Source: a virus
Taxonomy: Duplodnaviria > Caudoviricetes
Virus record (IMG/VR): IMGVR_UViG_3300033463_000085
Span: 12,903 to 76,902 of that record
Reading direction: 5' to 3' (one strand)
DNA length: 64,000 nucleotides
Shown piece after piece: positions 1-64,000 of this stretch. A program made the translations under genes and the position numbers. Position 1 is the first letter of the stretch. Each line of letters begins with the position of its first letter. The notes under the pieces are model-generated. The model searched no databases. It was not told where the DNA came from and saw nothing but the letters and a program-made list of their open reading frames with translations.

Positions 1-1076
1 TGTTCGGCCGCGCCCGCGATGTCGCCCTTGGGCTTTATGTTCTTTATGGCCTCTCCGGCCTTGAGGAGGTTCGGGAGGAGCTTGCGCGATGTCACGCTGT
101 CGAGGCCCTGCGCCTCCTTCGTCGCGGCCTTGAAGTGCTTTGCCATGTCGGCGAGCGCCTTGGTGTCTATGGCGTTGCCGCTTGCCAGTATCTTCTGAAT
201 CTCCTTGAGCTCGTCGATGAAGGCTTGGCTTTCGGGCAGCGCGTCCTCGGCCTCCTTCGCCATCGTCGCAATCGCGTCGGCGAACTCCTGCGCCTGTTCG
301 TCTATGTCGAGCTTCTGGCGGAGCTTGTCGAGCCCGTCGCCGCTTCCTGGCTTTATGTTCGTGTAGACAGCGCCGACCTTTTCAAGCGCATCGGAAGCGC
401 CCTTGCTCGTCGCCGCCGTCGCCGCCAGGGCCGCGTCGAGCTTCTTCACGGTGTTGGATGCGCCCTCGCTCCCGTTCAGCAGCTTTTCAATTGTCGCGGC
501 GAGGCCGGAAAGCTCGTCCTCTGAAACACCTCCGGCCCTTACGCTGTCCTCGATTGCGGCGAGCCTCTGCGCTCCGGCCTTCGCGCCGACGGTCCCCATT
601 CCGCCGAGGCGTTCGCGCATCTTCGCGCTCTGGTCGAGGAACTTCGCCTTGCTCGCCTCCGCCGCCGCCTCCGCTGCGGCCTTGGCCGCCTCGCGCTGCG
701 CCTGTGCCTCCGCCCGCTCCGCCGCCGAAAGGGCCGTAAGTATGTTCGTGAACTTCTGCGAGTTCGCCGCTGCAATCCTCACCGCGCCGGAATACTGGCC
801 TATTACGTCCGTCGTGCCGTTCGCGGACTTCGTTATCCGTATGAGCTGGTTGGCGAGTGTTTCGGCCTCCTTCGCGCCTATCTGGCCCGACACCACGCCG
901 CTCCTTATGGCCTCCACCTGCTTGGAGAACGCCTTGGCCGCGTCCGTTCCGATTGACTGCGCCTTGCGGAGAACGAGGTCGAGCGTCCGCGTCACCTTGT
1001 CGGTGGCGGTCTTTATGCTCGCCGCGTCGGCCTTCGCGCCGACCTTTATAGTCACATTGCTCGATTCATCGGCCAT
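1..1076 (-). CDS. Tape measure protein, N-terminal part (runs off the left edge)
   Basis: Open frame from ATG at 1076 (MADESSNVTIKVGAKADAASIK...), Ala-rich and helical, directly after tail tube and chaperone genes. Not in the ORF track because its stop is outside the window. Confidence 0.8.
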   Translation of the reverse strand, partial: MADESSNVTIKVGAKADAASIKTATDKVTRTLDLVLRKAQSIGTDAAKAFSKQVEAIRSGVVSGQIGAKEAETLANQLIRITKSANGTTDVIGQYSGAVRIAAANSQKFTNILTALSAAERAEAQAQREAAKAAAEAAAEASKAKFLDQSAKMRERLGGMGTVGAKAGAQRLAAIEDSVRAGGVSEDELSGLAATIEKLLNGSEGASNTVKKLDAALAATAATSKGASDALEKVGAVYTNIKPGSGDGLDKLRQKLDIDEQAQEFADAIATMAKEAEDALPESQAFIDELKEIQKILASGNAIDTKALADMAKHFKAATKEAQGLDSVTSRKLLPNLLKAGEAIKNIKPKGDIAGAAE

Positions 1077-1090
1077 TGGTCGCGCACTCC

Positions 1091-1681
1091 CTACTTGGCT
1101 TCCGCCTCCTGAATCGCGTTTATCTCGCGTATCATAATCCGCTCGTAGTAGTCAGGCCCGCCGTTCTCGCCGCCGTGCCTCTGCCTTGCGACGGAAACGA
1201 GCGCGAGAGCCGTTGCGACGGGCGTTGCCATTGCGTCCGCGACGCTCCATCCGTATTCGCCGCAAAGCGCCTCCACTATCTCAAGCGGCCAGCCGAATCC
1301 GCGAGGGGCGGAATACGCGCATCCGCCGTCCTTCTTCGCGGCCACGAATGTCTTGAAAGCGGCGACGATGTGCCCGTTCACCGCCTTTGAAATCCGCGCC
1401 ACGCACTTCGCCTTGCCGCGAACCCATCGGCCCGCCTCCCTAGCGGAGCGCTCCATGTCGCGCATTGCGGACGCGACCTCCGGCGGACGCTTCGACAACA
1501 GCCACGCCGCGATGAGCGAGTGGGAATCGTCGAGGTTCGCGCCGAGGTCGCACCCCCAGGCCTCGAGGGCAGCCGCGTGGGCGAGCGTGAAAGGTTGCAG
1601 ACGCAGGGCGGAGAACCGCCCCGTCCTGCATACCTCCGTCCCGCCTGGGAACAGGGCGAGTATGGTTTCGACCGGAAGCAA
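1091..1681 (-). CDS. Putative tail assembly chaperone
   Basis: Position between tail tube and tape measure; C-terminal YGWSVADAMATPVATA resembles chaperone C-termini. Confidence 0.55.
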   Translation of the reverse strand: MLPVETILALFPGGTEVCRTGRFSALRLQPFTLAHAAALEAWGCDLGANLDDSHSLIAAWLLSKRPPEVASAMRDMERSAREAGRWVRGKAKCVARISKAVNGHIVAAFKTFVAAKKDGGCAYSAPRGFGWPLEIVEALCGEYGWSVADAMATPVATALALVSVARQRHGGENGGPDYYERIMIREINAIQEAEAK

Positions 1682-1696
1682 CCCAGACGCTCCAAA

Positions 1697-2101
1697 TTAG
1701 TGCGAAGAGGCGGGGATGTCCGGGTACTGCTTGATGGTGCAGGAAACCTTGGCGGCATCCTCGTTGGACCAAGTGCCCTCGAATGTCTCGACGCGCATGG
1801 AGCCAGTCGTGTTGACCGGAACGCTGATGCCGGAGAAGGTTGCGACATCGCCTTTCTTGACGCTCTGGATTGCGCTCTTGGACGCCTTGGCGACAAGGCC
1901 CTCGACGGAAAGCACGTCGAATGTCTCGGGTATCACGAGCGAGATGATTGTTCCCGCAGGGCCGCGATACTCCTTGACCTCGCCGTCCTTCGATATCCTC
2001 ACAAGAGTGGGGTATATCGCCACCCCCGCGACCGTGATGGTCTGCTTGGGGTTTTCGCTGATTCCGTAGAGCAGTTGCTCGCCGTGCTGTATGACTGCCA
2101 T
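1697..2101 (-). CDS. Putative tail tube protein
   Basis: 134 aa, beta-rich, ends SNEDAAKVSCTIKQY; strong RBS (AAAGGAAG); position in tail module; no sheath gene seen. Confidence 0.6.
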   Translation of the reverse strand: MAVIQHGEQLLYGISENPKQTITVAGVAIYPTLVRISKDGEVKEYRGPAGTIISLVIPETFDVLSVEGLVAKASKSAIQSVKKGDVATFSGISVPVNTTGSMRVETFEGTWSNEDAAKVSCTIKQYPDIPASSH

Positions 2102-2113
2102 GTTGTGCTTCCT

Positions 2114-2644
2114 TTAGTTTTGGTTGTTCTGGGTTGCCTCTCCGGTCGATTCCGCAGAGGGGTTGAAATAGCCGTCCTCGTAGCCTAGCTCGGTCTGCAC
2201 CCTGTAGTTTGAGCGGAGGATGTTCGCGTCCTCCACATCGTCGCGTCCGGCGTCCTTGAACACCATCTGGCCGACGAGGAAGGGGAAGCGGTGATAGTGG
2301 AGGATTTGCGCAATGCGCTCGGAAACGCCCTGCGCTGTCAGCGTGTCGGGGTCGTCGCGGTTTAGCGATGGATGCTCGTAGCACGAAATCTGTATGTCGA
2401 TGTTCACCTGCAATACGGCCGACTGGGCGAGGTTGTTCATTCCGGTTATGGAAATGAGGGCGAGGACGCCGAGGCTTCCGACCGCCTGTTCGACCTCAAA
2501 GCCGACATTGGCCTTGTCCTCCACGACGACGGAAACTTGCCCGTGGTCGCGCAGGTATTCGTCCTCGCGGATGAATTCGGCTATTCCTTCGGCTATGTCT
2601 CGAAGCATTGCTTGCGCTCTCCTTACCTGTGCCGATTCGGTCAA
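2114..2644 (-). CDS. Putative tail terminator/completion protein
   Basis: 176 aa, immediately upstream of the tail tube; synteny only. Confidence 0.45.
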   Translation of the reverse strand: MTESAQVRRAQAMLRDIAEGIAEFIREDEYLRDHGQVSVVVEDKANVGFEVEQAVGSLGVLALISITGMNNLAQSAVLQVNIDIQISCYEHPSLNRDDPDTLTAQGVSERIAQILHYHRFPFLVGQMVFKDAGRDDVEDANILRSNYRVQTELGYEDGYFNPSAESTGEATQNNQN

Positions 2645-2660
2645 CCGACGCTGTTTCTCC

Positions 2661-2690
2661 TTGCTTCGCGGCGGGGTGATTTGTTATAAT
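2661..2690 (+). promoter_or_regulatory. Sigma70-like promoter of the inserted plus-strand gene
   Basis: TTGCTT (2661-2666), 18 nt, TATAAT (2685-2690). Confidence 0.7.
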
Positions 2691-2721
2691 ATCGCGTCCG
2701 AACATGGGAAAGGAAACAAAC

Positions 2722-3432
2722 ATGAAACGGACACTATTTGCCGTCGCCGTGGCCGCCGCGTCGATTGCGGCGCTTGCCGGGACAACCCCCAATAGGCTCG
2801 GCGATTCCGCCTCAAGGCGCAAGACCCACGCAGCGCAGTCGGCCAAGGCGCTTGACGACAAGCGCGACAGGAAGGCTGTCGCGGAGGCGGCTAAAACTAA
2901 CCCCGGAAGGACGCTCGGCATAAAGGACTTCTGCGGCAGGAAGTTCGGCGAAAAGGGCGACGGGCGCGATGTTGTCGTCGAACAGGCGGACAGGCCGTAT
3001 TTCGGCGGCTACACGAAACTGCGGCTAAAATACTCGCCGTCGGCTGGGCTCTATTCCATAACGGCCATAAACGACGACTCCTTCGCCATCGGCGACAAGG
3101 ACAATGAGCTAGAGCGAATAATGAGAATCGTCGAGAATCACTTTAAGATTCGCTTCTCCGGCGGCATAGTCCGTCGCAACAACAGGGAATACGGGCAGGA
3201 GTTCGGCGTCAGCGCGGTTGGCAACAGCGTCACGGGCGGGATTTCCGGCTACAGGCCGTCGTCGAGAAGCGTTGTGACGAAGCCAGCGACGCGATGGACG
3301 AGCGTTGTTTCCGAGGAGTTCAAGGATGTGCGCATCTCGATACGCGCCGTTGCGGACAGGGAGAAAGACAAGACATTCGTTGAGTTCACGGTCGAGCTGA
3401 AACCGCCGAGCGCGGCCAGCAAGGCGAAGTAG
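2722..3432 (+). CDS. Secreted protein of unknown function (moron-like)
   Basis: Signal-peptide-like start MKRTLFAVAVAAASIAALA; RBS AAAGGA; own promoter; opposite strand to flanking tail genes. Confidence 0.7.
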   Translation: MKRTLFAVAVAAASIAALAGTTPNRLGDSASRRKTHAAQSAKALDDKRDRKAVAEAAKTNPGRTLGIKDFCGRKFGEKGDGRDVVVEQADRPYFGGYTKLRLKYSPSAGLYSITAINDDSFAIGDKDNELERIMRIVENHFKIRFSGGIVRRNNREYGQEFGVSAVGNSVTGGISGYRPSSRSVVTKPATRWTSVVSEEFKDVRISIRAVADREKDKTFVEFTVELKPPSAASKAK

Positions 3433-3434
3433 CG

Positions 3435-4139
3435 TCACTTTGAGTTCATCAGCTCGTCGAGCATCGCGTCCATGAACTGCTCCGTCGTGTCGCGCGTCCA
3501 TGTCTTTATGTTCGCGTCGCTCGGCAGCAACCCCCTGTCCTGCGGGAGCGTCGTGCTTTTAACGAGCGCATAGAGGGGGCGGAACTCCGTCTTTTTGCGC
3601 TTGCCCCTGCCTTTGGAAACATCCTCGGCCAGGATGTTCGTCCCCTTGGGCCGGAATATCTCGTGCCCCTCGCCCCGTAAGTCCGCGACGCGCTTCGCGT
3701 ATGCGACCTTGTGCAGCGGGATTGTGAGGGCCTTTGCCTTTCTCGGCTTTATGGTTATCGCGCCGAACGCCCTGCGGAGGCCGGGAGTGTTGCCGATCAC
3801 GACAGAAACGCCGTCCTCGGATATGTCCCTAACCTCCGTGAACGGCTGCTTTCCGTCCGGCGCGTCGAACTTCGAGCCGCCGCGAAGCTGCCCTCGCGCG
3901 GGGGCGAATTCGAGGAATTTTGTGTGCTTCGCGCCGAGCCTGTCGGCGACCTTGTGGCGCGTGACGGACGCCCTTGCGATGTGGTCGGCCGTGCGCTCGC
4001 GGACATTTATGCCTATCTCGCGGTTCAGCCGGAGCATTGATGAGCGGGAAAGGAGTGCGCCAAGTTCGCTCCTGACGCGCTCCACGCCCTCCGCAGCTAT
4101 CTCCATGTCGTACATTACGGAGATAGCCGCCTCCGTCAA
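3435..4139 (-). CDS. Virion morphogenesis/neck protein (Mu gpG-like)
   Basis: Motifs ITIKPRKAKALTIPL and LYALVKSTTLPQDRGLLP resemble neck/morphogenesis proteins; upstream of tail genes. Confidence 0.5.
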   Translation of the reverse strand: MTEAAISVMYDMEIAAEGVERVRSELGALLSRSSMLRLNREIGINVRERTADHIARASVTRHKVADRLGAKHTKFLEFAPARGQLRGGSKFDAPDGKQPFTEVRDISEDGVSVVIGNTPGLRRAFGAITIKPRKAKALTIPLHKVAYAKRVADLRGEGHEIFRPKGTNILAEDVSKGRGKRKKTEFRPLYALVKSTTLPQDRGLLPSDANIKTWTRDTTEQFMDAMLDELMNSK

Positions 4140-4140
4140 G

Positions 4141-5529
4141 TCACGCCGCCCTGCGCCTCGCCTTGGCCTTTTCCTTGGCCTCCATCTTGCCGACGCTCGC
4201 CTTTATGTCCGATGCTATCGAGCGGACGAGGGCGTGAATCTGCCTCGGCGCATTCTTGTTGTCCTTCTTGCGTGCTTGCACGACCCTCATTGATTCCGGG
4301 TCTATTTCCACATCGTATACTGGCTTGCCGTCCTGCCGGAGCGACAGAAGGAGGGCGCGGCCCTCCTTCACGCTCTGGCCATAGTCGCCGATGCAGTTGT
4401 GCATGGCGTTTCCCTCGGCGATTAGGTCGCGCTTGTCGCGGAGGACTGCGACCGCGTAGCCGCCGTAGAGCTTGCCGACGACGGATTCGTCCACATATCC
4501 GCATATCATCTTCCAATGGGCGAGTCTGCGCCGCGCCTCGCGCCTCTCCTCGGCAAGGCGGCGCTTCTTCTCCTTCTCCTGCGCAATCCGCTCGCGCTCA
4601 AGGAGCGCCCTGTGCGCGTCGTCCACCTTGTCGTATTTCCGCGTCCAGTCGGTCGGGAACATGTAGCCGTATGTGCCGATGTCAATGTCGAGCCTCGCCA
4701 GCATAGAGCAATAGCGGTTGTAGGCGTATGAATCTATGCCGTTCTTGCGCATATAGCGGAACAGGCTCTTGCGGTCAACGCTCTTGGGAATGTCGTTGAG
4801 CCTTGTCGTCTCGCCTAGGAACGACAGGTATGCGGACGCCTCCGCGAGCGATTCTCCGCTCCTGTATGCCCGCTCGATTGCGCCGACGCCATATCGCGCA
4901 CCTCCCCAATAGCCGCCCGCCGAAACGCGTATGTCGGCGATGTGGCTTCTGAAGAACCGCTTGAAATCGGCATCCTTCGACAGCCGCCGGACGAACGACG
5001 GTCTTATGAGCTGCCACATTCCGGCCTTGGCCAGGAATTCGACGGCGTGGTCTATGTTCCAGCATTCGATATACTGCATGAAGTGCATCTTGTAGCCGCT
5101 GTCCGTGCTGTAGCCGCACTTCGCGTAGCGCGTCCCCTCGAAACCGTTGAGGTATTCGCCGTGGAGGTCTATGCAATGCCGGAATGTCGCATCGTCGTCG
5201 CCCCACGCGCCGATGTAGGCGTCCACATCCTGCCACACGGCCTGGTGCCTTCTGCCGAACGGCTCGTTGGCCCAATTCACGCATAGCGCGTTCGTGAAGT
5301 TGTTTCGGATTATGTCGCGCAGTCTGCAACGCTTCTCTGCGGAATAGTAGGCGGCGACCTTCTTTATGGCAAGCTCGCCAGTCCGCATCGAGCGCGTCTT
5401 GACCGCGTATGTGTCAATCCGGCACTCGCCGCCCTTGAGCGCTACGACATAGTTGTAGATGCGCGTCCCGTTGTGCGCGTCCTTTCGGCGAGACGCCTCG
5501 GACTTCCTTATGAGCGCAATGGCCCCCAT
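4141..5529 (-). CDS. PcfJ-domain protein
   Basis: C-terminal DLIAEGNAMHNCIG...LLLSLRQDGKPVYDVEI...VVQARKKDN is the PcfJ signature; follows a PcfK-like gene. Confidence 0.85.
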   Translation of the reverse strand: MGAIALIRKSEASRRKDAHNGTRIYNYVVALKGGECRIDTYAVKTRSMRTGELAIKKVAAYYSAEKRCRLRDIIRNNFTNALCVNWANEPFGRRHQAVWQDVDAYIGAWGDDDATFRHCIDLHGEYLNGFEGTRYAKCGYSTDSGYKMHFMQYIECWNIDHAVEFLAKAGMWQLIRPSFVRRLSKDADFKRFFRSHIADIRVSAGGYWGGARYGVGAIERAYRSGESLAEASAYLSFLGETTRLNDIPKSVDRKSLFRYMRKNGIDSYAYNRYCSMLARLDIDIGTYGYMFPTDWTRKYDKVDDAHRALLERERIAQEKEKKRRLAEERREARRRLAHWKMICGYVDESVVGKLYGGYAVAVLRDKRDLIAEGNAMHNCIGDYGQSVKEGRALLLSLRQDGKPVYDVEIDPESMRVVQARKKDNKNAPRQIHALVRSIASDIKASVGKMEAKEKAKARRRAA

Positions 5530-5544
5530 GTCGCCACTCCTCCG

Positions 5545-6210
5545 CTAGAACAGGCTCAACTGCTCCGCCTTGAACTTCACCTTGGCCTTGCTATCCTTGG
5601 CGGCCTTTTTCTCCGCCTCCTTCTTGGCGCGTTCCTCGGCCTTGCGCTTCTTGGCGGCTTCGCGCTCGGCTTTCGCCTTTGCTTTCTCCGCCTCCTTCGC
5701 CTTGCGCTCCGCATCCCTGGCCTTGCGTTCCCTCTCCTGCGCCTCCTCCTCGGCAATCAGCCTGTCGATTTCCTCGTCGCTCTTGCCGGAATGCCACGAA
5801 TGCTTCTTGAGCCAGCGGGTGCGCCGCACATCGGCGGCAATCTGCTCTGGCGTGAGGCCTTGCCACTTGGCGACGCGCTCGGCGTGGGCCTTGCGTTTCT
5901 GCTCGGCCTTTTCCTTGCGTTTCTCGGCTTCGGACTTAAGCCTCTCCTCCTCGGCCCTTATCTCTTCGTCCGTCTTGTAGGTGTCGCCCTCGTTGCATAC
6001 GGAGAAGTAGTGCATCATCTCGTCGTAGGCCCATTGGTTCTCGGTGACGGCGGCGTTTATCTTCTGCGCCTTGCTCACCATCCAATCGAACGCGCCCTTG
6101 ATTGTCAGCTTCTTCTCCTTGACACGCGCACGGATTTCCGGCGTCGCGTGGGCCTCGTAGTATTCCTTCAATACCTTCTTGTAGAACTCCTCAAGCGAAT
6201 ATGCGTTCAT
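5545..6210 (-). CDS. PcfK-like (AcrIIA9-family-like) protein with C-terminal QLSLF motif
   Basis: Start at ATG 6210 (MNAYSLEEF); KKLTIKGAFDWM...A.K...WAYDEMMHYF, then a K/E/A coiled coil, ending EQLSLF; canonical pairing with PcfJ. Confidence 0.65.
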   Translation of the reverse strand: MNAYSLEEFYKKVLKEYYEAHATPEIRARVKEKKLTIKGAFDWMVSKAQKINAAVTENQWAYDEMMHYFSVCNEGDTYKTDEEIRAEEERLKSEAEKRKEKAEQKRKAHAERVAKWQGLTPEQIAADVRRTRWLKKHSWHSGKSDEEIDRLIAEEEAQERERKARDAERKAKEAEKAKAKAEREAAKKRKAEERAKKEAEKKAAKDSKAKVKFKAEQLSLF

Positions 6211-6902
6211 TTCCTCTTGACCTCCTTCTTTGGCTTCTTGGTTTCGTAGATTCCGACAGAAGATTCGACCTCGACGCGCACGACCTTTCCGGGTTCGACG
6301 CTCCGCCCTCTGCACTCCTTGGCGATGAAGCACTCCGCATCCTCCTTCGTGTCGAAGCGGTCGGCCGTCTCTACATCGCCCCAGCATTCGTCTATGGCCC
6401 CGTTGTGGTAGCCGTCGAGCGTCCGCCAGTATAGATTGGTCGCCCTTGCGCTCTGGATTGCATAGAACGACACGCACCGCGAATCCTTCCATATCGCCTC
6501 CTCCGGCGCTGGAGGGATTGGCTGCCTCCAGTAGACGGCGTTTGCGACATCCGCAAGCCGCTCGAGCCGCGCTTCCTCCTCCTGCAAGTCGGCGAGGAGC
6601 TTGTCGGGTTCTGGAACGCCGTCCAGCCCGTGCGCCGCCGCGTCGAGATACATCCGCATCTGCTCGGCAACGCTGTAGTTGTCGTAGGCGTCGCGAAGCT
6701 CTATGCAAGCGATCTGGTCGGCCTGTTGCTTCGTTTCCGGCCTCTTGCCGCGAAGGTCGATATGCACTATTTTTTCATGGTCGATTCCGGTATGGAACAA
6801 GCCTTCGTATATGATGCCGTCCCGCTCTACGCTCTTGGTGAGGGTCAATCCCTCGGCTTCTAGCGCGTCGAGCATTCTCTTCGATAGTCCGATTCGCTTC
6901 AT
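6207..6902 (-). CDS. Hypothetical protein
   Basis: Start MKRIGLSKRM with GGAGG RBS; coupled to neighbours. Confidence 0.6.
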   Translation of the reverse strand: MKRIGLSKRMLDALEAEGLTLTKSVERDGIIYEGLFHTGIDHEKIVHIDLRGKRPETKQQADQIACIELRDAYDNYSVAEQMRMYLDAAAHGLDGVPEPDKLLADLQEEEARLERLADVANAVYWRQPIPPAPEEAIWKDSRCVSFYAIQSARATNLYWRTLDGYHNGAIDECWGDVETADRFDTKEDAECFIAKECRGRSVEPGKVVRVEVESSVGIYETKKPKKEVKRK

Positions 6903-7489
6903 TCCTCCGCTCCTTCCTGTTTGTCGTTGTTCAGCTGCTCCCAAGCCATCGCAAGGCCGACGAGCCAAAGGTAGACGCGAAGGGCGATGCTCCGTCCCGC
7001 TCCGGCAATCCACTCCCAGTAGTCGCCGTCGTGTCCGGCGAGCTTTTCCGCCGCGCCGTCGCTTATGCGCTCCATTCCCCATCGCTCGTCGAAGTCGTGC
7101 ATCACCTCATCGAGGTCGTCGTCGCTGATGTCGGGGGCGAAGTGCCTTATATCGGCAATGGCCTCGTCGCGGTCGTATTCGTAGCGGTCGCTCGCGGCCT
7201 TGACCTTTTCGAGGAAGTACCGCTCGTTTACGCAATGCCAGCGGCTTGCGACGGCCTTGGCCGTGTCATCGAGCGTGGCGGGCCATGTCGGATAGGCCAC
7301 GGCTTCGCCTAGGTCGCCCGTTATGTATATCGCCCCGCCCTCTCGGTCGAACACGAAGCGGATTGCGTATTCGCGCGTTCCTGGCCTGCGCCAGTCCACG
7401 ACCTCAATTCCGATGTCCGATGCCTGGCGCTGCGCCTTGTGTTCATTGAAATGCTCGAACGCATGGTCTATCTTCTCGTTTCTCGTCAC
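6899..7489 (-). CDS. Hypothetical conserved phage protein
   Basis: GTG start with RBS; WRRPGT...YITGDLGEAV...YFLEKV resembles a common phage family. Confidence 0.6.
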   Translation of the reverse strand: MTRNEKIDHAFEHFNEHKAQRQASDIGIEVVDWRRPGTREYAIRFVFDREGGAIYITGDLGEAVAYPTWPATLDDTAKAVASRWHCVNERYFLEKVKAASDRYEYDRDEAIADIRHFAPDISDDDLDEVMHDFDERWGMERISDGAAEKLAGHDGDYWEWIAGAGRSIALRVYLWLVGLAMAWEQLNNDKQEGAEE

Positions 7490-7491
7490 GG

Positions 7492-7656
7492 CTAATCCTC
7501 CTTTCCGTAATATTCCTTGAGGTAGCATCGTTCGCACAGCGTCCTGTAGTCGTCCACATCGCTTGTAGACATTGGCGCTCCGCAATATGCGCAGCTAGCC
7601 GCGTGGTCGCTATGGTTTTCTTGGCAATCGTCAGCCGTTTCGTCCTCGCCTCTCAT
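7492..7656 (-). CDS. Small zinc-finger protein
   Basis: CAYC...CERC; overlapping start/stop with neighbours. Confidence 0.5.
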   Translation of the reverse strand: MRGEDETADDCQENHSDHAASCAYCGAPMSTSDVDDYRTLCERCYLKEYYGKED

Positions 7657-7970
7657 ACCTTCACCACCTCTCCCTTGTAGCCGTGTCCGTCGGAAAAGAA
7701 AGCCCACGCCGTCTTGCCGTCCTTGGAGTAGTGGACCTCGCTGTGCTTCGGGTCGCCCGGACAGTCCGCGTATCCGCGCCTGTCGGCAAGCGCGGCCTCG
7801 CCACCGTCGCCGTCTGGAACTGTCGTAGTCCATTCGCTGCGTATGGTTTCCTCCAGCATCTTCACCGCGACCTCTTCCGAGGCGTATGGCCGCACGCTCA
7901 TTGTTAAAGTGCGGCCCCACGGCTCGTCTGGGTAGTAGTAGCACACCTGCACAATCCAACGCCCGCTCAT
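7653..7970 (-). CDS. Hypothetical protein
   Basis: Start MSGRWIVQVC with GGAGG RBS; coupled. Confidence 0.55.
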   Translation of the reverse strand: MSGRWIVQVCYYYPDEPWGRTLTMSVRPYASEEVAVKMLEETIRSEWTTTVPDGDGGEAALADRRGYADCPGDPKHSEVHYSKDGKTAWAFFSDGHGYKGEVVKV

Positions 7971-8506
7971 GCCGCGCCTCCTTCCTTGACCGCGCCCATC
8001 CCGCAGAGGATTGCGGCGAGCGCGTCGCACCGCTCCTTCGTAAGCCCGAATGTCTCGCCGTCGCCGTCGTGGGCCGCAAACACTATGTCGCCGACTATCG
8101 GCTCGCCCGTGGTGGCGAGGCAAAGGGCTGTGGCGATGTTGTTCACAACCAGCACATCCTCGTCCTTGAGAAATCCGTTCTCGTCGACATAGCAATCCAC
8201 ATCGCCGAAGCCGTCAGGCATGTCTACGCACGCTCGTTCGATGTAGCCGCCGACGGCCCTCTGCAACTGCTTGAGGCTGTTCGTCCTGTCGAACTCCTCG
8301 ATTGAAAGGACGCTTCCGAGCGCGGCGACCTTGACTATGTAGGTCGTCTGCTTCGCGAGCGCTTCGCGTGCCGCCATTCGGGCGAGGATTACTCCGCCGT
8401 TGCAATCGTCGCAACACACGCCCTTGTCCCGGAGCGGGGCTGGGTTGTTGCCCCAGCCCTCGAACATTCTGCCGCACAGGCAGCATTCGTGCTTTTCGTT
8501 AGCCAT
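7967..8506 (-). CDS. Zinc ribbon plus DUF3846-like protein
   Basis: CCLC/CCDDC N-terminus; LKQLQRAVGGYIE, YVDENG, IVGDIVF are DUF3846-like motifs. Confidence 0.75.
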   Translation of the reverse strand: MANEKHECCLCGRMFEGWGNNPAPLRDKGVCCDDCNGGVILARMAAREALAKQTTYIVKVAALGSVLSIEEFDRTNSLKQLQRAVGGYIERACVDMPDGFGDVDCYVDENGFLKDEDVLVVNNIATALCLATTGEPIVGDIVFAAHDGDGETFGLTKERCDALAAILCGMGAVKEGGAA

Positions 8507-8518
8507 CTCCGCGCCTCC

Positions 8519-9076
8519 TTAGTATTCCTCTTCGTCGAGCGTCACCCATTGCTCGCGCTTGTTGAAAATCGTGTGCTTCCCGTCCTTGTCGAATGTGAGC
8601 GTGAAGCCCATTTCCCACACGGCCCGCGAAGCCCCGAAAAGCACGTGCAGCAATGTCGTAGCCTCCATGAGGGCGTCGGCATTGGCCTTTGATTCGTCAA
8701 CGCGCTGTAGTTGCGCTGTGCCGCCCATGTCGCCCGAGTAGCAATAGTGGGTCGGGTTCTCCTTCCATGCGGCGGAAGCTCGGTATGTCACATCCGTTTC
8801 GAGTTTGCGTCCGCACATCTCTGCGAATCTGTTGAGTTCCGCGAGCCATATGTCGCACTGCTTCTCAAGGTCATTGAAGAAGTGCGGCGGGACGAGCGCG
8901 GCCTGCTGGCGGTGGCGGAACTGGTGGTTGTTCTGCTCGCACCAGTCCATGCAATCGCCGTCGTCGGCTGGGCCGTATAGTGGAGCGGACTCGTATTTGT
9001 CGTCCCATCCCTTTGGCGCTCCGTCACGCGGATATACCATGTGGCCGCTTTTGGCCTTTACTATGTCAACCTTCAT
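8519..9076 (-). CDS. Hypothetical protein, first gene of the operon driven from 9.15 kb
   Basis: Start MKVDIVKAK after AAAAGGAGAACACG. Confidence 0.6.
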   Translation of the reverse strand: MKVDIVKAKSGHMVYPRDGAPKGWDDKYESAPLYGPADDGDCMDWCEQNNHQFRHRQQAALVPPHFFNDLEKQCDIWLAELNRFAEMCGRKLETDVTYRASAAWKENPTHYCYSGDMGGTAQLQRVDESKANADALMEATTLLHVLFGASRAVWEMGFTLTFDKDGKHTIFNKREQWVTLDEEEY

Positions 9077-9131
9077 AGTTCGTGTTCTCCTTTTCGTTTG
9101 TGCCTTTTCGTTTGTATGGCGTGGGGGCGAC

Positions 9132-9197
9132 TGTCCCCTCACCACGCGCATATCTTAGCAAATCACAACACCACCCGCAAGGGGGAATCTTAAGATT
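9132..9197 (-). promoter_or_regulatory. Promoter cassette P1
   Basis: TTGCGG (plus 9175-9180), 17 nt, TAAGAT (plus 9152-9157); upstream palindrome AATCTTAAGATT; downstream GGTGAGGGGACA box. Confidence 0.75.
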
Positions 9198-9316
9198 TCT
9201 TAAAATAGTTATCTCGCACTATTGCGCGATATAATGCTAATTGCGACGGAATAACGAAAAATGCGAAAACAGGCCGGAAAATAATTCTTCCCGCGTGTTC
9301 GAACTCTCGGCGCGAA

Positions 9317-10720
9317 CTACGCCTTGAGCGAGCGTATGTAGTCCACGAGCCGGGTGCGCTCCGCTGCCGAAAGTCCGTCCACAATGCGCCGCGCCTCCTT
9401 GAATCCGGCGGAACAAGGCGGCTCTTTGGCCGACAGGCCGGAGCCAGAGGGCGGACGCGCTTCAAGTATCGCGCTGTCCGGCGGTTGTTCTGCGGCAATG
9501 TCTATCACATCGGGGAGCGCGTCGGCCAGCTGCTGCCTGTGCGCCTCCGCGTCGCCGTGGAAATAGTGCGATGTCATCATCGGGCTGGCATGGCCGACTA
9601 TGCTCTGCACATAGGCGAGGGGCATTCCTCCGTTGCCGCACAGGCTAACGAATGTGTGCCGGAGCGAATGGAAGCCTACGACGGTCACCTTGCGCGAATA
9701 GCCGTCCACGGTCGCTGTCGTGGCAATCCCGGCCTTTTCGAACAAGTCTTGTATATTGGAAACGAGCGAGGAGTTGTCGCGTTCGTATTGCTCCGCCGTG
9801 ACCGGAAGCACATACGGCGACCCCTCCGTGCGCGGCGCGTCCTTGAGGACGGCCTGGAGCGACGGATGGAGGCTCATCGTCACGAGCGTTCCGGCCTTGG
9901 CCGTCTTGCGCGGGAGGACATGGATTAGACCGCGCCCAAGGTCTATCGAATCCCATTTGAGGAGGGCGCAGTCGCCGAGCCGGAGGCCTGTGTAGATTCC
10001 GAGCGCGAACAGGATGCGCATTTCGCCCTCAAGCAACGCGCACACCTTCGCAAGCTCCTCGACGGACAGCGCACGCCGTCCCCTCTGCCGCTTGTCGCCG
10101 CGCCGTTCGAACTCGGCCCAAGCGTCGTCCTTGGCGCGTATCTCGCGGGCGAGCTTCTTCCACATCAGCCGCATGAGCGCCAGATATTTGTTGTGGGTGT
10201 TCGCCGAGAACTTCTCGCCGATGCCGTGAAGGAACTTCGCCGCCGTCTCTCTATTCAACTGCCGAAGCTCGCCGACATCCGGCGCGTTGGCCTTTAGCCA
10301 TTCGACGAGCCGACCGAACTGGCTCTCGTACATATCCATCGTCGCCGATGATGTGCGTCCCATCCGCTCGCGGAACAGGGCGAACGCGTCCTTGAACGAG
10401 AGGGCTGGCTTCTCGTCCTCGTATCGCTGGATTTCCGCCTTTACCCCGCCGAGCCGGACGATTGCGTTCTGTAGACTTGCGGCCTCGTCGCGGAGGACAT
10501 AGTGGCGCATCTCCTTGGCAAGCCTCTCCTCCGCCTGTCGCTTGTTCGAGGTCTTGAGGGATTTTGTGTGAATCTTTCCGGCGACAATCCATCGCCCAAA
10601 GTAGGTGTTGCCCCGCTTTACCAAGGAACCCTTGCCCTTTGCCCGCTGCTTCTGCGGCGATTTGTCCCCGCGTTCCTTCGAGGGTGCGGGGCGTGAAGTC
10701 GTGTTTTCGCTCTTGCGCAT
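9317..10720 (-). CDS. int: Tyrosine recombinase (phage integrase)
   Basis: Catalytic motifs YTGLRLGD (R), HSLRHT (HxxR), VGHASPMMTSHY (H/Y); next to the att site. Start set at MRKSEN. Confidence 0.95.
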   Translation of the reverse strand: MRKSENTTSRPAPSKERGDKSPQKQRAKGKGSLVKRGNTYFGRWIVAGKIHTKSLKTSNKRQAEERLAKEMRHYVLRDEAASLQNAIVRLGGVKAEIQRYEDEKPALSFKDAFALFRERMGRTSSATMDMYESQFGRLVEWLKANAPDVGELRQLNRETAAKFLHGIGEKFSANTHNKYLALMRLMWKKLAREIRAKDDAWAEFERRGDKRQRGRRALSVEELAKVCALLEGEMRILFALGIYTGLRLGDCALLKWDSIDLGRGLIHVLPRKTAKAGTLVTMSLHPSLQAVLKDAPRTEGSPYVLPVTAEQYERDNSSLVSNIQDLFEKAGIATTATVDGYSRKVTVVGFHSLRHTFVSLCGNGGMPLAYVQSIVGHASPMMTSHYFHGDAEAHRQQLADALPDVIDIAAEQPPDSAILEARPPSGSGLSAKEPPCSAGFKEARRIVDGLSAAERTRLVDYIRSLKA

Positions 10721-10731
10721 TGTGGCGCAAT

Positions 10732-10760
10732 ATGATACCATATATTCCGCATTAGGTAAA
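10732..10760 (-). promoter_or_regulatory. Integrase promoter
   Basis: TTTACC, 17 nt, TATCAT on the minus strand, 11 nt before the ATG at 10720 (short leader). Confidence 0.5.
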
Positions 10761-10772
10761 GGGCGAAAACTG

Positions 10773-10795
10773 AAACCATAACCAAACCATAACCA
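10773..10795 (+). repeat. Putative integrase arm-type site, left copy
   Basis: AAACCATAACCAAACCATAACCA (tandem AAACCATAACC), identical to 10991-11013. Confidence 0.8.
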
Positions 10796-10830
10796 GCCAT
10801 GATGGAAAACCGCGCATATTCGGGCTTCTC

Positions 10831-10880
10831 GGCAGATTCTGATTCTGCTTGTTGGGGTTCGAGTCCCTGCGAGGCAACCA
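10831..10880 (+). other. attP core: 3' half of tRNA-Gln(CTG)
   Basis: Anticodon arm GCAGA-TTCTGAT-TCTGC, T arm GGGG-TTCGAGT-CCCT, acceptor 3' strand and CCA. No D arm or 5' acceptor strand upstream. Confidence 0.9.
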
Positions 10881-10905
10881 TTGAGAATCCAAATAAAATC
10901 GCCGT

Positions 10906-10935
10906 AAAGCCCTTGAAACGGGGCTTTTTCTTTTT
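10906..10935 (+). terminator. Intrinsic terminator after the tRNA fragment
   Basis: AAAGCCC stem pairing with GGGCTTT, followed by a T-rich run. Confidence 0.7.
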
Positions 10936-10990
10936 CGCCCGATTTGTGCCTTTCGCTTTGTCACGCTTTGTCCCGTCGCCTCCTACGCAA

Positions 10991-11013
10991 AAACCATAAC
11001 CAAACCATAACCA
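10991..11013 (+). repeat. Putative integrase arm-type site, right copy
   Basis: Second exact copy of the 23-mer, on the other side of the core. Confidence 0.8.
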
Positions 11014-11022
11014 TCCGGCGGC

Positions 11023-11055
11023 ATAAAAATCCCCGTGGGCGCTGGCCTCACGGGG
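11023..11055 (-). terminator. Terminator ending the head/glycosyltransferase transcript
   Basis: CCCCGTG...CACGGGG stem followed by ATTTTT on the minus strand. Confidence 0.65.
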
Positions 11056-11120
11056 TCGGGGGTGGGCGGAGAACACGACTTCTTTACCCTGCCCCCTAAA
11101 TCGAATGTGCGGACATTATA

Positions 11121-12356
11121 TCATAACTGCCGCTTCTCCGTCGGCGCGATTCCGAGTATTTCTTCTATCACGGCGACATTTTTCTGCAATCGGGCGTCGT
11201 TCGGCGCGACCTTGAGCGCGTTTCTTGCCGCCTCAAGCGACCCGGAGCGGTCGCCCGTATTCCACTTGGCGAGCGAAAGCAAGTCCCAAGGCTTGTAGCC
11301 CCAGCACCAGTCCTTCGTAAGGTATGTGTAGCACCGCTGACGCACCGACAGGGCGCGTTGAGCGGCGTTCAGGCATACGCTCCACCAAAGGGCCGCGTCG
11401 GCCTTGTCGCCGCCGCTGGCGCGGTCGTGGGCCATCTGCGCAAGCTCCATCGCGGCCTCGCGCTGTTCGGGGGCCTCGGCCATCGCCTTGTAGTACCAAT
11501 CCACGGCCTCCGTTGGCTTGCCAGTCTCGCACAGGCACTTCGCTATGAGGCGCATGGACGCGGCCCTCTCCGGCCTCCACACGGCCCTCGGCATCGACAA
11601 GTGCCGCTTTAGGGCCGCCAACGCCTCGCCGTAGCGTCCGTTGAACACATATTCGCGCCCAAGATAGTGCGCGTTGCGGTCGTCGTCGGGGCATTCGCGG
11701 ACGGAAAGTTCAAGGAGCCGCAAATACGATTCCCTGCTCTTGCCGGGGTCTGAATGGTGTTCGAGCCTCATGCCGGGTATGGCGACCTCCACGCGCTCCG
11801 CGCCGCCGTAGTCCAGGACTTCGTGGACGGGGTGCGTCCATCGGCACAGGCCGTGGGCGTGAACCTTCTTGTAGGTGAACTTCGAGCCGTCCGTTCCGTC
11901 GGCGTTGAAGTTCCACACATACTCGTATGTCCCCGTCGTCGGCTTGCGGCCCTTTGCGACCGCATCGGCCCATGCGGCCTCCAGTTTCGCCCTCCAGCCG
12001 GGACAAAGAACCTCGTCGAGGTCTGTGCAGACGCATATGTCCGTGTCCGGCGGGATGAGGCGCATCGAATCGTTCCTCGCCCAATCGAAGCGCCACGGCT
12101 TCGGGAAGCGTGTGGGGTTCGCCATGTGGTCTAGTAGGGCGCGGCTGTATTCGTCCGGCGTTTTCCAATTGGCGTATGTCGTCGTATCGACGAACGCGCC
12201 GCATTCGCGGAGGAGGGCCACCGTTCCGTCGGTCGAGCCCGTGTCGAGGACTACTATGTCGTCCGCCTCCTTCATGGAATCCACCCAGCGGCGGACAAAC
12301 TTCTCCTCGTTGAAGGAGATTGCATAGACGGTGATTTTCATTGGTCGTGTTCCCAT
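11121..12356 (-). CDS. Glycosyltransferase family 2 with C-terminal TPR repeats
   Basis: VYAISFNEEKFV, VLDTGSTDGT, DFARNDS-like, TDLDE (DxD), VHE, then a TPR-like helical region. Confidence 0.9.
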   Translation of the reverse strand: MGTRPMKITVYAISFNEEKFVRRWVDSMKEADDIVVLDTGSTDGTVALLRECGAFVDTTTYANWKTPDEYSRALLDHMANPTRFPKPWRFDWARNDSMRLIPPDTDICVCTDLDEVLCPGWRAKLEAAWADAVAKGRKPTTGTYEYVWNFNADGTDGSKFTYKKVHAHGLCRWTHPVHEVLDYGGAERVEVAIPGMRLEHHSDPGKSRESYLRLLELSVRECPDDDRNAHYLGREYVFNGRYGEALAALKRHLSMPRAVWRPERAASMRLIAKCLCETGKPTEAVDWYYKAMAEAPEQREAAMELAQMAHDRASGGDKADAALWWSVCLNAAQRALSVRQRCYTYLTKDWCWGYKPWDLLSLAKWNTGDRSGSLEAARNALKVAPNDARLQKNVAVIEEILGIAPTEKRQL

Positions 12357-12376
12357 TCAGCAGACAGCCAAACCCG

Positions 12377-12919
12377 TCAATCTTCGACCTCAACCATGTC
12401 GGCGAGCATCTTCTGGGTGTTGGCGTATGCCTTGTCGAGAAGCCCCGGACGGAGGATGTCGGCGTTGAAGTGTCCGCCGCGACCCTTGCCGCTCACGACG
12501 GAATCGACGATGTGCTCGATTACGTCTATGAGGTTGATGTCCTCCGGCGGCGCATCCTCGATGTGGTGGCGCTCGTAGCGCGTGTGGTAGTGCGCGGCCC
12601 AATCGCTCAACCGCCAGTCTGACTCGCGGATTTCGCCCTTCTGCTTTGCGGAGAAGTGGTTGTAGTATTCGTCGAAGAATTCCATCTTCGTCCAGTCGTG
12701 CTTCGCGCCGCGCTGGCGTATGATTTCCGCCATGCGCTCCATGCCGCGCCGGACATCGCGCCTGTGGGCGACGACGGCCTCGCGCAGCTCCTCCTTGCCG
12801 ACGGCGTGGGTCGCGGTCGAGGCGGACGCGGACGGCGTGGGGTGGATGACCATGCGCTTGCGCTCGTCTGATGTCATTGCGAGCGCGTTGGCGACGATGG
12901 GATTTGTCGATGTCAGCAT
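12377..12919 (-). CDS. HD-like (DUF5662-like) protein with NPIV leader
   Basis: HDWTK, HHIE, DVIEHIVD; N-terminus MLTSTNPIVANAL matches the leaders of ORF 17247-18989. Confidence 0.6.
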   Translation of the reverse strand: MLTSTNPIVANALAMTSDERKRMVIHPTPSASASTATHAVGKEELREAVVAHRRDVRRGMERMAEIIRQRGAKHDWTKMEFFDEYYNHFSAKQKGEIRESDWRLSDWAAHYHTRYERHHIEDAPPEDINLIDVIEHIVDSVVSGKGRGGHFNADILRPGLLDKAYANTQKMLADMVEVED

Positions 12920-13055
12920 TTGTCGCTTTCCTTTCCTTGTGGCGGCGGCGCGTCGTGCGCGGCCTTAGGCAGTCCCGAGAGCGGGACGCAAACATGGTTC
13001 TTGAGCCAGGCGGCGGCCTCCGCGTGGGTGGGACATTCCCTGTCCGCGCATTTCG

Positions 13056-13829
13056 TCATGGCATCCTCTCCCAGCGCGAGCGGACGGAATACCGCTCGTC
13101 CATCCACCTGCGGAATCCGGCCACGGCGAATGCGTTGTCGTTTATCGAGAATCCGGCGAACTTGTCGGCGCGGCCTTGCTGCATGAGGTCGAGCGTGTTG
13201 CGCGGGAACTTCCTGTCCATTCGCCACACGAGCTTGCGTTTGCCGCAGTTGCGGAGGAGCCATGCGTTGGCGAACAGCGAGTGGAAGTTTGCGCCCACAT
13301 CGCCGTCCTTGAGGGTGAGGGCGTAGTCCGAAAGCTCCTGCACGATACGCCAGTCGTCGGCGTGGAAGAATGTGTTGAAGTGCTGCGAGAAGTCCATCGC
13401 GGGCATCCCGTGCTCAAGGAGCGCTTCGCGGGCTAGATACAGCGACACATCGAAATTGTTCCCCCCCTCCGCCATCTGCTCGCGGGCGAGGAGCATCGCG
13501 TTCTTCCAATACTGCGGGGCCGTGTCGAAGTCTCTCGGACGGGTGAGGAAATGGTCGTCGGCGGAGAACAGGAATTCACCCTCCACCAATCCGGCCTTGC
13601 AAGCCGCTATAACCTTCGCGCCGAGGTTGCGAGTCTTGCGTTTGCATGGGTCTGGCATCTTGAGGACTTCGCCGGAAAACCAGTCGGGCGCGTAGCCGAC
13701 GACGACGGGCTCGACATTCACCTCGCCGTCCGAGCCGCGAGCGTATCTCTCAAGGGAGCGGAGCGACCAGCGGAACTCGATGTTTCCGTTGGTGGAGCCC
13801 TCCCCCATGACATAGAGAATCTTCATCAT
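13056..13829 (-). CDS. Stealth-like sugar-phosphotransferase/glycosyltransferase
   Basis: True start MMKILYV; EFRWSLRSLERYA resembles Stealth ELRYSLRS; FLFSADDHF; FSINDN near the C-terminus. Confidence 0.6.
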   Translation of the reverse strand: MMKILYVMGEGSTNGNIEFRWSLRSLERYARGSDGEVNVEPVVVGYAPDWFSGEVLKMPDPCKRKTRNLGAKVIAACKAGLVEGEFLFSADDHFLTRPRDFDTAPQYWKNAMLLAREQMAEGGNNFDVSLYLAREALLEHGMPAMDFSQHFNTFFHADDWRIVQELSDYALTLKDGDVGANFHSLFANAWLLRNCGKRKLVWRMDRKFPRNTLDLMQQGRADKFAGFSINDNAFAVAGFRRWMDERYSVRSRWERMP

Positions 13830-14548
13830 ATCGCGGCCTCCCTGTAGCATTCGCGCAGCATCCCCATTCGGGCGTATCTGCGCTGCTGGCCCACCGCGCT
13901 CGTTATGCCGCCGAGGTCGGCCTGTTCCGCGCAGCATGGGAACGAACAATACATCTTGAGGGACGGGTCGCGGCGGTTCATGTAGTAGAAATACTGGTCG
14001 GAAAGGCACATCTTGCCCTCGCCTCTCGCCGCCGCCTCCTGGAAGTAAAGCCACGCCTCCATGCCTTTTCGGGAGAGCGCCCAGCAAGCCGTTGAGCGCA
14101 AGTCCGTAAACCTCTTCCAGTAGCCGTTCACGAGCGGGGCCTTCATGAGCGCGTCGCATTCCTCGTCCGTCGCCTTGCCGCGAACGACCCAATCGAGCAT
14201 GGCGATGTCGTAGTCGTCCGGCAGAGCCTCCACAATCCTTCCGAGCAGGGTCTTGTCCTTGAGGAAGCGGGCGTCGTCCTCCAGTATCAGGACGCTCCTC
14301 TTGCCAAGCTCGTATGCCGTGCGGACGATTCTGTTGTGGTTCAAGGTGCAGTCCATCCAGCCGCCCTTGCACATCCGCGTGTGGCGGACATTGGCTTCGA
14401 TGACGCGGACGTATGGGTTTTCGCATCCCCAGAAAGGGACGAACGAGAAGCCGACGCGCATCGTCTCGCGCTCAAGCATCTCGGCGTTCTGCGGCTTCTT
14501 CGAGAAAAGAACGGCCGCCTTCATGTCGAACCTGTCCCAGCAGTTCAT
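13826..14548 (-). CDS. Glycosyltransferase family 25-like
   Basis: DCTLNHNRIV...VLILEDDARF, STACWALSRKG, DQYF. Confidence 0.8.
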   Translation of the reverse strand: MNCWDRFDMKAAVLFSKKPQNAEMLERETMRVGFSFVPFWGCENPYVRVIEANVRHTRMCKGGWMDCTLNHNRIVRTAYELGKRSVLILEDDARFLKDKTLLGRIVEALPDDYDIAMLDWVVRGKATDEECDALMKAPLVNGYWKRFTDLRSTACWALSRKGMEAWLYFQEAAARGEGKMCLSDQYFYYMNRRDPSLKMYCSFPCCAEQADLGGITSAVGQQRRYARMGMLRECYREAAI

Positions 14549-14589
14549 TTGTCGTGTTCTCCTGTGTTTTCCATTTGTTTTCCCGCCTT

Positions 14590-14630
14590 GAAAACCGACG
14601 CCCCAACCCCGTGTGGGGAAGGGGCGCAGT
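14590..14630 (-). terminator. Hairpin/terminator after the capsid gene
   Basis: GCGCCCCTTCCCC-ACAC-GGGGTTGGGGCGT followed by CGGTTTT on the minus strand. Confidence 0.55.
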
Positions 14631-14657
14631 TTTGTCTATCCCGCTTGCGGGTCGGGA

Positions 14658-15704
14658 TTAGGCCTCGCCCGACGAGGACGAGCTGGACGAGCTGGAGCTG
14701 TCGGTCGCCGGGGTCTTGGCCGAGACGAGACGGACGATCTTGGTCGGCTGAATGAGCTTCGCGCCGAACAGGCTCTCGCAGGTCGCCACGGTGTCGCCCG
14801 TGCGCCAGTCGCCGCCGCGACGCCACTGGAGGACGAGGCCGGAGGCCGGGTCGCTCGAAGTGCCGAGGTCGCGGTAGAGCTCGGGGTCGACAATCTCGAT
14901 GGTGCGGGAGCCGACGGCGATGGCCGTCTCGGGGATGATTGCGCCGAGAAGGTTCGTGTCGTTCAGCTCGTCCATCTCGATGACGGCCTTGTAGCCGAGG
15001 AGGGCCGGAATCGTGCCGTTCTGCACGGCCTCCGGGCTGCCGTAGGAGTGCGCCTCGAGGTCGGCGAGGAGTTCCGCGTACTTCTCGGGACGGAGCGCGA
15101 GGACGCAGCGGCGGATTGCGAGGTCGTTGTTCACGGCCGCAACGCGAATCTTCGCCGCGAGCTTCTTCGTCAGCTCGCCGTTGCCAAGGACGAACTCGTT
15201 GGCGGCGGAGAACTTGAGCGTGCTCTTGGTCTCGATTTCCTCGCCGTCCTCGTTCACGAAGGTGGTCGTGTCGGTGCCGCTCGTCGGGATGTTCTCCTTG
15301 GTGATGAGGCCGCCGACGATGTTGGCGATGCGGCGACCGACAGCCTCCGAGGAGGAGTTGGCCGTCTTGAGGAGCAGGGCCTTGTTCGTGCCGGACGGAA
15401 GCATGGTGGCCTTCGCCTCGGAGAACTTGAACGAGTGCTTGATGTGCTTGTTGCAGCCCATCGAGACGAACTTCACCTCGCCGTCGTAGTGACCGTAGTT
15501 GTTCGTTTCGCGGTCGTAATCCTTCGCCTCACCGTTGATGATGTAGGGGATGAGGATGGAGCCGCCAGCGGTCATGGTGTCGGGCGAGAAGTCCGTGGTG
15601 AACTGCGAAATCTTCACGATGTCCTTGCGGAGCATCATGATTGTCTGGTTTGCGACGTAGCGCAGACCGGGCGATGCGATTGAACCGAGGTCGGGTTTAC
15701 CCAT
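14658..15704 (-). CDS. Major capsid protein with a poly-serine C-terminal tail
   Basis: 348 aa, directly after protease/scaffold; HK97-like features (GSILIP, ETAIAVGSR, ESLFGAKLIQP); strong RBS; ten Ser codons at 14670-14699. Confidence 0.85.
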   Translation of the reverse strand: MGKPDLGSIASPGLRYVANQTIMMLRKDIVKISQFTTDFSPDTMTAGGSILIPYIINGEAKDYDRETNNYGHYDGEVKFVSMGCNKHIKHSFKFSEAKATMLPSGTNKALLLKTANSSSEAVGRRIANIVGGLITKENIPTSGTDTTTFVNEDGEEIETKSTLKFSAANEFVLGNGELTKKLAAKIRVAAVNNDLAIRRCVLALRPEKYAELLADLEAHSYGSPEAVQNGTIPALLGYKAVIEMDELNDTNLLGAIIPETAIAVGSRTIEIVDPELYRDLGTSSDPASGLVLQWRRGGDWRTGDTVATCESLFGAKLIQPTKIVRLVSAKTPATDSSSSSSSSSSGEA

Positions 15705-15759
15705 TTTCGTGTACCTTTCTTAGATTGGTTGGTTTTGGTTGTCCTGGCCGATGGGCGGA

Positions 15760-17070
15760 TTACTTGTCCGCCATTTCCTCAAGGGCCTTGATTTCCTTTT
15801 CGGGGTCGCCTCCGCAAGACGCGAGCGCATCCTTCATGTTGATGACGGTGGGCTTCTTGGCGGCGGCGTTCTCGACGCGGGTGTGCGTCTTGACGGGCTC
15901 ACCCGGCTTCTTCGGGGTCTGCGCGTTGGCGACGGCCTTCTTCGCGACGAGGCGGAAGTTGGCGACGGTCTTCTGCGCGGCCTCGGGGTTGGCCTTGAAC
16001 TCCTCCTTGAGGGTTTCCTTGGCCTCTTCCGGGATGACATCCTCGTTCTGCGTGACGAAGGTGTTTGCCTCGTTGTCGAGCTTTTCGGCCTTGAGGGTTT
16101 CCAGCTCGTCGGCCTTGCCCTGGAGGTCAGCGTTTGCGGTCTGGAGGTCGCCGCAGTTCTGGACGAGCCTGTTCACGGCCTCGACAGTCTCTTCGGGAGT
16201 GCTCTTCGTGTCGATGCCAAGCGCGTTCTGCACCTGTTCGACAACGCCACACTTCGCGACGAGGGCATCGAAAGCCTGCTCAACATCTTCATCCTTCGCG
16301 TCGGCGGGGAGTCCGAGTTTTGCACGAATATCCATGTCGTGTGTTTCCTTTTTTGGTTTGTGGGTTGTGATTTCCGGCTCCTGTTTCGGAGTCGGCGTTG
16401 CTGCCGTGCCTTTGTTCTCTTCGGCGTTCGCGGTTGCGCTTGGCACCTTTGCCGTCACGCCATCCGCGTTTGCGGCGGTGGCTCCCGGCTGTGTCTTATT
16501 TCCCGCTTGGCTGTTGAGCATCGGAGCGACAGGTAAATTGGGGCGGTTCGTGAGGCCGACGGAAACCAGCTCCTCTGGGCGGTTGTCGTCGTCGAGCGTC
16601 CACGCGGCTGAAACGAATCTGTAGACCTTGCCGTTGATTGTTTCCGCGCCGAGGGAGGTCGGCTCTATTTCTGCCATGAGGCCCTTGGCCTCGTCCTTGA
16701 ATAGGCGGGCGACCCATGCCATCGCCCTCGTGTCCGTGGAAAGCTCGGAGGAGTGGTCTGCGTCCACGAGGACTTTCCTGTTGGGGTCGAATTTGGCGAT
16801 GAGCGCGTCTATGGCTTTCTCGTCCACCTTCTGGACGACCTCGCGGCGTCCGTCGCGGGCCGTCGGGTCCTCGACCTCCTCCTCAACCGTCTGGCCGTCC
16901 ACGACCTTGGATATGACGCGCTTGCCGTCCTGTGCGGTTTCGTCCTCGACCCATTGCGGATATTCGCCGACGGGGGCGAGCTGTATGACGAGGGGCTTGC
17001 CTACCTCTGCGCTCTTCTCCGCAGGTAGGTCGAATGCGACCGCGTTTGTTATGACCTTCTTCGTCGTCAT
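15760..17070 (-). CDS. Mu I-like prohead protease with C-terminal scaffold
   Basis: QLAPVGEY, VLVDADH, YRFVSAAW, LVSVGLTNRPNL; internal ATG with RBS (MDIRAKLGLPADA) starts the scaffold-like half. Confidence 0.9.
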   Translation of the reverse strand: MTTKKVITNAVAFDLPAEKSAEVGKPLVIQLAPVGEYPQWVEDETAQDGKRVISKVVDGQTVEEEVEDPTARDGRREVVQKVDEKAIDALIAKFDPNRKVLVDADHSSELSTDTRAMAWVARLFKDEAKGLMAEIEPTSLGAETINGKVYRFVSAAWTLDDDNRPEELVSVGLTNRPNLPVAPMLNSQAGNKTQPGATAANADGVTAKVPSATANAEENKGTAATPTPKQEPEITTHKPKKETHDMDIRAKLGLPADAKDEDVEQAFDALVAKCGVVEQVQNALGIDTKSTPEETVEAVNRLVQNCGDLQTANADLQGKADELETLKAEKLDNEANTFVTQNEDVIPEEAKETLKEEFKANPEAAQKTVANFRLVAKKAVANAQTPKKPGEPVKTHTRVENAAAKKPTVINMKDALASCGGDPEKEIKALEEMADK

Positions 17071-17174
17071 GGTTGGTGTGTGCCTTTGCTATATGTTGCC
17101 GAAGCCGTCAACCTATCTCGCTCTTCATTTTCGCGGGGTCACGAAAATGGGCCGGAGCGGAACTGCTAGGGGCG

Positions 17175-17220
17175 AAAAAGAAACCGCCCGCAAGGAGGTT
17201 GGCTTTTCCCTTGCGGACGG
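17175..17220 (-). terminator. Intrinsic terminator
   Basis: CCGCCCGCAAGG / CCTTGCGGACGG inverted repeat, followed on the minus strand by TTTCTTTTT. Confidence 0.65.
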
Positions 17221-17246
17221 CGGGTGCGAAGATTTCGCGTTCGTCG

Positions 17247-18989
17247 CTACAGCGCGGACATCCAAGCGATTGCGTTCTTGAGTCCGGCCACGGCCTTTTC
17301 AAATTCAGCGAGAAAAGGTTTCGCCTTGGCAATGACTTCCTTTGGAGTTTCCCCCTCAATTCTTGGTCCAAAACTGACATTAAGACCGGAATACAGACCG
17401 TCTCCGAATGTATAGGCGGTCACATTGCCGAACTGCTTTTTGGTCATCGCGTTCGTGACGACTGCGTTCGCAACCTTGAATTCGCCGCGCTGCGTGTGGG
17501 CGCGTGGCGTCATCGTGAAGCCCGTCTTGCCTCTGCCGTAATCCACGAAGGCGAAAATGTAGTCCGGCTCGAACTTTGCCTTGAGCTGGTCGAGCGCGGG
17601 ACGCGCCTTGCGGTCGGCGAGGATTGTGATTTTGCCGTTGCCACGCTCGATGAGGCTGGTCACGCCATCCGTGTAGCCCTCAAGCGAGCCTTGAGGGAAC
17701 TTCGTCTGGATGTTGGACTTGATGTAGCGAATCAACGGCTCGTTGGCGTTCTTGGCGACCGTGGCGTTCAGGGCCTTTTGGACGATTGGGTTTGTGCTTT
17801 TCATTTCGTAGTTCCTTGTTGAGTTTTTCGCTTTGGACGTGTCGTTTGCGGTGGAGGCGTTGGCATTTGCGGCCCGAAGGTGTCGTATGTCCATAACCCA
17901 TGTACCGCCCTTGTCGAATCTTACTCTCGCCCGCTGGGGTTCTTTTGGATCATCCTCGAGCCATTCAATCGTCCCCGTCCCCATCGAGCCAAACTTTGAG
18001 GGTATTTCAACAACCCTCTGCCCCTCTTTGAACTTGGCGTTGGCGACAGCCTTGCGGATGCCCTTGGCCCACGATTCAGATACATTCGGGTCGATTCCGG
18101 CGCGTTCAAGAGTGCGGCGTGCGACGACCTTGCACGATATGCCTTCCTCGTCCTTGATTTCCTTGAACACCTCCTGCGCGTCCTCGCGGTATTCATTTCC
18201 GGCGAGGATGCAAGCGCCGGACATCGAGGGCGTGACAACGAACCATTGATACTTGTTCTTGTAGTTGAAATTCGCGGCCACGGCGTTAGGCATTACCACG
18301 CGAAGAACCGCGCCCAACTGCTCTAGCTTCGCGCCGAGGCGCTTGGCAACAGTCGCCACATCGTGCTTTGCCTTTTCGTGGGCTGCGTCCGCATCCATGT
18401 CTGATAGGTTGCGCTTGCACACCTTCCAGGCGGCAGCTTTCTTCTTGAGGGCTTCGACGAGGGCCGGGTCGGGCTTCTCGGCCGTGACGATTACATGGAA
18501 GTCGTCAATCCACTTGTCGTTTGCCGTGGCAGCGCTCCGGGCAAGCGGGTCCGCCACCTTAGCCTGCGCATTGCCAATGAGGTCTACGATGCACCCCGAG
18601 CCGAAGCGGCGATGGGCCTCCTTCTCGGCGGCCTTGTAGTTTGGGGCTTCAATCACTACGGAGCGGCCCGATTTTGTCGTCACGGCGAACTTGGCGTTCA
18701 CATAGGGGTTGCCCTTGACGGTGAACAGAACGCCGTCGGCTCGCACATCTGCGACTTCTAGCTTGTCGCGGGGGAATCCCGGCTCTGCCATTATGGCGTC
18801 TGGCAAGCGGCCCTTGACGCCTTTCTTGTCGCGGAACTCGACCCACACGAACCACGCGTCCACCTTGGCGGACAGCTTGGGGCACTTGCGGTTGATTTCC
18901 CCGACGAGGACAGACGGCCTCCTGTTGGGGTCGTAGGTTTTCGTCGTGGCGTTCAGCGCCTTCTGCACTATCGGATTTTTGCTTGTCAT
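17247..18989 (-). CDS. Modular head-associated protein, candidate polyprotein
   Basis: 580 aa between portal and protease; duplicated leader NPIVQKALNAT; recurrent x-N-A motifs between small modules. Confidence 0.75.
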   Translation of the reverse strand: MTSKNPIVQKALNATTKTYDPNRRPSVLVGEINRKCPKLSAKVDAWFVWVEFRDKKGVKGRLPDAIMAEPGFPRDKLEVADVRADGVLFTVKGNPYVNAKFAVTTKSGRSVVIEAPNYKAAEKEAHRRFGSGCIVDLIGNAQAKVADPLARSAATANDKWIDDFHVIVTAEKPDPALVEALKKKAAAWKVCKRNLSDMDADAAHEKAKHDVATVAKRLGAKLEQLGAVLRVVMPNAVAANFNYKNKYQWFVVTPSMSGACILAGNEYREDAQEVFKEIKDEEGISCKVVARRTLERAGIDPNVSESWAKGIRKAVANAKFKEGQRVVEIPSKFGSMGTGTIEWLEDDPKEPQRARVRFDKGGTWVMDIRHLRAANANASTANDTSKAKNSTRNYEMKSTNPIVQKALNATVAKNANEPLIRYIKSNIQTKFPQGSLEGYTDGVTSLIERGNGKITILADRKARPALDQLKAKFEPDYIFAFVDYGRGKTGFTMTPRAHTQRGEFKVANAVVTNAMTKKQFGNVTAYTFGDGLYSGLNVSFGPRIEGETPKEVIAKAKPFLAEFEKAVAGLKNAIAWMSAL

Positions 18990-19024
18990 AAGTGCTTGCC
19001 TTTCATTTTCTTTAAGTTAGCCCC

Positions 19025-19053
19025 TTGCGGGTGCGGGTTTGATTTGCTAAACT
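19025..19053 (+). promoter_or_regulatory. Promoter antisense to the 3' end of the portal gene
   Basis: CCCC-TTGCGG, 17 nt, TAAACT; spacer closely matches P1 (GTG...GATTTGC). Confidence 0.65.
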
Positions 19054-19127
19054 ATGCACCGACCGAGGAAGAGTCGATGCACCGTCTAGGGCGTAAGCTG
19101 GGGCTCCGCAAGGGGATTGATAGCACA

Positions 19128-21449
19128 TCACTCGCTCCTCGGTTGGCCTTTTATGATGTAGGCGGACACGATTTTCAGCGTCTTGCTTTTCGTGTCGGGA
19201 ACCGCCTCCTGGACGGAAAGGTGTCCGTTGATGCGCTTGCGGATTTCAATTACGGGCGACGGCTTGTTGTCGCCGCCCTTGTATTCCTTCGAGAACACCT
19301 GCTTGCCGTTCGCGTCCTTTAGGATGTTCACGCTGTCGAAGTGGTGCATGACATATCCGAGCCGCCCGAGGTGGCTTGCGTCCGCCATCGTCGTGTCGGC
19401 CTCGCCGTTTTCGCCGTGCCGCTTGTCGATGTGGCGGACATGGTTGCCCTGAAGCTCAATCTTCCATCCGGCGACATCTACTCCGAGCTTGTCCTTGACC
19501 TCCTTGGCGAGCGCTTGCGGGGCCTTGCATATCTCGATGCTGGACTTGTTGCGCGTTTCGTCGTCGGCCTTCTGCATCCTCTCCACGAAATCCACGACAT
19601 TCTTGTTCGTCGAAGCCTTGTATTCCGCGATGCTGTGCTGCTCCTCCGGCGAGTGCCCGTCCTTGTCGGCGGTCTTGCTGACCCCGTGGGTTTCGCAATG
19701 CGTGCATCCGCCGTCTTTGCGCGTCTCGTAGCCGCACACCTTGCAGGGCGGATTGTGGCCGTTCGCCACGACGGCATTGGGAGCGGGCGCTGCGCCCGTG
19801 GGCTGCTTTGCAATCTGCTCGCCGAAAGCCTCGTTCATCTGCTCGGCGATGACCTCCGCCATAGCGGGGTCGTCTGGAATGAGGGAATCAAGCTCAAGGC
19901 GGAGCTTAGTTGCGGCCTCGGCCCGCTCCTCCTCCGGCATGGCGAGGATGGCGTTCAGCCTGTCGGCCACGGCCTTGAAGTCGTCCTGCAACGACGCGGC
20001 AAGTTCGCTCGCCGCGCCAGACGCGCCAGAAACGCCCTCTGCGGCGTTTGAGGCCACGGGGGGTATGGTTGCCCCTCCGGCGGCCTCCGGCGCTTTCTGC
20101 GTTGGCGTAGGCGGCGTTTTCGAGGGGTCGGGGACGACGATGCCGCGTCCGGGATTGCCGTTCAGCCCGAAACCGCCCCCGTCCGGCTCCTTTTTCTTGC
20201 GAATCGTGAAGCCGGAGAGCTGCGACAATTCGTTTTCGTCCATCTCGTATCCGGCGTTCGAGAACTTGCCCGCAAGCTCCGCCACCTCGTCGGGCGTGAG
20301 CTTCGCGGATGTGTCGAGCTGGAATTCCGCGAGGACTGGCTTGCCCTTGAAGTCCTTGCAGTCCTTGATGAGCTGTTCGCAAAGCTGCTTGTGGAACACA
20401 TTTGACAGGAGGCGGGTGTCGGCGCGGACAATCTGCTTCCACACCTCCATCTGCGCGTTTCCGGCGAGCGTTCCGCTTCCCGATTCCGCAAGGGATGTGA
20501 GCGTTCCGCCAGTCGAAAGAAGCACAAACAGCTTCATCTGATGCTCGATGAATTCCGTAAACGGATTCGTGCCGCGTGATTCGGAGGCATAATCCACCTC
20601 CGAGCCGAATGGAATAACGCCGGAGCGGCCCTCAAACACATTCTCCGCAGCCTGTAGGTAGTCTTTGACCTCTTTTTCAGATGTCAGCTCCGGCATGGTG
20701 ATTATGACGGGCGGGAGGCCGTATGTTTCAAGGAAACGGCTCCAGTCGCGCTCGCCGACGGACGCGCGGAGGAATATCATGAGGGCGGGCCAGTCAATCT
20801 GCCTCTTGCGTGCGACGACAATCGTATCGTCCGGCGGAAGGACGGTCATCTTCCCGTCCGATGCGGACGGCTCGGCGTAGGAGGATGCGTCAGGGTTCCA
20901 CAGCCATTTGCGCTCGCTCCTGTCGTAGCACAGGTTCCAATGGTCGAGGCATTCGAGATGGTTTGGCATTCCGTCCGTGCCGAAGTAGGTGTTGAGGACG
21001 GAGAATCCACGGAACGCGGAAAGCGCGAGGTGCTCGAACGCCTCGGGGAGGTTGTCGATTTTGGCTACGGCCTCTTCGAGGAATTCTATCTGCTCCTTGA
21101 CGAGCCCCTTGTCGGCGTTCCTGTTCAGCCGTTCGTTGGAGCGGACTATGCGCCAGTCGAGTTCGGCGATTGCGGAGCATCGGCGCGTGACGCAGGTAAG
21201 GAATGTGGCGTCGCAGTTCTCGATTTCGTTGTAGAGGAACTGGAGCTGCGAGAAGTTTCCGCGCCGCGCCCAATCGTAGATTGTCTGCGCCCGCTTGGCG
21301 TCAATCTGCCACAGCGGGTTCATCGCCTCGAGCATGAGCGACTGTTCCGTCTTTTGCAGACGGCCCGCTATCTTTGCGGCGAACGAGCGCAAGAATCCCG
21401 GCGTCTGCGGATTCTGTGGCGCGGACGATGGTTTCTGTTGTTCTGTCAT
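19128..21449 (-). CDS. Portal protein (Mu gp29/DUF935-like) fused to a zinc knuckle and a PBECR3-like nuclease domain
   Basis: N-terminal ~430 aa: WSRFLETYGLPPV, GTLTS...SGTLAGNAQMEV (DUF935). C-terminus: CKVC..CTHC, then HVRHIDKRHGENG...RLGYVMHHFD...KRINGHLSVQEAVPDTKSKTLKIVSAY. Confidence 0.85.
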   Translation of the reverse strand: MTEQQKPSSAPQNPQTPGFLRSFAAKIAGRLQKTEQSLMLEAMNPLWQIDAKRAQTIYDWARRGNFSQLQFLYNEIENCDATFLTCVTRRCSAIAELDWRIVRSNERLNRNADKGLVKEQIEFLEEAVAKIDNLPEAFEHLALSAFRGFSVLNTYFGTDGMPNHLECLDHWNLCYDRSERKWLWNPDASSYAEPSASDGKMTVLPPDDTIVVARKRQIDWPALMIFLRASVGERDWSRFLETYGLPPVIITMPELTSEKEVKDYLQAAENVFEGRSGVIPFGSEVDYASESRGTNPFTEFIEHQMKLFVLLSTGGTLTSLAESGSGTLAGNAQMEVWKQIVRADTRLLSNVFHKQLCEQLIKDCKDFKGKPVLAEFQLDTSAKLTPDEVAELAGKFSNAGYEMDENELSQLSGFTIRKKKEPDGGGFGLNGNPGRGIVVPDPSKTPPTPTQKAPEAAGGATIPPVASNAAEGVSGASGAASELAASLQDDFKAVADRLNAILAMPEEERAEAATKLRLELDSLIPDDPAMAEVIAEQMNEAFGEQIAKQPTGAAPAPNAVVANGHNPPCKVCGYETRKDGGCTHCETHGVSKTADKDGHSPEEQHSIAEYKASTNKNVVDFVERMQKADDETRNKSSIEICKAPQALAKEVKDKLGVDVAGWKIELQGNHVRHIDKRHGENGEADTTMADASHLGRLGYVMHHFDSVNILKDANGKQVFSKEYKGGDNKPSPVIEIRKRINGHLSVQEAVPDTKSKTLKIVSAYIIKGQPRSE

Positions 21450-21498
21450 ATGTTCGGGGCTATGCGCATTGTGTGCTTCCTAATAAATGGCGGCTGCG

Positions 21499-22788
21499 TC
21501 AACCGAACCTCCTCCTAATGCCGACGGGCATCGCGATTATGCGCTTGCGGGCGGACGCCTTGATGTTGTCCTCCTGCGACATGCGGCCCGAGTCTATGCC
21601 GTGGTTGTCCCTGTCGGGAAGCCGCTCCTTCGGGGCTCCGTCCTTGTAGGTGTCGGATTCGTAGTGGGACAGCTCGTTCCAGCAGAAGGGGCAGCGCTCC
21701 GGGTCGCATACGAGCTTGGTGCGCGAGCGCATCCAGTTCACGCCTACCTCCGGCCAGTCGGGGGCCTTGTAGCAGGGCTTGAGGTTCGCGCCGAGGTGGT
21801 TTATGTTCTGATACCATCCGGCGGGGGCCGTGTCGGCGATTATCGGCGTGTCCTTGAGGCCCTTGCGGCAAATCATCTCGTAGACGGAATCGTAGTAGGG
21901 GTGGTGAAGGACGCCCTCGTCGAAATAGTAGAGGATGTCGCGGTCGTGGTCGTAGTATGTCCCCGTGAGGACTGTCGGGTCGTTCACGATGCCGAAGTCG
22001 AGGCCGTATCGCTTGTCTCGCCACGACGCTATCTGCTCGTCGGTAATCCGCTCGGCCTTGAGGTTGGCGAATATCTCGCCGCCCGTTCCGGTGGCCTCGC
22101 CGAGGAACACATGGCGGTAAAGCTCGAAGTTGGTCTTGCGCATGTGCTCGATGCGCGTCAGCACCGACGGCGGAAGCCAGCCCATCTCGATTATGTCGCG
22201 GTAGTCGGTGCGGTAGACCTTGCGTCCCGGAAACGGCTTGCACGCCTCGGAGTTTATCCAGTTGGCCGTGGACTTGGGCGGGTTGTAGGTGATTATCGTC
22301 GTGAAGGGGCGGTCGCTTCGCTGCATCGAGATTATGACATTCTCGATTTCGTCCCAGCTTGAGAATTCGTCCGACTCCTCGAACCACACGAGGCCCGTGT
22401 AGCCGAACGCGGGCTTCTTGGACTTGTGCTTGCGAGGGTCGTCGAGGCCGAGGAATGTTATGGTCTGGCCCGTGTCCTTGCGCACGAGGCGGAGCGGGTC
22501 GCCCCGCGTGTCGAACAGGTAGTCGGCGGCGAGGCGGTCTTCGCCGAGGGCGATTTTCAGCTCGTTCAGAACCGACCCCTTGAGGTCGACATGGTGCTTG
22601 CGGAAAACGACGGCGTGGCAGTCCTCGTTTCCGGCTGACGTAGTGCGGCCGCCCGTATATGTCGCCGCGAAGCTGGACTTCGCGCTGTATCGGCCACCCG
22701 GAAACCAAGCCTCCGTCGTCTTGCCCGTCACCATGTCGTTCCACGGCTCGTAGTAGACGGGTGCGATAAGCTGCTCTAGTGGTTTCAT
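21499..22788 (-). CDS. terL: Terminase large subunit (PBSX-like)
   Basis: Walker A GGRYSAKS, Walker B WFEESDEF, YNPPK, nuclease GLDFG...DP and DNHGIDSGR. Confidence 0.92.
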   Translation of the reverse strand: MKPLEQLIAPVYYEPWNDMVTGKTTEAWFPGGRYSAKSSFAATYTGGRTTSAGNEDCHAVVFRKHHVDLKGSVLNELKIALGEDRLAADYLFDTRGDPLRLVRKDTGQTITFLGLDDPRKHKSKKPAFGYTGLVWFEESDEFSSWDEIENVIISMQRSDRPFTTIITYNPPKSTANWINSEACKPFPGRKVYRTDYRDIIEMGWLPPSVLTRIEHMRKTNFELYRHVFLGEATGTGGEIFANLKAERITDEQIASWRDKRYGLDFGIVNDPTVLTGTYYDHDRDILYYFDEGVLHHPYYDSVYEMICRKGLKDTPIIADTAPAGWYQNINHLGANLKPCYKAPDWPEVGVNWMRSRTKLVCDPERCPFCWNELSHYESDTYKDGAPKERLPDRDNHGIDSGRMSQEDNIKASARKRIIAMPVGIRRRFG

Positions 22789-22886
22789 CTGTTCCGATGA
22801 TGGCCGTAAGCGTCAAAACAACGCGGGTGGCGCGACACCTTTTCACTTGCGCCGAACCACCCGCGCCGCTTGCGCGTTCGAATTTC

Positions 22887-23018
22887 TTACTTCTTGGCCT
22901 TCGCCGCGCCCTTCGTGGCCGCTGGCTTCTTGGCGGCCTTGGCCTTGCCGTTCGTCACGGCCGCCTTGGACGGCTTCTTTACGTTCGTGACGGGCTTCTT
23001 TGCTGCGCACTTCTTCAT
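22887..23018 (-). CDS. Small Lys/Ala-rich basic protein (histone H1-like)
   Basis: MKKCAAKKPVTNVKKPSKAAVTNGKAKAAKKPAATKGAAKAKK; RBS AAGGAG. Confidence 0.65.
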   Translation of the reverse strand: MKKCAAKKPVTNVKKPSKAAVTNGKAKAAKKPAATKGAAKAKK

Positions 23019-23059
23019 GGCTTGTTCTCCTTGTTTCGGGTTTTGTGGTTGTTGTTTCC

Positions 23060-23728
23060 TTAGTTCCAATCTTCCGACTGGAAATCGTATATGGCCCTGT
23101 GAAGGGCCTCAATCTTCTGCTCGCGGGTCGACTTCTTGGCGAAGAAGCGGTCGTATACTTCCCCTGCGGCGAACGCAAGAAGCTGGATTAGGAGCGCAAG
23201 CATGAATCCGATCATGACGCCGGAATGCTTGCGCTCGACCTGTAGCGCGAGGCGGTCGTTCGCATTCACGAGCCTGTCGGCGACGGCCACCGTGCTTGCG
23301 AGCATATCTTCGACAAGCAAGCCCTCGTTCGGGACGACCTGTTTCACGCGGTCGTCGTAGAGCTCAAGCATGAGGCTGTCCTTGGTGTAGACGATTTCCG
23401 GCATGAAGCCTAGGTTGCGCTGGCACCAGGCCTTTATGAAGCCCGTCGCGTATTTGCGCTCGCCGTCCGCCCCGATGATGAACTGCTCGCCAGTCGTTCC
23501 GTCCTCAAGCTGTCGCGGAGCGACGCGGGCCGTGACGATTTTCACGGTCTTGCCCTCGCCGTTCATCTTCTTGATTAGGTCGCACATCGGCTTTATCGGC
23601 TCGCCGATGTGGTTCAAGCCGCGCCAATGGTCGTAGACGGCAAGCGTCCCGTCGAGGTCGAAGCCGTACCATCCCTTGCCCTGTGCGCCGTGTGTGTCGG
23701 GCGCGTTTCCCTGTTCCTTTTCGCTCAT
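23060..23728 (-). CDS. HAD-superfamily phosphatase-like protein with C-terminal membrane helix
   Basis: GFDLDGTLA, IVTAR, LYDDR. Confidence 0.75.
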   Translation of the reverse strand: MSEKEQGNAPDTHGAQGKGWYGFDLDGTLAVYDHWRGLNHIGEPIKPMCDLIKKMNGEGKTVKIVTARVAPRQLEDGTTGEQFIIGADGERKYATGFIKAWCQRNLGFMPEIVYTKDSLMLELYDDRVKQVVPNEGLLVEDMLASTVAVADRLVNANDRLALQVERKHSGVMIGFMLALLIQLLAFAAGEVYDRFFAKKSTREQKIEALHRAIYDFQSEDWN

Positions 23729-23751
23729 TTTGCATTGCCTCCTGTTGTTTT

Positions 23752-24168
23752 TTACGCGGCGGGGATTTCGCCCTCGCCCTCGATGAACACCTCGAGGCCG
23801 TTCCTAAGGGCCTCTAAAAGCTCGCTCTTCGCGCCGACCGACTTCCGCCAGCCTTTCAGAAGATAGATTGCGTCGCAGCTGCGGACGGTCGCAAGTTCGT
23901 AGTCGCGGACGCGGAATGCGAGTGCGCAATCCTTGAAGTTGCGCTTGGCTTCGCCATACCGCTTGTCCGCCATCGGACAAACCTCCTCCCATTCGCGCAA
24001 GGCCGCAAACGACTTGTCGATTTCCGTTTGATTGGCGAACTTTGCGCCAATCACAAACGGATTCTCCACATCGTGGCCCTTTTCCGACAGCGCGACCTGC
24101 GCGTCGAGGAATGCCGTCTCGTTGAATCCGGGCATTCCGTGCATCGGTCCGGCTATGTAGATTCTCAT
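23752..24168 (-). CDS. DUF4406 / nucleoside deoxyribosyltransferase-like protein
   Basis: RIYIAGPMHGMPGFN...CDAIYLLKGWRKSVGAKSE. Confidence 0.85.
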   Translation of the reverse strand: MRIYIAGPMHGMPGFNETAFLDAQVALSEKGHDVENPFVIGAKFANQTEIDKSFAALREWEEVCPMADKRYGEAKRNFKDCALAFRVRDYELATVRSCDAIYLLKGWRKSVGAKSELLEALRNGLEVFIEGEGEIPAA

Positions 24169-24358
24169 TTGAACCATCCCTCCCTGCGTCCCTTTTTCAC
24201 TCCAGCCTCCCATTTTGACTGCATGCGATTACGCAATGCCCTGGCGGATTTCAATAACGGCGCGTAATCGGAATGGAGGCTGCTCGCCCGCTCGATGTGC
24301 TCTATGGCCGTGTTCATGATGTTGCAGGCTTGCGTCAATTCCCTGTGCCCTTGCAAGT

Positions 24359-24940
24359 TCATATTTCGTCCTCCTTTTTCTTCGGCGCTTCGGCATTGCC
24401 AGCGGCGACCTCATCGACATGGGACGCAAGCATATCCGCCGTGTGCGTTGCGATAATCTCACGCGGGTATAGCTTGAGCATCGCGTCGTATTCCTTGAGT
24501 TCCCGTTCGCCAAGGCCGAACGCGCCCATGTGGCCGACGATGGCGGCCTGTTCCGCCGGAAGGAGCGTAAGGCCAATCTCGGCGGCGATGATGAGAGCCG
24601 ATGCAACGCCGTGTCCGGGATATGCAGGCTGCTTGCGGACTATGACGGTTTCATATCCAAAATTGGCGCGGCTGGGCTGTTCCGCGAAGTCGTAGCATTT
24701 GCACTTGACGACATCGTGGAGCATCCCCACTATGAATGGAGATTGGCATCGGGGCCAGTTCACTCCCATTGTCTTTGTGAGGGCGAGAAGCCATGTCGTC
24801 ACATTTACGGAGTGCTGGGCCAGCCCGCCTTTGATGGCGAGGTGGTGGTCTTTCGACGCGGGGGCGTCGAAGAAGCCGAGCGCACGAAGCTCGTCAGCGC
24901 TGACGGGGATGTGCGATAGATATTCGTCCAGTTTTTCCAT
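24359..24940 (-). CDS. HD-domain phosphohydrolase
   Basis: APASKDHHLA..GGLAQHS, LHDVVK, GHG, HTADMLAS. Confidence 0.85.
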   Translation of the reverse strand: MEKLDEYLSHIPVSADELRALGFFDAPASKDHHLAIKGGLAQHSVNVTTWLLALTKTMGVNWPRCQSPFIVGMLHDVVKCKCYDFAEQPSRANFGYETVIVRKQPAYPGHGVASALIIAAEIGLTLLPAEQAAIVGHMGAFGLGERELKEYDAMLKLYPREIIATHTADMLASHVDEVAAGNAEAPKKKEDEI

Positions 24941-25399
24941 TGATTGTTTCCTTATGGGCTGTCGATGTCAGCAATAGTTCTTCGGTTTATGCCCGACAAG
25001 GAATTGCGGCTTGAATCGAGTGCATTTGCCACGGAATTTCTTGTCTACCGTGAAGCAGTTGCGCTTGAATGCGAGGGCGCAATAATCCGTGCAGTTGTCG
25101 CCGGAAACAACAATCGGCTTCTCGTTCAGCCTCGCAATCTCATCCCGCGTAAGTTCGCGGCCGTCCGGCGCATAAACCTTTCCAGTCCTGGAGTCCATTC
25201 CTCGCCCTCCCTTTATCCGCGACGGCGGCGGAAGCCCAGCTTGCGTTCGGCGGCGATGAACTTCGCCGTATGCTGTTCTCCGTTGTGCGGATTGAACTGC
25301 GCTATGTTGTTCTTCCGGCGGGCCATGCCCTGCCGAGTGTTCTTGGGGTATTTCATTTTGCCTGTTTCCTTTTCGTGTTTTGTTTTTCCTTTTGGTTTT

Positions 25400-25735
25400 T
25401 CATTGCTCCGGCCATCCCAGGGCCGAGCCGACAATCCCGACCGGAAGCCCTACCGGAAACGGTATGAACGCCTCCGCTATCGACAGCCGCTCGTATTTGT
25501 CGGTGAAATTGTTGTATGCGATTACGAAGTCGTCGCCGTCCATGATGAGGTCGGTCGGTCGCGTCGTCAGCGTCGGGTGTCTTGAAATCCACTCGTGGAC
25601 GACGCGCTCCATGTTCGCGACGGCCTCGCTTGCGAGGACGACCAGCTTCTTGTGCCATTCCTTGCGCAGGATTTCCGAGATCGACTCTGCCTCGCGCAAG
25701 TAATCCTCGTCTATGACAAGCCTGCGCTTCATCAT
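25400..25735 (-). CDS. Hypothetical protein
   Basis: Start MMKRRLVI; coupled within the operon. Confidence 0.5.
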   Translation of the reverse strand: MMKRRLVIDEDYLREAESISEILRKEWHKKLVVLASEAVANMERVVHEWISRHPTLTTRPTDLIMDGDDFVIAYNNFTDKYERLSIAEAFIPFPVGLPVGIVGSALGWPEQ

Positions 25736-25882
25736 TTCCGGCCTTTCTCGCGGTCGCGGCAGTATTCGCACGGCATGTCGCCGGGCCGTTCGCATCCTAT
25801 GGCGTAGCACCAGTCCATTGTCACGCCGTCGCGCGTCTCTCGGCGGCGGCGCTCGCACGGCTCGTGCTTGGCCTCGTTGCCG

Positions 25883-26746
25883 TCATTGCCGCCCATAGTC
25901 CGCCTCCTCCTGTTCAGATTCGAGGTCGAATGTCGGCTGGAACACGCCAAGCATATCCTTCGCCTTTTCGTAGAAATCGCGCTTTATTTCAAAGCCGAAG
26001 CCGCGCCGCCCCAATTCTGCGGCTGCTCGGAGAGTAGTGCCGGAGCCAGCGCACGGGTCTATCACGACATCGCCCCTGTCTGTGAAAAGCTCTATAAGCC
26101 GCTTCAACAGCCGGACGGGCTTCTGCGTCGGGTGGATTTTCGGGATGTCCCTGCCGTCCTGCTGCCAGTCGAAGCAGTTGAACACCATCTTGCCGTGGTT
26201 GTTGAACTTTGGGAGCCTGTCTCGGTATAGAATCAATCCGTATTCGCAGTTGCCGACGACCTTCATGTTGGCCTTGAGGACTTGCGCCGAGAACGGCTTG
26301 CGGAACACGAGCGGAATGTAGTGCTTGAAGCCGAAACTCTGCGCAAGCTCGATGTAGCGGTGCATCTCCTCGAACGGCACGAACAGGATGATGCAGGGCG
26401 CGGTCGACTTCCTCTTGCCGCTCGCGCCTATCGCCTCGCCTTTCTCATCCTTGGACTCCTTGCGAAGAAGCCGCTCGCAGAATATCATGAAGTGCGCCGG
26501 GGAGAAGTCGCCGTCGCTTTCGAAGAACATCTTTCCGGCCAGTTCGCTTTCGCCGTTCCTGTTGTCGCCGTCCTTGTACCACGCGGGGTTGCTGGCGTAT
26601 GCGTTCTTGCCGAGGTTGTACGGCACATCCGCAATCACCAGCTGCGCCCGTGGGATGTTGTAGGACTTGAAGTTCTGGAAGTGGTCGTGGAAAAGCTGCG
26701 GCTCGTAGAAGCCGCGCTTCTTCGTGCTGCCGCCTCCCGCCTTCAT
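25883..26746 (-). CDS. N4/N6 DNA methyltransferase (beta-type order)
   Basis: Motif IV DVPY, then HPTQKPV and motif I IDPCAGSGTT. Confidence 0.9.
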   Translation of the reverse strand: MKAGGGSTKKRGFYEPQLFHDHFQNFKSYNIPRAQLVIADVPYNLGKNAYASNPAWYKDGDNRNGESELAGKMFFESDGDFSPAHFMIFCERLLRKESKDEKGEAIGASGKRKSTAPCIILFVPFEEMHRYIELAQSFGFKHYIPLVFRKPFSAQVLKANMKVVGNCEYGLILYRDRLPKFNNHGKMVFNCFDWQQDGRDIPKIHPTQKPVRLLKRLIELFTDRGDVVIDPCAGSGTTLRAAAELGRRGFGFEIKRDFYEKAKDMLGVFQPTFDLESEQEEADYGRQ

Positions 26747-26986
26747 GTCCTGCTCCGCTTGGCGAGGCGGCGGACGATTCCGAACTGCCTCGACACGATG
26801 TCGTTTGCGGCGGCGTATGGCGACGCCTCGTCGCGGATGTGCCAGTCGCGCTGGCCGCGATATACCAGGTGTCCGTTTTCGTAGATGCGGACTACTACGC
26901 GGCCCTTGCCCTCCGGCGCGGGCTGGCACCACGCGCGAAGCCACTCGATTAGACCCGTCATTCGGTTGTCCTCCTGTGCGGCGGGT

Positions 26987-27136
26987 TCAGTCGAATGCGG
27001 CGCAAGCCAGAATCATGAGCGCGAACACGGCGACGAGGAAAAGGCCCTCGCATATCGCCTGTCCCAGCGTCGTCTTGCGGTTGAGGAAGCGCTGCATCCG
27101 CTCCTCGTCTGTAAGGTTTTCTTCGTTCCTGTGCAT
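26987..27136 (-). CDS. Small membrane protein, first gene after P2
   Basis: 49 aa with a hydrophobic C-terminus; RBS AAAAGGAGAACACGAC. Confidence 0.55.
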   Translation of the reverse strand: MHRNEENLTDEERMQRFLNRKTTLGQAICEGLFLVAVFALMILACAAFD

Positions 27137-27179
27137 TGTCGTGTTCTCCTTTTGGTTTTGCCTGTGGCGTGGGGAAAGA

Positions 27180-27247
27180 TGTCCCCACACCGTGCCGCAT
27201 ATGTTAGCAAACAATGTCGGCGGGCGCAAGGGGACATCTTGAGATTA
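27180..27247 (-). promoter_or_regulatory. Promoter cassette P2
   Basis: TTGCGC (plus 27224-27229), 17 nt, TAACAT (plus 27201-27206); GGTGTGGGGACA box; ATCTCAAGAT upstream. Confidence 0.75.
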
Positions 27248-27257
27248 TTGCACCTTT

Positions 27258-28337
27258 CTACTTCTCCGTCGTGTCGGGTGTTTCGGCGGTCGGCATAGAG
27301 AAGAGTCCGTTGGCGCACTTGAACGCCCATACGGGGGCGCGGAGGCCGAGGTCGGCGATGATTTCGTGCGCGGGGCGGCTCTCCGATGCGCGTTCGATTT
27401 CCTCGTGCCTCTCGTCGAGGCAGATGATGTCGATGTCGCGGCGGCCAATGCAGCACGATATGGCGCAATAGACCGTCCCGGCGTTGTGCTGGCGGAGCTT
27501 CTTGAGGGCGATTTCGCGGGCGTAGATGTTGAGCGTCACATCCGCCTTGGACGGGCACTTGCCCCACGGGCATCCGCCGCCGATGCGGCAGTTGCCGCCG
27601 TAGAAGTCGACGGCGAGCTTCCGGCCCGTCGTTCCGCAGTCGGCTATCGAGCCGTGCGTGACATAGCGGCCCGTGCCGTTCACGATGAGCGAGGCGTCGC
27701 CGCACCCGTGCCGGACGAGCCACGAGCGCACCCACTCCTCAATCGGGCGGAGGGCGAGGTCGCTTGCGGAGGGCGGGGTCGGGACGGCCACGATAACCTT
27801 GTCGGCCTTGCCGTCGGTGACGGAAATCTGCGTCTTGATGTCGAGGCCGACCGGGAGCTTGTTGTGGAGCGAGGCTTCGTACAGCTCGCGCCCGAGCATC
27901 TTGGCGAGGTAGTGGTCGAGCGGCATGTTGCGCGTGTCATCGCCGCCCGTCGCCATGCCCCAGAATATGCCCTGGTCGCCCCAGCCGTCCGCGTCCACGC
28001 CGATTGCGATGTCGCCCGACTGCCTTGAAATGTGCGAAACCACCTCCAGCTCGTCGCCGCAGATGCAGTTTTCCGCTCCGAAGCGGGACTGGTACGCCTT
28101 GGTGTAGCCGACCATGTTCGCGGCCCTTCGGGCGAAGTTGGCGATTTCCTCCTCCGTGAACTGCGTCCGGGTGGTTATCTCGCCGGATATTGTGCAAAAC
28201 TTCCCCTTGAGCTGGACTTCGAGGGCGACGCGCGAGCGCGGGTCCTTTTCGAGGTGTCTGTCGAGGAGATAGGACGCGATGAAGTCGCAAGTCCTGTCGG
28301 GGTGCCCCAGGGCGCAGTATTCGCTGGTCTGTGTCAT
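27258..28337 (-). CDS. metK: S-adenosylmethionine synthetase
   Basis: SEYCALGHPDRTCD, GWGDQG, DCGTTGRKLAVDFYGG, GGGCPWGKCPSKAD. Confidence 0.92.
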   Translation of the reverse strand: MTQTSEYCALGHPDRTCDFIASYLLDRHLEKDPRSRVALEVQLKGKFCTISGEITTRTQFTEEEIANFARRAANMVGYTKAYQSRFGAENCICGDELEVVSHISRQSGDIAIGVDADGWGDQGIFWGMATGGDDTRNMPLDHYLAKMLGRELYEASLHNKLPVGLDIKTQISVTDGKADKVIVAVPTPPSASDLALRPIEEWVRSWLVRHGCGDASLIVNGTGRYVTHGSIADCGTTGRKLAVDFYGGNCRIGGGCPWGKCPSKADVTLNIYAREIALKKLRQHNAGTVYCAISCCIGRRDIDIICLDERHEEIERASESRPAHEIIADLGLRAPVWAFKCANGLFSMPTAETPDTTEK

Positions 28338-28402
28338 GGCTTTTGTGGTTTCCTTTCTCGTTTTTCCTTTGCGGATTTGTTGTTGGTTGTGAAGGGGTCG
28401 GC

Positions 28403-29755
28403 TCACGATTCCTCGTCGCCCTCCGGCTCGGACTCGCCGTCGCCTCCCTCTTCGCCGAACACGCTGTCGAAATCTCTCGGCTCGGTGATTTTCGGGAAGT
28501 TGGCCTTGACATTGTGGAGGTCGCCCTTGTAGAACACGAGGACGTTCTGGTGGGTCTTGACGACCTTGCGCCCCGCGTTGAATGTCCCGGCTGCCCGTAT
28601 GGCCGACCCCCCGACGGGCTCGATGTAGATGATGTCGTTCACAAACTGCAATCCGGCGTCGATGAACGCCTGCTTGGTCGCGCCGATGAAGTTGCGGTAA
28701 GCGCCAGTCTTCTTGTCGCGGACATCGCCGACGACGAACAGGGCGAACCTGTCGTCCTTGAGGGCCGCACAGGCGTTGGCGATGATTCTGCGATACGCCT
28801 CGACGAACTTGTCGTAGGGCATGTTGGAGAGGTCGCCGGGCTTGTCGGAGTAGACTTCGAGATCGGCGTAGGGCGGGCAGGAGAAAACCATGTCGAACTT
28901 CTCGTCACCGACATGGTTCAGGAGGTTGGTGGAATCGTCGCAAATCCAGCGCACCATGTCCTTGTGGGACGGGGCGAGCTGCTTGTAGTTTTCGTCCACC
29001 TGCTCCTGCCGGATGTCGAAGCCCGTGTATTTGTGGCCGAGGCGGGCGGACATTACGCCGCGAACGGAGCCGCCGCAGAACGGGTCGAGGACGGTTCCGC
29101 CCTCGATGTTGAACCAAAGGAGCGCTATTTCCGCCAGAACCGGGTCGAACTCCGATGTGGCGGGGGCGGCTGGCGTTCCGCCGTAGATGTTCTTGATGTC
29201 CTGCCCGAGGAGGTTCGGGCCGCGCCCCTTCGTGCTGTCGAGGGCCGAGTTCCACTTGGCCTTGCGGTCGCGCCAGTATCCCTGCCGCGAATCAAGTATC
29301 GAGAGGGGCGGGACGAGGAAGCGGTCGGACAGGGACTTTGTTTCGACATTGCTGCCCTTGTCGACCTTGAAGTCGGAGGGGTCGAATCCGAGCGATTCGA
29401 AGTCGAAGTCTGGAAGGGCCAGAAGCTCGCTGCCGAGCATCCCCAAGTCCCACTCCGCCTTTTCGGCGACCTTGTTGTCGGCGAGGCGGAATGCGCGAAT
29501 CTGCTCCGGCGTGAGGTCGCTCGCGTAGACGCACGGCAGCTCCTCAAGGCCCAGCTCCTTCGCCGCCTTGAGGCGCGTGTGTCCGCACACGATTACATTG
29601 TTCTCGTCTATGACGAGCGGCACCTTGAAGCCGAACTGCGAGATGGACTCCTTGACGAAAGGCACGGCCTTGTCGTTCTTGCGGGGGTTCTTATCGTAGG
29701 GGATGATGTCGTCTATTGCGACGTATTTGATTTCTAGCCTGTCGATGTTCTTCAT
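28403..29755 (-). CDS. ParB-like domain plus DNA methyltransferase
   Basis: N-terminal PYDKNPRKND..IVCGHTRLKAA..RLADNK; C-terminal LDPFCGG and SCPPY. Confidence 0.9.
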   Translation of the reverse strand: MKNIDRLEIKYVAIDDIIPYDKNPRKNDKAVPFVKESISQFGFKVPLVIDENNVIVCGHTRLKAAKELGLEELPCVYASDLTPEQIRAFRLADNKVAEKAEWDLGMLGSELLALPDFDFESLGFDPSDFKVDKGSNVETKSLSDRFLVPPLSILDSRQGYWRDRKAKWNSALDSTKGRGPNLLGQDIKNIYGGTPAAPATSEFDPVLAEIALLWFNIEGGTVLDPFCGGSVRGVMSARLGHKYTGFDIRQEQVDENYKQLAPSHKDMVRWICDDSTNLLNHVGDEKFDMVFSCPPYADLEVYSDKPGDLSNMPYDKFVEAYRRIIANACAALKDDRFALFVVGDVRDKKTGAYRNFIGATKQAFIDAGLQFVNDIIYIEPVGGSAIRAAGTFNAGRKVVKTHQNVLVFYKGDLHNVKANFPKITEPRDFDSVFGEEGGDGESEPEGDEES

Positions 29756-29784
29756 TTTGCGGTCTTGCCTTTCTTGTGGGTGTG

Positions 29785-30225
29785 TCAGGTGTTGGGGTTG
29801 TTGTTCTCGCGCTGGCGGGCCTCATGCTCCGCCTTTGCCTTTTCGACCTTTTCGAGGGCGATTGTCCCTAGGACGAAGGGCGAGCGCGGCGTCTTGTCCT
29901 CAAATGTCTCGGTCGGCTTCTCGCCGATGGTGTCCCGTACGAACTCGGCGGCGCGGACATTTCCCTTCGCCGCCTTGGCAATTATTCCGGCGAGGATGCG
30001 CGTCTGCACATCCACATTCGCGTTCTCGAAGTCCTTGAGGCAGTCGACATCCTCCTTCATCCGGCCCTTTTTTATGGGCTTAGACAGGATGGAAATTAAG
30101 GATTCGCGCATTGTCTTGCGCAATTTCCTCGTCGCGCCCGACTTGATGCCGCCGTTCCGGCCTTTTTCTCGCGCCTCGCTCGCGGTTCTGATGGTGTGCG
30201 GGACTAGGTTCTGTTCGTTTGCCAT
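29785..30225 (-). CDS. Terminase small subunit-like protein
   Basis: MANEQNL...EAREKGRNGGIKSG...RK...GNVRAAEFVRDTIGEKP. Confidence 0.75.
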   Translation of the reverse strand: MANEQNLVPHTIRTASEAREKGRNGGIKSGATRKLRKTMRESLISILSKPIKKGRMKEDVDCLKDFENANVDVQTRILAGIIAKAAKGNVRAAEFVRDTIGEKPTETFEDKTPRSPFVLGTIALEKVEKAKAEHEARQRENNNPNT

Positions 30226-30258
30226 CTAGCGGTTTTCCTTCGTTTTCCTAATTTTATC

Positions 30259-30288
30259 TTGACAAATCGAACGAGGATGGTGTAGAAT
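30259..30288 (+). promoter_or_regulatory. Near-consensus sigma70 promoter with no plus-strand ORF behind it
   Basis: TTGACA (30259-30264), 18 nt, TAGAAT (30283-30288). Confidence 0.7.
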
Positions 30289-30294
30289 GTGCGT

Positions 30295-30400
30295 CCTCGC
30301 GCGTGGGCGCGGGGTAATTTCCATTGCCGCAACCGTCAACCATTGCGGGTGTCCCCACGAAAAGCCCCACACCATATGCGCCGGAAATCCCGCGCTCTCG
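30295..30400 (+). ncRNA. Candidate structured small RNA
   Basis: Follows the promoter. Outer stems GCGCGGG/CCCGCGC and ATTTCC/GGAAAT enclose hairpins CCGCAA/TTGCGG and GTGT/ACAC. Confidence 0.45.
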
Positions 30401-30417
30401 ACTGTGCCGGAATCGCA

Positions 30418-31029
30418 TTACAGGTCGAACTCCAGATTGTACGCCTGACGCCTCTTGGCTCCGCCAACGCCCTTGAGCTGCATCTGCCGCATTATGCTGG
30501 CGAAGAACTTGCACTTGCCCTTCATCTGCACGAGGTGCTTCTGCACGGCTTCCTTCGATATCGGCTTCGGGAGGGTGCGGCCAATCGTGGCGTAGTCCTC
30601 GCCGAACAGGAGGTGCTTTAGGATGCAGAGCTGGATGTCGGGCAGGGCGAACAGGGACGATATGACAATCACCATGTTCCGCTCCGTTTCCTCGGTGAGG
30701 GTGGCGGTGACGGCCGCCGACGGCCTGTCGGCCTCCTCGTCGAAGAACACGAAATTGCCGTCGCGGCTGTCTGATTCGCGGCGCGATTCGTCGTCTAGGT
30801 TGTCGCGGACGAACTCGCCCTCCGACTCAATCCCGCCGAGGCGGACATCGGAGCGCCCCTTGTTGGAATCGTCGGCTGGGCCTTGGCACACCTGCCAGCA
30901 GAAGGGGTCGCCCTTGCCGTTCCTGGGGCATGAATGGCAGTCCTTGTGGAACTCGCGCCCCTTGGCGGCTTGCCGGGATTGAGGCGGTATCTCCCGCCCG
31001 TCCCGCCGGATATGTCGTGTGTTCTCCAT
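30418..31029 (-). CDS. Putative transcription regulator (Cys-rich N-terminus, sigma-region-4-like HTH)
   Basis: CHSC..CWQVC; LPDIQLCILKHLLFGEDYATIGRTL..ISKEAVQKHL; position upstream of packaging genes suggests a late activator. Confidence 0.55.
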   Translation of the reverse strand: MENTRHIRRDGREIPPQSRQAAKGREFHKDCHSCPRNGKGDPFCWQVCQGPADDSNKGRSDVRLGGIESEGEFVRDNLDDESRRESDSRDGNFVFFDEEADRPSAAVTATLTEETERNMVIVISSLFALPDIQLCILKHLLFGEDYATIGRTLPKPISKEAVQKHLVQMKGKCKFFASIMRQMQLKGVGGAKRRQAYNLEFDL

Positions 31030-31035
31030 TTTTCG

Positions 31036-31075
31036 GGTGTGGGGACATTATACCACACACCGAGCCGGAAAACAA
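31036..31075 (-). promoter_or_regulatory. Promoter of the putative late regulator, with operator box
   Basis: TTGTTT, 17 nt, TATAAT; GGTGTGGGGACA (plus 31036-31047) abuts the -10. Confidence 0.7.
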
Positions 31076-31106
31076 GGGGGTGATTTTCGGTTTTTTGGAC
31101 GGAGCG

Positions 31107-31574
31107 TCAGAGGTCGGGTGCGACCGTAATGACTATGCGGGGCCTGTCGAGGGTGCGGCGCTTCGTTATCAGCGTCGTCGTTATGTGGCTGTCGTCGGCG
31201 AACCACCCGGCCTTGACGAGCGCGTCCTGCGGGGCCTTTATGCGGTTGTCGTTGTCCGCGCCGCAGGGCATGGGCGCGTTAGGGACAAGCTCTCTCCTGG
31301 GCGTCCCCTTCGGGTATGCGTGGTAGAACGCGACATATAGGAACGCTGGCGTCCCGTGCGGGACGACGGACTCCACCGCGCCCTTGAAGGGCCTCGCGAG
31401 GATTTCGACGGCCTTCATGCCGGATGCGACGCGCTTGTTGGTGAAGATGCGGCGCGTTCGGAACGACACCTTCTTCTGCTGCGCTGTCGATAGCGTCGAC
31501 GGGTCGATGGGCAGGGTTATGCGGACGGCTTGGCGCTCGTCCGGCAGGGTTATGCTTTCGCACTTTGATGGCAT
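31107..31574 (-). CDS. RusA-like Holliday junction resolvase
   Basis: PCGADNDNRIKAPQDALVKAGWFADDSHI (RusA D-x-DN...D...DD pattern). Confidence 0.75.
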   Translation of the reverse strand: MPSKCESITLPDERQAVRITLPIDPSTLSTAQQKKVSFRTRRIFTNKRVASGMKAVEILARPFKGAVESVVPHGTPAFLYVAFYHAYPKGTPRRELVPNAPMPCGADNDNRIKAPQDALVKAGWFADDSHITTTLITKRRTLDRPRIVITVAPDL

Positions 31575-31590
31575 TGCTTCGTTGTCCTCC

Positions 31591-32163
31591 TTACGATGTC
31601 GGGCCTCCCGTGATGGTGCCGTAAGACGAAAATCCCTCTACGACGACTTGCTTCGAGGGGGGGCTTGTCGTCTCTCCCGCCGCAGAGGCGACATCGACCT
31701 TCATCACGCGGAAGTATTCGACCGCCCCCTTGAGGTCTATTTCGGAAACCGAGCACAGCTGCATGAACGAAACTATGCTCTGGAGCTGGGCGAGGGTGAA
31801 TCGCGGGTTCTCGCGCTCCCTCTGTAGCTCCGCCGCGACGAACTCCCTGTCCTCGCGCTCTATTTCACGCCTCTGCTCGAGCATCCTCTGCTGCACGAAC
31901 GAGTTGCATTCCGCGTGGGCGAGGAAGAACCTCGGCCCGAGGTCGCGGGTGCTGTCCGGCCGTGCGAGCCTGTTGGCCTTCTGGAGGTCGGCGTGGCTCG
32001 CCTCGATGAACGAGCGCACCGTGCTGAACCGCTCCATGACGATGCGTATCTCCGCCGCGAGGCGCTGGTTGTATGCGATGCGGATGTGCTCGACGATTTC
32101 CTCGCGTTTCGGCACGGCGATTTCGACCGTCCTCTCGTTCGCGCTTTCCTGTTCCTGTTCCAT
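31591..32163 (-). CDS. Hypothetical protein
   Basis: RBS AAAAGGAGAACACGG; coding-like composition. Confidence 0.55.
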   Translation of the reverse strand: MEQEQESANERTVEIAVPKREEIVEHIRIAYNQRLAAEIRIVMERFSTVRSFIEASHADLQKANRLARPDSTRDLGPRFFLAHAECNSFVQQRMLEQRREIEREDREFVAAELQRERENPRFTLAQLQSIVSFMQLCSVSEIDLKGAVEYFRVMKVDVASAAGETTSPPSKQVVVEGFSSYGTITGGPTS

Positions 32164-32569
32164 TCCGTGTTCTCCTTTTCGTTTGTCCCTTCGGGGCTTG
32201 CGCCCCTATATTGTGGCGAAGGCCTTGACCTCGCCGACCTCCACGCTTCCGTATTCGTTGCCGAGGAGCCTGTCGGCGTCGTTGTATCTGCCGCGCTTCC
32301 TCGACAGGCCCATCCTCTCCGAATATGTCTTGGAGCATTCGCGCAGGACGGTCGTCCTTCCGGCTGCGTCCGTGTCGAACGTCTCTAGCGGCCTGTCGCG
32401 CTCCACGAGCTGCCATCCGCCTCCCTCGCGGGGGACTATGGCGTGGGTGAACACAAGCGCCTCGCTTACGTTCATCCTCTTGAACAGCGCGACCTGCTCG
32501 GCCATGTCTGTTGCGAGGGCCGTGCTTCCGCGCTTTGCTATCTGGCTGTCTGACATTGCAATCTCCGTT

Positions 32570-33337
32570 TCAGTCCCACCTGGACTTTCTGTGCTTCGCG
32601 TCCATCTCGTCGAGGAGGCGCAGCGAGTTAGATATGTCGTTCGCGCCGCACGAATGGACTGCGAGCCCCTTTGCTCCGCCCGGAAGGGCCATGTCGAGGC
32701 GCGTGGTTTCCGCGACGAGCCTCTTGAGGATGTTCTTGCGCGTCCGCATGAAGCATTGGATGAGGATGTCGCGCCGCTTGCGGAGGACATCGACGGACTT
32801 CAATATGCGGCCCTTGAGGGTTTTGGCGTTGGCCGCCTCCTGCGATTCGGGGTCGGCCTTTATGCGCTGGTCGAGCATTTCGGCGCGTGCGCGTCGCCTC
32901 CTGACCTCCTCCATGACGCGCTTTAGGGCGGCGGTGTGGGCGGCGAGCCTCTTCGTCGGGTCTGCGGCCTTCGACGCCTCCGCCACGGCCCTTGCGAACC
33001 CCTCGTCGGATATCGACGGGTCGAGCAGGGCGGCGTCCAGCTCGTCGTCCCCCACCTTCGGCATGGGGCAGGCTATGGCCTCGGTCAGGTCCGATTCGAA
33101 GCTGGCGAGGGAGCGCAGGATTTCGACGGCCGGATTAACGGCCCTCGCGAGCCGGACGAACTCGGCCTTTGCGCTGCGGACGGCCGAAACCGACGCCTTT
33201 GAGCGGCCAAGCCCCTCGTCGGGAATGCGGGACAGAATCTTGTTCATCCCCTGCATCGCGTCGGCCACGCGGACGAACGCGCCGCGCACCTCGTCCATGC
33301 ACGACGAAAGCTCGTCGAACGAGCGGGGGCGCTTCAT
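32570..33337 (-). CDS. Hypothetical coiled-coil protein
   Basis: Coupled to the upstream gene; helical. Confidence 0.55.
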   Translation of the reverse strand: MKRPRSFDELSSCMDEVRGAFVRVADAMQGMNKILSRIPDEGLGRSKASVSAVRSAKAEFVRLARAVNPAVEILRSLASFESDLTEAIACPMPKVGDDELDAALLDPSISDEGFARAVAEASKAADPTKRLAAHTAALKRVMEEVRRRRARAEMLDQRIKADPESQEAANAKTLKGRILKSVDVLRKRRDILIQCFMRTRKNILKRLVAETTRLDMALPGGAKGLAVHSCGANDISNSLRLLDEMDAKHRKSRWD

Positions 33338-33711
33338 GACGCCACCCCCATGTCCAGCTCCGGCTGGACGGGCCTCTCGAACCTGTCCTTTAGGCGGAGG
33401 TACCTGTTGCGGACGTAATCCTCCTTAGCAAGGGGCTTGAACAGGTCGAGGACGAAGCACCTCGTACCTCGCGGGGCCTCCTTCGCGTTCCACAGCGTGT
33501 GTTCGAGGAGGGGAAGCACCTTCTCCTCGATTACGTCGGCGTAGCACGCCGACTTGTCCATGCCCGTAAGCTCGCGGACGGCGGACAGGGCCTTGTGGAG
33601 CCTCGCCCTCGCGGAGCAGGTGAGCCGGAGGTTGAACCGCGCCGGACGCGTCGCAGACCCCGTGTTGGTGGGGGCCTCCGCATCCGTGTATTTGTGCTTG
33701 CAATGTCCCAT
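33334..33711 (-). CDS. Putative DNA-binding protein
   Basis: RFNLRLT followed by two helices (ribbon-helix-helix-like); weak. Confidence 0.4.
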   Translation of the reverse strand: MGHCKHKYTDAEAPTNTGSATRPARFNLRLTCSARARLHKALSAVRELTGMDKSACYADVIEEKVLPLLEHTLWNAKEAPRGTRCFVLDLFKPLAKEDYVRNRYLRLKDRFERPVQPELDMGVAS

Positions 33712-33741
33712 TTCGTCGTGTTCTCCGTTTTCGCGCCACCG

Positions 33742-34065
33742 TCAGGCGACGGCTCCTGCGCGTCTGTTCCTGTTTATGAATGCGTTTAGGCTCTCCTCGG
33801 TGACGCCGTGGTGGTTGGTGCCGCCGTAGGTCACGCCGACGAGCTTTCCCTTCCGGCGGAGGTAGCGCACCATGTCCTTCGAGCATCCGAGGCGCTTCGC
33901 CGCCTCCGCGTAGACCACGCACACGGCTGGGGCTGGGCTGTCGTCCTTTGTCTTGCCGTCCTTGAAGCCGCGCACCATCTCCATGAATCCGCGCCGCGTC
34001 TCTTCCGTCATGGTCTGGTCGATCTCCACGACGCTACCGATGACATCAATAGTCTTTTCGAGCAT
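33742..34065 (-). CDS. Excisionase-like winged-HTH protein
   Basis: YAEAAKRLGCSKDMVRYLRRKGKL...VTEESLNAFI. Confidence 0.7.
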   Translation of the reverse strand: MLEKTIDVIGSVVEIDQTMTEETRRGFMEMVRGFKDGKTKDDSPAPAVCVVYAEAAKRLGCSKDMVRYLRRKGKLVGVTYGGTNHHGVTEESLNAFINRNRRAGAVA

Positions 34066-34079
34066 TTCCCGTCCCTCCG

Positions 34080-34472
34080 TCAGAATGGCATGTCGTCGAT
34101 GTCGCCGCATTCGGCGATTTCGTCCGGCTCGGCGGGCGGCGGCACGGCGGCGGCCCTCGCTGCCCGCTCCTTGACCTCCAGCTTCACGGCGCGGAGCGAC
34201 GCGAACCACTGTCCCGCCTTGTTTCTGTTTTCGTTCGCGTCCACATAGAACGAAACCTCCACCTTGTCGCCGGGATTCACGCCGTCAAGGTCTTTCGTCC
34301 TGTCCTTCGAGCCGTCGCCACGGCCCTTCGTGAACTCGAACATCGCGTAGTTCGGGTATTGTGCGTTCTCGGATTGCGTCTTGCACACGAGGGTGCGCTT
34401 TGCGAATCCCGAGGCGAAGGTCTGCGTCTGTCCGACGAAGTGGACCTCGCCCGCGTATTTGTATGGTTCCAT
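34080..34472 (-). CDS. DUF3127 family ssDNA-binding-like protein
   Basis: GFAKRTLV..YPNYAMFEF..GDKVEVSF..WFASLRA; acidic tail DDMPF. Confidence 0.8.
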   Translation of the reverse strand: MEPYKYAGEVHFVGQTQTFASGFAKRTLVCKTQSENAQYPNYAMFEFTKGRGDGSKDRTKDLDGVNPGDKVEVSFYVDANENRNKAGQWFASLRAVKLEVKERAARAAAVPPPAEPDEIAECGDIDDMPF

Positions 34473-34531
34473 GTCTTGTGCTTCCTTTGCTTTTTGTCGT
34501 TCTGGCGGTTTTCCGCCTTTTGAAAATCCTG

Positions 34532-35281
34532 TCATTGCCTCCGCGCCGCCGTGGAGGCCCCATTCTGTGCCTCTGGCGCGTTCGCCGCCCCCGGACGGAT
34601 GGTTGAGGGGGTACGGGCTTCGACGCGCTCCTGGGCGGCCCTACGCGCGTCCATGTCGGCGATGAACCTCGTCGTCCGGTCTACGACCTTCCTGTTGGCC
34701 TTTACGGCCCTGTTCGAGCCGCCGGAGAACTCGACCGACTTGCACATCTCCGTTATCCGGTCTATTATGCGGATTCCGTACCTGTCCTTGATTTCGGACT
34801 TCTTGAGGTTCGTCGTGAAGTGCGTTCGCTCCTCGCTCGCCATCCGTCGCTCGATTATGTAGGCCAATATGTCGAATTTCACTCCGTAGTTGTTGAAAAC
34901 AGGCTCCGCGCCGATGTCGTCAAGCAGCACCTCCCTGTTTGCGAGGTCGTCCATCATCTCGCGGATGTCGCTTTCGGAGCGCCCGAGGATGTCGTGCATC
35001 GAGAAAACGGCGACCTCGCCGCCGTCGAAGGTGCGCAGCGTTCGGAAGAACATGGTCTTGCCCGTCCCGACGGAGCCGTGGATGAACAGTCCGTACCCGG
35101 CCATGTAGAGGCGTAGGGCCTCAAGGGACGCGGAATTGAACCGATAGCCCCTGCGCACCATGTTCTCGGCCTTGGCCTTGAGCATTTCGGGGCGGATTTC
35201 GGCCTCTCGCTCCTCGCATGAGGGCTGGGCGAGCGACCTAAGTATGCCTTCAAAGGCGGATTTGGTAATTTTCGTCATCAA
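34532..35281 (-). CDS. DnaC/IstB-like AAA+ helicase loader
   Basis: GSVGTGKT, LLDDIGAEP, THFTTNL, YGIRIIDRITEM. Confidence 0.9.
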   Translation of the reverse strand: MMTKITKSAFEGILRSLAQPSCEEREAEIRPEMLKAKAENMVRRGYRFNSASLEALRLYMAGYGLFIHGSVGTGKTMFFRTLRTFDGGEVAVFSMHDILGRSESDIREMMDDLANREVLLDDIGAEPVFNNYGVKFDILAYIIERRMASEERTHFTTNLKKSEIKDRYGIRIIDRITEMCKSVEFSGGSNRAVKANRKVVDRTTRFIADMDARRAAQERVEARTPSTIRPGAANAPEAQNGASTAARRQ

Positions 35282-36035
35282 TCTTGACTCCTATCGTTTC
35301 CTTTTTGCGCTTTTCCTCCGCATCCCTCTCGCGGCGGCGCTTCTCGTCGCGCCAAGCGAACGCGAGCTTGGCCCGCCATCCGTTGGCGACTATCTTCTGC
35401 CCGCGCGTGTCGCGCCATTGGCTCGTTTGCATGATGGCGTACCATTCGCGGGCGAATTCCTCCGGTATGACCTCGCCTCCGGCCCTGTGGACGCCATCTG
35501 CGGCCACCTTCAGAACTAGGTCGAGCGTCGGGTGGTTTCCGTCGGCGGGCGGATTTGCCGCCACACCGTCCTGTGTCCGCTGGATTCCGTTGTTTCCGCC
35601 GGATTCCGTGGATTCCGTGGATTCCACCGGAATCCGCGTGACATCGGCCTCAACGCGCGCACGCGCGACGCGCGCGTTATTGTTAATAATATTATTATTT
35701 TGTTTATAAGAGAGTGAGTGCGTAATAGGGGGGTGAAGGGGGGAAGGCTCCTTCGCGCTCTCTTGTCCGTCCGTTTCCTTGTTGTCCGGCGGATTCCGCG
35801 TGACATTTGCGCGGCTTCTGCGCTTGCGCTCCCTGTCGAGCTTCCTCCTGTGCTCCTCCTTTTCGTCCATCCAGCTTGAAGCGTTGCCTATCATCTGGGC
35901 CATCAGATTCTCGTCCTCTGTCGCGTCCGGCACCTTCTGCCGACCGAGCATCCGGCAAACCCTGCCTACCTTGGCCGTGTCCTCGCAGGTCTTGAGGAAG
36001 TTCCACAGCATCTCCGGTTTTATCATTTGGGGCAA
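35250..36035 (-). CDS. Replication initiator protein
   Basis: DRERKRRSR coiled segment, low-complexity linker, helical C-terminus; upstream of the loader; contains ori-like repeats. Confidence 0.75.
   Translation of the reverse strand: MPQMIKPEMLWNFLKTCEDTAKVGRVCRMLGRQKVPDATEDENLMAQMIGNASSWMDEKEEHRRKLDRERKRRSRANVTRNPPDNKETDGQESAKEPSPLHPPITHSLSYKQNNNIINNNARVARARVEADVTRIPVESTESTESGGNNGIQRTQDGVAANPPADGNHPTLDLVLKVAADGVHRAGGEVIPEEFAREWYAIMQTSQWRDTRGQKIVANGWRAKLAFAWRDEKRRRERDAEEKRKKETIGVKIDDENYQIRL
35582..35806. repeat. Putative replication origin (iteron-like repeats plus AT-rich patch)
   Basis: GGATTCCGT at 35582, 35601 and 35610; GG(A/T)TCCGCGTGACAT-type 16-mers at 35629 and 35791; AT-rich tract ~35677-35710. 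Confidence 0.6.
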
Positions 36036-36099
36036 TCCTTCGTTGAACGGCGGGGCGGCCTTGCGACCGCCGCCGTCATATTGGCCGATTCCGTAAACT

Positions 36100-37167
36100 T
36101 CACCCGGCGACGCCCTCCTCGGGAATCTCCTTGTGCTCCACGACCTCGTATGTGACGCCGTTCGCCGCCATCGCCTCGCGAATCTTCGTGAGGGCCGAGA
36201 ACGTCCCCTGCACCTTGATGAAGAACCAGTAGGATTTCTCCCTTTGCTTCTGCGGGGCGGCCTGTTCGGGTGCTGTGGCGGGCGCGGCGGCCCCAGCGGT
36301 CTGCGCCGCCTGTTCCTCCGCCTCCACGGGCGCGGGTTGCTGCACCGCGCCGTCGCGGCGCTTCGCGGCGAGGTCGGCCTTGGCTCGTTCCATCGCCTCC
36401 GCCCTCTTGCGCTCCTCCTCCGCCCTCGCTTCCTCGGCCTCGCGGCGCTTGCGCTCCTCCTCGGCCTTCATGCGTTCGGCGGCGGCCCTCTGCTCCTTGA
36501 ACCTCTTGACCTCCGCCGCCGCATCCGCCATGTCGAATCGGCGGCACAGGGCGAATTTCGCGGCCGTGCGCACCTCCGCGTCCTCGTCCGCGTATATCTC
36601 CGCAAGGGAGGCGAGCGCGGCCTTGCAGCGCTGAATCTCGGCGTTCATCTGCATGGCCGCCTTTGTTTCGCTGACGCTCTTGTTGAGCCAGTTTCCGGCG
36701 GTCTTGGGGTCTGTCTGCGCGGCGAAGAATTCCCGCCAATGCGAGGTCTTGCGCTCCGGTGCCTCCATGTCGTCGCCGAACGCCTCCGCGAGGCGGTTGG
36801 CGAACTGCGCCGTCAGGGTCTTTCGCTTCTCGTCCACGCGCCTCTTCTCGAACTCGGCGAGCTGCGAGTCGATGCCCTTCGCCGTGCTCTTGCCAAGCTC
36901 CTCAAGTTCCTTGGCCTTGGCCTCGAATGATTCCATCGGGGCGAGCCACCGCGCCTTGGTGTCGATTCGCGCCCTCGAAATGGCGGCGACGACCTTGTTT
37001 ATCTCGGCTCGGTCGTCCTTTGCCCTCTTTATCGCGTCCTCGGTGACGACGAGCCCCTTGAACTTCTCAAGGTACGACTCCATCGCCGCCTTCAACTCCG
37101 GGTAGTTGAATTCTATCGCGGCAGGGAGCGATTCGATGTCTGTCGTGATTCTAAGCTGCAAATCCAT
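36100..37167 (-). CDS. DUF1351 family protein
   Basis: IEFNYPELKA...GLVVTED..AKDDRAEINK...ID.QLAEFE. Confidence 0.85.
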   Translation of the reverse strand: MDLQLRITTDIESLPAAIEFNYPELKAAMESYLEKFKGLVVTEDAIKRAKDDRAEINKVVAAISRARIDTKARWLAPMESFEAKAKELEELGKSTAKGIDSQLAEFEKRRVDEKRKTLTAQFANRLAEAFGDDMEAPERKTSHWREFFAAQTDPKTAGNWLNKSVSETKAAMQMNAEIQRCKAALASLAEIYADEDAEVRTAAKFALCRRFDMADAAAEVKRFKEQRAAAERMKAEEERKRREAEEARAEEERKRAEAMERAKADLAAKRRDGAVQQPAPVEAEEQAAQTAGAAAPATAPEQAAPQKQREKSYWFFIKVQGTFSALTKIREAMAANGVTYEVVEHKEIPEEGVAG

Positions 37168-37247
37168 GTCGTGTTCTCCTTTTCGCGCTGGAGCGGGGCG
37201 GAACGGAAGCGTCGCGTCCTCCGTCCGCCCCGGCCCCGTCGCATGGT

Positions 37248-38201
37248 TTAGAGGGGCAGCCGTTCCGCGACGACCGCCGCCGCAGGGGCCTCCTTCGCCG
37301 GAACTGGCTCCGGCTGCCTATCGCCTCCCGCGTTCACGCCGAGGGCGGCGCGGAGCTTGTCGTTTCCGGCCTGGGGCTGCGCTTGCGGCTGGACGACCTC
37401 GCCGTCTATCGTCTCGCCCTTGAAGTAGTCCTCCTTCGTCCCCATCCCGTCCTTAAGCGAGTTGTAGACGTTGCGGAGGTCGACGACCTGCGCCGGAAGG
37501 ATGGCCTCTATCTTGCGCTGGATGCGGCGCTCGATGTCCGCCTTGCCGACATTGAACTGCTTGAAGGCGTCGAGAAGCTTCTTTATGCCCTCCGCCGATG
37601 TGTCGGCCGTGGCCTTGAGCGTGGAGTTGCACTGCTCCACCGCCATGTCCACGATGTCGCCAGGGACTCCGGCGAGGATGCACGCCCGCTTGCGGCGGGC
37701 CGCCTCGTTCGCACACTTCTCGTAGACATCGCGGGGGTCCGTGAGCAGATAGTCGCCGCCCCGCGTGTGGCGGATTTTGCTGACCGTGAAAGTCACGGTG
37801 TTGCGGCTGTTCTTCTCCTTGTCCCATGCGTAGGCCTCGCACTTCACGAAGTCCTCGCCCTGCTCAAGCTCGCGCCACCCCGCGTCGAAGTTGCCCATGC
37901 ACCGCACAAGCACCTCCGCGAGCCGGATGGACGGGCCTGTTATGGGCTCGGTCGCACCCTTGCGCGAATAGGCGTAGACCGCCCTCTGCGCAAGCTCCTG
38001 CCTCATGCACTCGCGCTTTACGTCCTCGCGAACCTGTATGAGGTCGCGGGGGAACATCTTGGCCATCTGTATGGCCGCGACGCTTTCGGCGAGTTCCCTT
38101 GTCTGCGCGACGGCGACCGCCGCGCTGTTGCTCATTATCGAGCCGCCAATCAGGCCGCCGCCGTGCGGTGGCTGCCGTCCTGTCGATACCTCGTTGCTCA
38201 T
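37248..38201 (-). CDS. Putative ssDNA-annealing recombinase
   Basis: AVYAYSRKG..ITGPSIRLAEVL..MGN; paired with a YqaJ exonuclease. Confidence 0.7.
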   Translation of the reverse strand: MSNEVSTGRQPPHGGGLIGGSIMSNSAAVAVAQTRELAESVAAIQMAKMFPRDLIQVREDVKRECMRQELAQRAVYAYSRKGATEPITGPSIRLAEVLVRCMGNFDAGWRELEQGEDFVKCEAYAWDKEKNSRNTVTFTVSKIRHTRGGDYLLTDPRDVYEKCANEAARRKRACILAGVPGDIVDMAVEQCNSTLKATADTSAEGIKKLLDAFKQFNVGKADIERRIQRKIEAILPAQVVDLRNVYNSLKDGMGTKEDYFKGETIDGEVVQPQAQPQAGNDKLRAALGVNAGGDRQPEPVPAKEAPAAAVVAERLPL

Positions 38202-38254
38202 TTTCGTGTTCTCCTTGTTTGTTTTTTTCCTGTTTTTGGCTTACGCCAAATCCC

Positions 38255-39238
38255 CTATGCCGCCTTGGTCGCCTTTGGCTTGAACGGCCTGTCGCCTGGA
38301 CTTGTTATCGTGTAGGCCGCAACCTGCTCCGTCGAGGCGTTGAGGGCGAGCGCGAGGCCCTCCCAATCCGTCTTGCACTTGTCGCGGTTGTTCTTCCATG
38401 TGGCGAGGATGTTGTCCTCGTCGTCCATTAGGGCCTCGGCGTCCTTCATGAACGCGCATATCTCGGTCTTTAGCTTCTCCCCCTGCTCCTTGGCGGCCTT
38501 CTCCGCCGCCTTGGCCTCCTTGAACTGCTCGAGCTTGCGCTTTATGTCGTCGTTCGCGACGATCTTCTTGCCGGGGCTCGAAATCGCGTAGATTATCTTG
38601 TTGTCCTCCTCGCACGACGGGGGCGGCATCTTCCCGCCGACCACATATTCGTCCCACCACGCGGCGAGGCGCGTCTGCATCGCCTTAATCACCTCGTCGT
38701 CGCGCTCCACGCGGTATGTCTCGAAGCGCTTGTGCGTGAGGAACAGGGCGGCGACATCCGCGTGCTTGAGGCGTTCGTCGAGGCCCATGTAGTGCTGAAC
38801 CTGCGTGACGTAGTAGAGCGGAACGCCGTCCGTCCAGTCCACGCTCGTCGTCTTGCATTCGAGAAGCGTGTCCGTTCGAATCTCGCCCATGTGTGAGGCC
38901 ACCTTCTGGCCTTCGGGAACCACAAGCCTGTCGAGGTTGCCGAGGAAGCACCCCTTGTGGAGCATCTTGTTGAAGCGCTGGACGACGCGCCCCGTTTCCT
39001 GCGCGTAGCGTCGGGCCACGAAATCCTCAAGCTCCGTGCCTATCCTCATGGCCTCCGTTTCCGGCTTGTCGGGTGCGCGGCCCGTCTTGTCGAGCCATAC
39101 CGTGAGAGGCGTCGCCCAGGGGCTCATGCCCAGAATGGCGGCAACATCGGAGCCGCCGATGCCCTTGCGGCGCTCGGCGAGCCATTCCTGTCTTTCCTTA
39201 GGTGTCATGTGCGTGTTCTCCTTTTGGTTTTCCGTCAA
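38255..39238 (-). CDS. YqaJ-like viral recombinase exonuclease
   Basis: WLAERRKGIGGSDVAAILG, GTELE, NLDR, LECKT, YVTQVQHYM. Confidence 0.92.
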   Translation of the reverse strand: MTENQKENTHMTPKERQEWLAERRKGIGGSDVAAILGMSPWATPLTVWLDKTGRAPDKPETEAMRIGTELEDFVARRYAQETGRVVQRFNKMLHKGCFLGNLDRLVVPEGQKVASHMGEIRTDTLLECKTTSVDWTDGVPLYYVTQVQHYMGLDERLKHADVAALFLTHKRFETYRVERDDEVIKAMQTRLAAWWDEYVVGGKMPPPSCEEDNKIIYAISSPGKKIVANDDIKRKLEQFKEAKAAEKAAKEQGEKLKTEICAFMKDAEALMDDEDNILATWKNNRDKCKTDWEGLALALNASTEQVAAYTITSPGDRPFKPKATKAA

Positions 39239-39244
39239 ATGATG

Positions 39245-39505
39245 CTAGGCGCGGGCGTTCCTTCTCCCACGATTGTCCCCACACCTACCGCCAAAAAAAA
39301 TGGCGCGTTTGCGCTTCGCGCTTTCGCGTCCAATCGCCCGAGCCGTCCCGGCGATGTCCTTGGCGGCGCGGCGAAGCCCCTTGCGGAGGGCTTCGTTCGC
39401 GTCGATTCCCTTTGCTCGCAGGGCCTTTATCAGGTCTGCGATGTCCTCGTCAACGGTGATTCGGGTTCGCTTGAGCGAAGCCGGAGCGTCGTGATGTTTT
39501 GTCAT
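39245..39505 (-). CDS. Small ribbon-helix-helix-like regulator
   Basis: KRTRITVDEDIADLIKAL...ANEALRKGL. Confidence 0.55.
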   Translation of the reverse strand: MTKHHDAPASLKRTRITVDEDIADLIKALRAKGIDANEALRKGLRRAAKDIAGTARAIGRESAKRKRAIFFGGRCGDNRGRRNARA

Positions 39506-39771
39506 TTTGTTTTCCTTTTTTCCTTTTTGCTTTTGGTTTCTGGTTTGTCGCCAGATTTTGCGAATGACCAGTCCGCAGCGTCGCCGCCGTCCGGTAGTCT
39601 GCGAGGCGGAACAATCCCGTTCGCCTTCGCCGCCTTCTCAAGCATGTACCGAAGAACCTCGGCCATCGAATTGGCCGAACTTAGGTTCTTCAACTCCTCG
39701 AAAACGCGCCGCTCCTCCTTGTCGAGGAAGAAATCGACCCGTCTTTTGCCTCGTTTTCTCTGCCCTGGCAT
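39502..39771 (-). CDS. Small ribbon-helix-helix-like regulator
   Basis: KRRVDFFLDKEERRVFEEL...SMAEVLRYML; first gene after the leftward promoter. Confidence 0.6.
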   Translation of the reverse strand: MPGQRKRGKRRVDFFLDKEERRVFEELKNLSSANSMAEVLRYMLEKAAKANGIVPPRRLPDGGDAADWSFAKSGDKPETKSKKEKRKTK

Positions 39772-39837
39772 TTTGTCGTGTCTCCTTTCCCTTTTCTGTA
39801 TTTGAACCGCCCGACCCATTGAGGGCCAGCGCGGGAT

Positions 39838-39956
39838 ATTATAGCAAAGGTGTGGGGACAAAGCAAGGGCGAATCTTGAAGATTCTTTCTCTCCGGCGCA
39901 CTTTCTTCCGTTCTTGCCCGCTTTGACAGGATTATGGTATAATATGTCCCGACACG
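39838..39956. promoter_or_regulatory. Divergent promoter pair (genetic switch region)
   Basis: Leftward TTGCTT-17-TATAAT (plus 39866-39838) with GGTGTGGGGACA in its spacer; rightward TTGCCC-18-TATAAT (39914-39943) followed by a variant box; palindrome AATCTTGAAGATT between them. Confidence 0.75.
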
Positions 39957-39971
39957 ACGGAGAACACGGCA

Positions 39972-41033
39972 ATGACTAAGAAGGAGCTTGGGCGGGCTGT
40001 ATCGGCTTTCGCGGAGAAAATCGCGGTCGAGCAGCGGGAAATCCAGCGCGGGTCGAAAGACCCGGAATCGAACACGAGCGCAATCATACAGGAGTTCCTG
40101 TCCTCGCTCGGCTACGGCATAGGTCGCGGCGGCGGAATGGAGCGCGAGTTCCGCGTGGCGGCTATGGACGCCGACGACAAGTGCGACTACGCCCTGTGGG
40201 GCGACGGGCGGCGCAACCCGAAGCCGGACATCCTCGTCGAGGTCAAGGCCATAACCAAGAGCCTCGATTCCAAGAAGTACGAGAACCAGCTATACGGCTA
40301 CGCCGTGCGCGGCGGCGTGAATTGGGCCATACTGACGAATGGTATGCGGTGGCGAGGATTCAAGCGTCAGAGGCGCGGCGGTGGCGTCGCCCTCGTCCCC
40401 CTGTTCGACATTGAGGTCGGCGACGGGACGACCGACGAGGTGCTGGCCGTGTTCAACGCAATCTCTCGCGAGGGGATGCGCGACAAGATGTCGGCGTACG
40501 AGAGGCGAGCCGCGATGTTCAAGCCGGAATTCATCGGCGAGCTTATTCTTTGCGACAAACCCGTGAAGTGCCTCGTCGGACTTATGAAGGAGCGCGGCGT
40601 CGATGTCACGCCGGACGAAATGCGGACAATGCTGCGCGAGCGAGTCGTCGGCTGCGCCGTCGCCGTGCCGGATAGGCCGACGCCTCAGACGGAAAGGCGC
40701 AGGGCGAGCCCGGATTCCGCGAACGGGGAATTCCTGCTCAAGGGGCGCGGCATGACCGCGAGGGGCCGGAGGGTTGACGAGGGATTCCTCGTGTTCGCCG
40801 GAACGCCCGTGTGCGACCCCGTGCCGAGCTTCCTGTCTAGCTGCCGTTCGGCTGTTCGCTTGCGCGAGGCCCTTGAGGCCGACGGGACGATTGCCGACGG
40901 GGCGTTCACGAAGGACTATGTATTCTCGTCCTCGTCCGCCGCCGCGAGCATCGTGATGGGACGCGCCTCGAACGGCCCGAAGGAGTGGAGGAACGCCGAC
41001 GGAATATCGCTCGGCGAGATCGTTTCCGGCTGA
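39972..41033 (+). CDS. HsdR_N-like PD-(D/E)XK nuclease plus DUF4357 domain
   Basis: CDYAL..ILVEVKA..QLYGYA..WAILTNG..W; C-terminal FTKDYVFSSSSAAASIVMGRASNG..EW. Confidence 0.8.
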   Translation: MTKKELGRAVSAFAEKIAVEQREIQRGSKDPESNTSAIIQEFLSSLGYGIGRGGGMEREFRVAAMDADDKCDYALWGDGRRNPKPDILVEVKAITKSLDSKKYENQLYGYAVRGGVNWAILTNGMRWRGFKRQRRGGGVALVPLFDIEVGDGTTDEVLAVFNAISREGMRDKMSAYERRAAMFKPEFIGELILCDKPVKCLVGLMKERGVDVTPDEMRTMLRERVVGCAVAVPDRPTPQTERRRASPDSANGEFLLKGRGMTARGRRVDEGFLVFAGTPVCDPVPSFLSSCRSAVRLREALEADGTIADGAFTKDYVFSSSSAAASIVMGRASNGPKEWRNADGISLGEIVSG

Positions 41034-41111
41034 TTCATAATCCGCAGAACCCCCGCATTTACGGCCATTATCGGGCCAACGACCCCTCCGCTCCTGGAGG
41101 GGTAAAAAATT

Positions 41112-41236
41112 ATTGAGAATTCTCAAGAAGCCCCCTTGCGGGGCCGTGTTCTTTTTGCTAAGATATGCGGCGGTATGGGGACACCAGCCCCCACACCGAC
41201 CAACAAACGAAAAGGCAAAGAAAAGGAGAACACGAC
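41112..41236 (+). promoter_or_regulatory. Promoter cassette P3 driving the long plus-strand operon
   Basis: Palindrome TTGAGAATTCTCAA; TTGCGG (41136-41141), 17 nt, TAAGAT (41159-41164); GGTATGGGGACA box; leader hairpin; AAAAGGAGAACACGAC. Confidence 0.8.
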
Positions 41237-42214
41237 ATGCTAGGCATACAGGCAAACGACATCTGCTATTCGACGGCGAATGGCGGGCACAACCCGTTCA
41301 ACACGGACGGCGTTGCGAGGACTACGCTCGACCCCGAGTTCGCGAGGCAGGCTCTCAACTTCCGCATAGAGAAGCGGCAGAGCTACGACCGCAACGGGAG
41401 GCCGATTCCGAAGAACTACCACCTCGTCAAGGACTCGGACAACTCGTTCATCCCGTCCAACGGCATCGGCGAGCAGTTCGTCCCGATTCAGCACCTCGAT
41501 GTCTACGACTACATTGTGAACAAGGTCATGCCGCAGGTTCCGCAGATGGAGCTGGAGATGGCCGGGACGATTCACGGCGGAGGCGTGGGGCTCATCGCCG
41601 CCAAGTTCGGCGACACCTTCTCAATGAAGGGCGACACCAGCGAAAACAACCTCCGCCTGTTCTTCGCCAACCCGTCCAACGGGACGGGCCGCATGGTTAT
41701 GGGCTTCACGACCGTGCGCGTGGTCTGCCAGAACACGCTCCTTGCGGCGACGAAGGAGGCGAGGGCCGACGGATTCCGCGTGACACACACCAAGAGCGCT
41801 GACACGCTCGCGTTCGAGGCTGTGAAGAGCATCGAGCGACAGGCGGTCGCGGCGCTCGAAATGAAGAGCCGCTGCGAGAGGCTTGCGGAAATCGGCGTCG
41901 ATTCCGAAACCCTCGAACGCTGCCTCGACAAGATTTACCCGCTCTACGGAATCCCGCAGGATTCACCCGGCTACGCGAGGATGCTTCACCTCCGCGAGCG
42001 CGTCAAGGAGGAGTTCGAGGCGGGGGCGACGGCGCAGACGATAAAGACCGATTCCGCGTGGAAGCTGCTCAATGCGTTCACATACCCGATTTTCAACCCC
42101 GACAAGCTGCCGCCGAAGAAGGACCGTGCGGAAATCGCCTACAAGGGGATGATAGGGAGCGTCGCGGAAAAGACCGACAAGATTCTTCGCGCCGTCGAGG
42201 CCGTCGCGGCATAA
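41237..42214 (+). CDS. DUF932 family protein
   Basis: YHLV..DNS..GIGEQFVPIQH, ETAG-like EMAGTIHGG, FTTVRVVCQNTL, THTKS. Confidence 0.85.
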   Translation: MLGIQANDICYSTANGGHNPFNTDGVARTTLDPEFARQALNFRIEKRQSYDRNGRPIPKNYHLVKDSDNSFIPSNGIGEQFVPIQHLDVYDYIVNKVMPQVPQMELEMAGTIHGGGVGLIAAKFGDTFSMKGDTSENNLRLFFANPSNGTGRMVMGFTTVRVVCQNTLLAATKEARADGFRVTHTKSADTLAFEAVKSIERQAVAALEMKSRCERLAEIGVDSETLERCLDKIYPLYGIPQDSPGYARMLHLRERVKEEFEAGATAQTIKTDSAWKLLNAFTYPIFNPDKLPPKKDRAEIAYKGMIGSVAEKTDKILRAVEAVAA

Positions 42215-42234
42215 TCCGGAAGGGAGGCGGAACG

Positions 42235-42963
42235 ATGGACGACAACCTTCTGAAGCCGACGCCGGACGCCGCCGACTCGGTAATCGCCAAGATAAAAAAG
42301 GCGATACGCCTCGCAAGGGGGACGAGCGAAGCGGGGGAGCGGGAAACCGCCCTCCGCCTCGCCCGCTCGCTCGCCGAGAGGAACGGCCTTGCGTTCGAGG
42401 AGATAGACGAGAGCGCGGAGGAGGCGAAGGCCGTCCACATAAGCGACGACGCGGAGGAGCGCATAGATGGGCCGGAGGTCGGCTTCTCCTTCTCGATAGT
42501 CCACGACCACTTCGGCGTGGTGGCGATGGTGACGACGAGCAGACGCGACAGGGTTCACGGCCACTACTCGTGGTTCGGGCCGAGAATCAACATCGACATT
42601 GCACGCCATGTGCACCACATCCTCCTCCGTGAATCACGCGCCGCGTTCCGCAGGGCGAGGAAGGCCGCACCCAGAATCAAGCGGCAGGCGTTCATGCAGG
42701 GCTTCTTCGTCGCAATCTACGTCAAGCTGACGGAGCATCCGCTTCGCAACGACCGCGAGGCGTTCGAGGCGGAGAAAAAGGCGGCGGAGAGGAAGTTCGA
42801 GGAGTTCAGGGCGAACAACAAGGTGCGCGAATCGCGCAAGCCAAGGGCCTCCGACGACCACAACGCCATAAGCATGGGCTACCACGACGGGGAGAGGGTG
42901 AACCTCGCCCGCCCGTGCGCGAACGCCGCCGCCGAAAGATGCGCACTTGAGGCCAGAGACTGA
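42235..42963 (+). CDS. DUF2786-domain protein
   Basis: VIAKIKKAIRLA..SEAGERETALRLARSL; AFMQGF; GYHDG. Confidence 0.7.
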   Translation: MDDNLLKPTPDAADSVIAKIKKAIRLARGTSEAGERETALRLARSLAERNGLAFEEIDESAEEAKAVHISDDAEERIDGPEVGFSFSIVHDHFGVVAMVTTSRRDRVHGHYSWFGPRINIDIARHVHHILLRESRAAFRRARKAAPRIKRQAFMQGFFVAIYVKLTEHPLRNDREAFEAEKKAAERKFEEFRANNKVRESRKPRASDDHNAISMGYHDGERVNLARPCANAAAERCALEARD

Positions 42964-42984
42964 AACCAAAGGAAAGGAACCAAA

Positions 42985-43452
42985 ATGCTGACATACGAAC
43001 ACGGAAGCAAGAAAGGCGTCGGCTCGCGCCTGTGCGTGGACATCGAGGATGGCCACGGCGGGCGGAATGGCCGCGTTAGAATAGACATCTACAGGCAGTC
43101 CAACGACGAGGACACGGCTTGCGCCGGAGCCAAGAAGTGGGAGTTCGCGGACGGCAATCCGGCGACGGCCGCGCTGACCGCGCCGCAATGCGCCCACATC
43201 CTGTCCGTCCTTCGCGGCGAGGCCAAATCCATACTCGGCGGCAAGGGCCTCGTCGTGGCGGAGGACGACCGCACGGCCATAGTCCACATAGATGCCGTTT
43301 CGAAGCCCTACGATTCGTTCCAGCTCCACATCAAGACGCAATGGGCGAACGGCGATAAGTCCGAGGGCCGATTCCTTCTCAATCTCACCGAGGCGCTGTC
43401 GCTCAAGACCGCTCTTGAGAGCGCGATGGGGCGCGTCGCCTTCGGGCGGTGA
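42985..43452 (+). CDS. Hypothetical protein
   Basis: RBS AAGGA; in operon. Confidence 0.55.
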   Translation: MLTYEHGSKKGVGSRLCVDIEDGHGGRNGRVRIDIYRQSNDEDTACAGAKKWEFADGNPATAALTAPQCAHILSVLRGEAKSILGGKGLVVAEDDRTAIVHIDAVSKPYDSFQLHIKTQWANGDKSEGRFLLNLTEALSLKTALESAMGRVAFGR

Positions 43453-43488
43453 CACCACAACACGAAATCCAAAAGGAGAACACGAAAA

Positions 43489-44640
43489 ATGCAAATCGAA
43501 ACGATAAAGACGACCTTTGCGAACGCGGTGTCCCGCGTATCGAGGGTCATAAGCGCGTCGTGCGCGAACGACAACGCCGCGTTCGGCTGCGTCCTCATTG
43601 AGGGCGCGGAGGGCAAGGTGAAGCTAACGGGGACCAACGGCGACATCCTCATTTCGACGGAGATTGCCTGCGAGGTTTCCAGGCCTACGAGCATGGCCGT
43701 CCCCGCCGGACTGCTGAACAAGCTTCTTTCGGCCCTGCCGGAGGGCGTCCTTCAAATCGCCTACGACAGCAAGGCTCTCAAGGTCGAGGTGAAGAGCAGC
43801 GTCGGGCGCACCAAGATCGCTTGCGTCGAGCCGGATAAGTTCCCCAAGGCGGCGGAGGACGACGAGATGACGAGCCTTGCAATCCAGAACGCGGCCCTCC
43901 GCGAAATCCTGCGCAAGACCTCATACGCCGCTTCCACGGACGACACGCGCAAGACCCTCCGCAACACACTGTTCGCGCTCCGCGCCGACGGCCTTACGGC
44001 TGTCGCCACAAACGGGAGGCTCCTCGCCAAGGTGGACTACTCGCGGGACATGGAGGGCTCGCTGGAGGGCGACATCGAAATCCTCGTGCCGCCGACGGCC
44101 TGCTCGCTTCTCGCCGACAAGGCAATCCTCGGCGGCGACGGAGTTGTGCGCATAGAGGTTCCGGCGACCAACCGCGTGTACGCCAAGTTCACATGCGGCG
44201 ACACGGTTCTTCGCACGAGGCTGTTCGACGATGTTTTCCCGAGCTACGGAAAGGTCATCCCGGCTGACAGCGGAACGCCCGCGACGATAGACAGGCAGAG
44301 GCTTGTGGACGCGATAGAACGCGCCTCCATCTTCTCTCCTTCCGGCGAAAGCGGATACGTCTCGCTGACATTCGCGCCGGACGGCTCGCTCCGCGTGGAA
44401 TCGCAGAAGTCCGAGGCGGGAAACTCCGACGAGACGATGCAGATAGACTACAAGGGCGGCAAGGTGCGGATGCTGGTGGCGAAGCGCTACATAATGCCGA
44501 TTCTCAAGGCGATAGACGACGACGAGGTTGCAATCCACATATCGTCGGGCCACAGCCCGCTGATGGTGAAGTGTTCGATTCCCTTCCTCGCCGTGGTTAT
44601 GCCGATGCGCGACGAAAGCACGGTGGGAGGAGCGGCGTGA
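43489..44640 (+). CDS. dnaN: DNA polymerase III beta sliding clamp
   Basis: 383 aa; LTGTNGD, DKFP, YAASTDDTRKTL, VATNG, FPSYGKVIP, final VVMPMR. Confidence 0.92.
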   Translation: MQIETIKTTFANAVSRVSRVISASCANDNAAFGCVLIEGAEGKVKLTGTNGDILISTEIACEVSRPTSMAVPAGLLNKLLSALPEGVLQIAYDSKALKVEVKSSVGRTKIACVEPDKFPKAAEDDEMTSLAIQNAALREILRKTSYAASTDDTRKTLRNTLFALRADGLTAVATNGRLLAKVDYSRDMEGSLEGDIEILVPPTACSLLADKAILGGDGVVRIEVPATNRVYAKFTCGDTVLRTRLFDDVFPSYGKVIPADSGTPATIDRQRLVDAIERASIFSPSGESGYVSLTFAPDGSLRVESQKSEAGNSDETMQIDYKGGKVRMLVAKRYIMPILKAIDDDEVAIHISSGHSPLMVKCSIPFLAVVMPMRDESTVGGAA

Positions 44641-44815
44641 TGGCAAGTGGCGTGGTTGTCGAGCTGCCTTGCAATGCTGCGGAATTGAAGGCGAAGATTC
44701 GCTGCTTCTGCCGCGAGCATGGATGCTTCGACACGGCTATCGCCGTGCCAGCGAGGCACCTCGGCAAACGCGCCGTGCGCATTTTCAACCCGGAAAACAG
44801 AAAGGAGAATAAGTC

Positions 44816-45592
44816 ATGCAAGGTGAAACCGTAGACGCCATCCAATGGCCGAGGGCCAAATACTGGACTAAACAGTGGAACCCCGTTATCGGCTGCAAGC
44901 CGTGCAGCCCCGCTTGCGAAAACTGCTATGCGGCGGCGTGGGCCAAGAGGTTCGGCCAATCGTTCGAGCCGCACGCGACAAAGCAGAAGCCGCCGCGCTC
45001 CGGCATAGTGTTCTGCGGGAACATGACCGACCTGTTTGGGGAGTGGCGTAGCAGTCCAGAAATGGTGGTGACTGTCAGAACGCCACCCAGAACGCATGAA
45101 TCGCAATATCTGTGGCTCACAAAGCGGGTGGTCAATATGGTGCAGTCGCTCAGACACATTCAAGACTGCTTTCAGATCCCTGGATATTGGTATGGCAACC
45201 ACTACTTCGGCTTCACCGCCGAAAGCCAGGAGTGGTACGACAAGCGGCTCGGGCTTCGCTCCGCTTCTGGTTTCCCGTGGCCGGACTGGGCCAATCTGTG
45301 GGTTTCGTGCGAACCTCTGCTCGGCCCGATAGACCTCGGGCTCATGTGGGACGGCGAGCCGATAAAGCCCGTCTACAAATGGGTGGTCGTTGGCTGTGAA
45401 TCCGGCCCGAAGCGCCGCCCCTGCAAAATCGAGTGGGTCGAATCCATCGTCGAACAATGCAAGGCCGCGAAAATCCCTGTGTTCGTGAAGCAAATCGACA
45501 TAAACGGTGCGTGCGAGACGGATATAAACAAATTTCCTGCACATCTTAGGATTCGTCAGGTTCCGTGGGCCAGCAAGGGAGGTTTGACATGA
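44816..45592 (+). CDS. DUF5131 (phage gp37/gp68) radical-SAM-like protein
   Basis: WNPVIGCKPCSPACENCYA, NMTDLF, LTKR, SCEPLLG, WVVVGCESG, FVKQ. Confidence 0.88.
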   Translation: MQGETVDAIQWPRAKYWTKQWNPVIGCKPCSPACENCYAAAWAKRFGQSFEPHATKQKPPRSGIVFCGNMTDLFGEWRSSPEMVVTVRTPPRTHESQYLWLTKRVVNMVQSLRHIQDCFQIPGYWYGNHYFGFTAESQEWYDKRLGLRSASGFPWPDWANLWVSCEPLLGPIDLGLMWDGEPIKPVYKWVVVGCESGPKRRPCKIEWVESIVEQCKAAKIPVFVKQIDINGACETDINKFPAHLRIRQVPWASKGGLT

Positions 45593-45831
45593 GCCGCAAC
45601 TGCCTCATCGGGATGTCGAAGAGCCTGTGCGACAACTGCGTCAAGGTTCCCGACAAGCCGCAAAATGCCCTTACGCGGAGCGCGGCCCCGTATGGCTACA
45701 TCTGCAAAATCGGCGCGTGGCGTCCCGGACGATGCTGCTCAAAGGGCGGCTGCCTGTGCTACAACCGCACGGAAAAGAAAGATATGTGACTTCGGAATAA
45801 AACCGGAACAAAAGAAAAGGAGAACGCGACA

Positions 45832-46251
45832 ATGAACTGCAAGGCCAAATGCAAGCGATACACGATTGACGAAATAAGGGCGCGAGAACCAGATCCCGAA
45901 GAATGGGAGCTTCGCAACGACATGGTGAAAAAAGTCACCGTCCAATGTTGCGAATACGGCTTTCTTTCGCTCGGCATCGACTATGTGAGCGGACGGCAGG
46001 GCGTTGGCTACGGACACGCCAACAATTCGAACATTGGGCTGATGATTCACGACTTCGCCGACTTGCTCGGCGTAGGCTATATCAACGGCGATGTTATGGA
46101 GGCCATGAGGAACAAGCCGATACGGGTTATGTTCAAGACCGATTATGGCGGCAGGGTCGTCGATTCGACCTACATCGGCAACTTCATGGAGGACAAGTTC
46201 ATAAAGATGTCCGAGCTCGTTCTGCTCGGCTTAGACAAGGAGGAAAAATGA
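45832..46251 (+). CDS. Hypothetical protein
   Basis: RBS AAAAGGAGAACGCGAC; IGNFMEDKF C-terminus. Confidence 0.6.
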   Translation: MNCKAKCKRYTIDEIRAREPDPEEWELRNDMVKKVTVQCCEYGFLSLGIDYVSGRQGVGYGHANNSNIGLMIHDFADLLGVGYINGDVMEAMRNKPIRVMFKTDYGGRVVDSTYIGNFMEDKFIKMSELVLLGLDKEEK

Positions 46252-46985
46252 GCTTGTACAATCTCGTGAACGGGCACAGCGTCGGCTGCTTGCTCGTCAT
46301 GCCGATGCTGGGCCGGAAGCCGGACGAATATCCGAGATTCCGCGATTGCTTCTTCAGAAAGGCCGACGACGGGACGCGCGAAATCCACATATTGACGCGG
46401 GTTGGCTCGCTCAACCAGAACTACGGAATGGGCGAGGAGGCGCTTTACAAGCTCCCCGGCTATATCCGGTTCGAGGATTGCGACGAGGACAGGACATACG
46501 GGACATACATATTCAAATGCCCCGAGAAGTGGAAGCCCGACTTCGACGCAATCGTAGCCCGCAAGCTGTCCGCGCTCTCCGAGGACTACTTCGCAATGCA
46601 GAGGAGGTTCTGGGACGACGCGGGAGAACGCGCCGTTGCGCAGATAAAGGCCGCGATTGCGAAGTACGAGAACAAGCGCCTCGCGCTCGCCGACATCCTC
46701 GCGGAAATGCGAAACGGCCCGACGCCGAAGCATAGAATCGACACCGAGCTGACGGCGCACTACGCCGACTTGATACAGGAGGCGATAAAGGATGAGGCCG
46801 CCGCGCTGGAGCGAATCGTCCGCGACGCGGTAATAGACTACTCCGAGCAATATGTCAACGCCCCCAACGACGATGTAGAGCGGGAATTGAAGGAACGCGC
46901 CGCGAAAGCGAACGCTTGGCTTGCCGCCCACGGATTCAAGGAGGAGCATGTCGTATGGAGCAAGGAGGAAGCGCCATGTCTGTAA
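46248..46985 (+). CDS. Hypothetical protein
   Basis: Start MSLYNLVNG; RFRDCF, ILTRVG, DRTYGTYIF. Confidence 0.6.
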   Translation: MSLYNLVNGHSVGCLLVMPMLGRKPDEYPRFRDCFFRKADDGTREIHILTRVGSLNQNYGMGEEALYKLPGYIRFEDCDEDRTYGTYIFKCPEKWKPDFDAIVARKLSALSEDYFAMQRRFWDDAGERAVAQIKAAIAKYENKRLALADILAEMRNGPTPKHRIDTELTAHYADLIQEAIKDEAAALERIVRDAVIDYSEQYVNAPNDDVERELKERAAKANAWLAAHGFKEEHVVWSKEEAPCL

Positions 46986-47758
46986 ACGAACACGAGACAC
47001 ACGCGGCTGTCGTGGCGGATATACACAAAATTGCCAAGCGTTTTCACGAAGACTATTTGAGCGACCCTGTGGAGTTCAAAGGGTACGAAAGAATAGCCAA
47101 CGAGTTCTCAACGCTCGCCAGCCGTTTCGAGGCGGCGCACAAGCGCGAGGTGGACGCACTCAAGCAGAGACTCGCCGAGCTGAACGCCGAGATCGCCGCG
47201 AAGGACGCGGTGATCATGTGGCTTAACGACGCGCTTGCGGAAGAGCAGGGGCGCAAGATGACAACTGCCGAGAAAAACGCGGCGAAGTTGCCCGACGGGT
47301 GGAAAATGTACGACAAGTACCAAATCCGCCACACCGACGGGACACCGCTGAAAGGCAAGCGATACTTCGTGCTACGCCTCGACTCCGACGACCCGCTTGA
47401 AGCTGCGCGTGTTGCTGCCGCAATGTCCGCATACAAAGGCGAGGCGCAGTCCGGCAACGTTGCCGCGATGCGCAAGGCGTTGGCGCGAGCGACGAGAACG
47501 CTCTCCGCGTGGCGTCGTGACTTGCCTTGCCGAGCATGGAGCGAAATAGACGAGGCGATAGACAAGTGCAATACCGCCCTCGCCGCGCCGCCGCGCAACT
47601 GCGACATTCCGGCAAAGGACATGGGCGAGTGGTGCGATAGGTTCTACGATTATGTCCGGCGCAACAACCCTGCTTGCATAAGGCCTTCGCCCCTCTACAC
47701 ATACCACGACGCGATTAAGTGGATGCTCGACGAGGCCAACACGAACAAGGAGGCGTGA
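46976..47758 (+). CDS. PRNCD-module family protein 1
   Basis: ALAAPPRNCD near the C-terminus, shared with paralogues. Confidence 0.6.
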   Translation: MSVNEHETHAAVVADIHKIAKRFHEDYLSDPVEFKGYERIANEFSTLASRFEAAHKREVDALKQRLAELNAEIAAKDAVIMWLNDALAEEQGRKMTTAEKNAAKLPDGWKMYDKYQIRHTDGTPLKGKRYFVLRLDSDDPLEAARVAAAMSAYKGEAQSGNVAAMRKALARATRTLSAWRRDLPCRAWSEIDEAIDKCNTALAAPPRNCDIPAKDMGEWCDRFYDYVRRNNPACIRPSPLYTYHDAIKWMLDEANTNKEA

Positions 47759-47762
47759 GACT

Positions 47763-48269
47763 ATGAAGATTGAACTTACAGGCGAAATAGCCGAATACTA
47801 CGGAGAGCAGAATCCCGACCTTGCACCGCTCCCGAAGAAGGGCGTTGTGCTGTCGGCTACGGAGGACGAACTACGGGCTGTGCGTTTTCCCAAAATGCAG
47901 GGCGAGTTGGCTCTTGTTCCGTCCGAAGCAGTCTGCAACATGGCGAATAATGCGTTGAGTGCCGCGCTGGAACAGGTCAACAAGGTATATGACATACTGT
48001 CCAGACCATGCGTGTTTTTAGAAGAAGCACGCCAAGGTTGTCGTGAAGCACGTGGAGTTCTCATACCCGCCCTCGCCGCGCCGCCAAGGAACTGTGACAG
48101 GTTTAACAGCGGCGACCCCGTGAAGGACGCGGACGACGCATACGCCGAATGGCAGAGGTGGTGCGACGCCGCAGATATGCCGCCGTCCTGCAAGGTTGAA
48201 TCTTCATTCAGGCAATGGCTCTTCGCAACTGCGAAGCCAAACGCGAAAGGAGCTACCGATGGCAAGTAA
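47763..48269 (+). CDS. PRNCD-module family protein 2
   Basis: ALAAPPRNCDRF...FRQWLFA. Confidence 0.6.
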   Translation: MKIELTGEIAEYYGEQNPDLAPLPKKGVVLSATEDELRAVRFPKMQGELALVPSEAVCNMANNALSAALEQVNKVYDILSRPCVFLEEARQGCREARGVLIPALAAPPRNCDRFNSGDPVKDADDAYAEWQRWCDAADMPPSCKVESSFRQWLFATAKPNAKGATDGK

Positions 48270-48564
48270 AATGCGCGACGCGCTTGTAGCCGTCAAGGAA
48301 CTGCTCGACGGCGGCATTATGTTCCATAGCGCAACTCGCAAAGTCCACGAGCAGGTGAACGATGCGCTTTCCGGTCCCCGCCTAAATTGCGAAGTCGGGA
48401 CGGTGCAGGAGCAGTCGGAGCGGTTTCGCGACTACTGCGAGGCGCACAAAGACAAATATGCAGAGTGTCTGTACTGCCCGCTTGTCGGCGAGACTGGCGG
48501 ACACTGCGAACTGGCTTGGGCGCAAATGCCCTATGAAGAAAGCGAGGCGAAGAAATGCAATTAG
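48259..48564 (+). CDS. PRNCD-module family protein 3
   Basis: MRDALVAV...ALSGPRLNCEV...WAQMPYE. Confidence 0.55.
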   Translation: MASKMRDALVAVKELLDGGIMFHSATRKVHEQVNDALSGPRLNCEVGTVQEQSERFRDYCEAHKDKYAECLYCPLVGETGGHCELAWAQMPYEESEAKKCN

Positions 48565-48944
48565 GTATCAGAGACGGGCATTTGACGGAAGACGTTATAC
48601 GTCCCGCTTTTAACTATTGCCGCATCCTAATGTTGCCGTTCAACGAACTGGCGTATCACGAAGTTGAACCGACATATCGCAGTAGGCTACATAATAACAT
48701 AGCATTTTATCTCGACATAGATAGAGAACTGGTTGAGGCGGCTTTTGACAAGGCGAAAAGCGGCTATCGTCATTTTGACGACATCGCAAAAGTTCTTGAC
48801 AGGTTTTGTGACGAGTTGAAACGCTGTGCAGAACTATCAGAGAAGGAACGCCATCCGTCTGTTTTGTCGATAGACGAGTTAAAGAATATTCACATAGATG
48901 GATTGCCGAGCATGAGAGATTCAGAAAGTGGGGTGACGAAATGA
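48555..48944 (+). CDS. Hypothetical protein (visibly lower GC)
   Basis: ORF track; AT-richer sequence than the flanks. Confidence 0.5.
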   Translation: MQLGIRDGHLTEDVIRPAFNYCRILMLPFNELAYHEVEPTYRSRLHNNIAFYLDIDRELVEAAFDKAKSGYRHFDDIAKVLDRFCDELKRCAELSEKERHPSVLSIDELKNIHIDGLPSMRDSESGVTK

Positions 48945-49594
48945 GAGTTGTAAGATACACGTTCGACGTATGCCTACGCGACGGAATAAACAAGGACGAA
49001 TACAGCATGGGCAGTTTGATTGCGAAGTCGATTCTTGACACCGCTGGCGTATGTGGTTGCGAACTATCTCACAAGGCGGATGCCGAGGGGTACAGTTCCG
49101 TCAATGTGAACGACGCTATAAAGTGGCAACGCACTAACAGGCGTTGGCTTGGCGATAAGGGCGGCTCTCTATGACCTTCGCAGAGGCGATAGAACAGATG
49201 CGCAGGGGCGCGATGGTACGCGAGAAGGGGACTACCCTTTGGACGTGGCGGGGCGCAAGCGGGCGATGCTACTACGGTCTGAGACGCAATCATCCGCTAC
49301 AGTTCAGAGACACGTTCCTGTGCGCCGAAGTGTTCGGCGACGGCGAATGGGAAGTGAAGAATGAAGGAGGCGAATCGTGAAGGTGATAATGGCTGGCGAC
49401 ATCATCGAATCCATTGTGCAGAGCGTGATGCAAGCCCTGCCCTACTCCGAGGAGGCCGTATTGCGCGGCATACTGGAGGAGGGGCTGCCGGAGCGCGGCA
49501 TAGTCATCGAGGCGACGAAGGAGGAACTATCTGAACAGACCGGCAACCTTCTCTACAGGGATGTGACAGTCACACCGAAAGGAGCAAACTGAAA

Positions 49595-50275
49595 ATGAAC
49601 GAGTTAGACAGAGCCATACTGCTGGAGACGCGGGCAAGGCGTCTTCGGGTAGCAAAGCAAATCGGCGACATCCTCGGCACGAGATTCCTGCTCGCGGGCG
49701 GTGCGCTCACAAAGGACGACAACCCGAAGGACTTTGACATCTACGGCGTTGACGCCCCGATTCTGATTTCCGCCGTCGAACACAGGGTGCTGTGCCACGA
49801 GGCTACACGCGGCTACCTCTCCAAGACGGCTAACGCAATCACGGCGAACATCTACGGGCAGACAGTCCAGTTCTGTTCGTACTTCAAGCCCACCCCGCAG
49901 GAAACTGTCGCGGCTTTCGACTTCGCCCACTGCAAGGCGGGCGCGGTGTTCGGCGCGGACGGCTTGTTGCAGGAGGTCGTCGCCACGGACGACTTTTGGC
50001 TCTCGGAGAGCAACGGCACGACGTGGTACACGGGTAGCGAATACCCGCTGTCGTCGCTCATGCGCCTTATGAAGTTCCACAAGCGCGGATTGTTCGAGGG
50101 CGGTACGCACAAGTCCGCCGCAGTTAGAATCCTCTGCGACATCGTGGAGCGCGGCTTCAAGGACTACGAAGACTTCTTCGACCAGTGCTCGTCCATATCT
50201 GAATCGTTCAAAGACTACAACAGCGTGGACGGTGAAGTCCTTTACGAACTCCTACACAAGAAAGGAGAGGACTGA
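49595..50275 (+). CDS. Pol-beta-superfamily nucleotidyltransferase-like protein
   Basis: LAGGAL...KDFDIY, FDFAHCK, YPLSSLMRLMKF. Confidence 0.7.
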   Translation: MNELDRAILLETRARRLRVAKQIGDILGTRFLLAGGALTKDDNPKDFDIYGVDAPILISAVEHRVLCHEATRGYLSKTANAITANIYGQTVQFCSYFKPTPQETVAAFDFAHCKAGAVFGADGLLQEVVATDDFWLSESNGTTWYTGSEYPLSSLMRLMKFHKRGLFEGGTHKSAAVRILCDIVERGFKDYEDFFDQCSSISESFKDYNSVDGEVLYELLHKKGED

Positions 50276-51709
50276 AAATGAGGAAGTGCGACATCGAAAA
50301 ACTTGACTGGACTACCGCCTACTCGTACAGGCGCGACACCACGCCCCACAACATCGAACTGACCCTGCCGTTCGAGACGATGAAGGCAATCTGCGACAAG
50401 TGGAGCCTCCGCCCCGAACTAGGCGCGGGTGAAGCCTCTTACTCCGCGTTCCGCGACTGGCTCTGCCGCCACCGCAGGACGCGAAGCCTGTTCTACGGAC
50501 ACGGGACGGGCTTCGACATCCAATCGCTCGTGGAACTGTTTAACGATGACTTGAAAAACACCGAAAAACTAATGGAAGGAGAAGCAGGGAAATGAGAAGC
50601 GACGAATACAGCGAATGGGACGAATACATCGGCCTTGAAGCAATGAAGCACATTGTAGAAAATGCGATAACCGAAATCGCGCAAACTGTAAACGCCATAC
50701 GCGACAAGCGCACCACGGACATGGAGAGCGCAATAAAGACGCTTCACCGCAACAGCGAATATCTCGATGTGGTGCGGGCCTCTTTATGTGCATTGCGCAA
50801 TCAGCTATCGCAATGTACTATGGTCGGAACAAAAATAATGGCCAATGGAGAATCCACAATCAAAGAGGAAACAAGAGAGGAGCAGTCATGAAGGTGATAG
50901 ACCTAAACATAAACGAATGGCAGGAATGGCTCGAAAAGTTCAAGGCGAGCGATGAATACGAGGTCGGTCGTGCGCCCATTGCGATGCGCATTGAGAACAC
51001 GCCGTTCACGACAGGCCGCTTCGCCGGAGGGATGACCTACAACGGGACGCGATACACATACTTCGAGCCGAAGGTTCCCGGAGAGCCGCCGAACCCCGAC
51101 GGAACGCCCCATGTGGCGTGGCTGATGGTTCGCATGGACTTTCTCATGTGGCTCACAAAGCGTCTCAAGGCCGGAGGCGGAAAGCGCGGGAAAGGCGGTG
51201 CGAAATGAGCGACAATACCGAAATAGAACGCCCCGCCAACTGCGGCGAGTGCGCGAAGTTCTGGGAATGCAAGGGGGATGGCTACGACGGCTTCTGCGAC
51301 AATTGGGCTGGCGTCCCCCTCAAGAAAACTGATGTGTGCCACCCCAACATGGGCCGCAAGAAAACGGGAGGTGCGAAGTGAGCGACAACCGGAAATACGA
51401 CAGGGCGGCCCGTGAATGGCTGCACAAGGAACACCCCGATGTCCCCTGTTGGCGATGTGCGCGTTGCCAGGGCATAGGAGTCAGCGCTTGCACCTGCCGC
51501 GACGACAACGGAAGCATTATGGTAATCCCATACAACGCGGAGCACAACTCGTGCATGTTCGTGTGGGATGTTGAGGCGGCGGCCCGCGAGGCCAGATCAA
51601 GACTCGGCTTCATGGGCTACGAATCGCTCCCGCCGATGGTGAAGGATGTCTACAACATTCTCGACAGCTCATTGAGCTACCAAGCCAAACTAGACAGGGA
51701 GAACGCGCG

Positions 51710-52126
51710 ATGACGACGACGATTTTTGGTATCGCGCTCGCTCCTCTCTTCGCGGCGATGGCGCAGGTAGAGAGCGACGATGGGCGCACGAGCAACAACA
51801 TATATCAAATAAGCGATGTCTACATTGATGATGTCAACAGAATAACGGAAAGCGCCAGCATAACTGTTAGGCATCACGGGCGGCGGATTCCGTATTCAAT
51901 AAATGATAAATTCGACAGAGCCGCGTCCGAGGCCATGATGGCGACATATTGGCTGTACTACGGCACAAGATACATGACACTAACAGGCGAACGGCCTACT
52001 GTCGAGGTGTTCGCCCGCATCCACAACGGCGGGCCGAACGGATGGAAGAAACCGTCAACTCTCAAGTATTGGCACAAGGTCAAAGCCGCAATCGAGGCGG
52101 CAGAAGCGGAAGGGGCTGGACGATGA
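51710..52126 (+). CDS. Invertebrate-type (destabilase-like) lysozyme/transglycosylase
   Basis: QVES, YQIS..YIDD, FARIHNGGPNG, YWHKVK; hydrophobic N-terminus. Confidence 0.75.
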   Translation: MTTTIFGIALAPLFAAMAQVESDDGRTSNNIYQISDVYIDDVNRITESASITVRHHGRRIPYSINDKFDRAASEAMMATYWLYYGTRYMTLTGERPTVEVFARIHNGGPNGWKKPSTLKYWHKVKAAIEAAEAEGAGR

Positions 52127-52727
52127 AGCCGAAATACGCCGACTGCTGCGATTGGTTCGACGCCGCGACTGGCAAATGCCGGAACCCGAACAAAGACCGC
52201 TCCCCGAAAACCGCAACCATCGCTGGCCATGTCGTGGATGTGACATGGAACGGCAAATGCATCGACGAGGAAACCGCGAATGACATACGGGCCGGAAAGT
52301 GCCGCCCGCCGCTCTCTTGCGAAATGGCCGAGTGCGATGTCGGCTCGTTGATTGCCAAAAGCAAGCCGTTTACGAGCGTATGCCCCAGGGGAGGTCGTAA
52401 AGGATTTGAGGGCCAGCGCATGAAAACCGTCTACGACCGGAACGGCGACATCGTTTGCTGCACAAGCGTAGTCTACAGGACGGATGGCGAAAGCAAAGAC
52501 CTCGCCGAACTTATCGCCAAGGCCCTCAACCAATACGGCGAGGACAACACGGGAAAGGAAGGAATGGCATGATGGCGTGGAGGAAATGCCGCAACTGCGG
52601 CGTGTGGCACAAATCCAATGAGGGGGGGGGGTGTATTGCGTCCAATGCCTCCGGCGGGGACAGAGCGAATGGACGATACGGACGGCGAGAATGAGAAAGG
52701 CCAAATGGTGGCGATAGCGGAGGACTT

Positions 52728-53300
52728 ATGAATCGTGGCGAGTGGCAAGAACTAAAAGAGCGGATATTCCGCGATTTCCCCAACCTGTGCTGGGTTGAGA
52801 ATGTCAAGATGCGCCGGAGCATGGGCGAGCGGTATGGAGCCGACGAAGACCCTTATTTCGACGAGCATGGAGATTCAATCAACCTCCCGTGGGTGGTTTG
52901 CGACGACCCTTGCGCCCCGCTCTGCGAAATATTCGGGCTGTGCGGCTGCGGAGCGCCAGATGATGTCATAAGACGGTTCTACTATCCGTTCCTCAAGGCG
53001 ATAGACGAGAGGCGCGAGTGGGAGCGGTCGCACTCCATGCTGGATAGCTTCAAGCGCTACAACGATATGCTTGCCGATAACATGATGAGGGTGATGTCCG
53101 GCAGAAGGGTCAACCTGACGGCCTTCAAGGTCGTGGACGACCAAACGGTCGAATACCTCGTCCTCTATGTCCTCAACGACAAGGGACTGACGGAACACGG
53201 CACGAGCATCGGCGGGTGCTGGCTTACGGAAAAAGGCAAGACGGCCCTCGCCATTTGCAAGGCTGTGTTTGCGGAAGAAAGTAAGGAGGCGGAGGCATGA
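52728..53300 (+). CDS. Hypothetical protein
   Basis: LCGCGAPD; LTEHGTSIGGCWLTEKG (winged-helix-like end). Confidence 0.6.
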   Translation: MNRGEWQELKERIFRDFPNLCWVENVKMRRSMGERYGADEDPYFDEHGDSINLPWVVCDDPCAPLCEIFGLCGCGAPDDVIRRFYYPFLKAIDERREWERSHSMLDSFKRYNDMLADNMMRVMSGRRVNLTAFKVVDDQTVEYLVLYVLNDKGLTEHGTSIGGCWLTEKGKTALAICKAVFAEESKEAEA

Positions 53301-53840
53301 GAGTTCTGTGCGCAAGAATGCGCCGTTGGTGGCGTCGCAACTTCGGGTGCGTCTATCTTTCCGAGAACGGGGCCGACTGGTATCGCTTCCGCGCACGGCG
53401 CGGGCGCGTCGCCCTCGTGTGGAACACGCTTTGCGGCGCGATTCCGTTCTATTGCCGCCTCGACGAATCCGGCCTCGTGCTGAACGAACACGACGATAGC
53501 ATGAGGGGCTACGGACGGCCATACGGCTCGTGGCGGTGGGACTACGAGCCTCGCGGGAGGCTTGTCGGGGAAGGAGGCTACTGGTGAGGCTTTGCGAATT
53601 CGAGACATCCTCGCGCCGAGAGAGCTGGGGCCTGTATCTGTTCGCGTGGGCGAAATACAAGCGCGGCGACATCCCTACATCCGGCGAATACGACTACATC
53701 AGCAAGCGCGTCCACGCCAAATTCCCGACGGCGGAGCTCGTAAAGATGCGCCGGACGACGATAGCCGACAAGGACGGCGGAAATTCCACGCTCGTATGGT
53801 GGGAGTTCACTTGGTTTGTTGACGAAAGGAAAGCCAAACA

Positions 53841-54188
53841 ATGAGACAGTTGAAGCGAAGCGAGTGCGCCATTCTCCCGCTTGTCCTCAAGCGGAAATGG
53901 TACGACATGATATCCTCCGGCGAAAAGCGCGAGGAATACCGGGACGACAAGCCGCATTGGCGGACACGCATAAAGCGGTGGCGCTCCGCACAGAGCCACG
54001 GCTGGGACGAGATGGACAAAAACAAGTTTCTCGTCATCGGGTTCTCGTGCGGCTACAGGAAGTCCGACATGTTCTTCCTGTCGCACATGACAGATTTGCG
54101 CGATTATCCGCTCCACCCGGAATGGGGCGAGCCAGAAACGCCACACTATGCTCTCGTGCTTCGTGAGCGCGTCGAGATCGCGGACTGA
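53841..54188 (+). CDS. ASCH/PUA-like domain protein
   Basis: LVLKRKWYDMISSGEKREEYR. Confidence 0.8.
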   Translation: MRQLKRSECAILPLVLKRKWYDMISSGEKREEYRDDKPHWRTRIKRWRSAQSHGWDEMDKNKFLVIGFSCGYRKSDMFFLSHMTDLRDYPLHPEWGEPETPHYALVLRERVEIAD

Positions 54189-54423
54189 ATTTCCATACAA
54201 CAAAACCGAAAGGAGAAATGCAGAAAATGAAACACCCAGAACTGGCGTTGGTAAAGGAATTCCGCTGTGAAGTCTGCGAAGCGCATAGCGATTTCCCGAC
54301 AGTTCGCATAATTGCGGAGGTCGCAATGAGCAGAGGATGCGTTTTCGAGGTAAAATCGGACGCCATAAAGCGCGACATCGAAAAGTCTGTCAAGCAATCC
54401 GTCGTATATGTGGAGGATGTGCC

Positions 54424-54951
54424 ATGCGAGTAGAAGGCGAGGAGATAAGCGCCGTCGTGAGGGACATGGACGAGTTCTCCGACAAATGCATCGGTTCTAG
54501 GAGAGCCACGACGGAAGAAGCGCTCGCGTTGATAATCCACCAATACGCAAGGCGCGTGGAGGAGGCGGCGAAGCGTGCCGAGGCCGTGTTTGCGCACGAA
54601 CTGGAGCGACATAAATGCGCCGCCGGAAACATCGCGGCCCTGCGCGGGCAGATTATGAACTGCATATCGAGGCTGAAATCCATCGCGATGCAGAACCGCG
54701 AATGGCAGATGTGCGCCAACAACGACATCATGGAATGTGAAGCGGCTCTTTCCGCTCCTTCGAAGAACTGCGACCGCTTCTTGAGCGCCGACGACGCGAT
54801 AGACGGATTGGTTCGGAGCGGCATGCGCTTCTTGAGCGCGAACGCCCGCGAGGCGATATACTGGCTTTTCGCAAAGGCGGACTTTGGCGGCGCGAGGCCC
54901 GACCCGACGAAATGTGGCGACGACTTCACAAGGCAGGGAGCAGACAAGTGA
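54424..54951 (+). CDS. PRNCD-module family protein 4
   Basis: GNIAALR...AALSAPSKNCDRF...AIYWLFA. Confidence 0.55.
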   Translation: MRVEGEEISAVVRDMDEFSDKCIGSRRATTEEALALIIHQYARRVEEAAKRAEAVFAHELERHKCAAGNIAALRGQIMNCISRLKSIAMQNREWQMCANNDIMECEAALSAPSKNCDRFLSADDAIDGLVRSGMRFLSANAREAIYWLFAKADFGGARPDPTKCGDDFTRQGADK

Positions 54952-55500
54952 GCAATCCAATAATTAAAATCATCGAGGGGGGGGGGCAGGCCAATTCTCG
55001 ACGCCTGTTGCGGGGGCAAGATGTTTTACTTCGACAAGAAAGACCCCCGCGTCATATCCCAAGACATACGAACCGTGCCGCGACACAAGATAGAGTCGAA
55101 CGGCTCCTATTTCGAGGTTGCGCCGGATGTCGTAGGGGATTTTCGGAACATGGGATTTCCCGACAACTCGTTCTCGGCCGTGATATTCGACCCGCCCCAC
55201 CTCAAGTGCGGAGAGACATCCTTCATGTTCCACAAATACGGTTCGCTCGGCTCGGCTTGGGAGGAGGATTTGCGGCGCGGATTCGCAGAATGCTTCCGCG
55301 TCCTCAAGCCGGATGGCATTCTCGTTTTCAAGTGGTGCGATTCATTCCGCTCGCTGGAGGCGGTGATGGCTCTCGCGCCATACGAGCCCGTGATATGGCA
55401 CAAGACTGTATCGCGAAGCGGAAGCAAGTTCACATATTTTGTGATATTCGTGAAGCGGCACAAGAAGGAGGTTTTTGAAGATGACGAAAGCCAACGATGA
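54948..55500 (+). pseudogene. SAM-dependent DNA methyltransferase frameshifted at a G10 tract (candidate phase-variable)
   Basis: GTG 54948 overlaps the upstream stop. Motif I ILDACCGGKMF and catalytic DPPH lie in the next frame; G10 at 54977-54986 separates them. Confidence 0.75.
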
Positions 55501-55738
55501 GGCGTCCGATTTCGGCAATGCCTGCACGAACGAAATAGGCCTCATCCCGTGTCCGTTCTGCGGCGGAACGATTGTGTCCGCCGAGACCGGGACTTGCGGG
55601 AGCGAAGATTGGGGCGAGGTGCGGTGCTGGGGTTGCGGCGCGACGATGCGCGAGAGATGCGATTTCCGCAACGGCGTAATGCCGAGCGACCTTCTCCAGC
55701 GGGCCGTCTACAAATGGAATAGGAGGGCCGTTTTATGA
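55487..55738 (+). CDS. Lar-like restriction alleviation zinc-ribbon protein
   Basis: LIPCPFCGG...VRCWGCGA...WNRR. Confidence 0.75.
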   Translation, partial: KANDEASDFGNACTNEIGLIPCPFCGGTIVSAETGTCGSEDWGEVRCWGCGATMRERCDFRNGVMPSDLLQRAVYKWNRRAVL

Positions 55739-56335
55739 GGCGCAGGAAGAAGCAGAAAAAGACGCACGACGACCTCGTGGCGCACTTCCAGAAGCGTTGC
55801 ATGGAGCGCTGGGGCTTCATACTGTCGCAACGCTTCCTCAAGGAGGAGATGGCGGCGCACCGCTTGCGCCTCCATTCGAAGCAATCCAACACGCGGACGC
55901 GGTTCATATACCCAGTGAAGGACGGTCGCGATATGGTCGTTGTCTACGACAAGGTGCGCCACGCATTCGTGACGGCGCTCTATCTCGACGAAATGACGGA
56001 GGATGACGGACAATGAGCGAAAGAGGATTGTTGCGGCGCGAACACGATCTGATGTCGCGCCCCGCCGTTGGCGGCGGCGAATACTACACCGTAAGATACA
56101 TTATCTTCCGCAAGGGCGGCGGGTATGTGTGCAGCATGGGCGGGCCAGACGGCCCAAGCGGAGTATGCTGCTCGCCGATAAACGCGGTAAGGTTCAACAC
56201 GGAAGATGAGGCCTGGGGCGCGATAGCCTCTTTTGAAGAATCGCTCGGGCCTGGGCACAAGGGCCAGCACACGGTGCATCTTTTATTTACACATTGCCTT
56301 GCAAAGGCGTTCGAAACAGAAACAAGGAGCAAGAA

Positions 56336-57205
56336 ATGAAGGACGGAAAATTCGAAGCGGGCGACATCTACGCCCTCCTGTTGAATAGGTTTGGCGATTC
56401 CCGCCAATGGCTGTGCGCGGGCGAGGTCGGCGACAAGACGGGGTTCCAGTCGCGTCGCCTCGACTTCGTGGCCGTGAACTGCTACGAATCGCAGGGCCTT
56501 GGAATCCACGCGTTCGAGATAAAGATTTCCAAGTCCGACCTCCGGCGCGAACTCACCGACCCGTCCAAGCACAACATATTCTTCGACGACATCGACACAT
56601 ATTCGATTGTCGCGCCCGACTATGTGCTGGATGCCGAATACTGCTCCATCATCCCGAAGAACTGGGGGATATACAGGGCGACCGCCGCAGGGCCTATCGG
56701 CGGCGAAAATACGCTAAAGGTCGTGCGCAAGCCGCTGAACCTGCACGATGAGAGGAACCGCACCCTGCGACGCTCCTTTGCGTTTGGCCTGATTCGCTCG
56801 CTGCAATCCGGCATGGCGGAGAGGAACGCACTCGGCTCGCGCCTGCACGAGGAATACAAACGCGGCTGGAGCGAAGGGGAGAAACACGCCAAGTATTGCG
56901 CACACGACTACGAAAAGAGGTATTGCGAGGAGATAGCGAGGAACAAAAACCTCCGGGAGGTGGCACACAAGCTTGGTCTGCGCGGAGACGGCGGCTCGAA
57001 CGACGGCTATCGAATCAGCGGACTAATCGCAGCTCGCCAACTCCTTGAAAACGCCAAGAGCATCGGTTGGTCGTCGGCCAACCTTAGGAGAAGCCTAGAA
57101 ACAATCGAAATTGAGATTGCGGAATGCCAGAAATGCCTCGATGATGCGAGCAAGCCGCCGGACGCTCCCGCGCCGGAAGCGGCTCCGCCGCCTAGCGGCT
57201 GCTGA
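56336..57205 (+). CDS. MmcB-like PD-(D/E)XK nuclease-fold protein
   Basis: RRLDFVAVN...HAFEIKISKSDLRRE...IVAP...PKNWG. Confidence 0.75.
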   Translation: MKDGKFEAGDIYALLLNRFGDSRQWLCAGEVGDKTGFQSRRLDFVAVNCYESQGLGIHAFEIKISKSDLRRELTDPSKHNIFFDDIDTYSIVAPDYVLDAEYCSIIPKNWGIYRATAAGPIGGENTLKVVRKPLNLHDERNRTLRRSFAFGLIRSLQSGMAERNALGSRLHEEYKRGWSEGEKHAKYCAHDYEKRYCEEIARNKNLREVAHKLGLRGDGGSNDGYRISGLIAARQLLENAKSIGWSSANLRRSLETIEIEIAECQKCLDDASKPPDAPAPEAAPPPSGC

Positions 57206-58511
57206 TGTCCCTTGCGAGGGCCTTGCGTTCCGCTTGCGCCCTCCCGAAATCGCGCTCGGACTTCTGCGCGACCTTTCTTGCGGCGGAGATGTATCTTTCC
57301 GCCGTCTTCATGTTCCCCGCGCCCCTTATGGCCTCGGCATACATCCCAAGGCGGCGCTCCGCGTCGCGCAACGCCTCCGCAATCTCGTCGTAGAGCGCAA
57401 CGGCCTCGTTTACGCGCCCTGCGGCCTCCGTGTCGCCGCCGAGCCGTCCGAGCGAGCGTCGGGCCGCCTCCTTGTAGACGCGCTCCACGGCGCGAATACG
57501 GCGCAATGCGACGGCCCTCATGTCCCCGATGTCAGATTCCGCCTTTTCGACGGCCTCTCCAATCGCTCCGGCGTCCGTTTTCGCCACATCGCGCCTGACG
57601 CGCGTAGAGGGGCCTTCCTCGCGTTCGCGCTCGGCCCGCATCTTCTCCCGTATTTCCTTCAAACGCTCAACAGCGGCGCTCCTGTCTGGCGATTCGGGCG
57701 CGTCCTGCGGAACGGATGATTCGCCGCCGTCGCCGCCGCCATCAATAGGCGGAAGAAGGGACAGTCCGGCGGCCGTCTTCGCGTCAAGCTCGTCGAGGCC
57801 AGTATCCATCCCTTCGGACTGGCATATCCGCACCCATTCGCGCCGCGATACATTCGTCCATGCCATGCCGGAGCCGAATGCGAAAGGCGGGAACGGAGAG
57901 CCGAGCGTGTCGCCGAATCCGCCGACGCCCCTGCCGAGCGCGTCCCATATCGGGCTGTCCTTCAAGGCGACTAACGAGCGCTTCGCCGCTCCCTGCCAGC
58001 CCACGGACGCGCCAGCCGCCTCCCAGCGACGCTTCCAGTCGCCGCGAGGCTTCTTCCGTGCGCCAGTCCGCTCAAGCCGCCAAGCCGGGTTCGTGCGGAG
58101 GAACACGGGACTTTCGCCAGCCGCCATCTGGCCCATAGAGCGGGCCTTCTTGATATTCGTTTCGAGGATTAGCTGGATGCGGTGCGACGCGGAAAGGTCG
58201 CTCATGGTTTTCGGGACGGCCGGAGGAACCCTGCCGTTGTCGTCGGGGAATCCGGCCTGCGGCGTGTAGCCGAGCGCATCGAGGCATTGCTGGAGGCTCC
58301 GTTCGGCCAACTGCGGGTTCGTCTCGCGCGAGGCCACGGCGAGGAGTTTCCTCTTGAGCATTTCGACATACGCCTTGCTTGTCGTTCGCGCCGAATAAAG
58401 GGCCTCCGCCCTTATCCTCTCGTTCCATGCGTCGCGCAATTCGCCGGACGAGAGGCGTGTCGTCCTCCCCCTCTGTCCGCGAATGATGTCCTGTTCAGCG
58501 GATGTCGGCAC
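57192..58511 (-). CDS. Mu gpF-like minor head protein
   Basis: LILETN..ARSMGQM, PAWRL, PPFAFGSGM; long low-complexity helical C-terminus. Confidence 0.7.
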   Translation of the reverse strand: MPTSAEQDIIRGQRGRTTRLSSGELRDAWNERIRAEALYSARTTSKAYVEMLKRKLLAVASRETNPQLAERSLQQCLDALGYTPQAGFPDDNGRVPPAVPKTMSDLSASHRIQLILETNIKKARSMGQMAAGESPVFLRTNPAWRLERTGARKKPRGDWKRRWEAAGASVGWQGAAKRSLVALKDSPIWDALGRGVGGFGDTLGSPFPPFAFGSGMAWTNVSRREWVRICQSEGMDTGLDELDAKTAAGLSLLPPIDGGGDGGESSVPQDAPESPDRSAAVERLKEIREKMRAEREREEGPSTRVRRDVAKTDAGAIGEAVEKAESDIGDMRAVALRRIRAVERVYKEAARRSLGRLGGDTEAAGRVNEAVALYDEIAEALRDAERRLGMYAEAIRGAGNMKTAERYISAARKVAQKSERDFGRAQAERKALARDISSR

Positions 58512-58547
58512 CTTCGTGTTCTCCTTGATTACCTCGTCGCCAATCCC

Positions 58548-58991
58548 CTACAGGAATGTGTCGAGAATCCTCCGTCGCCCCGTCGAGAACGAGGGGACGG
58601 CCCTGTTGGACGATGCGTCGTCCGTGGATTCCTTCGACCACGATTCGGGGATGAATTCGCCAGACGCGACCTTTGCGAAAACATCGTGCGCCTTTTCCCA
58701 TGCGTCGGTTCTCGCCTCGTTCGGCTTTACGTTTATGCGCTTTAGGACGTCGAACGCGGCGAAGTCCATCGCGAAGGTCATGAGCCCCTCGGGTATCGTC
58801 CCCGGCCTCGGGCAGAGCGCTATCTGCCTGTTGGCGCGGCAGAAGCCGCGAACGCTCTCCGCCGTCTGCTCCAGAAGGTCGAGAACTGGGTCTGCCCCCG
58901 TCTGGAAGTCGGGGTGCTGCCGGAACATGTCCAGCTCCTTCTGGTTCAGCTTGGCCGCGATGTCGCGCAGCTCCGGTTTTCTCCAAGACAT
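58548..58991 (-). CDS. Mu gp36 (DUF1320)-like head-tail adaptor
   Basis: AESVRGF...IPEGL...R..AWEKAH..FAKVASG. Confidence 0.7.
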   Translation of the reverse strand: MSWRKPELRDIAAKLNQKELDMFRQHPDFQTGADPVLDLLEQTAESVRGFCRANRQIALCPRPGTIPEGLMTFAMDFAAFDVLKRINVKPNEARTDAWEKAHDVFAKVASGEFIPESWSKESTDDASSNRAVPSFSTGRRRILDTFL

Positions 58992-59123
58992 TTCGGAATG
59001 CCCTCCTTGTGCAATGCTATTTCGTCAAGCCGCCCACTTTCGGACTCTCCGCGCAGGGCGGCCTCCGGGGCGGATTCCGCCCCTTTCGCGTCAAAGGGGA
59101 AAAACAATAAACCCGGTCCGACA

Positions 59124-59567
59124 TCATGATGTTCCGGCTGGGGCCGGGTCTTGCGACTTGCTTTCGAGGACCAATGGGACTATCATCGCGCCCTGCGGCA
59201 ACGCTGGCTCCGGCCTCCCGCCGTCGTTCCTGTCGGCTGGGCTTTCCCCGTCCCCAGCGCCCGACGCCCCATCTTCGCACGGCTCGATTATTGCGGTCAG
59301 CTTCGTGTGGCGCTGGGTCTTGACGACGGCGAAATAACTGTTCGTCTCGCAGACCTCGTTCGTGACCGTGATTCTCGTCTGGTTGTTCCCCTTGACGATT
59401 GCGCCGCCCGTGAAGGCGAGGAAGTTGATGCTCCATTCTGTTCCAGGAACGGTCATGCCGACCTCAAGATTCGTGCCGTCCACAACCTTGCCGCCCGAGT
59501 ATGAGGCGCAGCCCGTGAACATCGAGCATAGCGCGGCGATAACAACCAACATTGCGAGTTTCTTCAT
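59124..59567 (-). CDS. Lipoprotein
   Basis: MKKLAMLVVIAALCSMFTGC lipobox. Confidence 0.7.
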   Translation of the reverse strand: MKKLAMLVVIAALCSMFTGCASYSGGKVVDGTNLEVGMTVPGTEWSINFLAFTGGAIVKGNNQTRITVTNEVCETNSYFAVVKTQRHTKLTAIIEPCEDGASGAGDGESPADRNDGGRPEPALPQGAMIVPLVLESKSQDPAPAGTS

Positions 59568-59959
59568 TTCCGTCGTTCCTTCCTGTAGTGGGCGAGCGGC
59601 CAGTCTATCGGCAATAGAGCCGTGTCTATCGCCGCCTCGCAAGCCGTGTCGCAAATACCTATGCAGCCGATTGGGATTGTGAACACATTTTCCCACATGA
59701 AGCCGCTGTTGCCGGGACTGTCCACCATCATCTGCGGAAAGGCGCAGATGAGCGACAGGGCGGCGGCCTCGCGCGAGCATTGGTATACGCCCTCTATCCG
59801 CGCTTCCGTCGTGGGAAAGCGCGTGTAGCAGTTCACGCACCCGCCGCAGAACATCACAACGCTCGCCACTATGTAGCCCGCCACGAGGACTGAGCTTGCG
59901 ATTGTGGTCGCGATGTAGTATTTCAGCGCGGCGAGCGCGGTTATTGCCTTGCTGAACAT
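59564..59959 (-). CDS. YceK/YidQ-like lipoprotein or membrane protein
   Basis: Hydrophobic N-terminus, FCGGC, AIDTALLPIDWP. Confidence 0.6.
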   Translation of the reverse strand: MFSKAITALAALKYYIATTIASSVLVAGYIVASVVMFCGGCVNCYTRFPTTEARIEGVYQCSREAAALSLICAFPQMMVDSPGNSGFMWENVFTIPIGCIGICDTACEAAIDTALLPIDWPLAHYRKERRK

Positions 59960-60300
59960 CACTTGAGGCCCAGATTGAACCACTTGTTGAGGTAGTGCTT
60001 GATGCCCTTGAAGCCAAGGCCGAGAATCGAGAAGCCGTTGTAGGCGATTCCGACGCTCATTCCGTTGACGCTCGGAACATTGGCCTCGATGATCTTGTCG
60101 AACTCGGCGCAGATGCCGTCCACCTCGGACTGGTCTATCTTGCCGTCGTTCGCAAGGCCCTCCGTCCATTGCTTGCCATAGGCGATTATGGCGTTGCCGA
60201 TTTCGACGGCCGTCTTGTTGCCGCCCTCCAACGCGCACTTCGCCGCCGCCTTTTCGACGGCTGCGCGATGAACCTGCTTGATGATTTCGTTGCTCGTCAT
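59959..60300 (-). CDS. Hypothetical protein
   Basis: RBS AAGGAG; amphipathic C-terminus. Confidence 0.55.
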   Translation of the reverse strand: MTSNEIIKQVHRAAVEKAAAKCALEGGNKTAVEIGNAIIAYGKQWTEGLANDGKIDQSEVDGICAEFDKIIEANVPSVNGMSVGIAYNGFSILGLGFKGIKHYLNKWFNLGLK

Positions 60301-60352
60301 TTTGTATTTCTCCTTGTTTTTCGGTTTTTGTTCCTGTTCCGTCCCCGCCTCG

Positions 60353-61021
60353 TCAGCGGAAAATCTCCATAAGGGCCTCCTCATCAGCGCTCCGGCGGCA
60401 CGTGCGCCTGTATTTCGCGCTCCACGAGCCCCATACGGCGGCTATGTCCGTCACCTCTCCCGCAGAGCCGCCCTCGCCCATAATCCTCGTAGGCGACTTG
60501 TGGCCGTAGGCGCGGCATCCGCAGCCTATCTGGCCGGATGCGTAGCCCCGCATCGAATTGTGCGTCCCCTTGCCGGAAAGCGTAAGGATGAGCGTGTTGT
60601 CCGGCTCGTCCTCGCCGATGTTGTACGACGGGTCTGCGTCTATGGCGAACGAAACGGAGGCTGTCTTGAACTTGTCCTTGGCATTGCTCCCGATGAGGTG
60701 CCACAGCACATTGTCGGCGTATGTTTCGTACGAAACCCTCTCACCTCCAATCTTGTAGGTGCGGTTTTCGAGGCCGCGAATCTCAAGCGACGGCTCGCCG
60801 CCGTCCTCCGGGTGGATGACAATGAGCGTTCCCTTAATAGTCTGTGTCTGGTATTTCCGGCTGCCGAGGGATTCGGCATTGTCGTAGATGCGCGGGATGT
60901 GGAGGCGCATCGTGAGCGCGTATTCCTCCACGGTCGAGCCCCACGAGCGGACTGGCGACGCAAATGCGAGCGCCGCGACGATTGCGGCGACGAACGGCTT
61001 GAACATGTGCGGTTTCTTCAT
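60353..61021 (-). CDS. Secreted protein of unknown function
   Basis: Signal-like FVAAIVAALAFASPVRS; beta-rich body. Confidence 0.6.
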   Translation of the reverse strand: MKKPHMFKPFVAAIVAALAFASPVRSWGSTVEEYALTMRLHIPRIYDNAESLGSRKYQTQTIKGTLIVIHPEDGGEPSLEIRGLENRTYKIGGERVSYETYADNVLWHLIGSNAKDKFKTASVSFAIDADPSYNIGEDEPDNTLILTLSGKGTHNSMRGYASGQIGCGCRAYGHKSPTRIMGEGGSAGEVTDIAAVWGSWSAKYRRTCRRSADEEALMEIFR

Positions 61022-61066
61022 GCGAGACTTCCTCCACATATTGCCCGTCGCGTCAATATGCGGGGG

Positions 61067-61465
61067 CTATTGCGCCGCGCCGCTGCGTATGATTTGGTAG
61101 ACGGCCGCTCCGATGCCGCCCGCCCCAGCGGCCTTGAGAAGCCAGTCCAAGGCTTTCAGCGCAAGCACAGCCCCCTTGGCCCGCTCCTTCTTGGCGCGAT
61201 AGTCCTTGTCAGTCTCTTTTATGGAGGGCAAGTCCTTCTTGATTTCGTCCACATCGCGCTTGATGCCCTGTATCGCCTCCGACTGTATTGCGTCGCTGCT
61301 TTTCAGCTCCTTTATCCTGTCGGCCATCTTGCGCTGGCAGTCTAGCTGCATGTCGTCCTTCATGTCGTAGACGACATCCAGCGCGGCTTCGCGGGCGACT
61401 GGGTCTTTAATCTTCTTGGCCTCGTCGCGCCGCTTCTGCCATTTCTCAAGCTGGTCTTGTGTCAT
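61067..61465 (-). CDS. Coiled-coil protein with C-terminal membrane anchor (holin-like position)
   Basis: Start MTQDQLEKW with GGAGG RBS; WLLKAAGAGGIGAAVYQII. Confidence 0.5.
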   Translation of the reverse strand: MTQDQLEKWQKRRDEAKKIKDPVAREAALDVVYDMKDDMQLDCQRKMADRIKELKSSDAIQSEAIQGIKRDVDEIKKDLPSIKETDKDYRAKKERAKGAVLALKALDWLLKAAGAGGIGAAVYQIIRSGAAQ

Positions 61466-61479
61466 GTGGCACGCCCTCC

Positions 61480-61869
61480 TTACTGCGCGACAGAGGCGGC
61501 AAGTATGGCTTCCGCCGTCGCGTCGTCCACGCCTAGTGCGAGCTTTGCCGCCTCGTAGTAATGCGAAAATCCCTCGAAGTCGTCTGATATCACCTGCGCA
61601 TCGTTCCACGCGTCCAGCGCGGAATACCCAGGCGCGACCTCGAATGACGCAAGCCATGCTTCCAGCTCTGCGAGCTTGCCGATCTGGGCGATGGCAATCT
61701 TTAGCCTTATCTTGGAGAACTCTCTGGGTATGCGCCGCGTGTCCTCTTCTCGCTTGCGCCACATCTCCTCTGCCCTGTCTGCGCTCATGGCCTCCGCAGG
61801 CGTCGTGGCGAACATGCCGCCAATCATTGTCGCCGCCATGACGACGGCCGCAACCATCCTACTATTCAT
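61480..61869 (-). CDS. Hypothetical protein
   Basis: Overlaps the RT stop; RBS AAGGAG. Confidence 0.55.
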   Translation of the reverse strand: MNSRMVAAVVMAATMIGGMFATTPAEAMSADRAEEMWRKREEDTRRIPREFSKIRLKIAIAQIGKLAELEAWLASFEVAPGYSALDAWNDAQVISDDFEGFSHYYEAAKLALGVDDATAEAILAASVAQ

Positions 61870-63151
61870 TTTTGGTTTCTCCTTTCACTTGTTTGTAGAA
61901 ATCGTCAACCTTCTGTAGCAGTTTCGCGCTGTTCCCTTTCTCCATACAGGCCCTGACGCAACGGTAGCTTTCGTCCAATGCGTCGCCTGGCGCTTCCCCG
62001 CGCCTAATCTTGTGCGCGAGCCGCCGTAGCCTGCGCTTTACCTCCTTGACCCTCTTCGGGTCGCGGAACATGAGAACCTTGCCAGTTTCTGTGACGCGGA
62101 AGTGGAAGCCCAACAGCACAGCGCCGTCCTTTGCGTCAACTATCCGCGTTTTTGCCGGATGCAGCCGAAGTCCAATCTTGGACGATTCGCGCCCAATCTC
62201 CGCGAGCAGCGCAAGCGCCTCATCGTCGTTGCGTGCTGGCATTTGAAAATCGTCCATGTAGTGCATGTATATCGCCACGCGGACAACTTCTTTCATGTGG
62301 TGGTCTAGTTTGTCTGGGTATGATATGCCAGCAATCTGAACCATCTGCGAGCCTGGGTTGTAGCCCGTGTCACCCTTGTATTGCTTGTCTAGCGTCCGCG
62401 CCGTGAACGCCGCAGTCCACGGGTCGAGTTTGTCCGCGAACATTGCGTTGGTTAGGTCGTGCCGCATCGAGCCGTAGTAGTCTTTGAAATCAACCACGAC
62501 AATCTTAAATTTGTTTGTGCGCCCGTATCGTATGTACGCCCTGCGGAGCGCGGCCTTCCAGTAGTTCCGCGCAGCATCCGTGCCTTTCCCCTTTTGACAG
62601 GCGAAGTTGGCGTATATCAGGCTCCGCGTCATGGCTGGGTAGTTGCGGTTGTCGTTTACGCTCCTCTGCACAGTCCTGTCACGCAGCGTTATCGCCAACG
62701 CCTCGCGCTTCTTTGGATATGTGAGGTGCACGGGATGCGTGCGGCCCTCCTTATACCGACCGCTAGCGAGGTCGTTGGCGAGCCGCACGATGTTTTCAAT
62801 TATGTGGAGCTTGAAGTTCTGTGTAGACCACTTCCATCCAACTCCCTTGAAGCATCTGCGGGCCGCCCAATATAGCGCATCGAATCCTATCTCGTCATCA
62901 AGCTCCGGCGAAAGTAAAAAGGCGGCGGAATAGGCGGTTGGGATGCCGTCGCATCCGTCCGCCGTCGCCGCCCGATTGTTCTCCGCCGTTTCCGGCGGAA
63001 TGGCACTCGGCTCCCTGTGTTTGTGAATCGCACTTGACCTAAACATACGATAGGCACTTGACGGCGAAGTATACGCAGTCGGGAACGCCCGCATACGCGT
63101 TGTACGCGTTGTTGTTGTTGAGGTTGCCCGTGGTGTTGACATTCCACGCAT
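61862..63151 (-). CDS. DGR reverse transcriptase (start uncertain: 63151 or 63046)
   Basis: IGFDALY, RDRTVQ, NFACQKGKGT, DFKDYY, GSQMVQ, YMDDF, LGFHF; adjacent to avd and TR. Confidence 0.95.
   Translation of the reverse strand: MRGMSTPRATSTTTTRTTRMRAFPTAYTSPSSAYRMFRSSAIHKHREPSAIPPETAENNRAATADGCDGIPTAYSAAFLLSPELDDEIGFDALYWAARRCFKGVGWKWSTQNFKLHIIENIVRLANDLASGRYKEGRTHPVHLTYPKKREALAITLRDRTVQRSVNDNRNYPAMTRSLIYANFACQKGKGTDAARNYWKAALRRAYIRYGRTNKFKIVVVDFKDYYGSMRHDLTNAMFADKLDPWTAAFTARTLDKQYKGDTGYNPGSQMVQIAGISYPDKLDHHMKEVVRVAIYMHYMDDFQMPARNDDEALALLAEIGRESSKIGLRLHPAKTRIVDAKDGAVLLGFHFRVTETGKVLMFRDPKRVKEVKRRLRRLAHKIRRGEAPGDALDESYRCVRACMEKGNSAKLLQKVDDFYKQVKGETKNE
62921..63020 (-). ncRNA. Structured DGR spacer (3' flank of the template RNA)
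   Basis: CCGCCG-GAAA-CGGCGG hairpin (62982-62997), then a long nested hairpin (62921-62972) followed by TTTTT on the minus strand. Confidence 0.6.
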
Positions 63152-63202
63152 TATTCGAGTTGCCCCGATTGGCCGACCGCAAGCGGCAATTGACCGCCGA
63201 GC
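63081..63202 (-). repeat. DGR template repeat (TR)
   Basis: 122-bp ungapped match to 63799-63920; rich in AAC/AAT codons; all 13 mismatches are at TR adenines. Confidence 0.97.
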
Positions 63203-63714
63203 GAACGATTTAGCCTACAGCCATCTCCGCCCTCACCTTGCGGCTTGGGCGAAATCTTTTGTTTTGCGGGCGCGGCGGCGATGGACGAAAACCTCTTACG
63301 GTCGCTCTCGTGCCATGCCCGCAGACGGTCTTTCAGTTCGACCGTCTTGGCGTTCCAGAACCATACCTTTTTTGGCTTTTTGGCAAGGCGCGTAAACTGG
63401 CGTTTCGCCATGTCCTCAAGCATTAGAAGCCAATCGACCTGCGCAAGCGCGAATTCTTGCTGTGCAAGGCGCTCTCCGGCCAGCTCCGGGCATTTGCGCA
63501 CATCAATCGAATTTGCCTCCGCAATCCGGCGCAGTATTTCAAGCGTAGTCTCGAAGATGTGAATCATCGTCATGTCGCGGAAGTCCTGCGTCGGCTGGAA
63601 CACATTTTGATTTGACATTATTAGGCAGGTGTGCGCGTGAAGGTTCATCGCGTCAATCACGACCTGAAGCTGCGTAGGCTTGTGGTCTGCCGCATGATAT
63701 TCGGCCCTGCCCAT
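63151..63714 (-). CDS. avd: DGR accessory variability determinant (Avd-like four-helix protein)
   Basis: Between target and TR; LQVVIDAMNL...ILRRIAEANSI...LRAWHESDRKRF. Start placed at MGRAEY. Confidence 0.85.
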   Translation of the reverse strand: MGRAEYHAADHKPTQLQVVIDAMNLHAHTCLIMSNQNVFQPTQDFRDMTMIHIFETTLEILRRIAEANSIDVRKCPELAGERLAQQEFALAQVDWLLMLEDMAKRQFTRLAKKPKKVWFWNAKTVELKDRLRAWHESDRKRFSSIAAAPAKQKISPKPQGEGGDGCRLNRSLGGQLPLAVGQSGQLE

Positions 63715-63744
63715 GCGTTCGTATTCCTTTTTTATGTTTTGCGC

Positions 63745-63770
63745 CCGCCGCTCCGTAAACTTCGCGGCGG
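63745..63770 (-). promoter_or_regulatory. Hairpin downstream of VR (candidate DGR target-recognition element)
   Basis: CCGCCGC / GCGGCGG 7-bp stem with a 12-nt loop, 10 nt after the target stop. Confidence 0.55.
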
Positions 63771-63780
63771 ATTGCAAGAT

Positions 63781-64000
63781 TTACCAGATTACACAGGCGG
63801 GAACGCCCGCATACGCGTAGTACGCGTAGTAGCTGTAGAGGTAGCCCGTGGTGTAGACAAACCACGCAACATTCGAGTAGCCCCGATTGGCCGACCGCAA
63901 GCGGCAATAGACCGCCGAGCCGTGATTGTTGACCGCGAACTGTCGACGAGCACGCGCAATCCTGCACTTTGTGGCAAGATAGATGTAGTACGCCTCCGTG
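63781..64000 (-). CDS. DGR target protein, C-terminal C-type-lectin-like end (probable receptor-binding protein; partial)
   Basis: Reads ...SAVYCRLRSANRGYSNVAWFVYTTGYLYSYYAYYAYAGVPACVIW*; RLRSA and WxV..G pattern typical of CLec VRs. Confidence 0.9.
   Translation of the reverse strand, partial: TEAYYIYLATKCRIARARRQFAVNNHGSAVYCRLRSANRGYSNVAWFVYTTGYLYSYYAYYAYAGVPACVIW
63799..63920 (-). repeat. DGR variable repeat (VR)
   Basis: Differs from TR at 13 positions (11 A>T, 2 A>G on the coding strand). Confidence 0.97.

Follow-up and report, generated by a model that had tools for sequence, protein, structure and literature searches.

A modular head-locus gene punctuated by Asn-Ala joints beside a Mu-I-type prohead protease: a candidate tag-and-cut cargo polyprotein

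The window (the whole stretch of 64,000 nt of viral DNA analysed here) comes from an uncultured gut phage. The clade concerned consists of uncultured phages whose hosts are probably Kiritimatiellia or Verrucomicrobiota. Three neighbouring genes of the head module and one further ORF are considered (Table 1). The portal, P0003, matched PF06074 over aa 72-411 (E=5e-36) and PF18812 (PBECR3) over residues 643-769 (E=3e-10; 40.3 bits, cut-off 30); the non-fused portals of relatives stop at an aligned ...APAANKAIPN, where P0003 runs on into its zinc ribbon and PBECR3 domain. P0001 matched PF10123 with 85.2 bits (cut-off 25.2, E=8e-24) and the head maturation protease family phrog_328 with E=7e-23, the PF10123 match spanning residues 70-398 and including the post-protease half. 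Its gene lies between those of the portal and the major capsid protein (MCP), both in the window and in six related loci. Six orthologues keep the motifs DADH106SSE and FVS154xAW without change, and these resemble, by eye only, DYEH and YLSAVF of Mu gpI; H106 and S154 are candidate catalytic residues. P0002 sits between portal and protease, as in the six related loci, all of which have the order TerL-portal-[modular ORF]-protease-MCP (6/6), and it holds the MuF/G position of the Mu-type order. No Phage_Mu_F (MuF/SPP1 gp7) match was found in P0002 or P0003 with Pfam or PHROG. P0002 as a whole matched no PHROG family and no Pfam family at E<=0.01, and its single modules gave no credible Pfam match at E<=1. 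No peptidase family or fold was detected in P0002, the separate neighbouring gene being the sole protease.

Table 1. Features of the head module, in window coordinates.
Feature	Position	Strand	Remarks
Mu-type portal fused to zinc ribbon and PBECR3 nuclease-like domain, P0003	19128..21449	-	PF06074, PF18812
Portal-cargo junction NAVVAN	19761..19778	-	aligned end of non-fused portals
NA-punctuated modular ORF P0002, candidate head-cargo polyprotein	17247..18989	-	580 aa, pI 9.6
N-terminal leader of P0002, MTSKNPIVQKALNA	18948..18989	-	same peptide at aa 396-409 and at start of ORF 12377-12919
Module A, aa 15-99	18693..18947	-	poorly modelled by AlphaFold
Module B, aa 100-141 (KFAVTTKSG...GNA)	18567..18692	-	pLDDT about 93
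Spacer and module C, aa 142-236 (NDKWIDDF..., helical hairpin)	18282..18566	-	homologue matches
Module D, aa 237-318 (FNYKNKY...GIDPN..SW)	18036..18281	-	pLDDT above 90
Module E, aa 319-376 (KFKEGQRV..., small beta domain)	17862..18035	-	four strands; GC3 0.57
Long linker with internal leader copy, aa 377-415 (NASTAND...M396 KSTNPIVQKALNATVAKNA)	17745..17861	-	
Module F, aa 416-509	17463..17744	-	pLDDT about 90
Joint VVTNA and C-terminal module G, aa 510-580	17250..17462	-	long end helix ...NAIAWMSAL, low GC3
Mu-I-type prohead protease fused to scaffold-like C-terminal half, P0001	15760..17070	-	PF10123, phrog_328
Protease leader MTTKKVITNA	17041..17070	-	NA at column in 62% of 116 clade members
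Conserved AVANA near scaffold C-terminus	15922..15936	-	NA at column in 75% of 116 homologues
DUF5662 protein with leader MLTSTNPIVANALA	12377..12919	-	Pfam match begins at residue 44

The original prediction started from a hand count of 12 Asn-Ala (NA) dipeptides among about 33 Asn in P0002. The count is exact, all the strings quoted with it were found, and the observation is confirmed, indeed stronger than first stated. Twelve of the 33 Asn precede Ala (N13, 98, 140, 235, 317, 375, 377, 408, 414, 508, 513 and 572) against 4.3 expected from composition (p=0.0006, 5000 shuffles). The remaining window ORFs mostly have NA ratios of about 1.5 or lower, on very small counts, and the MCP and TerL have no NA at all. 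The same motif had been said to mark the protease and the portal linker. P0001 indeed has seven NA (in VITNA, AANA, TANA, VQNA, TANA, VANA and VENA) against 3.2 expected (p=0.024). In P0003, ASNA and APNA do lie within the post-core linker and the pattern A.NA is in excess (3 against 0.36 expected, p=0.006), but NA by itself is not significantly enriched (6 against 3.6).

Mosaic HSPs to homologues set the limits of seven modules in P0002 (Table 1; module C proper covers aa 158-236). AlphaFold predicted separate domains with confidence and assigned pLDDT below 50 to segments 141-169, 228-243, 377-394 and 508-513. Ten of the 12 NA fall in linker-class residues, which make up 23% of P0002 and were assigned partly by judgement (binomial p about 1e-5). 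As N140 adjoins a linker, the NA that mark a module border or fall in a linker of low confidence number 10-11 of 12, and N572 is the single NA inside a confident helix. The models thus agree with the claim that the motifs fall between compact modules, and the seven modules are real. One of these had been called SH3/KOW-like, and module E is predicted to be a small all-beta unit of four strands, compatible with such a fold. Some modules had also seemed AT-richer, which holds for E and G (GC3 0.56-0.57 against 0.74-0.82 in the other modules). The pI of every module lies within 7.9-10.

Homologues of P0002 are rare (53 clusters among 1.8 billion proteins) and are mosaics of the same small modules in differing orders. 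NA is enriched about threefold in 18 of 18 homologues and likewise in other NA-punctuated ORFs of related head modules, these being related sequences that are not phylogenetically independent. Across 54 family members, 147 mosaic breakpoints lay within 3 residues of an NA against 64.5 expected (about 2.2-fold), and the DA, KA and NG controls showed no breakpoint excess. Module A is missing in P0021, cut out exactly between leader and NA joint, and stands behind another leader in P0022. Module B is encoded by small free-standing genes too, which begin with MTATNA-type leaders. Module C varies in position across P0009-P0018 and is absent from P0005-P0007. Module D, the most widespread, also forms single-domain proteins without a leader in distant sequences, and KFKxGD modules of the module E type are the commonest unit of the family. 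Module F is common to P0009, P0010, P0025, P0027 and P0041, in other contexts, and module G stands behind other modules in P0028 and P0035. P0006 carries insertions at NA, and P0009 and P0010 have other module orders. An expandable cassette of beads on a string, with modules gained, lost and shuffled at NA joints, is therefore well supported by these comparative data. In close homologues N-S stands in place of N-A at some junctions (GNSVAAN in P0005-P0007), so that the exact motif is less sharply set, and in some relatives an NA lies inside module D (GIDPNAESSW).

The joints are not all of the short x-N-A kind: a longer linker, [S/T]xN[P/A][I/V]Vx[K/N]A[L/M]NA, is conserved as well, and it is also the N-terminal leader of free-standing genes (52 matches). 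The original prediction had overlooked this double use. The peptide stands at the N-terminus of P0002, of the DUF5662 protein and of small head-module ORFs of relatives (in L003, L005, L006 and L008), and in a short form on the Mu-I protease. In the DUF5662 protein the start of the Pfam match marks the leader as an added N-terminal extension; leader-like N-termini recur on its orthologues in L002, L003 and L007. Since the same peptide heads P0002, free genes, the DUF5662 protein and the protease, the linkers have the look of leaders whose genes were once separate.

The two leader copies in P0002 have 11 consecutive residues identical, with 6 synonymous and 0 non-synonymous codon differences, and their DNA shares 38 of 54 bases. 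NA codons vary as well (AACGCC, AATGCG, AACGCA, AACGCG). To judge from these codons, the tag is conserved and selected as a peptide, not as DNA. This bears on an improbable alternative in which the tags are mainly recombination joints, the repeated linker DNA driving the shuffling and the peptide having no role in assembly. The extreme mosaicism of the family and the coincidence of its breakpoints with the tags would fit such joints, but identical peptides over diverged DNA do not, and leaders on single-module genes and on the protease would be left unexplained.

A further reading, possible though we rather doubt it, takes P0002 as a multi-domain protein that stays uncut, either inside the head or decorating its surface, in which the peptide is a docking or spacing helix that ties the modules to scaffold, portal or capsid; a copy at an N-terminus would likewise serve for docking and not be a propeptide. 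Both linker and leader are predicted to be helical with moderate confidence: residues 6-16 of the leader form a predicted helix, and the long linker is predicted to be helical, not disordered, over 401-427 (pLDDT 73-80), so that a docking helix fits there as well as a cut site. Phages commonly have multi-domain decoration proteins with small beta modules, and many NA-punctuated ORFs close with helical C-terminal modules that resemble one another and might serve as an anchor. A spacer, however, is needless before the first module, on unrelated free genes or on the protease, and the joints GNA, VANA and ARNA are too short for docking helices and still keep N-A. Moreover, NA is conserved in the scaffold half of P0001, and scaffold is a canonical protease substrate.

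The conserved NA columns of the protease-scaffold clade (NA ratio 2.07) lie at the protease N-terminus, where the protease domain ends, in the linker between the domains and at the C-terminus of the scaffold, and A379, N382 and A383 of P0001 are invariant in six orthologues. The leader of one relative's protease reads MKNPIVTNATKNA; in the most distant clade members the leader peptide is missing. Phage Mu (gpI/gpZ and gp30, MuF) uses a protease of this family, and its genes run in the same order, from portal through accessory head gene(s) and protease-scaffold to capsid, but the window has no MuF domain, and the classical Mu clade shows no NA enrichment (ratio 1.23), its N-terminal motif being AL[S/T]A. 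By these measures the NA tag is confined to the present clade. NA specificity as a general trait of Mu-I proteases was accordingly rejected: the modular, shuffling cassette of the original prediction stands, and its extension to Mu-I proteases at large does not. The start of the Mu capsid protein has been confirmed by protein sequencing and the Mu clade lacks the tag, so what is known of Mu gpI lends Asn-Ala specificity no support.

Asn is the one invariant joint residue, and nodavirus capsid maturation cuts between Asn and Ala. The joints might thus cleave themselves at Asn by an assembly-dependent asparagine lyase as in nodavirus (Asn-Ala) or tetravirus coat protein, with no protease needed. 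We consider this highly improbable, as known Asn lyases require a structured catalytic environment whereas the Asn here lies in linkers that vary in sequence, are flexible or helical, and join unrelated modules; the adjacent gene, besides, codes for a dedicated protease whose conserved His and Ser motifs are intact.

The tag occurs on free head-module genes and on the protease, at conserved scaffold positions and at the portal-PBECR3 junction, which makes a targeting and processing signal the most economical explanation; it is probably a packaging-and-cutting signal. Our main reading, to which we give a probability of about one half, is a tag-and-cut system resembling the T4 capsid targeting sequence (CTS), in which the Mu-I-type prohead protease would release small basic cargo proteins in the head. 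Every small, mildly basic module would be preceded by a tag, either a short x-N-A joint or a full leader. That a module may have a gene and a leader to itself or share one ORF with others suggests that the linkers are the leaders of the modules downstream. The tag would steer the protein into the assembling prohead, and the protease, with its own short tag and conserved scaffold NA sites, would then cut the Asn-Ala joints, so that about seven proteins, each of 4-10 kDa, would be set free within the capsid. The PBECR3 domain would probably also be cut free of the portal, and the products would exit with the DNA at infection. The scissile bond could lie between N and A or after NA. The latter would resemble herpesvirus sites, which are cut after V-N-A and before S; the former would place h-A-x-N at P4-P1, resembling the V-A-x-E sites of giant phages.

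Known systems share parts of this scheme. In T4 the unrelated small basic proteins IPI, IPII, IPIII and Alt share only a short conserved N-terminal leader, the CTS, which guides internal proteins to the scaffolding core and is cleaved off by the prohead protease gp21; its cut motif is also used in scaffold proteins, and the diverse cargo exits with the DNA (PMC3012670). A short leader is likewise shared here by otherwise unrelated head-module proteins (P0002, DUF5662, small ORFs, protease), and the module pI range is as in the DNA-embedded T4 internal proteins. In contrast to T4, the protease is of the PF10123 and not the gp21 type, the tag ends in Asn-Ala and not L/I-x-E, and, most of all, a single ORF joins many leader-module units end to end, which are exchanged between phages, the T4 internal proteins being separate genes. 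Polyvalent proteins (Iyer, Burroughs, Anand, de Souza, Aravind 2017) are multi-domain, highly mosaic and encoded with portal-terminase head genes, and the proposal is that they are packaged and injected and are split into separate units, the processing being ascribed to embedded MPTase domains (PMC5512222). P0002 is similarly mosaic among orthologues and lies beside portal-terminase genes, and a PBECR-portal fusion of the P0003 type is among the listed architectures (PMC5512222). Pfam, however, detected no domain of the polyvalent catalogue (LPDs, MPTase, ART, PBECR, others) in P0002; it has no embedded peptidase, its modules are tiny (40-95 aa), and an inter-module tag doubling as N-terminal leader lies outside that description (PMC5512222). 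Finally, the SPN3US prohead protease cuts many head proteins at multiple A-x-E sites, a motif set by P3 and P1 with Val preferred at P4, and also cuts itself and the portal (PMC10052503). If P1 is Asn, (V)-A-x-N-A would have the same shape as the sites of the giant-phage proteases (phiKZ gp175, SPN3US gp245). These differ in family and P1 residue, and their cuts mostly strip long N-terminal propeptides from single proteins, not module strings. No description of a tailed-phage polyprotein that loads the capsid with small proteins was found in the literature searched.

A polyprotein strategy is familiar in RNA viruses. If the tags are cut sites, one gene would fill the capsid with small proteins whose set can change, the substrate code would be defined for a protease family that has been little studied, about 50 small-module families would be candidate injected proteins (for host takeover or anti-defence), and a short peptide tag with which foreign proteins could be packed into capsids would exist outside the T4 system. 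An anti-defence role is pure conjecture, as no P0002 module has a recognisable family or fold. More tentatively still, and somewhat doubtfully, this Mu-I-type protease clade may have evolved Asn specificity (h-A-x-N, cut before A) and its phages would then have a tag-and-cut system open to new cargo. Any small protein gaining the NPIVxKALNA leader of about 12 residues, as a free gene, spliced into the polyprotein or onto the portal, would then be loaded, cut free and delivered with the DNA, and the locus would be a rapidly exchangeable arsenal of injected proteins with a natural portable packaging tag. Two smaller observations concern the leaders: AAGGAA lies 7 nt upstream of the M396 codon of the internal copy in P0002, and a free leader-bearing gene of L003 (6668-6982) has a C-terminal end that resembles that of module G.

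The Asn-Ala (NA) richness that the original prediction had noticed in the 580-aa modular ORF P0002 was borne out: Ala follows 12 of its 33 Asn residues, against 4.3 expected from composition (p=0.0006, 5000 shuffles), and all the strings quoted there were found in the sequence. Every P0002 homologue is likewise enriched, about threefold. Ala occupies position -2 in 31% of the Asn contexts and +1 in 36%, the enriched context being (V)-A-x-N-A. Per-ORF counts gave 7 NA for the Mu-I-type protease-scaffold P0001 (3.2 expected, p=0.024) and none for the capsid protein or the terminase. The portal fusion P0003 had also been named as carrying the motif; its 6 NA are not significant against 3.6 expected, and A-x-N-A occurs in it 3 times (0.36 expected).

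These genes come from a 76.9-kb record rated complete by CheckV; the window covers its bases 12903-76902. Gene order (terminase, portal, modular ORF(s), protease, capsid) is the same in six related contigs, each with two to four NA-punctuated genes, some of them between terminase and portal or past the capsid gene. Downstream of the capsid protein gene lie glycosyltransferase-like genes. Relatives of the protease are found in Kiritimatiellia and Verrucomicrobia MAGs, and many are gut or faecal metagenome contigs; cultured phages gave no P0002 relative and only remote protease matches (27-36% identity), and an IMG/VR search returned no additional relatives. The spacers around P0002 are unusually long, with GC-rich inverted repeats that contain CCGCAAGG/CCTTGCGG; in relatives only 12-40 nt separate the same genes.

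Features of the head module, of P0002 and of related loci (L-prefixed); positions are those of the window unless marked otherwise
Feature	Position	Strand	Remark
DUF5662 protein	12377-12919	minus	
Capsid protein and glycosyltransferase-like genes	11121-15704	minus	
Capsid protein	14658-15704	minus	poly-Ser tail
Protease-scaffold P0001	15760-17070	minus	Mu-I type; PF10123, E=8e-24
Spacer	17071-17246		176 nt
P0002	17247-18989	minus	580-aa ORF
Met396 codon of P0002	17802-17804		
Spacer	18990-19127		138 nt
Portal	19128-21449	minus	Mu-type (PF06074) + zinc ribbon + PBECR3 domain
Zinc ribbon + PBECR3	19128-19778	minus	
Large terminase	21499-22788	minus	
HAD-like protein	23060-23728	minus	
Module A	aa 15-99		AlphaFold: poor
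Module B	aa 100-141		AlphaFold: confident separate domain, pLDDT about 90
Module C	aa 158-236		AlphaFold: moderate
Module D	aa 237-318		AlphaFold: confident separate domain, pLDDT about 90
Module E	aa 319-376		AlphaFold: moderate; four-strand beta unit; window 17862-18035, minus
Module F	aa 416-509		AlphaFold: confident separate domain, pLDDT about 90
Module G	aa 510-580		AlphaFold: moderate
Module G, helical C-terminal module	17250-17462	minus	
ORF ending in a helical C-terminal module	L003:6668-6982		
ORF ending in a helical C-terminal module	L005:7453-7716		
ORF ending in a helical C-terminal module	L006:8162-8512		
ORF ending in a helical C-terminal module	L007:8191-8748		
Portal with PBECR2	L006:4549-6768		close relative

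Local matches to homologues set the borders of seven modules (A-G) in P0002, several of which an AlphaFold model (56-sequence alignment, mean pLDDT 70) predicts as confident separate domains, in keeping with the beads on a string originally proposed. Predicted confidence drops below pLDDT 50 at residues 141-169, 228-243, 377-394 and 508-513. The linker class, 23% of residues under a classification that is partly our own judgement, holds 10 of the 12 NA sites (binomial p about 1e-5), much as the original prediction implied; N140 adjoins a linker, and the exception, N572, is the only NA site modelled within a confident helix, at a position that is not NA in the homologue P0051. The model of module E is compatible with the SH3/KOW-like fold suggested for one module. 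Modules E and G are indeed the AT-richer ones, with GC3 of 0.56-0.57 compared with 0.74-0.82 in the others, suggesting that they were acquired more recently, from a source of lower GC. With a pI of 7.9-10, every module is mildly basic, as expected of proteins packed with DNA. Pfam and PHROG offered no family that would indicate a module function; for the modules, Foldseek gave no PDB match at E<=0.001, VIA-align gave generic matches only (Z<=7.5; a helical hairpin for C, an alpha/beta cap-like fold for F), and the ESM Atlas returned only small hypothetical proteins and, for module D, one RadC-linked cluster. Proteins made up of module D or B alone, with no leader, lie on short contigs. A helical module forms the C-terminus of most NA-punctuated ORFs, its last residues being ...[I/L]xGL, ...SAL or ...RGF; it may be a common anchor, e.g. 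for scaffold or portal binding.

The P0002 family is rare (18 clusters in a 90% database; a search of 1.8 billion proteins gave 53 representatives at E<=0.001), and its members span 8 to 100% of P0002. In them the modules of P0002 recur, differently ordered and combined and interspersed with further small modules, of which many are KFKxGD beta units. Comparison of homologous loci, proposed earlier as a check, found module gain and loss at NA joints: P0021 passes directly from the leader (a conserved peptide ending in Asn-Ala) to module B, P0005-P0007 have no module C, and P0006 has two extra modules inserted. In each case the change falls exactly at a joint. Of 565 mosaic breakpoints in 54 members, 147 are no more than 3 residues away from an NA, versus 64.5 expected, with no excess for DA, KA or NG as controls; these counts are phylogenetically non-independent. 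Other homologues (P0013-P0018) start with MAKFK, a sequence found after NA within other family members.

Joints between modules may be short (GNA, VANA, ARNA); long linkers follow the consensus [C/R][N/R]S[T/R]N[P/A/S][I/V]V[Q/A/R][K/N]A[L/M]NA[V/A]A[K/R]N, with 52 matches in the family, and the tag itself is thus more than a dipeptide. The long-linker peptide is also the N-terminus of P0002 (MTSKNPIVQKALNA), recurs within it after Met396 (MKSTNPIVQKALNA), and in four related loci opens small ORFs of the head module; it also opens a DUF5662 protein (MLTSTNPIVANALA) in which the Pfam domain does not start until residue 44. The gene for the latter sits past the glycosyltransferase genes, a Ser/Ala/Pro-rich spacer separates leader from domain, and orthologues in L002, L003 and L007 likewise have leader and spacer; the DUF5662 protein is probably packaged as well. 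The protease has a short form, MTTKKVITNA in the window and MKNPIVTNATKNA in the related locus L008; of 116 clade members, 62% have NA at this N-terminal column, and the most distant ones lack the whole peptide. The two leader copies of P0002 share 11 identical residues while 6 of the 11 codons differ, all synonymously, so it is the peptide and not the DNA that is conserved. That the tags are pure recombination joints is therefore improbable. An AAGGAA (Shine-Dalgarno-like) lies 7 nt upstream of the Met396 codon, marking either the fossil start of a fused gene or an internal initiation site like that of gpZ inside Mu gene I. Leader-linker identity, peptide conservation and Met396 with its AAGGAA make the linkers look like leaders of once-separate genes fused in-frame. 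N-x-S/T glycosylation sequons (NAT and NST in the leader, glycosyltransferases nearby) were considered and rejected, most joints being NAK, NAV or NAA.

Protease-scaffold proteins of the clade, which belong to the canonical substrates of such proteases, are twofold enriched in NA (911 observed, 439 expected). A conserved column at the end of the protease domain is N-A in 63% and N-S in the window; others lie at the N-terminus, in the variable inter-domain linker and at two scaffold positions, and (K/R)A(V/I)xNA near the C-terminus is invariant in six orthologues. Relatives' portals without fused cargo end in ...APAANKAIPN, which in the window aligns with APAPNAVVAN, followed by the zinc ribbon (CxxC...CxxC) and PBECR3. 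Since the fusion starts where unfused portals end, a tag-like junction links portal and cargo. A close relative has PBECR2 at the same position and more distant relatives have no cargo there, so that the portal C-terminus is itself a swap site for nuclease-like cargo.

T4 has diverse internal proteins that share only a common capsid-targeting sequence (CTS) and are loaded into the scaffolding core (PMC3012670), and the prohead protease of SPN3US and phiKZ cleaves at A-x-E, with Val preferred at P4, its targets being many head proteins, the portal and the protease itself (PMC10052503). P0002 would work like the CTS-tagged proteins, but its locus has another protease family, another tag and concatenated tag-module units. 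Its logic and context also resemble those of polyvalent proteins, the portal-PBECR fusion next door being one of their listed architectures; however, it has neither their catalogued domains nor an embedded peptidase and is not a member. What the sequences themselves demonstrate is the architecture, enrichment, tags at joints, leader-linker identity, peptide-level selection, head-module context and clade specificity. The most economical reading is a T4-like tag-and-cut system, in which the leader would direct modules to the assembling head, the neighbouring Mu-I-type protease would cut the tagged proteins, and the modules would be released and then ejected; an anti-defence role for them is speculative.

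The long linker is predicted to be helical, which fits a docking helix equally with a cut site. This suits the main rival, that P0002 is an uncleaved multi-domain head protein, which we regard as possible though doubtful. Asn-lyase self-cleavage at the joints is very improbable, as the structured catalytic context is missing. Under tag-and-cut processing, a cut after Ala is the alternative to one after Asn, but the latter is favoured on two grounds: some junctions are N-S, N-D or N-F, and first modules start M-A-KFK, from which Met removal gives the N-terminus of N|AKFK.

The proposal of protease-processed cargo is thus supported in part, by the architecture and the tags at joints, but the tag is not a general property of Mu-I proteases: NA occurs within the first 20 residues in only 12 of 114 Mu-clade homologues, with an overall NA ratio of 1.23. 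The start of Mu gpI (MKKHAIGIAALNA) was considered as an ancestral ALNA tag and rejected, these homologues having mostly AL[S/T]A; Mu's own ALNA is, on this comparison, a coincidental variant. Literature searches found nothing on Mu-I cleavage specificity and, in the paper library covered, no description of such tagged phage polyproteins.

Close to its N-terminus the capsid protein has an invariant FAAN, which is not supported as a cut site: it has no A-x-N spacing, and the Mu capsid protein N-terminus is unprocessed. The capsid protein C-terminus consists of ten serines (S10-GEA), followed by the glycosyltransferase-like genes, and orthologous tails are likewise Ser-rich or Gly/Thr/Glu-rich; together, tail and genes are a candidate virion glycosylation system. 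Finally, the HAD-like protein is a free gene just beyond the terminase gene and is, by eye, closely similar to the N-terminal part of another phage's protein, P0040, in which the HAD-like part precedes NA-punctuated modules.
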